From positions 1 through 12,969 of IMG/VR virus record IMGVR_UViG_2529292908_000006: a stretch of DNA of 12,969 nt; one strand, written 5' to 3'. This DNA comes from a virus (Duplodnaviria > Heunggongvirae > Uroviricota > Caudoviricetes). Made by a program: the position numbers and the translations under genes. How positions within the stretch are numbered: the stretch's first letter is position 1; the number at the start of each line of letters is the position of its first letter. Below are positions 1 through 12,969 of the stretch, piece by piece. The notes beneath the pieces were generated by a model that ran no database searches, had not been told where the DNA came from, and worked only from the letters and a program-made list of their open reading frames with translations.

Positions 1-1254
1 ATGCTGGAACAAATGGGCATTGCCGCGAAGCAAGCCTCGTATAAATTAGCGCAACTCTCCAGCCGCGAAAAAAATCGCGTGCTGGAAAAAATCGCCGATG
101 AACTGGAAGCACAAAGCGAAATCATCCTCAACGCTAACGCCCAGGATGTTGCTGACGCGCGAGCCAATGGCCTTAGCGAAGCGATGCTTGACCGTCTGGC
201 ACTGACGCCCGCACGGCTGAAAGGCATTGCCGACGATGTACGTCAGGTGTGCAACCTCGCCGATCCGGTGGGGCAGGTAATCGATGGCGGCGTACTGGAC
301 AGCGGCCTGCGTCTTGAGCGTCGTCGCGTACCGCTGGGGGTTATTGGCGTGATTTATGAAGCGCGCCCGAACGTGACGGTTGATGTCGCTTCGCTGTGCC
401 TGAAAACCGGTAATGCGGTGATCCTGCGCGGTGGCAAAGAAACGTGTCGCACTAACGCTGCAACGGTGGCGGTGATTCAGGACGCCCTGAAATCCTGCGG
501 CTTACCGGCGGGTGCCGTGCAGGCGATTGATAATCCTGACCGTGCGCTGGTCAGTGAAATGCTGCGTATGGATAAATACATCGACATGCTGATCCCGCGT
601 GGTGGCGCTGGTTTGCATAAACTGTGCCGTGAACAGTCGACAATCCCGGTGATCACAGGTGGTATAGGCGTATGCCATATTTACGTTGATGAAAGTGTAG
701 AGATCGCTGAAGCATTAAAAGTGATCGTCAACGCGAAAACTCAGCGTCCGAGCACATGTAATACGGTTGAAACGTTGCTGGTGAATAAAAACATCGCCGA
801 TAGCTTCCTGCCCGCATTAAGCAAACAAATGGCGGAAAGCGGCGTGACATTACACGCAGATGCAGCTGCACTGGCGCAGTTGCAGGCAGGCCCTGCGAAG
901 GTGGTTGCTGTTAAAGCCGAAGAGTATGACGATGAGTTTCTGTCATTAGATTTGAACGTCAAAATCGTCAGCGATCTTGACGATGCCATCGCCCATATTC
1001 GTGAACACGGCACACAACACTCCGATGCGATCCTGACCCGCGATATGCGCAACGCCCAGCGTTTTGTTAACGAAGTGGATTCGTCCGCTGTTTACGTTAA
1101 CGCCTCTACGCGTTTTACCGACGGCGGCCAGTTTGGTCTGGGTGCGGAAGTGGCGGTAAGCACACAAAAACTCCACGCGCGTGGCCCAATGGGGCTGGAA
1201 GCACTGACCACTTACAAGTGGATCGGCATTGGTGATTACACCATTCGTGCGTAA
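1..1254 (+). CDS. proA: gamma-glutamyl phosphate reductase (glutamate-5-semialdehyde dehydrogenase), complete 417 aa
   Basis: ATG at 1, TAA at 1252-1254. Translation ([18 protein letters not shown] ... [12 protein letters not shown]) matches my recollection of enterobacterial ProA in length and termini. Chromosomal context proA then thrW is the known E. coli arrangement. Confidence 0.95.
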
Positions 1255-1368
1255 ATAAAACCGGGTGATGCAAAAGTAGCCATTTGATTCACAAGGCCAT
1301 TGACGCATCGCCCGGTTAGTTTTAACCTTGTCCACCGTGATTCACGTTCGTGAACATGTCCTTTCAGG

Positions 1369-1444
1369 GCCGATATAGCTCAGTTGGTAGAGCAGCGCAT
1401 TCGTAATGCGAAGGTCGTAGGTTCGACTCCTATTATCGGCACCA
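1369..1444 (+). tRNA. thrW: tRNA-Thr, anticodon CGU, 76 nt with encoded CCA
   Basis: GCCGATATAGCTCAGTTGGTAGAGCAGCGCATTCGTAATGCGAAGGTCGTAGGTTCGACTCCTATTATCGGCACCA: acceptor stem GCCGATA/TATCGGC, D-loop AGCTCAGTTGGTAGAGC, anticodon loop with CGT at 1402-1404, T-arm GGTTCGACTCC. Sits directly downstream of proA. Confidence 0.93.
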
Positions 1445-1458
1445 TTTAAATCAATAAG

Positions 1459-2620
1459 TTACACATCATTAGTACCTTCCTTATTTTTTGACTGGGACGA
1501 ATTTGGGACCGATGGGTTCAGGATCGAGTCTATTTGCCGTGCGTGTTCGGTAAGGTGATTAGGTGCAAGGTGAGCATATCGACGAACCATTTCGATAGAC
1601 TCCCAGCCTCCCATTTCCTGTAACACTGACAACGGGACTCCGGCTTGAACCAGCCAACTTGCCCAGGTGTGTCTCAAGTCGTGAAATCTGAAATCATCAA
1701 TACCAGCCCGTCTCAGCGCCGCTTTCCAGGCTGTGTTTGCGTCATACCGCATCTTCCTTACTGTTGGCGCTTTCGTTCCGTCTGGTTTGGTACAGCTTTC
1801 CTTGTACACAAATACCCAACGGTGATGATTCCCGATTTGTTTTTCAAAACGCGACATGCAGTATCATTCAGCGCAACGCCAATTGCGCGGTTTGATTTAC
1901 TCTCTTCCGGGTTTATCCATGCCACCCGGCGCTGCATATCTATTTGTTGCCATTCAAGGTTGATGATGTTCGAGCGTCTTAAGCCTGTTGCCAGTGCAAA
2001 TTCAACAACAGACTTTAATGGCTCCGGACATTCATCAATCAGCCTTTGTGCTTCATGGGGCTCCAGCCAGCGGATCCGTTTATTCTTTGGTTGAGGCACT
2101 TTAATAATTGGTGCCTTATCCAGCATTTTCCATTCACGCTCTGCGGCTCTTAGTAGGGCCTTTATAAATGAAAGATGCGTAGCCTTCGTTGCAACGGACG
2201 CTGGTTTTGGCGTGTATTCTGGAACAGGTTTCCCTTTTTTCTGCATGCTTCTGCCCTGAGTTTCCAGTTTTCCTCATGACGCCGGTTCGTCATTTTTTGC
2301 ATTGCTGAATAAATTTTTGATTCAGTAATGTCTCTTAGTTGCATTCCTGCGAAATGTTGAAGCCAGAATCCGATCCGGCTTTTGTCATCGTCCAGTGATT
2401 TTTTATGTGCTTTCTCTTCAAGCCACCTGACACACGCTTCCTCGAACGTTATATCAGGTATTTCACCAAGTTTGCTGACCCGCCATGCTTCAGCCTTTAG
2501 CTTGTCATGGAGTTCTGTCGCCTGCCTTTTGTCCTTTGTTCCAAGAGACTGTTTAAATCTTTTACCGTTCGGCAATGTGAAACTGGCGTACCATATTTCA
2601 CCTCTGCGGAAGAGTGACAT
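1459..2620 (-). pseudogene. phage tyrosine integrase split into three frames by two single-base deletions in A-runs
   Basis: Three overlapping minus-strand ORFs (2620..2162, 2246..1758, 1857..1459) read as one integrase: N-term [15 protein letters not shown]-term catalytic motif [11 protein letters not shown] ... VRRYAHL. Frame breaks at cagaaaaaagggaaacct (about 2225-2245; ggaaacc where ggaaaacc would restore frame) and ttttgaaaaacaaatc (about 1836-1851; A5 where A6 would restore frame). Stop lies 14 nt from the thrW 3' end. Homopolymer sequencing error cannot be excluded. Confidence 0.75.
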
Positions 2621-2847
2621 TTTCTTTCCTCTGTTATGCCATCACCCGCGCTCACCTGGACAGTATGCAGCGGAGACTGAAGAGCCGCAATGCAGGCTTG
2701 TCGTGTTGTGAGGTAAGGAGATTTATTCTTAGTGGGATCTTTGCGTGTTGCCTGAAGACGCCCTGTGCGTATCCAGTTAATGGCAGTCGGTCTGGATATC
2801 TTGAGAAAATGACAGGCCTCATCGAGTGTGAGGCTGTATGGCTCCAT
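2497..2847 (-). CDS. excisionase-like small HTH DNA-binding protein (Xis), 116 aa as read
   Basis: ATG at 2847..2845 preceded by SD-like AGAGGTGA; overlaps the upstream stop as TAATG. N-terminal [26 protein letters not shown] resembles AlpA/Xis-type HTH. Immediately upstream of int; 3' end overlaps the int start by about 124 nt, so the C-terminal tail may not be native. Confidence 0.6.
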
Positions 2848-3152
2848 TATTTCACCTCTTGCTGTGACATTGTTGAGAAATGGATACCAGCTCGTTGCTG
2901 CCAGACGATCCAACCGAGAGTCATATCCCATGCCATGTATTCGTTATCGCCGTTTTTTGCTCTCCGACGATCTACTAAGTCACCAAAACGCTTTTCCATG
3001 AATAATTCATAAGCTTCGCGTTCATCTGGTTCTACTTCCAGAGATAGGAGTGCGATTTCATAAGCACGGCGCTCAATATCGTCTCGCACGTCAAGGCTGC
3101 TGATACGCTCTTTAATTTCTTTAATCAGTTCTTTGTCGGTAAAAGTGGTCAT
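2847..3152 (-). CDS. yfdT: prophage early protein of unknown function, 101 aa, YfdT-like
   Basis: ORF with SD (GGAG) before ATG 3152..3150; TAATG stop/start overlaps at both ends imply translational coupling. Position and size match my recollection of the CPS-53 yfdPQRST operon; not verified by search. Confidence 0.6.
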   Translation of the reverse strand: MTTFTDKELIKEIKERISSLDVRDDIERRAYEIALLSLEVEPDEREAYELFMEKRFGDLVDRRRAKNGDNEYMAWDMTLGWIVWQQRAGIHFSTMSQQEVK

Positions 3153-3514
3153 TATGCTCCAGCCTCCGGTGCTTTTGGCATTACTGCCCAGTGAGTGATA
3201 TTGACGTTTTCAAGGTCCCCGACCTGAAATGTCCACTGCCATTCTCCGGTTTCTTTTTGTCCCCAGGTGTACCAGAGAGAACGCCAGCCAATTAGCCAGC
3301 CTTCTCCGTTAGCATCGAATAACAAAACACTTTCATTTGCTGGTGGCAGTTCAGTTGACACTGGTATTACTTTGTTTTCCTGTGCTGCACATTTAGCTTC
3401 AAGCGCATCGAATTTACGCACCAGGTATTCAGCATCTGTTTCATTTACTTTCAGATCTCGCGGTACACATCTCCCACGAAGAAACCCTTCCATTTCGAAA
3501 ACATTCATGCGCAT
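3152..3514 (-). CDS. yfdS: prophage early protein of unknown function, 120 aa, YfdS-like
   Basis: ATG at 3514..3512 with GGAG about 9 nt upstream; overlaps the upstream gene's stop by 10 nt; Trp-rich C-terminal half. Assignment by order and size only. Confidence 0.6.
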   Translation of the reverse strand: MRMNVFEMEGFLRGRCVPRDLKVNETDAEYLVRKFDALEAKCAAQENKVIPVSTELPPANESVLLFDANGEGWLIGWRSLWYTWGQKETGEWQWTFQVGDLENVNITHWAVMPKAPEAGA

Positions 3515-4041
3515 TTGCGTAACTCCGATAACTCGTTAAAGCGTTCCATAAACATCCCGTAGGCATGGCCCGGTGCCAGTGGAATCACGTTGAACATCTC
3601 TGTTGCCGGGATACCTTCCAGTACAGGCCAGAAAGAGCCATCATCAAGCCCGAGATCGCGGCGTTCGGTTGCCAGCATGATGAGATCGGCATATTTCACG
3701 GGCGTACTCATAACTGGGGGTAACCCGTATTTCTCACGGATTACGGCGTCTATTTTTTCTTCCATTTGTTTATAGTCAGGAAGAAGGCGTTTCAGTGGTG
3801 CGGGAATGTCCTGGCAATACGCTTCTGTTGCATCATGCATTAACGCTTCAAAAGCAAATTCCTGCGGCACCAACTGGCTGCAAAGAACCGCATGTTGGGC
3901 GACGCTGTAGAAGTGCGAAAGATGACCGGCAAAGCGACAGATATTTGAAAGGGAAACCGCGATATCGTTAATATCGATGTCGTCTTTATTTATCCTGTCA
4001 TAATAAAAATGCTTCCCGGAAAAAGTTTTAATAAATGACAT
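3505..4041 (-). CDS. yfdR: HD-domain phosphohydrolase (5'-deoxynucleotidase-like), 178 aa, YfdR-like
   Basis: Start chosen at ATG 4041..4039 (MSFIKTFSGKHFYY) because it has SD GGAGA 7-8 nt upstream; the longer ORF from 4068 has none. Contains spaced His and His-Asp motifs (VAQHAV ... LMHDATEAY) typical of HD hydrolases. Confidence 0.7.
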   Translation of the reverse strand: MSFIKTFSGKHFYYDRINKDDIDINDIAVSLSNICRFAGHLSHFYSVAQHAVLCSQLVPQEFAFEALMHDATEAYCQDIPAPLKRLLPDYKQMEEKIDAVIREKYGLPPVMSTPVKYADLIMLATERRDLGLDDGSFWPVLEGIPATEMFNVIPLAPGHAYGMFMERFNELSELRKCA

Positions 4042-4134
4042 TTTGTTCTCCACGTATATGCGCTGCACCGCGCTGAATTCTGGTAAAAAGAATCCCTCAC
4101 CATCCGGCGATTATTGAGTAAATTACGTTTCCAT

Positions 4135-4156
4135 AAATGCCCCCGCAGGGGCATTT
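4135..4156 (-). other. intercistronic RNA hairpin with 9-bp stem and UNCG-type loop (not followed by a U-tract)
   Basis: aaatgcccc-cgca-ggggcattt between the yfdQ-like stop (4169) and yfdR-like start (4041). On the minus-strand transcript the loop reads UGCG. No U-run follows, so likely a stability or processing element rather than a terminator. Confidence 0.4.
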
Positions 4157-4168
4157 GCAGTAATGAAA

Positions 4169-4993
4169 TCAGGCGGTGAAAGTACCAATAAAGGTTTCTA
4201 CTTTGCTGTCCTTGAATTTCTCAACAAGCAGATCACGAAATTCGTTAGCCATTTCTTCCTGCACCGCCTCCAGCTGAATAATGCGCAGAACCAGTACAGG
4301 ACGATCGCCAGTGATAATACTGAGGCGTAATTTAAACGGACGTTCTTTCAGACCTTCAAACGGAACGCATTTAAATTCAAATGCCACTGGCATAATGTCT
4401 TTGGTCTTCGCTTCGACAGACTCCATCAGGGAGCGTTTGCCGCTGAAGTCATTATCTTCAAAATCAGCGGTCTGGTTTGCTTCAATCGTGATTTTACGGA
4501 CAGCCGCAGCCGCTTTTGTTGCCTGAATAGCGTCACCATTAGCATCAAAGCCCACAAGATAGTCGGCCCAGTCTTCAATCCATTCTGCCAGTGACTTCTG
4601 GGAGTTACGCTCGCCGTTAACAGACAACAGAGCAGAGAACGGTGCTGTCTTTTTCAGTTTGAGTGTGGCGGTGTTATCTGCGTGACCTGGTTCATCAATA
4701 GTACCCAGGTTAAGCACACTGACGGCACGCATATTATCAGCATCGATAAAGCAGCGGGTGCCTTCATCTGCAAGATCTTTAGAATAACGGGTAAAGTCAT
4801 CGATGCTGGTAGTGGAAAGCGCACCACGGAAACGGAAGCGATTTAAATTAAATTTTTCCAGATCATGAATGCGGAAATTCTCAGGCAATGCCACAGCATC
4901 GGCACCAATCTTACTGATAATTTCATTAACACCCTGAGCAGAAATAAGGGCATGGATTTGATTAATTGCGGTTGCGTCTAAGTTCTGAGACAT
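4169..4993 (-). CDS. yfdQ: prophage early protein of unknown function, 274 aa, YfdQ-like
   Basis: Long clean ORF; ATG 4993..4991 preceded by GAGGA about 8 nt upstream. Size and position match my recollection of YfdQ. Confidence 0.65.
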
Positions 4994-5058
4994 AATAAGT
5001 CCTCACTATATAAAGATATTCAGTGATGAGATAAATAATCAGTTAATTAAAAACGATA

Positions 5059-5421
5059 TTAACGACCTGCTGCGCGGAGTTTTCCGTCAGGTTCACCGGC
5101 AAGAGTCAGTAACTGTCCCTGGTCTTCCTGCAGAATAGTCAGGCGACCACCGCGATTGACATACATCGGCGTTTCGGTGGTGTCTTCTTCGGAAATTTTC
5201 CCGCGGTTAGTCGGGCGAACATATGAGAGTTTGTGTTTGATTTTCACACGGTTCTCATCAAATGGTTCGATTTCCAGGTTGAGTGAGACCTTACCTTTGG
5301 TTTTCGTGTTCATCACACCGGAAGCGACTTCACTGAGAACTGCGCCGATTTTGGTTTCAAATACGCCGCCGTCCAGCTCCCCGATAAATGCCTGCACATC
5401 AGTACTGCGTTCGCTAGCCAT
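5059..5421 (-). CDS. yfdP: prophage early protein of unknown function, 120 aa, YfdP-like
   Basis: Start at ATG 5421..5419 (MASERSTDVQAF) with SD GAGGAG about 9 nt upstream. The ORF track extends to 5739, but the extension is Arg/Cys-rich, lacks an SD and overlaps a structured GC-rich segment, so I treat it as non-coding. Confidence 0.65.
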   Translation of the reverse strand: MASERSTDVQAFIGELDGGVFETKIGAVLSEVASGVMNTKTKGKVSLNLEIEPFDENRVKIKHKLSYVRPTNRGKISEEDTTETPMYVNRGGRLTILQEDQGQLLTLAGEPDGKLRAAGR

Positions 5422-5470
5422 TTTGCTGCTCCTCATCATATCGACCCTGCAAGGTCGGTTGGTTTCTCCA

Positions 5471-5557
5471 CAAAACAGAGAAGAACACCTGCGGTGACTG
5501 CCGCCCGGATGGATTGGGTTATGAGCCCGTCGTCCGGTGATGTTCTTCTCTGTTTTG
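5471..5557. other. long imperfect hairpin (19 bp stem, 3-nt bulge, 46-nt loop) inside a GC-rich non-coding segment; candidate structured RNA or regulated terminator
   Basis: caaaacagagaagaacacc (5471-5489) pairs with ggtg-atg-ttcttctctgttttg (5536-5557). Region 5440-5760 is open in several frames on both strands with no convincing start or SD. Confidence 0.4.
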
Positions 5558-5859
5558 TAAAAAGAGCGATACCAGCCGGAAGCAAGTGTACAAACTGGTA
5601 CCGCGAGGACTACACACAGCATAAAGTTGTGGTACCGGGTGCCTCCCGGTGCCTGGCGAAGGTTGCACACCAGGCGGGTGGGTATCCACAGAAGGTCGAC
5701 TGTCAGCCTCAACCTTAACCCGCGTGCGCTGAGCCGCATTCACCACAACGCTAAGGATTCTCTCTGGTTGAAAATACTTAGCTGTTATGTGCCTGTCTTT
5801 TCACCACTTCAGGCTCGGTGGTATCTTGGTGTTTTCATATAGCCAAGAAGGAAATAGTT

Positions 5860-6051
5860 ATGACCAAAGAAGAAAAAATTCTTTATTTATTCCAACTATC
5901 GGTTAAGACACACACTGCATATCAGACTGCTGCCATGACATCAGATAAAAATTACAGTACGTCAGAAAACCCGATAGACGACATAAGCAAGCTTTACGAT
6001 AAGTTCGAAGCACTACTCGATAAAAAGTTTGCTGAGGCTGGGCTTGAGTGA
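5860..6051 (+). CDS. small hypothetical protein, 63 aa, acidic and probably helical, AT-rich
   Basis: ATG at 5860 with SD AAGGAAA 8 nt upstream; TGA at 6049-6051. MTKEEKILYLFQLSVKTHTAYQTAAMTSDKNYSTSENPIDDISKLYDKFEALLDKKFAEAGLE. Antisense to the surrounding early-left operon; 3' end overlaps the convergent minus-strand ORF by 39 bp. Confidence 0.5.
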   Translation: MTKEEKILYLFQLSVKTHTAYQTAAMTSDKNYSTSENPIDDISKLYDKFEALLDKKFAEAGLE

Positions 6052-6219
6052 TTGTTGAATAATCGACAAAACCCAACTTAAATTTTCGTCAGTGGGCTCG
6101 ATGCCATGTGCGGTGAGCTCACTTTTCAAAACTCCAAGCAATTCAGAGCTGATTTTCAATATATCTGCTTGATTTCTAACTATTCCCACTTTTTCCTCCC
6201 TTGGTCTACGCGCGGTCAT
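6013..6219 (-). CDS. small hypothetical protein, first ORF downstream of the pL-like promoter (68 aa from ATG 6219; 58 aa from internal GTG 6189, which has a strong SD)
   Basis: ATG at 6219 has no SD. GTG at 6189..6187 is preceded by GGGAGG with a 5-nt spacer (minus strand gaccaagggaggaaaaagtg). N-terminus from the ATG is Arg-rich (MTARRPREEK). No family recognised. Confidence 0.45.
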   Translation of the reverse strand: MTARRPREEKVGIVRNQADILKISSELLGVLKSELTAHGIEPTDENLSWVLSIIQQSLKPSLSKLFIE

Positions 6220-6396
6220 GTTTTACGCCCAAACGACTTCACAGTTATTGTTTAAAATCTGGACTTTCATTTCATACACCTGCTTTAACATGAGTGCCTA
6301 GTGGCACAACATGACTCAACGAATCATCCTGGACTTCATATGCCCCAGGCGGCTACTTCGTGGGCGTCCTGCCTGTTCGTTGTTTCTCTTGGGTAC

Positions 6397-6424
6397 ATTA
6401 TGTATCTCAAAGGTACATTGTCAA
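6397..6424 (-). promoter_or_regulatory. pL-like sigma70 promoter for the early-left operon, with an operator-like 8-5-8 inverted repeat in the spacer
   Basis: Minus strand: -35 TTGACA (rc of 6419-6424), 16-nt spacer, -10 CATAAT (rc of 6397-6402). Candidate operator TATGTATC-tcaaa-GGTACATT (6399-6419) shares the GTAC-core half-sites of the OR operators. Confidence 0.55.
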
Positions 6425-6428
6425 GTAT

Positions 6429-6450
6429 AAAAAAACCTGCCGAAGCAGGT
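6429..6450 (-). terminator. intrinsic terminator ending the cI transcript
   Basis: Minus-strand RNA ACCUGC-UUCG-GCAGGU followed by a U-run of about 7 (plus-strand A-run 6429-6435), 14 nt after the cI stop at 6464-6466. Confidence 0.7.
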
Positions 6451-6463
6451 TCATAAACATTGA

Positions 6464-7138
6464 TTAGGCTTTGATTTTGTATCTTCTTGGTTTTCCTGAG
6501 AAAATCACTGTACCAATTATAGAGCAATTACCGTTGATCTTAATGTAAGGCTCAGGCCAGTTTGGGTTTAACGCTTTGAGATAACGCTGTGTCCCATCTT
6601 CTATTAACCTTTTGAAGGTGGTTTCACCTGTATCGTGCATCAATGCAATAACGTCGTCACCGTGGCAGGCAGGTACTTCAGGATCGACAAAAATCATGTC
6701 TCCCGGGCGGTACTCATCAATCATTGAATCACCTATCACCCGCAAGATATAAGTCATTTCCCCACAGGGTACAGGGCAGGGATACGTTTCTGCTGTGCTC
6801 AAATCAACCTCAGAATATCCAACTTCTTTCCATGCTCCGGCCTGTACCCATGATATGACAGGGACTAATGTGATTTGTTTATTAGTGATTGAAACATCAG
6901 GTTTTTTTGTGATGTTCGTTGTCTGGTGTTCTTGATCGAGCCATCCGACAGGTAGGTCGAAACATTTTTCGATGTGTCGTGCCATGCTGTCACCGATATT
7001 TTTAGTAGCACCATCTCCCATAAACCTGCTGGTCTGGGTTGGCTCGCGATCAATCATAGTGGCAAAGGAAGAATTCCCGCCAACACCATCTCTCAGTTTT
7101 CTGGCGTTAGACCGCCGGATGTCATGGATTGTTTTCAT
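6464..7138 (-). CDS. cI-like prophage repressor, 224 aa, N-terminal DNA-binding domain plus LexA/S24 autopeptidase domain
   Basis: C-terminal domain has the Ser motif (VIGDSMIDEYRPGDMIFVDPE) and downstream Lys (TTFKRL), and resembles P22 C2 / lambda cI as I recall them (LNPNWPEPYIKINGNCSIIG). Divergent from a Cro-like gene across an operator-containing intergenic region; own terminator downstream. Confidence 0.85.
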   Translation of the reverse strand: MKTIHDIRRSNARKLRDGVGGNSSFATMIDREPTQTSRFMGDGATKNIGDSMARHIEKCFDLPVGWLDQEHQTTNITKKPDVSITNKQITLVPVISWVQAGAWKEVGYSEVDLSTAETYPCPVPCGEMTYILRVIGDSMIDEYRPGDMIFVDPEVPACHGDDVIALMHDTGETTFKRLIEDGTQRYLKALNPNWPEPYIKINGNCSIIGTVIFSGKPRRYKIKA

Positions 7139-7153
7139 AACGAAATTAAAACC

Positions 7154-7225
7154 CTTGTACCGTTAAGGTACAAGTATCTTGAAGGTTCATTTCAATCATG
7201 TAATATGTACACCGGAGGTACATAT
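7154..7225. promoter_or_regulatory. OR-like divergent control region: two inverted-repeat operators and a pR-like promoter for the Cro-like gene
   Basis: O1 CTTGTACC-gttaa-GGTACAAG (7154-7174); O2 ATATGTAC-accggag-GTACATAT (7203-7225). Plus-strand -35 TTGAAG (7179-7184), 16-nt spacer, -10 TAATAT (7201-7206); O2 overlaps the -10 and start site. GGAGG at 7214-7218 is the SD for ATG 7229. Confidence 0.6.
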
Positions 7226-7228
7226 TGT

Positions 7229-7402
7229 ATGAAAGCGTATTGGGACTCTTTAACCAAAGAACAGCAGGGCGAGTTGGCCGGAAAAGTTGGCTCAACACCT
7301 GGCTACTTACGGCTGGTTTTCAATGGCTATAAAAAGCCAGTTTTGTGCTGGCTAAAAAACTTGAGCAATGCACGTCAGGTGCAATTACGAAATCTGACTT
7401 AA
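7229..7402 (+). CDS. Cro-like small regulator, 57 aa
   Basis: ATG 7229 with GGAGG 10 nt upstream; divergent from cI across the operators. Called by position and size; the sequence (MKAYWDSLTKEQQGELAGKVGSTPGYLRLVFNGYKK) is only loosely HTH-like. Confidence 0.55.
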   Translation: MKAYWDSLTKEQQGELAGKVGSTPGYLRLVFNGYKKPVLCWLKNLSNARQVQLRNLT

Positions 7403-8118
7403 GACCGGATAACCGCAATGCGTCGAATGTTTATCAGCTTAACGTTGCGAAGCTTCAGGCAGCGGCATTTTCTCAACTGTCAGATTCTGACCCGTCAAAA
7501 TCTGACGCATCAAAATCTGACCCGTCAAAATTTGATGCGTCGAAATCTGGCAAAAAAGCGGGTTTTCACCCGTCAGAATCTGGCGGGGATCCGTCAGTAA
7601 AATCAAAACATGATCCATCAGATAAAAAACCTTCTCGTCCGGACGCTTCGCAACCGGACACGCAGATGGATGAACAGGATTTTTTAACTCGCCATCCTGA
7701 TGCGGTTGTATTCAGCCCTAAAAAGCGCCAGTGGGGAACGCAGGATGATTTGACCTGCGCACAGTGGCTCTGGAAAAAAATCATCGCCCTGTACGAGCAG
7801 GCCGCCGAATGTGACGGCGAGGTGGTTCGTCCCAAAGAACCTAACTGGACAGCCTGGGCAAACGAAATTCGCCTGATGTGTGTGCAGGATGGTCGTACTC
7901 ACAAACAAATCTGCGAGATGTACAGCCGCGTCAGCCGCGATCCGTTCTGGTGCCGTAACGTGCTCAGCCCGTCGAAGTTGCGGGAAAAATGGGATGAGCT
8001 TTCCCTGCGCTTATCGCCGTCCGTCAGCACGCACACAGAAAAACGTGAAGACCCGTACTTCAAAGCCAGTTACGACAATGTGGACTACAGCCAGATCCCG
8101 GCAGGATTCAGGGGGTGA
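7345..8118 (+). CDS. O-like replication initiation protein carrying ori iterons in its 5' part (start uncertain: GTG 7345 or ATG 7666)
   Basis: Position right after cro. Its 5' third encodes a pentapeptide-repeat tract (PSKSD ASKSD PSKFD ASKSG) from 15-bp direct repeats. I recall CPS-53 yfdO being annotated as a defective replication protein O. The GTG 7345 start overlaps cro by 58 nt with a weak SD, so the true start is unresolved. Confidence 0.5.
   Translation: MLAKKLEQCTSGAITKSDLRPDNRNASNVYQLNVAKLQAAAFSQLSDSDPSKSDASKSDPSKFDASKSGKKAGFHPSESGGDPSVKSKHDPSDKKPSRPDASQPDTQMDEQDFLTRHPDAVVFSPKKRQWGTQDDLTCAQWLWKKIIALYEQAAECDGEVVRPKEPNWTAWANEIRLMCVQDGRTHKQICEMYSRVSRDPFWCRNVLSPSKLREKWDELSLRLSPSVSTHTEKREDPYFKASYDNVDYSQIPAGFRG
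7481..7587. repeat. iteron array, about six 15-bp direct repeats (TCARAATCTGRNNNG); putative prophage replication origin
   Basis: cagattctgacccg / tcaaaatctgacgca / tcaaaatctgacccg / tcaaaatttgatgcg / tcgaaatctggcaaa / (gap) / tcagaatctggcggg. Lambdoid origins lie inside the O gene as iterons. Confidence 0.6.
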
Positions 8119-8120
8119 TT

Positions 8121-8456
8121 ATGAGTCTTTTGAATGAAGTTCAGAAATTCATTGAAGCCCATCCGGGGTGTACTTCCGGAGACATTGCGGATGCTTTTGC
8201 AGGTTACTCACGGCAGCGCGTTCTGCAGTCAGCAAGCAAGTTACGTCAGAGTGGGCGTGTGGCTCACCGTTGTGAAGGAGATACACGCAGACATTTCCCG
8301 CGCCTGACTGAGAGAGCGCAGGAGGCGGAACCGCAACCAGTTCGTGAAACCAGACCTGTGCGCAATTTCTATGTCGGCACTAACGACCCGCGGGAGATTT
8401 TGTGCCTGACCCGCCAGGCGGAAGAACTGGAGTCCAGGGGCTTATACCCGTGGTAA
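8121..8456 (+). CDS. hypothetical protein, 111 aa, immediately after the O-like gene; possibly altered at a deletion junction
   Basis: ATG 8121 with SD GGGGGTGA; start is 2 nt after the O-like stop (8116-8118). No family recognised. Its 3' end overlaps the open frame of the tail-fibre fragment (open from 8410). Confidence 0.45.
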
Positions 8457-8505
8457 CCCCCAGACCGGCACACCTGCCACCGATCTGGATGATGACTACT
8501 TTGAT

Positions 8506-8967
8506 ATGTTGCAGGAGGAGCTTTGCAGCGTGGTGGAGGCATCCGGTGCCAGCCTGGAGAAGGGGCGAAACGACCAGTTGCTTACCGCGCTTCGTGCTCT
8601 GCTGTTAAGCCGCAAGAATCCGTTTGGTGATATCAAATCGGATGGCACGGTGAAAACGGCTCTCGAAAACCTTGGTTTGGGAGAAGGTGCTAACTGGGTT
8701 ATGTTACCTGGAGGAATGATAATTCAGCGTGTTTATCTTGGATTTCCTATTGGCACCAATGTAAGACACATAACTTTCCCCCGGTCGTTTACAACAACGA
8801 ACTATTCCATCTCAATTAACTGGAATGATATCGGTACTGTAACAACTGAAACACAATCGCCAGCAAATGTGGCGGTTGTTCATCAAACAAAATCATTAAC
8901 AGGGGCCAGCATCTGGCAGGCAGGTCCCGGAGGATTTAATGTGGACATTATAGCGGTGGGGTATTGA
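8506..8967 (+). CDS. tail fibre protein, 3'-terminal fragment (end of constant region plus variable domain Sv); 5' bulk of the gene is missing
   Basis: Frame is open from 8410 but the first ATG is 8506. Sequence ([29 protein letters not shown] then a variable C-terminus) is typical of Mu/P1/e14-type tail fibres at the constant/variable junction. The crossover site lies within it (8660-8685). Under 100 codons of constant region remain. Confidence 0.65.
8660..8685. promoter_or_regulatory. left crossover site of the invertible segment (Hin/Gin/Pin-family 26-bp site)
   Basis: CTCTCGAAAACC-TT-GGTTTGGGAGAA: 12-bp half-sites around a central TT, fitting the family pattern AAACC-NN-GGTTT. Inner half plus flank (TTGGTTTGGGAGAAGGTGCT) is repeated in inverted orientation at 10400-10419. 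Confidence 0.7.
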
Positions 8968-8968
8968 T

Positions 8969-9397
8969 ATGTACGTATGGAGCGCTAAAGCAAATGGCTT
9001 TTTCCCCATATCGGAGAAAGAAAAATTTGAGGCATCAGGTCTGTGGCCTGATGATGGTGTAATAGTCAGTGAGGAAGAACATAAAAAGTTATTTATGGAT
9101 ATTCCACCAGGAAAACAGATTGGAACACTGAATGGAAAACCAGCACTGATAGATATTCCTCAGCCGACCAAAAAGGAATTAATAGCTATTGCTGAAGTTA
9201 AAAAATCCCAATTACGGGAAAAAGCTGACAGTGAAATATCCTGGCGTCAGGATGCTGTTGATGCTGATATCGCAACTGATGAAGAAGCTACAACTCTCAC
9301 CCAATGGAAGAAATACCGTGTGCTGCTGATGCGTGTTGATACGTCAACAGCACCCGATATTGAATGGCCTACGCCTCCGGCAGTTCAGGCCAGATGA
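8969..9397 (+). CDS. tail fibre assembly protein (Tfa), cassette 1, 142 aa
   Basis: Starts 2 nt after the Sv stop; conserved Tfa C-terminal motif (VDTSTAPDIEWPTPP). Typical Sv-Tfa pairing. Confidence 0.75.
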   Translation: MYVWSAKANGFFPISEKEKFEASGLWPDDGVIVSEEEHKKLFMDIPPGKQIGTLNGKPALIDIPQPTKKELIAIAEVKKSQLREKADSEISWRQDAVDADIATDEEATTLTQWKKYRVLLMRVDTSTAPDIEWPTPPAVQAR

Positions 9398-9965
9398 CAT
9401 CCGGCGCGGTGCTGGTATCTGTTGCCGTCACCGCGTCAATGTAATCCAGCACGGCGTTAAGTCGGGTTGTTTCTGCCTGAGTCAGTTTCCGTCCGGCCTG
9501 TAATTTCAGCTGAATCAGACTAATGGAAGCCATTGTTGCATCAATCAGTGACTGGCGCTGTGCTTCTGCCGCGTCTACTGCGGCACTGTGTTGTGCCTCA
9601 GTGTCTGTCACCCATTTCTCACCATCCCATTTATCGTATGGCGTTAACGGTGAAATCGTGACATAACCGTCTTTGATGGCACCGATATAATCCACTGTAA
9701 CAGCTGCGCCATTTTCGATTGAGTAAACAGTCTCATTGCGATGGTCTTCTTCATAGCTCCATCCCTTACCTGTAAATACTGCCACTCTTCCCGGAATGTT
9801 TTCGCCAGGGTCAATACCAGTGGAACAGGCGGGCATACTTACACCAGTATTAATATATTCATCAGACCAGCCCGTATATTCATACGTTACTGCATCATAA
9901 TAAAAACAACGCATATCGCCCGGCACTGTAGCCAGTCCATTTTCATCAAAAATTGGGGTCATCAT
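9369..9965 (-). CDS. tail fibre assembly protein (Tfa'), cassette 2, 198 aa, inverted orientation
   Basis: ATG 9965..9963 overlaps the Sv' stop (ATGA). C-terminal motif (TSTAPDVIWPELPEA) parallels Tfa. 3' end overlaps the convergent Tfa gene by 29 bp. Confidence 0.75.
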   Translation of the reverse strand: MMTPIFDENGLATVPGDMRCFYYDAVTYEYTGWSDEYINTGVSMPACSTGIDPGENIPGRVAVFTGKGWSYEEDHRNETVYSIENGAAVTVDYIGAIKDGYVTISPLTPYDKWDGEKWVTDTEAQHSAAVDAAEAQRQSLIDATMASISLIQLKLQAGRKLTQAETTRLNAVLDYIDAVTATDTSTAPDVIWPELPEA

Positions 9966-10417
9966 TTAGCCCTCACCAGAAAGTTAAATGCAATATTTCG
10001 CGGTCTGACAGCAACAAAATTAACACCATCTCCTACTGAGTTACTGGTGTACTGAAATCGAGAGAAACCTGGCTGGTGTGCTGATATTCCATCGTAATCA
10101 GCAATCGCATGGCCGGACCCTTCTGGATAATTACCGCCAAATTGCGATAAAGATGTTGCTGCCTGCCAGCTTAATAATGCTCGCCCACTGTCCGCCCCTC
10201 GCCCATCATCCCAGATACGAATGAAATCACCGCGGGCTTCAGGTAATACCAGCGAAGGAAACACTTTTGCCAGCACAGGGTAATCAGTGGCAGAGAATTT
10301 CGCGCCGTTGAACTTCAAAAACACCATGCCGGACCAGCTTTCGATTACGGTATCTGGCATTGCGGCGGACGGCCAGAAGAACGGAACGCCAATAGCTGGA
10401 GCACCTTCTCCCAAACC
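9962..10417 (-). CDS. alternative tail fibre C-terminal variable domain (Sv'), silent in this orientation
   Basis: Sequence (GVPFFWPSAAMPDTVIESW ... GDFIRIWDDGRGADSGR ... NIAFNFLVRAK) is typical of Mu/P1/e14-type tail fibre C-termini. Reads into the right crossover site; shares the LGLGEG junction codons with the plus-strand fibre. The ORF track's extension to 10459 is just the spacer before pin read in frame. Confidence 0.7.
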   Translation of the reverse strand, partial: GLGEGAPAIGVPFFWPSAAMPDTVIESWSGMVFLKFNGAKFSATDYPVLAKVFPSLVLPEARGDFIRIWDDGRGADSGRALLSWQAATSLSQFGGNYPEGSGHAIADYDGISAHQPGFSRFQYTSNSVGDGVNFVAVRPRNIAFNFLVRAK

Positions 10418-10431
10418 AACGTATATGAAAA
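10406..10431. promoter_or_regulatory. right crossover site of the invertible segment
   Basis: TTCTCCCAAACC-AA-CGTATATGAAAA. Its left half plus centre is the exact reverse complement of the left site's centre plus right half. About 55 bp upstream of the invertase start. Confidence 0.7.
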
Positions 10432-10485
10432 TGCAGAAATAACGAGCAAATGGCATCATTCCTGCTTTTACCAGGGGGATTTAAC

Positions 10486-11040
10486 ATGCTTATTGGCTAT
10501 GTACGTGTATCAACAAATGACCAGAATACCGATCTACAACGTAATGCGCTGAACTGTGCAGGATGTGAGCTGATTTTTGAAGACAAGATAAGCGGTACAA
10601 AGTCCGACAGACCAGGACTGAAAAAGCTGCTCAGGACATTATCGGCAGGTGACACGCTGGTGGTCTGGAAACTGGACCGACTGGGGCGCAGTATGCGGCA
10701 TCTTGTCGTGCTGGTGGAGGAGTTGCGCGAACGAGGTATCAACTTTCGTAGTCTGACGGATTCAATTGATACCAGTACCCCAATGGGGCGCTTTTTCTTT
10801 CATGTGATGGGTGCCCTCGCTGAAATGGAGCGTGAACTGATTGTTGAACGAACAAAAGCTGGACTGGAAGCAGCTCGCGCACAGGGACGAATTGGTGGAC
10901 GTCGCCCCAAACTTACACCAGAACAATGGGAGCAGGCCGGACGATTAATTGCAGCAGGAATTCCTCGCCAGAAGGTAGCGATCATCTATGATGTTGGTGT
11001 ATCGACACTGTATAAGATGTTTCCGGTCGGAGATAAATGA
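10486..11040 (+). CDS. pin: serine-recombinase DNA invertase of the Pin/Gin/Hin/Cin family, 184 aa
   Basis: ATG 10486 with SD GGGGGA. N-terminal catalytic motif MLIGYVRVSTNDQ ... VVWKLDRLGRS and C-terminal HTH. Closely matches e14 Pin as I recall it. Adjacent to the invertible tail-fibre segment. Confidence 0.9.
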   Translation: MLIGYVRVSTNDQNTDLQRNALNCAGCELIFEDKISGTKSDRPGLKKLLRTLSAGDTLVVWKLDRLGRSMRHLVVLVEELRERGINFRSLTDSIDTSTPMGRFFFHVMGALAEMERELIVERTKAGLEAARAQGRIGGRRPKLTPEQWEQAGRLIAAGIPRQKVAIIYDVGVSTLYKMFPVGDK

Positions 11041-11355
11041 AACCGCAGGCTCGTCGTATGCAAGAACGTGCTGCGGCTGGCTGGTGAACTTCCGATAGTG
11101 CGAGTATTGAATGATTTCCAACTGTTATCGATTTTGCGTATTTTTTGCATGAGAGGATTTTTACCTCCTCCCACCGATCCTCCATGGCTTTACGCCAGTG
11201 TCTCTGGTCTGCTATGTGCCAAAAGTAGACATTGCTGACATAAAATATATGATTTGACCAACTACAACCGAAGAATAGTCCAATACATCTTGGGTCTACA
11301 TCCAACTAGTTATAGAATCCCGAGTATACATGTTAGTTTTGGACATTCTAATCAC

Positions 11356-11775
11356 ATGAAATATTGCTACCTGATAATTTTAAGCTTGACTATTTCTTCT
11401 GCTCAGGCTGAGACATTTCCCGCCAAGCTAACCTGTAATACGGGTGAACAAATTACTCTTAAAGTTACTGGTCCAGAGCAGCGACTGATCTACACTTCTT
11501 CACTCTATGGAACATTCCATGGATATCTCGATGTATTTAAAGGGTTATCACCTGAGCGTCAATATGAGGTACTTGCCAATATTCATGGAATAGCTCGATA
11601 TAGGGACAGCCCGTTACATTTTACTCTCCTAATGAAACGAACCAATGGTGAGATGGATAATGGCTCAATTATCTATCGATATACCTACCTGAAAGACGAG
11701 CAACTGATTGATGAAGAAGGACATTGCAGTCCGATAAAAGATGGCGGATTTATTGAGGGGAGCAAAAGTTACTAA
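11356..11775 (+). CDS. hypothetical secreted protein, 139 aa, predicted SPase I signal peptide; AT-rich moron
   Basis: MKYCYLIILSLTISSAQA then ETF: Lys N-region, hydrophobic core, AQA cleavage motif, no lipobox. Mature part has two Cys. Low GC against its neighbours. Start taken at ATG 11356 (track ORF begins 11254 without signal logic); SD is weak. Confidence 0.5.
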   Translation: MKYCYLIILSLTISSAQAETFPAKLTCNTGEQITLKVTGPEQRLIYTSSLYGTFHGYLDVFKGLSPERQYEVLANIHGIARYRDSPLHFTLLMKRTNGEMDNGSIIYRYTYLKDEQLIDEEGHCSPIKDGGFIEGSKSY

Positions 11776-11908
11776 GGCCAAGCGTATAGTTATCGGTATG
11801 CTTACCGTTTGCAGACCCCACGGCGCTCAGGCAGCCCGCTCCGTGCCAATAGCAGGCATTACTATGGTCTGTTCCGTAACAGTCATTTTTACCAAAGTAT
11901 ATGGTTAG

Positions 11909-12969
<1,061 letters not shown>

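Follow-up and report, generated by a model that had tools for sequence, protein, structure and literature searches.

A putative small RNA gene and read-through hairpin in the early-left leader of an SfV-like prophage

Introduction

What does the conserved stretch between cI/pL and yfdP encode in SfV-like prophages: a protein, a regulatory signal or an RNA? The question is raised by positions 5440-5760 of the window (the whole 12,969-nt stretch of DNA analysed). Annotation calls the module a hypothetical or frameshifted protein, or, in the e14 prophage of Escherichia coli K-12, the named protein gene ymfH (103 aa). The best explanation is that the segment is the non-coding leader RNA at the head of the leftward early operon in an SfV-like prophage, which is integrated at thrW, and that the leader combines a small RNA (sRNA) gene having its own terminator with a leader hairpin made by read-through. 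Confidence in this explanation lies a little above an even chance. Of the options listed in a sequence-only reading of the same DNA, an sRNA is the one closest to the evidence.

Organization and distribution of the leader

On the minus strand the leader runs from a structured domain through a single-stranded linker and an intrinsic terminator into a big hairpin (Table 1). On the 3' side of the big hairpin follow a small hairpin and the ribosome-binding site of yfdP, the first gene downstream. As a whole, 5425-5800(-) folds with z = -6.86. The segment had been described as GC-rich, which is correct relative to the window mean (55.8% vs. 48.1%); it falls within the top 10% of 321-nt windows, and is therefore only moderately so.

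Table 1. Features of the early-left leader and its surroundings (window coordinates).
Feature	Start	End	Strand	Description and basis
yfdP	5059	5434	-	Shine-Dalgarno GAGGAG (5434-5429), ATG at 5421; translation, PGAP annotation of homologues, phrog_204
Small hairpin CGACC-UUGCAG-GGUCG	5442	5457	-	Between big hairpin and yfdP Shine-Dalgarno; fold
Three-way junction (big) hairpin	5470	5558	-	Basal stem of 20 bp, anticodon-arm-like helix, variable third arm; fold and covariation
Anticodon-arm-like element CGGGCUCAUAACCC	5516	5529	-	Three G-C pairs closing 7-nt loop CUCAUAA; within big hairpin
RF02076 (STnc100, prophage sRNA) match, sub-threshold	5557	5779	-	Model positions 1-206 of 206
Intrinsic terminator	5559	5604	-	Stem 5604-5593/5577-5566, U-run 5565-5559; fold, relatives, K-12 Term-seq
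Single-stranded linker UGCUGUGUGUAGUC	5608	5621	-	Identical to RprA nucleotides 62-75
Structured domain	5626	5749	-	Closing helix GUUGUGGU (5749-5742)/ACCACAAC (5633-5626); folds and Rfam alignment
34-nt motif ACCACCGAGCCUGAAGUGGUGAAAAGACAGGCAC	5789	5822	-	Upstream boundary of conserved leader

The element is carried by phage SfV at 96% identity, and the e14 copy is about 90% identical to that of the window. Phages with the element have Shigella, Salmonella, and E. coli as hosts. The terminator-plus-hairpin module was found in prophages of at least ten enterobacterial genera and in 2491 of 5426 complete E. coli genomes (46%), with up to five copies. It always heads the leftward operon, and the gene that follows is yfdP, an rdgC-like gene or, in e14, xis.

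Transcription and RNA 3' ends

Term-seq data show that the leader is transcribed on the minus strand in the homologous e14 copy, and that the uninduced K-12 prophage already makes the RNA (Adams et al., 2021; PMC7815308, supplementary files 1 and 3). The mapped 3' ends are those of the K-12 copy, about 90% identical, and not of the window prophage. One lies on the last U of the terminator (MG1655 1201195, corresponding to window 5559), another 4 nt past the closing helix of the structured domain and directly 5' of the RprA-like 14-mer (1201257; window 5622), and a strong one at the last base of the 34-nt motif (1201423; window 5789).

The terminator has a 12-bp, G+C-rich stem (-17.9 kcal/mol, z = -3.4) followed directly by UCUUUUU. 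In relatives the stem is swapped for at least four unrelated stems, and the U-run is kept. A consensus terminator scan missed it because its loop exceeds 8 nt. The earlier proposal that the 19-bp hairpin downstream might itself be the terminator does not hold, since the big hairpin is followed directly by GGAGAAAC, which has no U-run, and the real terminator lies just 5' of it. Term-seq after prophage induction had been proposed as a check for transcript ends at this locus; the published data, from the uninduced K-12 copy, show such ends within the leader. A resemblance of the terminator stem GGCGGTACCAGT to the RfaH ops element was rejected, as only the first 7 of 12 ops bases match and the stem is replaced in relatives. 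A resemblance to ERIC sequences, weighed by eye, was dropped as well.

Directly upstream of the sRNA, no sigma-70 consensus scored above the scan threshold, the best candidate being AAGACA-17-TATTTT (8 of 12 positions). The leader RNA may be processed from the pL transcript, for which a candidate promoter lies at 6424-6397, rather than made from an independent promoter.

Coding capacity

The segment could instead be protein-coding, either as YmfH, a small two-helix membrane protein, or as an N-terminal extension of YfdP within a 226-codon ORF (5739-5059). Besides the K-12 annotation, this would agree with the two hydrophobic stretches of the YmfH translation, with the 226-codon frame that is open into yfdP in both the window and SfV, and with the phenotype of the ASKA ymfH clone, a trigger of retron-Sen2. 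Several frames are indeed open on both strands, as had been observed, and the 226-codon frame is one of them. However, of 64 distinct relatives only 5 keep the YmfH frame open, and conserved anchors are spaced by 1 or 2 mod 3; in the window the frame meets a stop at codon 75, and 1-nt indels separate the K-12 and window copies. PGAP marks the ymfH ORF as "frameshifted" in other strains, which also counts against coding, and NCBIfam holds no YmfH family model. Upstream of yfdP the extension in frame ranges in length between 57 and 106 codons, and whole cassettes are swapped while the helices stay. No Shine-Dalgarno sequence was found for the frames of the segment, in agreement with the sequence-only reading, whereas yfdP has its own conserved Shine-Dalgarno and ATG.

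An intact coding gene in homologous prophages had been named as the observation that would overturn a non-coding interpretation. The homologues show stems that covary and a YmfH frame that is seldom kept, which supports a non-coding structured RNA on the operon strand, in the early-left unit upstream of yfdP, and makes a protein product extremely improbable.

The read-through hairpin

The arms of the inverted repeat were found where they had been placed (5471-5489 and 5536-5557 in plus-strand coordinates). The region 5462-5566(-) folds at -51.2 kcal/mol, compared with -23.7 ± 2.9 kcal/mol for 200 dinucleotide shuffles (z = -9.56), none of which folds as well. The arms had been drawn as 19 bp with a 3-nt bulge; in the minimum-energy fold they form a continuous basal stem of 20 bp (5558-5539 with 5489-5470) with one U.G pair, and either register is possible. 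The stem can be extended to 25 bp, into the U-run that precedes the hairpin. What had been taken as a 46-nt loop contains two further helices, so that the structure is a three-way junction. It begins one base past the terminator U-run, and exists only on RNA that has read through the terminator.

Comparative analysis, which had been proposed as a check for stem-preserving changes, reveals them. In 53 distinct relatives (alignment A3), 96.1% of cells pair, compared with 41-51% when the partners are slid, seven pairs have compensatory changes on both sides, and none of 500 shuffles matches the covariation score. In the basal stem, a near-perfect duplex of about two turns (20 bp or more) as expected of RNase III substrates, 96.5% of cells pair across relatives. 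Half of its pairs are invariant, and sequence-specific recognition is therefore as likely as plain duplex recognition. A covariance model (R1) detects a single copy at each locus, and the window holds no other. As far as could be found, the big hairpin with its initiator-tRNA look-alike is undescribed.

Sense and antisense minimum free energies do not differ, and the strand assignment therefore rests on context, wobble counts, and Term-seq. The inverted repeat might accordingly act as DNA (a protein-binding palindrome, cruciform or recombination site) or in an RNA of the opposite strand: covariation in a perfect 19-20-bp repeat does not tell DNA from either RNA strand, the antisense strand folds no less stably than the sense strand, and R1 also scores the opposite strand, at 33-47 bits. 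These functions are regarded as very improbable, since R1 gives 96-124 bits on the sense strand, sense-only G.U cells outnumber antisense-only ones by 96 to 30, only the operon strand gives a correct reading of the inner helices and the tRNA-like loop, the repeat adjoins the terminator U-run of that strand, and Term-seq shows that strand to be transcribed.

A leader peptide was also considered and rejected. The frame that starts at (A/G)UG GAG AAA beyond the stem is 5-18 codons long, but its peptide lacks conservation and its stop has no consistent position. Complementary k-mers between the leader RNA and the rest of the window occur only at chance level.

The initiator-tRNA-like arm

The 14-nt element in the apical part of the big hairpin is identical at all 14 positions to the anticodon stem-loop of E. 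coli initiator tRNA-fMet (E = 9e-5), the reference sequence having been validated against the annotated four-copy tRNA-Met. It is predicted at the tip of the helix as a 7-nt loop. Its 5' part, CGACGGGCUCAU, is invariant in 67 of 67 elements that were found through the 3' arm only, independently of the loop. The GGG/CCC pairs are invariant in alignment A3 too, although these bases were fixed by the scan pattern used to gather its sequences. Within the window ARAGORN finds only a tRNA-Thr (1369-1444) and makes no call for the look-alike, and the Rfam tRNA model has no match in 5300-5950 at E ≤ 10.

Copying of an anticodon arm has a precedent in the thrS operator, which mimics the arm of tRNA-Thr. 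There too a hairpin of an mRNA leader copies an anticodon stem-loop close to a ribosome-binding site; the arm copied is, however, that of tRNA-Thr, whose ligand ThrRS is known, whereas the leader described here copies tRNA-fMet, for which ligands are only candidates. The copy might be the essential feature of the hairpin, presenting a tRNA-fMet-recognising factor with a decoy, a sensor or a binding site, and would, via such a factor, control or protect early-left gene expression. Candidate factors are the VapC/MvpT PIN toxins of Shigella and Salmonella, methionyl-tRNA synthetase, and IF3 with the 30S P site. The full identity includes the three G-C pairs that mark initiator tRNA, the motif caps a conserved helix with its 7-nt loop, CGACGGGCUCAU stays invariant while the surrounding helices covary or are replaced, and the hosts are Shigella, Salmonella, and E. 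coli. Enteric VapC cuts tRNA-fMet in the anticodon stem-loop (PMC4705866), which likewise counts for such a role.

Against it, neither ARAGORN nor Rfam calls a tRNA, and beneath the three G-C pairs a C/AA internal loop sets the stem apart from that of tRNA-fMet. Loop positions 37-38 are changed in one class of variants (CUCAUUC), and the e14 loop is UUAAUAA. No AUGAG partner for the CUCAU loop is conserved downstream, as one occurs near the start site in the yfdP-type context and is absent in others. The 14-mer match was moreover noticed post hoc and has to be discounted for multiple testing. A tRNA-directed function is rated unlikely, though not negligible. Its consequence, of the same small probability, would be that the arm is a working ligand or decoy by which the phage senses or blunts attacks on translation initiation.

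The structured domain and its relation to STnc100 and PasD

The sequence-only reading recognised no known RNA family. That statement has to be revised, as the Rfam scan matches STnc100 over the full model length, at 39.5 bits (E = 4.4e-7) and hence below the gathering score of 47, and the linker is identical to part of RprA. None of 15 homologous loci reaches the STnc100 gathering score, and cassette types B and C give no STnc100 match at E ≤ 1.

The architecture is that of STnc100: a closing helix, internal hairpins, the CCGGGAGGCACCCGG hairpin, a linker, and a terminator, with an identical terminal hairpin. Two local hairpins that had been pointed out are real, and both belong to the structured domain (CCGGGAGGCACCCGG at 5649-5635 and CCUGGUG..CGCCAGG at 5674-5652). 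The closing helix differs from the canonical GCAUGGUG/CACCAUGC by compensatory changes, and in relatives it is constant around at least seven different inner cassettes. In another cassette type, GGUGG-AGGCA-CCACC takes the place of the terminal hairpin CCGGG-AGGCA-CCCGG. With mixed cassette types (a poor alignment with several truncated sequences), RNAalifold drew a possible alternative pairing of CACCACAAC with GCUGUGUG.

STnc100 and the EPEC sRNA PasD are Hfq-associated, free-standing prophage sRNAs, and structural features have led to PasD being placed together with STnc100 (Zhu, Shabalina and Storz, 2026; bioRxiv 10.64898/2026.05.13.724894). By that grouping PasD is a putative relative of the leader. 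The leader shares with this family a closing helix around UGGUG...CACCA followed by GAAU, the CCGGGAGGCACCCGG terminal hairpin, a subsequent single-stranded linker with an intrinsic terminator, and a prophage location. Canonical STnc100 copies, however, belong to the late operon, where they follow stx2B or a different moron (tciA) and precede esterase, holin or lysis genes, whereas the window copy is outside this usual place, in the early-left leader between cI/pL and yfdP. Canonical copies also have different inner hairpins, a linker that is not RprA-like, and no big hairpin after the terminator.

The RprA-like linker

The linker, a conserved single-stranded stretch on the 3' side, matches RprA at 14 of 14 positions (E = 3.6e-4; RprA sequence checked against the annotated rprA), and the exact 14-mer UGCUGUGUGUAGUC is present in 54 of 103 distinct leaders. 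The identity extends to 16/16 in e14 and to 26/26, including the terminator stem, in phage LLS. The Rfam RprA model (RF00034) gives 40.8 bits (E = 5e-4) for phage LLS, below the gathering score of 70, and has no match in the window at E ≤ 10.

As in RprA, the linker sits directly 5' of the terminator hairpin, and the e14 3' end directly 5' of it corresponds to the cut that yields the processed, 47-nt 3' form of RprA (PMC9262595). The window terminator stem differs from that of RprA, and the leader has no counterpart of the first two-thirds of RprA, where the rpoS-pairing region lies. UGCUGUGUGUAGUC is likely the seed of a short 3'-derived sRNA (5621-5559). More speculatively, this shared 3' module might mean that RprA was domesticated from the phage RNA family, or else that the phage copies the processed form of RprA.

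Antitermination and immunity

The position of the structured domain suggests comparison with RNAs that act on transcription termination. If it were an antiterminator in cis like HK022 put, it would alter RNA polymerase so that the enzyme passes the adjacent and downstream terminators. As with put, an early operon opens with a highly structured RNA, here immediately preceding a strong terminator; no early gene stands out as encoding an N-like protein, and the downstream genes, including xis-int in e14, need expression across the terminator. However, the domain is missing in at least three relatives that keep the terminator and the big hairpin, at least seven unrelated inner cassettes replace one another, termination at the adjacent terminator is seen in vivo in K-12, and the closest relatives of the domain, STnc100 and PasD, are free-standing sRNAs. 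Nor does the rightward operon of the window contain a second copy. A blastn comparison with the HK022 early region (20-32 kb) gave a best E of 2.2; it was by sequence only, as put is unannotated in that record and lacks an Rfam model. The put-like antiterminator considered in the sequence-only reading is accordingly improbable.

The leader might also produce an immunity RNA similar to P4 CI or P1 C4, acting in trans on superinfecting genomes and causing their premature transcription termination. P4-like, transcription-termination-mediated immunity has reportedly been described for SfV by Roberts, Allison and Verma in 2007. That SfV carries the element, that the cassettes vary among relatives as would fit immunity specificities, and that the uninduced K-12 prophage makes the RNA would all agree with such a function. 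On the other hand, Rfam finds no C4 (RF01695) or isrK (RF01394) match in the window, complementarity to the rest of the window is not above chance, and the true C4 and isrK RNAs of SfV, ST64B, and cdtI lie in the rightward operon, not in the leader element. The SfV rightward operon is therefore the likelier seat of P4-like immunity, and the 2007 description probably concerns another locus. An immunity function of the leader is distinctly improbable.

Proposed mechanism and parallels

According to the favoured explanation, an sRNA gene followed by a read-through hairpin, most transcripts in the lysogen or early after induction would stop at the terminator. A cut immediately upstream of the RprA-like stretch would release from these a structured 5' RNA and an Hfq-type sRNA of roughly 63 nt, which would consist of seed, terminator hairpin, and U tail and behave like the processed 3' form of RprA. 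Polymerase passing the terminator would make the 20-25-bp hairpin, most likely a processing site, for which RNase III is the obvious candidate given the duplex length. A cut there would detach the sRNA from the yfdP-yfdQ-yfdR...xis-int message, and would determine where that message begins, how stable it is or how well it is translated. That the hairpin is possibly an RNase III site is suggested by duplex length and by analogy; its function is inferred, and the processing model gives no role to the near-invariant tRNA-fMet-like arm.

In the leader of the E. coli metY (tRNA-fMet2)-rimP-nusA-infB operon, RNase III cleavage was reportedly demonstrated by Regnier and Grunberg-Manago in 1989. That leader has the same order of a stable structured RNA, an intrinsic terminator that is partly read through, a long hairpin, and the first ORF, and initiator-tRNA sequence is involved in both. 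It differs in that metY encodes a real tRNA, whereas here the anticodon arm alone is copied, inside the hairpin, and cleavage is only predicted. Phage lambda offers two further parallels, the RNase III site in the pL leader upstream of N, and retroregulation by sib, where the extended helix forms only on transcripts that pass the terminator. The former shares with the present leader a long duplex just upstream of the ribosome-binding site of the first gene, and the latter the dependence of the helix on read-through. In contrast to lambda, no nut site or N protein was identified in the window, sequence similarity is lacking, and the lambda sites do not resemble a three-way junction that bears a conserved arm at its apex.

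If the module is an RNA, one y-gene would be removed from the K-12 protein list and the published phenotypes of the "ymfH" clone would be reinterpreted. The STnc100/PasD family would extend from the late to the early region of lambdoid phages and would be tied to RprA.

Flanking elements

The 34-nt motif ACCACCGAGCCUGAAGUGGUGAAAAGACAGGCAC at the upstream boundary is kept in the window, SfV, and e14, and occurs in a variant form in many relatives. An H-type pseudoknot is one way to draw it (ACCAC/GUGGU and GCCUG/CAGGC), with both stems invariant and covariation therefore uninformative. On the complementary strand the motif contains TGgTATCTT, which might serve the plus-strand ORF 5860-6051 as an extended -10. 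The stem of the small hairpin downstream varies in relatives (GGCGG/CCGCC, GCCCC/GGGGC, CGCC/GGCG), and its loop keeps GCAG. The consensus scan flagged this hairpin as terminator-like on the plus strand.

Locus and Order of the Leader Elements

The prophage is SfV-like and sited at thrW, as judged from the tRNA-Thr(cgt) gene at its end, whereas CPS-53/KpLE1 lies at argW, despite the yfd names of the early-left genes. In SfV the same 376 bases are found at 96% identity and bear no annotation. The sigma-70 site upstream of the segment is likely pL, and the region after it is rearranged relative to SfV. The homologue of SfV orf33 (98 aa, phrog_3195) is shortened here to 22 codons (MLKQVYEMKVQILNNNCEVVWA, then stop; 6223-6291, minus strand). 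Because the phrog_2605 and phrog_15476 ORFs are convergent, with a 39-bp overlap, the pL transcript must cross the plus-strand gene antisense before it reaches the leader.

Features of the early-left leader and of related loci (window coordinates unless a relative is named)
Feature	Position	Strand	Remarks
tRNA-Thr(cgt), thrW	1369-1444	+	adjoins prophage end
LexA-type repressor gene	7138-6464	-	farther upstream, operon strand
Repressor-gene terminator	6452-6433	-	
Sigma-70 consensus site	6424-6397	-	11/12, TTGACA-16-CATAAT
Small phage ORF, phrog_15476	6219-6013	-	upstream of leader
Small phage ORF, phrog_2605	5860-6051	+	partner in convergent pair
Non-coding segment	5440-5760	-	between convergent small-ORF pair and yfdP
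(a) 34-nt motif ACCACCGAGCCUGAAGUGGUGAAAAGACAGGCAC	5789-5822	-	conserved
(b) Structured domain, closing helix GUUGUGGU/ACCACAAC		-	constant helix, exchangeable inside
(c) Single-stranded linker UGCUGUGUGUAGUC		-	other E. coli versions CAGCCACUGCUUUGG
(d) Terminator, hairpin + U-run	5604-5593/5577-5566, then UCUUUUU	-	-17.9 kcal/mol, z = -3.4
(e) Big hairpin	5558-5470	-	begins one base past U-run
Arm tip CGGGCUCAUAACCC of big hairpin	5529-5516	-	three G-C pairs closing loop CUCAUAA
(f) GGAGAAAC		-	3' of big hairpin
(g) Small hairpin, GCAG-containing loop	5442-5457	-	just 5' of yfdP Shine-Dalgarno
(h) Shine-Dalgarno of first gene		-	yfdP, rdgC-like, unknown gene, or xis (deleted e14)
yfdP, phrog_204	ATG 5421	-	gene 3' of leader
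ymfH, K-12 prophage e14	L002 3002-3313		
C4/isrK, SfV	L007 205-393	-	
C4/isrK, viral contigs	L190 3501-3689; L117 2538-2726		
isrK only, ST64B and cdtI	L003 21-97; L006 24-100		at edge of analysed stretches

Relatives were collected by BLAST against phage records, by a loop-motif scan of one genome per species and of IMG/VR, by a loop-independent scan for the 3' arm, and by BLAST against complete E. coli genomes, 46% of which contain the module. Prophages of Escherichia, Shigella, Salmonella, Citrobacter, Enterobacter, Kosakonia, Leclercia, Mixta, Pantoea, Buttiauxella and others contain genuine copies. Non-enterobacterial matches to the degenerate pattern lack the arms and are due to chance.

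Aligned on the operon strand, the relatives keep a constant order of elements. Motif (a) can be drawn as an H-type pseudoknot; on its reverse complement, TGgTATCTT may serve the divergent ORF 5860-6051 as an extended -10. The closing helix of the structured domain encloses at least seven unrelated cassettes of about 40 to 250 nt, with swaps in L005 (phage LLS), L006, L018, L116, L117, L120, L190 and others, and some relatives are without the whole domain, yet retain the terminator and the big hairpin. From these alignments, helix and interiors together look like an exchangeable sRNA cassette. RNAalifold also pairs the 3' strand of the closing helix, CACCACAAC, with the downstream GCUGUGUG (5606-5633, minus strand), which resembles the 5' strand GUUGUGGUG; the modeled pairing is a possible structural switch exposing or hiding the RprA-like seed in the linker. 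The stems of the small hairpin vary among relatives (CGACC/GGUCG, GGCGG/CCGCC, GCCCC/GGGGC, CGCC/GGCG), and its loop retains GCAG in most of them and has UAC in one class. At the 3' foot of the big stem stands GUG GAG AAA (5437-5472, minus strand; AUG GAG AAA in other genera), opening a frame of 5-18 codons whose stop in the window, UGA UGA, overlaps the yfdP Shine-Dalgarno; the peptide is not conserved among the relatives and no Shine-Dalgarno precedes it.

The Big Hairpin

The big hairpin is no chance structure. Its arms pair as the sequence-only reading described: 5462-5566 (minus strand) folds at -51.2 kcal/mol vs -23.7 +/- 2.9 for shuffled sequences (z = -9.56), and the whole 5425-5800 stretch has z = -6.86. 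The 19-bp stem with a bulge gives way in the best fold to a continuous 20 bp (5558-5539 with 5489-5470), and the supposed 46-nt loop holds two further helices, making a three-way junction. The third arm varies in length: in the window it is a hairpin of 4 bp, and other genera have one that is 25 nt longer. Two further local hairpins (5649-5635, 5674-5652) are real and belong to the separate upstream structured domain. The segment, described as GC-rich, is moderately so (55.8% vs 48.1% for the window).

Compensatory changes were sought in 53 distinct sequences. Standard pairs fill 96.1% of cells vs 41-51% with the 3' partners slid by 1-3 columns, and two-sided changes occur at seven pairs (e.g., A-U/C-G at columns 10-118, A-U/G-C at 21-107, G-C/A-U at 32-56); none of 500 shuffles reached the observed covariation score. 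G.U on the operon strand (A.C on the other) accounts for 96 cells vs 30 of the opposite kind, and a covariance model scores 96-124 bits in sense and 33-47 in antisense. Folding energies do not differ between the two strands, so the strand was assigned chiefly from context and Term-seq. The covariance model detects a single copy at each locus, and no further copy in the window, in the HK022 early region or beside canonical STnc100.

The tip of one arm is identical at 14/14 positions (CGGGCUCAUAACCC) to the anticodon stem-loop of the 4-copy E. coli tRNA-Met (pairwise E 9e-5), which is the initiator by its C1-A72 ends and three G-C pairs. Most tip bases were fixed in the first motif scan, so invariance there in the covariation alignment partly reflects how the sequences were collected; of the 67 real elements sampled independently of the loop, all carry CGACGGGCUCAU, 54 the whole 23-mer and 9 CUCAUUC-CCC. 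The e14 loop has decayed to UUAAUAA. Neither ARAGORN nor Rfam calls the element a tRNA, and no conserved partner sequence for the arm was found. Factors that read the anticodon arm of tRNA-fMet are possible ligands, namely MetRS, IF3/30S and the VapC toxins of enteric bacteria, whose cleavage of tRNA-fMet falls in that arm (PMC4705866).

Coding Potential

The segment is ~90% identical to ymfH in the e14 prophage of E. coli K-12, for which the annotation gives a protein of 103 aa, but that annotation covers a non-coding segment. Two separate 1-nt indels distinguish the window from K-12 ymfH, PGAP labels the homologue in other strains 'hypothetical protein, frameshifted', and NCBIfam holds no model for YmfH. 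When the conserved strings GTGGT (start) and GGAGAA (near the end) are used to anchor the frame, it is open in only five of 64 distinct relatives, the anchor spacing being 1 or 2 mod 3. A 226-codon frame running into yfdP in the window and SfV has an open stretch of 57 to 106 codons across relatives. Whole inner segments are exchanged while the flanking helices are retained. An intact gene in the homologues, with third-position rather than stem-preserving changes, would have refuted the non-coding reading, and the data point the opposite way; the segment is non-coding, as first read, and a protein is the least credible of all the explanations considered. Overexpression of a 'ymfH' clone is a reported trigger of the retron-Sen2 toxin RcaT (bioRxiv 10.1101/2020.06.22.160242); if ymfH encodes no protein, this RNA may be what acted in that screen.

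Terminator and RNA 3' Ends

The terminator is element (d) rather than the big hairpin, for which termination was one of the roles first suggested. Its stem is built in relatives from at least four unrelated sequences (GGCGGUACCAG.., UGCCCAUC.., GGCGGUGAUCGG.., CUGGCGGCCCGG..; GUCGGCGUCCGGC.. in ST64B) with the U-run retained. Term-seq of K-12 MG1655 lists 3' ends at 1201195(-), 1201257 and 1201423, the last being the strongest locally with a read count up to 285136 (Adams et al., 2021, PMC7815308, supplementary files 1 and 3). Coordinates were carried to the K-12-type record by a 16-nt offset, which reproduced the printed 61-nt strings. Position 1201195 is the last U of ...GGUACCGCCCUUUUU, immediately before ACAAAACAGA (window equivalent 5559). 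Position 1201257 falls four bases past the closing helix, directly 5' of UGCUGUGUGU (5622), and 1201423 is the last base of motif (a) (5789), where there is no U-run. Low scores as intrinsic terminators and the absence of a Rho signal make the latter two look like products of processing or like protected ends. The K-12 ends indicate that the operon strand is transcribed in uninduced cells and that the RNA ends where comparison predicts.

Resemblance to STnc100, PasD and RprA

At gathering thresholds Rfam finds only the tRNA in the window. In a relaxed scan, 5779-5557 (minus strand) matches STnc100 (RF02076) over the whole model (39.5 bits, gathering 47; E 4.4e-7), where the sequence-only reading had recognised no known RNA family. 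Of 15 homologous loci, none reached the STnc100 threshold, and no match came from two further cassette types, so the segment is related by architecture and is not a member by Rfam's criterion. Common to both are an identical CCGGGAGGCACCCGG hairpin and the terminator at the end, and the closing helix of canonical STnc100, GCAUGGUG/CACCAUGC, differs from the window's by compensatory changes. In Stx and other lambdoid phages, canonical STnc100 is a late-operon element, preceded by stx2B or a different moron and followed by the esterase or holin. The EPEC sRNA PasD has been grouped with STnc100 by structure in a 2026 preprint.

The linker equals RprA nt 62-75, at 14/14 positions in the window (5608-5621, minus strand) and 16/16 in e14 (L002). 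The phage LLS version (L005 2370-2506) scores 40.8 bits against Rfam RprA (E 5e-4), and its 26/26 identity continues from the linker into the 5' side of the terminator stem. Processing of RprA yields an active 3' form of 47 nt that begins just ahead of the shared stretch (PMC9262595), and the K-12 end 1201257 lies at the matching position. Linker, terminator hairpin and U tail give 63 nt (5621-5559), the classic shape of an Hfq-type sRNA. By eye, RprA nt 31-50 (GCAUGGAAAUCCCCUGAGUG) resembles the 5' side of canonical STnc100 (GCAUGGUGAAUCCCCCUGUG). On sequence likeness, RprA and the phage RNA family may share ancestry.

Proposed Function and Alternatives

The locus can be classed with the prophage sRNA loci of STnc100/PasD type, a kind already known. 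What sets it apart from the members described so far is its position in the early-left leader, the RprA-like 3' module, the exchangeability of the inner cassettes and, most of all, a conserved hairpin on read-through RNA that bears an initiator-tRNA anticodon arm. Transcription on the operon strand, termination at the equivalent of 5559, an apparently processed end at the equivalent of 5622, the conservation of the read-through hairpin and the lack of a conserved ORF are established, the RNA ends being those of the K-12 e14 copy. We favor, with some reserve, an sRNA gene embedded at the head of the early-left operon, followed by a read-through hairpin; in the architecture confidence is high. 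The 3' part of the sRNA would act like processed RprA. Polymerases passing the terminator would append a 20-25-bp hairpin, separating sRNA from message and determining where the message starts, how stable it is or how well it is translated. RNase III would be the natural candidate enzyme, given the duplex length, but confidence in this step is low. In the metY-rimP-nusA leader a stable RNA, a terminator, a long hairpin and the first ORF follow in the same order as here; the arrangement also resembles the lambda N leader and sib.

A tRNA mimic with the tip arm as its essential feature is compatible with the sRNA and hairpin, and is unlikely as the main explanation. The suggested cis antiterminator like HK022 put is weakened to a distinctly improbable reading, as similarity to HK022 is absent, the structured domain is dispensable in relatives and termination is observed. 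An element acting as a DNA palindrome is highly improbable, given the operon-strand wobble counts, the context and Term-seq. A P4-like immunity RNA is very improbable, since the window is without C4/isrK and it is the rightward operon that houses the true C4 and isrK RNAs of SfV, ST64B and cdtI. C4 (RF01695) and isrK (RF01394) score above gathering in the rightward early operon of SfV and of two viral contigs (L190, L117), a locus which we presume is the P4-like termination immunity published for SfV.

Follow-up and report, generated by a model that had tools for sequence, protein, structure and literature searches.

Two small genes that converge and overlap at their 3′ ends lie next to the repressor gene of a decayed lambdoid prophage in the window (the whole stretch of 12,969 nt analysed here), and make up a convergent, excludon-like cassette that occupies a phage accessory slot, an architecture that is tidy, general and not unprecedented. 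Both open reading frames are genuine, conserved protein genes under purifying selection, and each was always accompanied by the other among the loci we collected. With middling confidence, we propose that the pair is an excludon, i.e. that a CI-repressed early gene and an independently promoted gene opposing it would each silence the other by transcription. The pair comprises the following features:

5860–6051, plus strand: gene encoding 63 aa, from the ATG at 5860 to the stop at 6051 (phrog_2605, homologues, dN/dS)
6013–6189, minus strand: gene in its conserved form of 58 aa, from the GTG at 6189 to the stop at 6013 (phrog_15476, homologues, dN/dS)
6013–6051, both strands: 39-nt 3′ overlap, coding for both genes (pairwise identity)
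6190–6219, minus strand: non-conserved, Arg-rich extension of 10 codons from the ATG at 6219 (E. coli lineage only)

Coding evidence and co-inheritance

The 39-nt overlap recognized in the initial annotation was confirmed from the sequence and the list of open reading frames (6013–6051), as was its portrait of the plus gene as acidic, AT-rich and furnished with a Shine–Dalgarno sequence (AAGGA at 5848–5852; mildly acidic product, pI 5.0; GC 36–43%). That annotation had left the minus frame at 58–68 aa; the GTG start at 6189 and its GGGAGG ribosome-binding site (6195–6200, inside the extension) stood, but the ATG at 6219, which would give 68 aa instead of 58 aa, did not. The in-frame upstream ATG and the peptide MTARRPREEK were limited to the E. 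coli lineage, other homologues beginning at the GTG or ATG of the 58-aa form, and starts and ribosome-binding sites were conserved for both the 63-aa and the 58-aa products.

The absence of intact frames from related prophages had been named as the outcome that would undo the idea, and both frames proved intact. Across ten diverged DNA haplotypes (Nei–Gojobori method, non-overlapping codons alone), the plus frame had a dN/dS of 0.11 and the minus frame one of 0.17, each with 0 in-frame stops, while all other frames contained 9–37 stops and gave ratios near or above 1, save the antisense frame that mirrors third-codon positions (0.20–0.28). Variable columns were dominated by the third codon position in both genes (23, 15 and 44 columns at first, second and third positions over 51 codons of the plus gene; 22, 11 and 31 over 37 codons of the minus gene), and a one-codon indel leaves the minus frame intact. 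As double coding would predict, the ten haplotypes agree more closely within the overlap (mean pairwise nucleotide identity 92%) than outside it (75%). In a few E. coli copies the plus gene is frameshifted within A-runs (loci L042 and L043; proteins P0002, P0008 and P0011) next to an intact minus gene; these could be sequencing errors, decay or phase variation.

The plus gene corresponds to RefSeq WP_000159356.1 (a hypothetical protein) and to SfII_36, the only one of the two genes annotated in Shigella phage SfII. Its homologues keep the frame down to 37% identity, and the most distant of them conserve the motifs MT.EEKV and I...Y.K.E.LLDKKL. The minus gene, whose 58-aa product is also acidic (pI 5.2), specifies on its own a domain found at the C-terminus of larger proteins (120–200 aa) encoded by the first pL gene of other phages. 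A HMMER search of the whole library with the minus profile returned only 15 relatives, none of them annotated, and many of these are the 120–200-aa proteins with the 58-aa sequence as C-terminal domain. Some of these fusions carry phrog_1744 as N-terminal module ('MxKxEPxI...'), others a ymfJ-like N-terminus (seen in phrog_2982), and one (P0040) a Cys-rich, zinc finger-like N-terminus; a Pfam scan of the N-terminal extensions, including that of P0040, gave no match.

Sensitive profile and structure searches, which the initial annotation had put forward as a check, returned nothing specific. Neither protein found a family in Pfam, NCBIfam or PADLOC, PHROGs offered only families of unknown function for the pair (phrog_2605, phrog_15476 and phrog_2982), and HMM searches against PDB sequences produced nothing below E = 0.3. 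Each protein was modelled as a two-helix hairpin of moderate quality (pLDDT 73 for the plus protein, with helices at residues 3–28 and 38–59; pLDDT 69 for the minus protein), and the plus model had zero Foldseek matches in the PDB. Neither sequence has a hydrophobic or transmembrane-like segment, the maximum 19-residue Kyte–Doolittle means of the two being 0.46 and 0.80.

Intact homologues of both frames were found by protein searches at 64–84% identity in several genera, and the pair occurs in loci from E. coli, Shigella phage SfII, Kluyvera, Atlantibacter, Klebsiella and an Edwardsiella phage, with identities falling to about 37–45%. Leader-based and protein-based fetches gathered 189 loci, of which 69 contained the pair, on opposite strands every time and with no locus holding a single member, so that the check on co-occurrence suggested at the outset came out at 69 of the 69 loci carrying either gene; since the loci were collected through the genes or the leader, these counts are not an unbiased census. 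Three distant relatives of the minus domain, looked up afterwards, each had an overlapping convergent plus homologue (37–45% identity; 21–27 nt overlap), and Edwardsiella phage EPP-1 showed the same arrangement, the convergent gene in the three relatives and EPP-1 encoding 58–62 aa and overlapping the 3′ end by 21–33 nt. The plus gene thus tracks this domain through many rearrangements. The pair is nonetheless rare: it occurs in 63 of 5,426 complete E. coli genomes, vs about 850 for the promoter-like block described below.

An exchangeable slot between the pL leader RNA and an opposing block

The window is an E. coli chromosomal segment that runs from proA and tRNA-Thr into a decayed lambdoid prophage of the SfII/CPS-53/e14 type. 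The early-left genes of this prophage are yfdT, a DUF551 gene, yfdR, yfdQ and yfdP; to the right of the repressor lie cro/ymfL, tail-fibre fragments, pin and IS5. The prophage is a remnant, with its integrase broken into three open reading frames (1459–2620, minus strand). We also noted a Pin-type invertase (10450–11040, plus strand), an IS5 transposase at the right edge of the window (11977–12969, plus strand) and a weak IS009-like Rfam match within a tail-fibre-assembly-like gene (9165–9348, plus strand; 48.6 bits vs a gathering score of 117). The features that surround the pair are:

6464–7138, minus strand: CI-like repressor of the LexA family (YmfK/CohE), protein-identical to K-12 e14 YmfK
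6433–6452, minus strand: intrinsic terminator of the repressor (cI) gene
6397–6424, minus strand: pL promoter, TTGACA-16-CATAAT, near consensus (11/12; promoter scan)
6318–6382, minus strand: pL leader RNA, a conserved structured element of 65 nt at the 5′ end of the transcript (covariation)
6223–6291, minus strand: 22-codon remnant (MLKQVYEMKVQILNNNCEVVWA followed by a stop), the 5′ end of the first gene (91–98 aa, phrog_3195) of another cassette
5824–5848, no strand assigned: hairpin between the block and the plus-gene Shine–Dalgarno sequence, arms TCTTGG and CCAAGA (covariation)
5791–5827, plus strand: promoter-like block facing pL, GCCTGTCTTTTCACCACTTCAGGCTCGGTGG then TAT..T (conservation)

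The pL promoter lies directly past the cI terminator (6452–6433) and is flanked by GGTACAT operator-like repeats; its sequence is the same in e14 and nearly the same in EPP-1. The first intact gene downstream of pL is the minus gene, and the plus gene runs against the operon, just as the initial annotation had it (pL at 6424–6397, and the strands of the two frames). Between 5460 and 6360 a terminator scan saw no candidate site on either strand, and with no intrinsic terminator between the two genes or promoters each transcript must be antisense to the other gene.

The 65-nt leader element consists of three helices in which 98% of alignment cells are paired, and its covariation is strong (58 double-change cells vs 13 in shuffles), the signal collapsing when partners are slid. 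At least 120 IMG/VR contigs contain it, upstream of many first genes that are unrelated to one another, and its covariance model also recovered it in K-12 e14 (upstream of ymfJ), SfII and a Klebsiella prophage; the e14 copy, with an insertion and a broken pair, scored 74 bits vs 95 for that of the window. No Rfam family matched within the leader. Support is limited to this element, as the whole 203-nt leader folds no better than shuffled sequence (z = −0.44). In many loci the leader is trailed by a hairpin and an rrn-type boxA (GCTCTTTAACAA), and in locus L181 it is followed by a separate putL-like sequence. An identification of the leader as HK022 put RNA was rejected, its covariance model giving no match at putL or putR even with filters off, and a putR-like second copy was not found in the window.

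On the far side of the pair, the block contains TTCACC (5800–5805), a 16-nt spacer and TGgTATCTT, with the TG at 5819–5820 and the −10 hexamer at 5822–5827. It lies directly upstream of the plus gene in every cassette. Of 143 unique leader loci, 58 have it on the strand opposite to the leader, at a distance of 450–870 nt downstream; e14, where it precedes ymfI, is among them. Ahead of non-homologous plus genes it keeps T, A and T at positions 1, 2 and 6 of the −10 hexamer as well as the TG. This pattern suggests an extended −10 promoter that would fire against pL; its score of 8/12 hexamer matches falls under the threshold of a simple scan. Readings of the block as a minus-strand promoter or a terminator were dropped by eye, no acceptable −10 hexamer or U-tract being seen.

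The arms of the hairpin at 5824–5848 covary across non-homologous cassettes, and the structure was more stable as RNA in the pL direction in 20 of 23 variants, the window's own variant not being among them. It is better explained as a structure of the pL-direction RNA, so the block may also have a role in the pL transcript. The adjoining non-coding region of 436 nt, which separates the plus gene from yfdP (5425–5860, minus strand), is highly structured as pL-direction RNA (z = −6.1); automatic annotation calls it ymfH or a frameshifted hypothetical protein. Within it, 5557–5779 is related to the STnc100 family although it lies below the gathering threshold (STnc100/PasD-like, Rfam RF02076; 39.5 bits vs a gathering score of 47, E = 8.8e-6), and a hairpin at about 5445–5556, with a stem of about 25 bp, has a loop core that recurs in 95 of 193 loci. 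A second STnc100-like match, in the yfdR–yfdQ intergenic region (3998–4177, minus strand), is very weak (19.8 bits, E = 0.96).

Cross-locus alignment identified the leader RNA and the block as two conserved flanks, between which we found at least eight non-homologous cassettes, nearly all of them convergent pairs overlapping at their 3′ ends. Those catalogued are:

Window: plus gene 63 aa, minus gene 58 aa, 3′ overlap 39 nt
E. coli O157 and others: plus gene 81 aa, minus gene 91–98 aa, 3′ overlap 83 nt
K-12 e14 ymfI/ymfJ: plus gene 113 aa, minus gene 102 aa, 3′ overlap 63 nt
L074 type: plus gene 78 aa, minus gene 108 aa, 3′ overlap 33 nt
L078 type: plus gene 74 aa, minus gene 120 aa, 3′ overlap 38 nt
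L181 type: plus gene 147 aa, minus gene 142 aa, 3′ overlap 83 nt

The proposal that the AT-rich region is acquired cargo was well founded, the region being a swapped-in cassette by locus alignment and by the non-homologous cassettes in the same place; the local dip in GC content on which that proposal leaned is real (36–43% over 5775–6224 vs 48–59% leftward). The 22-codon remnant upstream of the minus gene shows that the present cassette replaced another and marks a recombination joint, which accounts for the spurious extension rich in Arg.

Among first pL genes, some relatives (L078, L006 and related loci, and the E. coli record of hit H17) were noted to encode a C4 zinc finger of the ClpX type (Pfam zf-C4_ClpX, E = 2.5e-9), confirmed only in L078, which has a different cassette. 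This hints that products of first pL genes may target host proteolysis or adaptor machinery.

Mechanism and alternatives

The geometry is that of an excludon: convergent neighbours with a 39-nt coding overlap and no terminator between their promoters. The minus gene opens the CI-repressed early-left (pL) operon, being its first intact gene, and its product is expected only upon induction or infection. A conserved extended −10 promoter of its own, head-on against pL, would serve the plus gene; transcription from it would run antisense across all of the minus gene, as would pL transcription across all of the plus gene. In a lysogen the plus protein would be made and leakage from pL damped; once the repressor is cleaved, strong pL transcription would silence the plus gene and let the minus protein build up. 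Each product is predicted to be a small, soluble, acidic helical hairpin, and because the plus protein always occurs with the minus-protein domain, they probably act on one another or share a target.

This regulation is read from the sequence and from the e14 analogue; antisense control, which the initial annotation had raised, is plausible. The e14 ymfI–ymfJ pair is among the convergent excludons derived from RNA-seq (PMC12288877). Late in SOS induction, e14 ymfJ rises by a log2 of 4–4.8, with its protein detected, and ymfI by only 1–2 (PMC11002266), and in a dam mutant ymfJ is the top up-regulated gene (PMC11741368). The e14 'YmfT' iModulon includes ymfJ and leaves out ymfI (PMC12132413).

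The main rival to the excludon switch is that the two genes are functionally unrelated, the plus gene being a self-promoted moron (for lysogenic conversion or against other phages) and the minus gene an ordinary early gene; their joint travel would then be owed to their overlapping ends and to recombination at the flanking leader RNA and block. We consider this possible, if somewhat doubtful. Cassette borders do coincide with the conserved flanks, the joint in the window holds the remnant of another cassette, the region is AT-rich relative to its surroundings, and the regulation of ymfI is separate from that of ymfJ. Against independence, the plus gene stays with the C-terminal domain of the minus protein despite rearrangements that end exactly at the N-terminal border of this domain, bringing in three different N-terminal modules and different upstream genes, to about 40% identity. 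Most of the catalogued non-homologous cassettes, moreover, repeat the layout of convergence with overlap, which therefore looks selected.

A further reading, unlikely as we judge it, is that the slot is a hotspot for 'state-toggle' cassettes, in which an effector expressed in the lysogen (e.g. an anti-phage or host-modulating protein) and an early-lytic antagonist would be hard-wired by obligate head-on transcription, the 63- and 58-aa proteins forming a helical heterocomplex. If this were true, such cassettes, K-12 ymfI/ymfJ included, would represent a kind of prophage defence or self-immunity module not described before.

The initial annotation had raised a toxin–antitoxin or abortive-infection/exclusion module, in which one protein would be toxic or phage-blocking and its partner, as protein or antisense RNA, would neutralize it. 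No positive evidence for this emerged, and we regard it as distinctly improbable. The pair is a two-gene cassette beside an immunity region that is swapped as a unit, and its convergent 3′ overlap resembles that of prophage type I systems such as txpA/RatA and bsrG/SR4. Neither protein, however, matches PADLOC, Pfam or NCBIfam, and with no hydrophobic segment neither is the small hydrophobic peptide of a type I toxin or a membrane-associated protein of the SieB/Rex type, for which no PHROG annotation was found either. The geometry does give fully mutual antisense transcripts, as would be expected if an antisense RNA overlapped the toxin mRNA of a type I system, but the partner here is a protein gene under purifying selection, both members being conserved proteins rather than RNA. 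Nor is the layout the co-directional, autoregulated operon of a type II system, and no recognizable toxin or antitoxin fold was seen. A small lambda N-like antiterminator with an antisense-encoded modulator, also entertained at the outset from the position after pL and from the 68-aa reading with an Arg-rich N-terminus in the E. coli lineage, is scarcely credible, given that the extension is not conserved and homologues begin at the GTG or ATG, that the protein is acidic (pI 5.2) and 58 aa long, that the boxA motif GCTCTTWA is absent from 6190–6400 and no Rfam or Pfam match was obtained, and that the leader instead holds a conserved structured RNA ahead of many unrelated first genes.

Significance and comparison with known systems

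An unannotated small open reading frame and a 'hypothetical protein' now make up a defined, conserved gene pair. In prophages of the e14/SfII type, commonly carried by E. coli, Shigella and Klebsiella, the early-left operon begins with a slot in which convergent two-gene cassettes can be exchanged. Because K-12 ymfI/ymfJ is one such cassette, the idea is testable in a standard laboratory strain. If the head-on layout enforces expression in the lysogen vs the lytic state, it would offer a compact, portable switch design, and the slot would be a place for finding new phage accessory functions. The pL leader RNA, for its part, may bear on how early transcription is handled in these N-less phages.

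Several known systems share parts of this architecture. The lambda N-type antiterminator is a basic protein of about 100 aa; like N with nutL, the minus gene comes first after pL, but its acidic 58-aa product has no conserved arginine-rich motif and the leader has neither boxA nor boxB. Lambda rexAB, sieB and BstA of BTP1 are also accessory cargo beside an immunity region, although these are larger or membrane proteins that do not form an overlapping convergent pair, and no sequence similarity to them was found. The type I systems txpA/RatA and bsrG/SR4 share the prophage location and the convergent 3′ overlap but combine a non-coding RNA partner with a hydrophobic toxin peptide, whereas the pair described here consists of two conserved soluble proteins. 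HK022 put RNA resembles the leader as a structured RNA of approximately 65–70 nt directly after pL, with the strings CGAAC.GGC and GGATGA common to both, yet putL and putR go undetected by the covariance model of the leader.

Excludons consist of convergent genes with overlapping transcripts that undergo transcriptional interference and RNase III cleavage. The present pair is likewise convergent, and its transcripts must overlap, with one gene in a repressor-controlled operon and the other apparently self-promoted; it differs in that the coding regions themselves overlap and in that the arrangement, known here from sequence, is a mobile phage cassette. The proteins of e14 ymfI/ymfJ are non-homologous to those of the window (113 and 102 aa vs 63 and 58 aa), and homology between the pairs was rejected at an hhalign probability below 1%. 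The e14 pair nevertheless occupies the same slot, with an identical repressor protein (YmfK), the same pL and a diverged copy of the leader RNA, and its convergent genes, overlapping by 63 nt at their 3′ ends, are accompanied by a block that matches that of the window over 5790–5845 with 89% identity.

Follow-up and report, generated by a model that had tools for sequence, protein, structure and literature searches.

DNA inversion switches of the Gin/Cin/Pin class exchange 3' coding ends and not a promoter. In Shigella boydii, a gene for a Pin-family invertase, pinB, together with an invertible fibre segment (the B segment; GenBank D00660) of a defective E. coli/Shigella prophage, was reportedly described by Tominaga and co-workers in 1991. 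The invertible segment of the e14 prophage flips in clonal K-12 cultures (PMC4272514, PMC12529663), and in the latter study, which discusses stfE/StfE2, the e14 StfE2 blocks T2 adsorption (PMC12529663). For the Hin invertase, about 100 bp separate the enhancer from the closest site, and Q151, R154 and L155 in helix 1 of the DNA-binding domain are the residues contacting Fis (PMC3798978).

The locus analysed here, located in a window of 12,969 nucleotides (the whole stretch of DNA under study), contains a switch of the well-known e14/Pin type and therefore of an already known kind. We consider it highly likely that this is an allele of the PinE/P-segment switch of E. coli e14, of the Fis-dependent Hin/Gin/Cin/Pin class, and that it is most likely still flipping in cultures of the strain, since all of its parts are intact and the deletion that truncated the surrounding prophage is recent. 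The features of the locus are listed in Table 1.

TABLE 1. Positions of the features of the invertible locus and its surroundings in the window.
Feature	Position	Strand	Description
Deletion junction	8445-8448	.	4-bp microhomology TACC, yfdN-like codon 111 joined to fibre codon 22
Sc remnant (constant fibre part)	8445-8671	+	codons 22-97; aligned with intact fibres XJ55, L019 and K-12 stfP
Longest ATG-initiated ORF of the truncated fibre	8506-8967	+	153 aa (Sc remnant and Sv); called in GCA_000249635.2
Left (fibre-proximal) crossover site	8660-8685	+	26 bp, CTCTCGAAAACC TT GGTTTGGGAGAA, core 8672-8673
Invertible segment	8674-10417	.	1744 bp between cores, 1748 bp with cores
Sv, variable fibre tip, now joined to Sc	8674-8967	+	Gp53-like_C, Pfam PF21882, 24.9 bits, equal to the cut-off
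Tfa, tail-fibre assembly protein, partner of Sv	8969-9397	+	142 aa; Pfam Caudo_TAP E 6.6e-33
Tfa', tail-fibre assembly protein, partner of Sv'	9369-9965	-	198 aa; Pfam Caudo_TAP E 2.4e-26
Sv', alternative tip, collar-type, now facing pin	9962-10417	-	weak Pfam Collar match
Right (pin-proximal) crossover site	10406-10431	+	26 bp, TTCTCCCAAACC AA CGTATATGAAAA, core 10418-10419
stfE-type leader in the fixed flank	10420-10459	-	MMPFARYFCIFIYV, ATG at 10459
pin, serine DNA invertase	10486-11040	+	184 aa; Pfam Resolvase E 1.3e-51, HTH_7 E 1.4e-14
Putative Fis-dependent recombinational enhancer	10504-10575	.	pin nt 19-90, by homology only

Invertase, Crossover Sites and Invertible Segment

Regarding the enzyme, Pin combines an N-terminal catalytic domain with a C-terminal helix-turn-helix, as do the small serine recombinases, contains the catalytic residues Y5, R7, S9, D64, R65 and R68, matches the Gin structure 3UJ3 over residues 1-181 (E 8.9e-95) and is identical to K-12 PinE at 178 of 184 positions (97%), with six residues differing. 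Residues Q150, R153 and L154, in the stretch ...EQWEQAGRLIAAG..., align with the Fis-contact residues of Hin. The exact protein was detected in 1599 blocks of the collection, and the Pin of the intact prophage L019 is identical to it. The P1 record annotates nt 19-90 of cin as an enhancer, and the homologous 72 nt of the window pin are identical at 68 positions to pinE and at 56 to cin. This stretch contains two candidate Fis cores of the form G-N13-C (10507-10521 and 10556-10570; pin nt 22-36 and 71-85), the centres of which are 49 bp apart, with about 96 bp between the centre of the first and the right core; the Fis sites of Hin have a centre spacing of 48 bp.

In both crossover sites, a 2-bp core separates two imperfect 12-bp half-sites, and the sites are inverted relative to each other with the same core dinucleotide (TT on the left, AA on the right), an architecture that agrees with the P1 cixL/cixR and e14 sites. 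The 26-bp invertase-site pattern was found in the window at these two positions only, with 0.00 expected by chance. The sites overlap an inverted repeat of 23 nt with 96% complementarity (8669-8691 and 10400-10422), within which the exact 20-mer TTGGTTTGGGAGAAGGTGCT is present at 8672-8691 (+) and 10400-10419 (-), with an expectation of 0.00 in 200 shuffles; a chance inverted repeat was rejected, as none of the 200 shuffles reproduced it. Compared with the e14 sites of K-12, the left site is identical at 26 of 26 positions and the right site at 25 of 26, the variant base being a T-to-A change. The crossover point is located in CTT (8671-8673), which encodes the first Leu of ...ENLGLGEG. The six residues differing from PinE and the right-site base, which could be held against activity, are sequence variants, both of which are found in the intact prophages L005, L008 and L019.

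The segment holds two convergent fibre-tip/assembly-protein cassettes, Sv-Tfa and Tfa'-Sv', and pin is located beyond the right site. A protein identical to Tfa' is present in 118 blocks of the collection, and Sv' is 38% identical to K-12 StfE. Inversion in silico brings Sv' in frame with Sc, the product ending in ...VRAK before the stop codon. The ATG of the stfE-type leader, a homologue of which is present in K-12 e14, reads over the right site and is in frame with whichever cassette faces pin (currently ORF 9962-10459); this 165-aa ORF was detected in the source assembly as its sole occurrence and is therefore uninformative on populations.

The first-pass annotation had described a complete Pin-type switch, comprising two identifiable crossover sites in inverted orientation, a segment of about 1.75 kb with two oppositely oriented cassettes, a pin gene with an intact catalytic motif and a crossover within the LGLGEG codons. 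These points are borne out, the enzyme, both sites, the enhancer region and both cassettes being intact and essentially those of the e14 PinE switch, and the comparison with known sites that it had proposed gave the agreement with e14 and P1 described above. It had also noted 20 identical bp, a length that is correct; they are made up of the core (2 bp), the inner half-site (12 bp) and another 6 bp, and not of the inner half-site followed by 8 bp.

By analogy with the family, Pin dimers would bind both 26-bp sites, and the bound sites would synapse with the enhancer that Fis occupies inside the 5' portion of pin; Pin would then cut both sites at the central AA/TT, followed by a rotation of 180 degrees resulting in inversion of the 1744 bp. 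The constant fibre part (...ENLGLGEG) would be joined either to Sv (Gp53-like, followed by Tfa) or to Sv' (collar-type, followed by Tfa').

Truncation of the Fibre Gene and Prophage Context

The switch is carried by an E. coli prophage remnant at tRNA-Thr (thrW), adjoining proA, which has a CPS-53-like early region and from which all head, tail and baseplate genes are absent. No virion can be built from this remnant, and the original purpose of the switch has therefore been lost. The deletion junction was defined by comparing three sequences, namely the window, its yfdN parent from K-12 and the unbroken fibre of L019. The yfdN-like product of the window is identical to YfdN at 105 of 111 positions, up to residue 111, and BLAST matches to intact relatives either end at 8448 or begin at about 8445. 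A microhomology-mediated deletion took out everything from yfdN-like codon 112 through fibre codon 21.

The fibre of intact relatives is itself short (194-264 aa); that of the window lacks its first 21 codons, including the start codon and ribosome-binding site. The longest remaining ATG-initiated ORF uses the same start Met as the K-12 CPS-53 pseudogene yfdL and has no obvious ribosome-binding site. Alignment with intact fibres thus agrees with the truncation of the fibre that had been noted previously, and the description of the switch as orphaned overstates the loss of the fibre itself, of which 21 codons and the start are missing; the real loss is that of the whole virion module. A conserved stfE-type start is also kept in the pin flank.

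The deletion is recent, since the segment is identical to copies in intact prophages at 1744 of 1744 positions. The remnant-specific junction was detected in one NCBI assembly and in one Logan read-set contig (common to two samples); it was absent from 5,426 complete E. coli genomes, where matches did not extend beyond 8448 or began only at about 8445, and an exact-pattern scan of the genome contigs of a collection with one genome per species gave 0 matches. Strain 81, which is similar in size, was considered and rejected, as it has a different rearrangement with IS1, IS3 and IS5.

Evidence for Inversion

Both orientations of the identical segment are present in intact prophages of other genomes, with the exchange at the core. 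The segments of L018 and L021 are exact reverse complements, each identical to the window segment at 1744 of 1744 positions, and lie between identical flanks (2012/2012 and 2000/2000). In a second flip pair, L015/L016, also with identical flanks, a G/T polymorphism of the inner half-site travels with the segment and the outer half-sites are fixed, which locates the exchange at the core. The segment of L019 (1743/1744 identical) is in the orientation opposite to that of the window. Collinearity with the window as given was observed for 23 complete E. coli genomes, and collinearity with the window inverted in silico for 26. Duplicated fibre genes recombining with each other were rejected as an explanation, the exchange point being the 2-bp core of canonical invertase sites. 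The inversions in other genomes could be older than the deletion.

Regarding read sets, segment-only contigs of 1748 nt, bounded by the core dinucleotides, are present in many of them; these contigs begin at TTGGTTTGGGAG and many finish at CCCAAACCAA. One such contig (L048) was found in at least 20 samples and has one mismatch against positions 8672-10419 of the window. Similarly, a 97-aa edge product was detected in 100 blocks, 99 of them on contigs shorter than 2 kb, and a 151-aa edge product in 72 blocks, of which 70 are on such contigs. The contig SRR491164_2362, which spans the remnant-specific junction and is 100% identical to positions 7623-8691, stops exactly at 8691, the last base common to both orientations, which is indirect evidence of inversion in this remnant; the inverted left junction would read 8661-8691 joined to CCAGCTATTG. 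A search for a right-flank read-set contig by means of the 47-aa ORF 11632-11775 returned the source assembly and two unrelated contigs, none from SRR491164. The assembly GCA_000249635.2, which matches the window with 100% identity along 10,464 nt, contains one orientation only.

Given the end of the remnant contig at 8691, the flip pairs and the segment-only contigs, the switch in the remnant is very probably still active, and on the same sequence comparisons it is very likely that both orientations coexist. The earlier suggestion that both may exist in a population is in line with the flip pairs (L021/L018 and L015/L016) and the segment-only contigs.

Alternative Explanations and Significance

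It is unlikely that the switch is structurally intact and frozen in this strain, an inert relic in which Pin is unexpressed or is disabled by the six substitutions or the right-site T-to-A change. The single orientation of the deposited assembly would fit such a relic, as would the result that a consensus promoter was not found between the right site and pin; however, an identical Pin and the same right-site variant are present in the intact prophage L019 in opposite orientation, the remnant-specific Logan contig ends exactly where the two orientations diverge, and segment-only contigs are widespread. That this contig break arose artificially during assembly, from another copy of the site elsewhere in the genome or from a coverage gap, is distinctly unlikely, even though E. 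coli genomes often hold several Pin-type prophages sharing the left site: a second copy with the 31-mers of 8661-8691 would create an in-branch and a contig end before 8691, whereas the contig is unbroken from 7623 over the junction at 8445 to 8691, and a random coverage gap at exactly that base is improbable. It is rather unlikely that most of the inversion is due to invertases (PinQ/PinR-like or other Pin copies) that other prophages of the same genome provide in trans, and not to the adjacent pin. This pin is intact, its product shares 97% identity with PinE, which flips e14 alone, and pinE mutants are locked in one orientation (PMC12529663), while PinQ of the Qin prophage flips the e14 segment more strongly than PinE (PMC12529663) and E. 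coli genomes contain a median of 2 and a maximum of 13 Pin-like matches.

A Hin-like regulatory switch, in which a promoter of the segment or a block to read-through would control pin or the ORF at 11254-11775, is extremely improbable. An effect on the downstream gene had been suggested in the first-pass annotation, and terminator-like hairpins are present inside the segment (9401-9415 and 9567-9585, + strand), but a consensus scan of 8674-10417, which is weak negative evidence, detected no promoter-like site and thus no outward promoter of the Hin type controlling a flanking gene. Next to the pin flank, 20 bp remain unchanged on inversion, and two convergent coding cassettes take up the segment, as in the G, C and P segments; the suggested effect is not upheld.

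The e14-type switch, most likely still flipping, has little importance beyond annotation. It would make a strain-specific prophage remnant a live source of within-culture heterogeneity, which would explain why assemblies break at the locus, and it adds to a natural decay series from the intact prophage, via the remnant with an intact switch, to K-12 CPS-53 with one site and no invertase. Its wider relevance is limited to one more candidate for the role against phage adsorption that was recently proposed for Pin switches of cryptic prophages. That the switch has been kept for host use is very unlikely; flipping would then determine which small receptor-binding-domain protein is produced (from the leader at 10459 or the ORF at 8506), and one of these proteins would, with its Tfa chaperone, block the adsorption of other phages, as a phase-variable anti-phage device with a different tip pair.

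Comparison With Known Inversion Systems

The e14 P segment and PinE (stfP-tfaP / tfaE-stfE, pinE) have the same layout as the locus in the window, in the order Sc, site, Sv-Tfa, Tfa'-Sv', site and pin; enzyme and sites are of the e14 type (178/184; 26/26 and 25/26), both loci have an stfE-type leader in the pin flank, and both prophages are defective. However, e14 is located at icd and carries StfP, TfaP, TfaE and StfE cassettes, whereas the window element is at thrW with its CPS-53-like early region. The e14 segment has 1825 bp between cores compared with 1744 bp in the window, 1093 of 1688 aligned positions are identical, and the cassettes differ, Sv' being 38% identical to StfE and Sv being of another type. 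The e14 fibre gene stfP is complete, whereas in the window the first 21 codons of the fibre gene are deleted along with every virion gene upstream of it.

The P1 C segment with Cin and the Mu G segment with Gin belong to the same enzyme subfamily (Cin 83% identical by tblastn; Gin by the structure match, E 8.9e-95), and P1 cixL, CAATCCTAAACC TT GGTTTAAGAGAA, has the same 12+2+12 architecture with an AA/TT core. As in the window, where the enhancer is putative, the enhancer lies within the invertase gene and the fibre C-terminus is exchanged along with the assembly protein. P1 and Mu differ in that the phages are viable, their fibre genes long and their segments about 3-4.2 kb in size, and in P1 cin is upstream of cixL and reads toward the segment, whereas the window pin is on the far side of the right site and points away from it. 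According to the P1 annotation (locus SHFPINB cross-references), the Shigella boydii pinB segment has cassettes like those of Mu and P1 and unlike those of the window. Salmonella Hin is a homologous Fis- and enhancer-dependent serine invertase with 26-bp sites; its H segment contains a promoter controlling flagellin genes, in contrast to the coding cassettes of the window segment, in which no promoter was detected.

In K-12 CPS-53 (yfdN-yfdM'-yfdL'-yfdK-tfaS'), the early genes match those of the window (YfdN 105/111; homologues of yfdP/Q/R/T), the left site is identical, and the same kind of internal deletion fuses early genes with the 3' portion of the fibre gene, with different end-points, K-12 having kept a yfdM fragment. 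The CPS-53 switch is dead, because its pin is gone, as are the second site and one half of the segment (tfaS being a pseudogene), whereas the window keeps the full switch.

Genomic context and deletion junction

The window is matched at 100% over 10,464 nt by contig AIFX01000034.1 (NCBI assembly GCA_000249635.2), and its left 8.4 kb has a match of about 99% in many complete E. coli genomes. The early region contains yfdT/R/Q/P-like genes and shows homology to CPS-53, a cryptic prophage of K-12. The integrase, a single gene of about 370-390 aa in the relatives L002 and L025, is divided into three ORFs in the window; the cause is either frameshifting as the element decays or faulty sequence in the draft assembly. 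A 15/30-bp tandem repeat of 4.3 copies (7486-7549, inside ORF 7345-8118) encodes a KSD(A/P)SK-type repeat of a replication-region protein, and the Logan contig L011 starts at window position 7623, about 70 bp 3' of this repeat.

Intact relatives have Mu-type baseplate genes (Gp45, Gp46, Baseplate_J, Gp48/YmfQ) followed by a short fibre gene encoding 194-264 aa and then the switch, whereas the head, tail and baseplate module is wholly absent from the window. Three-way comparison placed the deletion junction at a 4-bp microhomology, TACC (8445-8448), which joins codon 111 of the yfdN homologue to codon 22 of the fibre gene. Since fibre homology also starts at codon 22, the fibre lost only 21 codons plus its start; the description of the switch as orphaned in the first-pass annotation therefore holds for the 5' truncation and the missing virion module but overstates the damage to the fibre itself. 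In the YfdN (PerC-family) homologue the last 53 residues are exchanged for PW and a stop from fibre sequence, giving a strain-specific 113-aa protein, which was found in one read-set contig only (common to two samples), although this DNA is also present in the source assembly.

Features of the window (positions in nt)
Feature	Position	Remarks
proA	1-1254	
tRNA-Thr	1369-1444	
Integrase beside tRNA-Thr, three overlapping ORFs on the minus strand (132, 162, 152 aa)	1459-2620	
LexA-like S24 repressor	6464-7138	early region
YfdN homologue	8115-8456	early region
Left crossover site, CTCTCGAAAACC-TT-GGTTTGGGAGAA	8660-8685	pattern match
Cassette 1: Sv (Gp53-like_C) + Tfa	inside 1744-bp segment	Pfam
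Cassette 2: Tfa' + Sv' (weak Collar match)	inside 1744-bp segment	convergent with cassette 1
Right crossover site, TTCTCCCAAACC-AA-CGTATATGAAAA	10406-10431	pattern match
stfE-type leader on the minus strand, continuing into 9962-10417	10420-10459	
pin, 184 aa, Resolvase + HTH_7	10486-11040	Pfam
ORF after pin, hydrophobic N-terminus	11254-11775	no Pfam match

Downstream of the switch, homology to pin-bearing prophages stops at about 11076-11217, and some 900 bp containing one ORF precede an IS5-family transposase gene starting at 11977. The counterpart of this ORF directly adjoins a thrW integrase in GCA_017278055.1 (L025), which points to a join with remnants of a second island at 11100-11976, just ahead of the IS5-family element.

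Crossover sites, invertase and reading frames

The switch had been correctly recognized from the sequence and its interpretation was largely right. Its two inverted crossover sites were confirmed by a 23-nt inverted repeat (8669-8691 against 10400-10422, 96% complementary), by the exact 20-mer TTGGTTTGGGAGAAGGTGCT, with one copy per strand in the window and recovered in 0/200 shuffles, and by the 26-bp invertase-site pattern, which matched the left and right sites only. Inversion requires a central dinucleotide that is identical in inverted orientation, as are the TT and AA cores. The shared stretch has the reported size of 20 bp, but its make-up is core (2 bp), inner half-site (12 bp) and 6 further bp. 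Crossover falls, as proposed, within the LGLGEG codons, at the CTT Leu codon of fibre ...ENLGLGEG. The cores are 1744 bp apart and enclose two convergent cassettes, of which Sv' shares 38% identity with K-12 StfE; in-silico inversion of 8672-10419 keeps the frame, the product ending in VRAK and a stop.

A conserved stfE-type leader survives in the fixed pin-side flank (ATG at 10459, MMPFARYFCIFIYV), and its reading frame runs through the right site into the cassette that faces pin at the time, so that a second chimeric ORF is made in each orientation. The suggestion that orientation could affect the downstream gene found no support: no promoter-like sites were detected inside the invertible segment, and orientation makes no difference to the 20 bp next to the pin flank. 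Switches of the Pin class exchange coding 3' ends, moving no promoter.

Regarding the invertase, the catalytic motif is intact as claimed (Y5, R7, S9, D64, R65 and R68), and Pin aligns end to end with Gin crystal structures (E 8.9e-95). Residues Q150, R153 and L154 align with the Fis-contacting residues of Hin, described as specific to DNA invertases (PMC3798978). The inversion enhancer is annotated at nt 19-90 of cin in the P1 record; the homologous stretch of pin (10504-10575), identical at 68/72 positions to pinE and at 56/72 to cin, is a putative enhancer with two G-N13-C cores; about 96 bp separate the centre of the first core from the right crossover point.

Evidence for inversion

Natural inversion is evident among relatives. 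In loci L021 and L018 the flanks are identical (2012/2012 and 2000/2000) and the segments are exact reverse complements, the window segment being identical to theirs at 1744/1744 positions. In a second flip pair, L015 and L016, a G/T polymorphism of the inner half-site changes place together with the segment and the outer half-sites are stationary, which maps the exchange to the core. The closest intact relative, prophage L019, has an identical Pin and a segment identical at 1743/1744 positions, in the opposite orientation. Complete E. coli genomes collinear with the window number 23, against 26 for its form inverted in silico.

It was predicted that a mixed-orientation culture would yield an isolated segment contig spanning exactly 8672-10419. 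The 97-aa edge product (GLGEGANWV...) was matched in 100 blocks of the searched collection, 99/100 with contigs <2 kb, and the 151-aa edge product in 72, 70 of them with such contigs. Segment-only contigs begin at TTGGTTTGGGAG, many terminate at CCCAAACCAA and several are exactly 1748 nt, including L048 (at least 20 samples), with a single-base difference from the window segment. Contig SRR491164_2362 (common to two samples) equals window 7623-8691 at 100%, spans the unique deletion junction and stops exactly at 8691, beyond which the two orientations cease to share sequence. A second site copy elsewhere in the genome is an unlikely cause of this end, since it would have broken the contig before 8691, and a branch after 8691 is predicted by mixed orientations. 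The evidence that the switch is still flipping and present in both orientations is strong but indirect, and it agrees with the literature on e14: clonal K-12 cultures contain the e14 segment in both orientations (PMC4272514), and the segment is about 30% inverted in BW25113, with pinE mutants locked in one orientation (PMC12529663).

Comparison with known switches

The switch belongs to the e14 PinE system, of which it is an allele: Pin differs from PinE at 6/184 residues, there is no difference at the left site, and a single base is changed at the right site, a variant also found in the intact prophages L005, L008 and L019. The system is a textbook Pin switch; Pin was originally described from a defective prophage, and the present remnant is another such case. 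K-12 stfE, homologue of the leader ORF, is annotated as a pseudogene; its inverted form is claimed to block T2 adsorption (PMC12529663). A low probability is given to the least ordinary reading left by the evidence, in which the host would have co-opted the switch to block phage adsorption in a phase-variable manner, on the model of e14 StfE2 (PMC12529663).

CPS-53 of K-12 (L050) is parallel to the window remnant yet further decayed (yfdN, yfdM', yfdL', yfdK, tfaS') and has no invertase but keeps one site identical to the left site of the window (about 5884-5909); this lone site could in principle still serve Pin-type enzymes encoded by other prophages. The internal Met at which its pseudogene yfdL (5545-6063) begins is also the start of the ORF at 8506 in the window. 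A more fully orphaned switch is found in L029 (NZ_LR883050.1, E. coli L1_E925), where the same segment lies between two divergent pinE genes (3416-6369); in this group of human ETEC isolates, which also includes matches H5-H15 and H86-H96, the order is pinE(-), segment, pinE(+), with no fibre constant part and an adjoining Avs2 anti-phage gene, an arrangement that may have arisen when sites in two prophages recombined.

Follow-up and report, generated by a model that had tools for sequence, protein, structure and literature searches.

Between the pin invertase gene and an IS5-family element, the window (the whole 12,969-bp stretch of viral DNA that was analysed) carries a gene for a 139-aa precursor that is under purifying selection, as judged by comparing homologous sequences, and that very probably encodes a genuine exported cargo protein. 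By its sequence the protein belongs to no described family, and its mature part is modelled as an eight-stranded up-and-down beta-barrel of avidin topology, probably a soluble one. Together with its flanking signals the gene fits a self-contained mobile cargo unit, or moron (11216–11811), a commonplace sort of element whose product is here undescribed. Our best guess for the function, a tentative one drawn by analogy, is that of a periplasmic protective binder or inhibitor. The account as a whole, in which a moron supplies an exported barrel that acts as a protective binder, is plausible while falling a little short of probable.

Gene structure and coding status

The features assigned to the region and its flanks are as follows.

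11041–11215 (no strand assigned): dispersed prophage-end repeat with its core at ~11044–11140, found by blastn; GC 48.6%; left flank of the cargo cassette.
11043–11076 (+ strand): hairpin CCGCAG...CTGCGG within the repeat, directly 3' of the pin stop codon, from sequence and MFE fold.
11226–11253 (+ strand): distal sigma-70-like site TAGACA-16-TATGAT, 10 of 12 matches in a consensus scan.
11290–11318 (+ strand): promoter candidate with -35 TTGGGT (11290–11295), a 17-bp spacer and -10 TAGAAT (11313–11318), from cross-genus conservation.
11356–11775 (+ strand): coding sequence of the 139-aa precursor, stop codon included, from the frame list, a PGAP match, dN/dS and homologues.
11356–11409 (+ strand): predicted signal peptide of 18 codons, MKYCYLIILSLTISSAQA, with the predicted cut before E19, from hydropathy, a 20-member alignment and low AlphaFold confidence.
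11410–11772 (+ strand): mature domain of 121 aa, 13.8 kDa, pI 5.8; in the model, an eight-stranded up-and-down beta-barrel plus a short C-terminal strand.
11780–11803 (+ strand): hairpin 5 nt past the stop codon, a possible weak terminator, with an 8-bp stem in E. coli (RNAfold).
11905–11908 (no strand assigned): TTAG target site of the IS insertion; homology to uninterrupted cassettes stops at 11908.
11909–12969 (+ strand): IS5-family (ISKpn26-like) element running past the window end, from sequence and cassette comparison.

With 83 ORFs of 50 aa or more in the window, a bare ORF is no proof of a gene. The first-pass annotation had proposed one here, to be abandoned if the frame were not conserved as coding in related genomes. 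It is conserved: the 420-nt frame, from the ATG at 11356 to the stop codon at 11773–11775, runs without gaps through five genera, with dN/dS of 0.10–0.21 at dS of 0.8–1.7. The ORF was whole in every locus fetched, while the neighbouring nuclease gene was often broken. The exact 139-aa protein is present on at least 1000 contigs, and on identical DNA PGAP annotates this very 420-nt CDS, with WP_001333214.1 as the identical product.

Two other start codons were considered. A longer TTG-started ORF (11254–11775, 173 aa) encloses the 139-aa frame in the ORF list, and PGAP, whose choice of start is inconsistent between records, also gives a 129-aa version beginning at a TTG. Both readings were dropped because the stretch homologous between genera starts only ~19 nt upstream of the ATG (11356) and the PGAP TTG is not conserved between genera, whereas the ATG and the first 10 codons are kept. 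This fixes the start codon for annotation, giving 139 aa with a signal peptide rather than the 129-aa PGAP variant.

The gene also stands apart from its neighbours in composition, as had been noted from the letters, its GC content being 40.0% where pin has 49.5% and the IS element 54.6%. Only 2.8% of the 420-bp windows across the 12,969 bp are as GC-poor as the ORF, and the poorest of them begins at 11221. The placement between invertase and IS5 proved equally accurate, the pin stop codon at 11038–11040 being the 5' neighbour of the region and the IS5-family element beginning at 11909. The further claim that the 315 bp upstream of the gene are AT-rich held for the proximal 140 bp (11216–11355, 35.7% GC); the remainder, 11041–11215, is the prophage repeat with its GC of 48.6%, and lies outside the gene's own AT-rich control region.

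By blastn, 5407 of 5426 complete E. coli genomes carry this repeat, at a median of three copies. Among the places where it occurs are the K-12 Qin end, the DNA upstream of ykgJ and a Citrobacter prophage, and the repeat forms the left homology boundary of the cassette in loci L002 and L003. The first-pass annotation overlooked this ubiquitous sequence, as it did the ~3-kb cassette with a 488-aa nuclease gene and the avidin-topology barrel. The hairpin inside the repeat has no U-tract behind it; the copy in locus L001 appears, on our reading of the alignment, to retain the stem with its register shifted. RNA folding of the repeat (11036–11220) was not significant on either strand (z -0.7 and -1.2), nor was folding of the 5' UTR and the 3' region against shuffles, and an Rfam scan of 10900–11950 returned only a sub-threshold match to the 3' end of CssrB (23 bits versus a gathering score of 76), which concerns the hairpin inside the repeat.

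Two promoter-like sequences precede the gene. The distal site is conserved between E. coli and Pectobacterium only. At the proximal one, E. coli, Pectobacterium, K. pneumoniae, K. aerogenes and C. freundii share the blocks TCTTGG and TATAGAAT with little or no change, amid DNA that has diverged. TTGGGT-17-TAGAAT lies below the -35 threshold of the consensus scan; its conservation across five genera suggests a promoter.

Beyond the stop codon, a hairpin with other arm sequences takes the same position in K. aerogenes and K. pneumoniae (10 bp, -17.2 kcal/mol), and C. freundii has a marginal 5-bp stem after the stop (-1.1 kcal/mol); the hairpin is thus clear in three genera. These hairpins were folded one sequence at a time, as a MAFFT alignment left the Citrobacter arms out of register. 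A consensus scan found no canonical terminator, and the downstream T-runs are weak. In other E. coli the small gene is followed by a 488-aa nuclease gene; here the IS element comes between the two.

Predicted export and fold of the product

The N-terminus has the layout of a signal peptide: M-K, a hydrophobic core (best 9-mer Kyte-Doolittle value 2.51) and A-Q-A before E, the basic residue here being K2. The same three-part layout occurs in all 20 aligned members, down to 33% identity and with the residues themselves varying. Core values range from 2.1 to 3.0 among eight representative members, and [A/V/G/S/T]-x-[A/C/S/T] precedes the conserved mature N-terminus (x-F-P-A) in the 20 sequences. 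The first-pass annotation had read a signal peptide with cleavage after AQA, a reading that the conservation of the signal upholds. Regular-expression and hydropathy checks on the protein found no lipobox, twin-arginine motif or further hydrophobic segment, and the highest 19-mer Kyte-Doolittle value in the mature part is at most 0.94. The precursor would be exported by Sec and cut after AQA by signal peptidase I, and the product, with ETFPAK as its predicted N-terminus, would be a soluble periplasmic protein of 13.8 kDa.

AlphaFold assigns residues 1–20 a confidence below 61 and the rest of the chain one above 90. The modelled barrel would have a conserved core of hydrophobic and aromatic residues. 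It is more readily seen as soluble than as membrane-embedded because the hydrophobic strand faces are conserved (entropy 0.84 versus 1.21, lower values meaning conserved, with faces assigned by strand periodicity and not by coordinates), because the strands are short (4 of 9 have only 4–6 residues in the AlphaFold model) and because the GRAVY value is -0.51. The two cysteines noted earlier in the mature part, C27 and C124 in precursor numbering, are invariant in 20 of 20 family sequences; C4, within the signal peptide, is not conserved. Q42, R43, Y46, S48, Y109, I133 and G135 are likewise invariant residues. The invariant cysteine pair probably forms one disulfide made by DsbA. C27 closes strand 1 and C124 falls in the later part of strand 8, positions that need not adjoin in a simple up-and-down topology.

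These sequences define a small uncharacterised family with a confident fold, comprising only ~25 sequence clusters, all of them stand-alone proteins of ~130–150 aa. Searches of Pfam, NCBIfam and PADLOC with the 139-aa protein gave nothing significant (best, a spurious TFIIIC match at E 0.096), and PHROGs gave a single marginal match (phrog_24265, E 0.006), a family without assigned function. No match was found by tblastn against 50,697 phage records, a PDB sequence-profile search gave chance Kae1 matches only (E ~0.25) and no avidin, and the BFVD viral structure library held nothing at E up to 0.001. A literature search by accession numbers returned no papers on the protein. The functional proposal made below has no homology to any characterised protein behind it in Pfam, NCBIfam, PADLOC or the PDB profile search.

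Membership of three known barrel families was considered and rejected. For the avidins (PF01382) there is no Pfam match at E up to 0.1, and tryptophan is absent from 12 of 12 family members checked. Biotin binding by avidins depends on tryptophans. A PROSITE-style avidin pattern is likewise absent from family members. Membership of the Ail/Lom/OmpX group was rejected on the lack of a profile match, the short strands and the residues K and G at C-terminal positions -3 and -5. The lysozyme inhibitors MliC/PliC (PF09864) are marked by the motifs SxSGAxY and YxxxTKG (PMC5507604); both are absent here and there is no Pfam match.

Distribution and neighbouring genes

All identified hosts are Enterobacterales, and the gene is always borne by a mobile element. 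Members lie at the tail-fibre ends of prophages, on conjugative plasmids, on an integrative element and in a single 230-kb phage contig, and the one in that contig bears a signal peptide. Other members come from a compost metagenome and from the plant pathogen Pectobacterium. The full 860 bp is found in 38 of 5426 complete E. coli genomes, and GTDB species representatives gave no match to the small gene. The slot adjacent to pinE has different contents in loci L001, L002 and L003, and orientation relative to the SRAP gene differs between Citrobacter and Klebsiella. The gene appears to move alone among conjugative plasmids, the ends of lambdoid and Mu/e14-like prophages, an integrative mobilisable element and a large phage contig. 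Comparison of the loci shows it tied to no single neighbour and independent of its nuclease neighbours.

Defence-type genes are frequent neighbours, namely PD-T4-3, a PD-T4-7-like gene, the DUF4297/LmuA-like 488-aa nuclease gene and a GIY-YIG EndoII-like gene. The same pin-side slot holds PD-T4-3 and the DUF4297 nuclease gene in other E. coli, in agreement with the earlier suggestion that the tail-fibre/invertase slot receives exchangeable cargo; in e14 this slot holds mcrA. Because the same hotspots also contain non-defence cargo (umuDC, dinI, SRAP), adjoining defence genes are weak evidence of function.

The moron reading of 11216–11811 draws together the odd GC content, the conserved promoter blocks, the hairpin, the varied orientation and the patchy presence. 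Such a unit would comprise a single ORF, preceded by a sigma-70 promoter candidate of its own and followed, past the stop codon, by a weak hairpin.

Proposed function, alternatives and comparison with known systems

We suggest that the protein acts without catalysis, through stoichiometric binding of a harmful incoming protein in the periplasm. The likeliest target would be a peptidoglycan hydrolase or another envelope-penetrating part of a competing phage, a bacteriocin or a secretion-system effector, and the outcome would be protection of the cell that carries the mobile element. A peptidoglycan hydrolase as the specific target is a narrower proposal and an unlikely one. The nuclease neighbours and the member in the 230-kb phage contig lean the context towards mobile-element conflict or defence over classical virulence. 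A bolder version would make the family a novel kind of periplasmic exclusion or immunity factor, soluble and barrel-shaped, common to temperate phages, a large (probably virulent) phage, conjugative plasmids and integrative elements, that neutralises an incoming envelope-breaching protein such as a phage tail lysozyme or a secreted muramidase effector. This is a speculation that we think much more likely to fail than to hold up. Were the protein an exclusion or immunity factor, a soluble, periplasmic, single-gene mechanism would join a catalogue of mobile-element defences in which cytoplasmic nucleases predominate, and its presence in the defence hotspots of clinically relevant Enterobacterales prophages and plasmids would be explained.

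The strongest alternative, itself unlikely, is a small-molecule binder whose calycin-, avidin- or lipocalin-like pocket would trap a periplasmic metabolite, lipid, siderophore or signal, to the nutritional or protective benefit of the carrier cell. The best Foldseek matches are indeed ligand-binding avidins and not inhibitors; their E values are no better than 0.014 at 5–13% identity, and the structural similarity is generic. The missing Pfam Avidin match and the tryptophan-free family speak against such a pocket, the assignment of inside and outside faces rests on strand periodicity rather than coordinates, and the gene context holds no pointer to metabolism.

It is improbable that the protein is a virulence or colonisation factor, a phage-borne equivalent of MliC/PliC and the Neisseria protein ACP directed at animal lysozyme or another host antimicrobial protein. 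Neither inhibitor motif is present and Pfam gives no match, and the members in Pectobacterium, the compost metagenome and the 230-kb phage contig misfit specificity for an animal host.

More improbable still is a two-gene defence system with the adjacent nuclease (the 488-aa DUF4297/LmuA-like protein in E. coli, the GIY-YIG EndoII-like protein in Atlantibacter-type plasmids), in which the small protein would serve, for example, as an envelope-side sensor or regulator. The norm in E. coli is for the small gene and the 488-aa nuclease gene to share a ~3-kb cassette, and 29 of the 39 E. coli carrier genomes hold both genes in one cassette of at least 99.5% identity. IS elements or frameshifts have repeatedly disrupted the 488-aa gene, a fate common among toxic effectors, and three loci of the 132-aa subfamily show a 4-nt overlap of the small gene with the GIY-YIG stop codon. 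Against this, the small gene is on its own in four other genera, with neither nuclease beside it in Klebsiella, Citrobacter and Pectobacterium loci; the 488-aa family has a much broader range, with 119 clusters spread from Gammaproteobacteria to Bacteroidota, and occurs alone; and the GIY-YIG gene is found in 10 species-representative genomes with no small gene adjoining. The E. coli pair is separated by a 315-bp gap, and the partners would work in different cell compartments. Functional coupling to the 488-aa, PD-T4-3 or GIY-YIG EndoII-like genes was rejected on these phyletic grounds.

An eight-stranded outer-membrane barrel of the Lom/Ail/OmpX type would suit the position, such proteins being common prophage cargo near tail-fibre genes, yet we regard it as highly improbable. 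No Pfam family of this kind matches, 4 of the 9 strands have only 4–6 residues, and the hydrophobic faces are conserved, the opposite of lipid-facing belts. The C-terminal -3 and -5 residues (K and G) are not hydrophobic, and some members extend past the tyrosine. The family also has a conserved cysteine pair, which is unusual in outer-membrane barrels. Lastly, a spurious or decaying ORF without function, for which one might cite the poor Shine-Dalgarno sequence, the inconsistent PGAP start and the tiny family, is effectively refuted by strong purifying selection at saturating synonymous divergence, by a frame intact in all fetched loci beside an often broken neighbour and by the confident AlphaFold model.

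As to the moron reading, the unit shows textbook moron features (PMC3594210). Like HK97 gene 15, lambda bor and lom, it is an addition to some related prophages that others lack, differs in GC from its neighbours, has a promoter candidate and a hairpin past the stop codon, and sits at a tail-fibre/att end with a product predicted to act at the level of the envelope (PMC3594210). It differs from known morons in that its product belongs to no described moron family and in that plasmids, an integrative element and a large phage contig carry the unit too. The position immediately 3' of pinE, with a conserved repeat boundary and exchangeable low-GC contents, is that of the cargo slot beside the Pin invertase of e14/Mu-like elements; the other occupants of the pinE slot are cytoplasmic nucleases acting on DNA, whereas the small protein is predicted to be periplasmic.

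At the protein level, MliC/PliC and Neisseria ACP are eight-stranded barrels that inhibit lysozyme by binding it, and the ACP disulfide joins the first and last strands (PMC5507604). They and the small protein are alike in being exported, ~10–14 kDa in size, eight-stranded antiparallel barrels and endowed with one conserved cysteine pair, features that for our protein are partly model-based. The functional model we favour is T4 Spackle, a small, exported, disulfide-bonded periplasmic protein that shields the cell carrying it by inhibiting the tail lysozyme of an incoming phage through stoichiometric binding (PMC7677548). Both proteins are small, borne by mobile elements and exported by a signal peptide (predicted for the small protein). 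No sequence relationship to Spackle was found by tblastn against the 50,697 phage records, and Spackle, at 75 aa, is an alpha-helical bundle (PMC7677548), whereas the small protein is all-beta in its AlphaFold model. If the bolder version given above is true, the protein would be to beta-barrels what T4 Spackle is to helical bundles, and no earlier factor of this sort would have travelled as an independent moron between types of mobile element.

Coding status and start codon of the small gene

The window starts within proA, and tRNA-Thr(CGT) is followed by a degraded, apparently defective prophage whose last recognisable parts are an invertible segment and a Pin-type serine invertase (Resolvase and HTH_7 domains, E 1.6e-51). 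The features are as follows.

1-1254: proA, in which the window starts
1369-1444: tRNA-Thr(CGT)
8506-10459: invertible tail-fibre and tail-fibre-assembly segment
11038-11040: pin stop codon, left limit of the stretch studied
11041-11215: dispersed repeat of ~90-175 bp (core 11044-11140), directly 3' of pinE
11290-11295 and 11313-11318: candidate sigma-70 promoter, -35 TTGGGT, 17-bp spacer, -10 TAGAAT, proposed from cross-genus conservation
11356-11775, + strand: small gene, ATG 11356, stop 11773-11775, 139 aa; its first 18 residues are the predicted signal peptide MKYCYLIILSLTISSAQA (K2, hydrophobic core, A-Q-A before E19)
11909 to beyond the window end: IS5-family element, after a TTAG target

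The integrase frame is broken into three overlapping ORFs (1459-1857, 1758-2246 and 2162-2620), and the early-region ORFs lead directly into a tail-fibre fragment (C-terminal) and then the invertible segment (7345-10459); head and tail genes are missing from this junction. A Norwegian broiler isolate (locus L026) has a similar arrangement, with annotated replication genes preceding the segment.

The first-pass annotation had described a 139-aa ORF in a low-GC block between the invertase and IS5, preceded by 315 bp of AT-rich DNA. The ORF was found as described, bounded by the pin stop codon and the IS5-family element, and its GC content (40.0%) lies below that of pin (49.5%) and the IS element (54.6%); across all 12,969 bp, GC is lowest in the 420 bp that begin at 11221. 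The upstream description held for the proximal 140 bp (35.7% GC) and failed for the distal 175 bp (11041-11215, 48.6% GC).

With 83 ORFs of 50 aa or more in the window, a bare ORF is little evidence of a gene. Cross-genome comparison settled the matter: Pectobacterium, Klebsiella pneumoniae, K. aerogenes and Citrobacter freundii have homologues that are 62-88% identical, remoter homologues show 33-44% identity, and the ungapped 420-nt frame is preserved in five genera with synonymous divergence of 0.8-1.7 and dN/dS of 0.10-0.21. The ORF is a conserved coding gene, and a spurious reading frame is extremely improbable. PGAP is inconsistent on identical DNA, calling either 139 aa (WP_001333214.1) or, with an internal TTG as start, 129 aa (WP_223596848.1), a version that loses the signal peptide. 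The discrepancy (11356 versus 11386) concerns L003 (8344), an E. coli locus with other contents in the pinE-adjacent slot, and locus L025 (13346). The internal start was rejected: the ATG and first ten codons are conserved across genera, K. pneumoniae has TCC in place of the TTG, and cross-genus nucleotide homology starts ~19 nt upstream of the ATG. These comparisons argue that the 139-aa reading, with its predicted signal peptide, is the correct one.

Distribution, transcription unit and flanking DNA

The product belongs to an undescribed, very small protein family. Among 5.8 billion proteins, a single-sequence search recovered 11 clusters at 90% identity and a profile search 25, while an exhaustive HMM search recovered 9 representatives among 1.84 billion; all members are stand-alone, 129-149 aa long and labelled 'hypothetical' by every source. 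The locus is present in 38 of 5426 complete E. coli genomes and absent from all 185,579 species-representative genomes, although records of the identical protein come from at least 1000 contigs; the gene is therefore strictly accessory and spreads horizontally.

The gene is also mobile independently of its neighbours. E. coli carriers have it in Mu/e14-like and lambda-like prophages. Lambdoid prophages of C. freundii, K. pneumoniae and K. aerogenes have it as the terminal gene of their tail-fibre end, beside SRAP/umuDC/dinI; Citrobacter and Klebsiella differ in how it is oriented towards the SRAP gene. In Pectobacterium the carrier is an integrative element that encodes a relaxase and two integrases. 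E. coli and Salmonella also have the gene on IncHI1B and IncFIB plasmids, and Atlantibacter has a member at 39% identity on IncFIB plasmids. Another member lies on a 230-kb phage contig from a JGI metagenome (L036), with genes for a terminase small subunit, a SegE-like homing endonuclease and a lysozyme. This copy was called as 101 aa without a signal; the full ORF (5899-6306) encodes 135 aa with a signal peptide, reading MKRYIIPLLCFSAATYGA before the predicted cleavage site and KFPA after it.

Upstream of the gene, all five genera share the blocks TCTTGG and TATAGAAT amid diverged surrounding DNA; these blocks plausibly form a sigma-70 promoter. Our consensus scan does not list it because the scan requires 4/6 matches at -35, so we infer the promoter from conservation. 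A hairpin lies 5 nt past the stop codon. E. coli, K. aerogenes and K. pneumoniae (10 bp, -17.2 kcal/mol) have different arm sequences, and C. freundii has only a marginal 5-bp stem (-1.1 kcal/mol). The T-runs that follow are weak and the consensus scan found no canonical terminator; terminator function is possible. The unit common to the window and Pectobacterium spans 11211-11811 at 92% identity. [quoted passage not shown] We read it as an ordinary element of this kind, a moron in a prophage cargo slot.

Of 5426 complete E. coli genomes, 5407 carry the dispersed repeat, with a median of 3 copies; its sole annotation is a spurious 'capsid protein' pseudogene. Copies are found at prophage tail-fibre or att ends, including K-12 Qin beside ydfJ', upstream of ykgJ, and in a Citrobacter prophage. 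Since the repeat is the left boundary of the cargo cassette, it may serve as a conserved flank for recombinational cargo exchange. A hairpin at its start is apparently kept, in shifted register, in another copy; RNA-fold z-scores of the repeat were not significant, and Rfam returned only a sub-threshold match to the CssrB 3' end.

The ~110 bp 3' of the small gene (11776-11908; compare loci L019 6553-6587, L020 6476 and L027 3034-5966) are an IS-insertion hot spot, with IS5-family elements at three positions in either orientation. This window (IS from 11909) and NZ_OZ546993 have the element at 11908; IncFIB plasmids have it where 11831 would lie, and IncHI1B plasmids another 34 bp downstream. 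ECONIH5 has ISSen4 37 bp past the stop codon. On the plasmids the small gene moves together with the IS element but lacks the nuclease gene, and IncFIB and IncHI1B plasmids have a common left junction (window 11093) after TTAA or TTAG.

Export signal and predicted fold

The canonical signal peptide claimed at first pass was borne out by alignment: its three-part layout is kept in 20/20 members while the residues vary, with cleavage-site triplets AQA, VQA, AHA, VNA, AQC, GQA, SYS, AQS, SQA and SHT, and a conserved mature N-terminus x-F-P-A. The best 9-mer of the core scores 2.51 (Kyte-Doolittle), and the 139-aa protein has no lipobox, twin-arginine motif or further hydrophobic segment. Sec export with cleavage between AQA and E would follow. 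The mature protein (13.8 kDa, pI 5.8, GRAVY -0.51) contains, as proposed, two cysteines, C27 and C124; both are invariant in 20/20 aligned members, which, given the predicted periplasmic location, suggests a single disulfide.

AlphaFold2, run with 11 and then 20 sequences, gave in either run a mean pLDDT of 86.3 and pTM of 0.79 (mature domain >90, signal peptide <61), and five of five models in the second run were at 84-86. Nine strands with short hairpin connections are predicted, and the confident model is thus an up-and-down barrel. Foldseek placed avidins on top, at E-values of 0.014 or worse and TM-scores from 0.27 to 0.56. A small-molecule binder of the avidin/calycin kind is a doubtful alternative. 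The likeness to avidins is one of topology and not homology, because identity is 5-13%, Pfam Avidin is not matched, and every family member lacks tryptophan, on which avidins depend for biotin binding. A barrel could also inhibit host lysozyme as a virulence factor, which is unlikely, as the motifs defined for the MliC/PliC inhibitors, SxSGAxY and YxxxTKG (PMC5507604), are absent.

Neighbouring genes and proposed role

The usual E. coli cassette is ~3 kb long and shows 99.5% identity or more from genome to genome. In it the 175-bp repeat and the small gene are followed, after a gap of 315 bp, by a 488-aa gene whose product weakly matches the LmuA N-terminus (PADLOC E 0.002) and is named DUF4297 or 'restriction endonuclease' in UniRef. 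This adjacency would suit a partner of the nuclease, a very unlikely role: the 488-aa gene stands alone in Pantoea, Pectobacterium and one P2-like prophage, and the small gene lacks it in four other genera. An obligate two-gene system was rejected because each gene occurs without the other and the 488-aa family is far broader (119 clusters, Gammaproteobacteria to Bacteroidota); PADLOC does not list that family as a system.

The 488-aa gene lies outside the window (L002, another E. coli locus, 9049-10515; normally 315 bp 3' of the small gene) and encodes an N-terminal LmuA/Cap4-like (DUF4297) nuclease domain. In E. coli it is frameshifted in L001, H95 and H97, hit by IS5, ISSen4 or IS1 in carriers H71, H89 and H99, and deleted behind an IS element in NZ_OZ546993. 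Recurrent inactivation fits a costly stand-alone defence nuclease.

At three loci (L021 5255-6390, L039 387-1561, L040 1-1085) the stop of a GIY-YIG EndoII-like gene (phrog_1111, E 2e-9) overlaps by 4 nt the start of the small gene in a 132-aa subfamily found in Atlantibacter and E. coli plasmids and metagenomes. The product of the GIY-YIG gene (246-259 aa) carries its EndoII-like GIY-YIG domain at the N-terminus, and its C-terminal half is uncharacterised. This gene too was rejected as an obligate partner: ten species-representative genomes have it with no small gene beside it, and it stands alone in Raoultella, Rouxiella, Phytobacter, Paraburkholderia and others. Since neighbours include PD-T4-3 (GIY-YIG, E 1.9e-139; L002 7036-7809), which in some E. 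coli prophages separates the small gene from pinE, and a PD-T4-7-like gene (E 2.4e-34; L012 9423-10460) two genes from the K. pneumoniae homologue, the small gene lies in defence and moron hotspots, a suggestive but weak clue to its role.

A barrel might alternatively sit in the outer membrane, which is highly improbable: four of nine strands have only 4-6 residues, Pfam matches no outer-membrane barrel family, the C-terminal -3 and -5 residues are K and G with some members extending beyond the final tyrosine, and hydrophobic strand faces are the more conserved (mean column entropy 0.84 vs 1.21, Mann-Whitney p = 0.046), which fits a packed core and not a lipid-facing belt. A soluble barrel in the periplasm is therefore the most likely form of the protein.

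We tentatively suggest, by analogy, a protective binder or inhibitor: the protein would bind a harmful incoming protein stoichiometrically in the periplasm and thereby protect the element-carrying cell. A peptidoglycan hydrolase as the target is a rather doubtful guess, and the remaining probability falls to other, unlisted functions. Envelope-level exclusion activity, if true, would raise interest in the gene. The functional precedent is T4 Spackle, a small, exported, disulfide-bonded protein that inhibits a superinfecting phage's tail lysozyme; Spackle is helical (PMC7677548), whereas the fold predicted here is a beta-barrel. Barrel-type lysozyme inhibitors offer a second precedent for the proposed binding: MliC/PliC and Neisseria ACP are eight-stranded barrels, and ACP has no MliC/PliC motifs and a disulfide that joins its first and last strands (PMC5507604).
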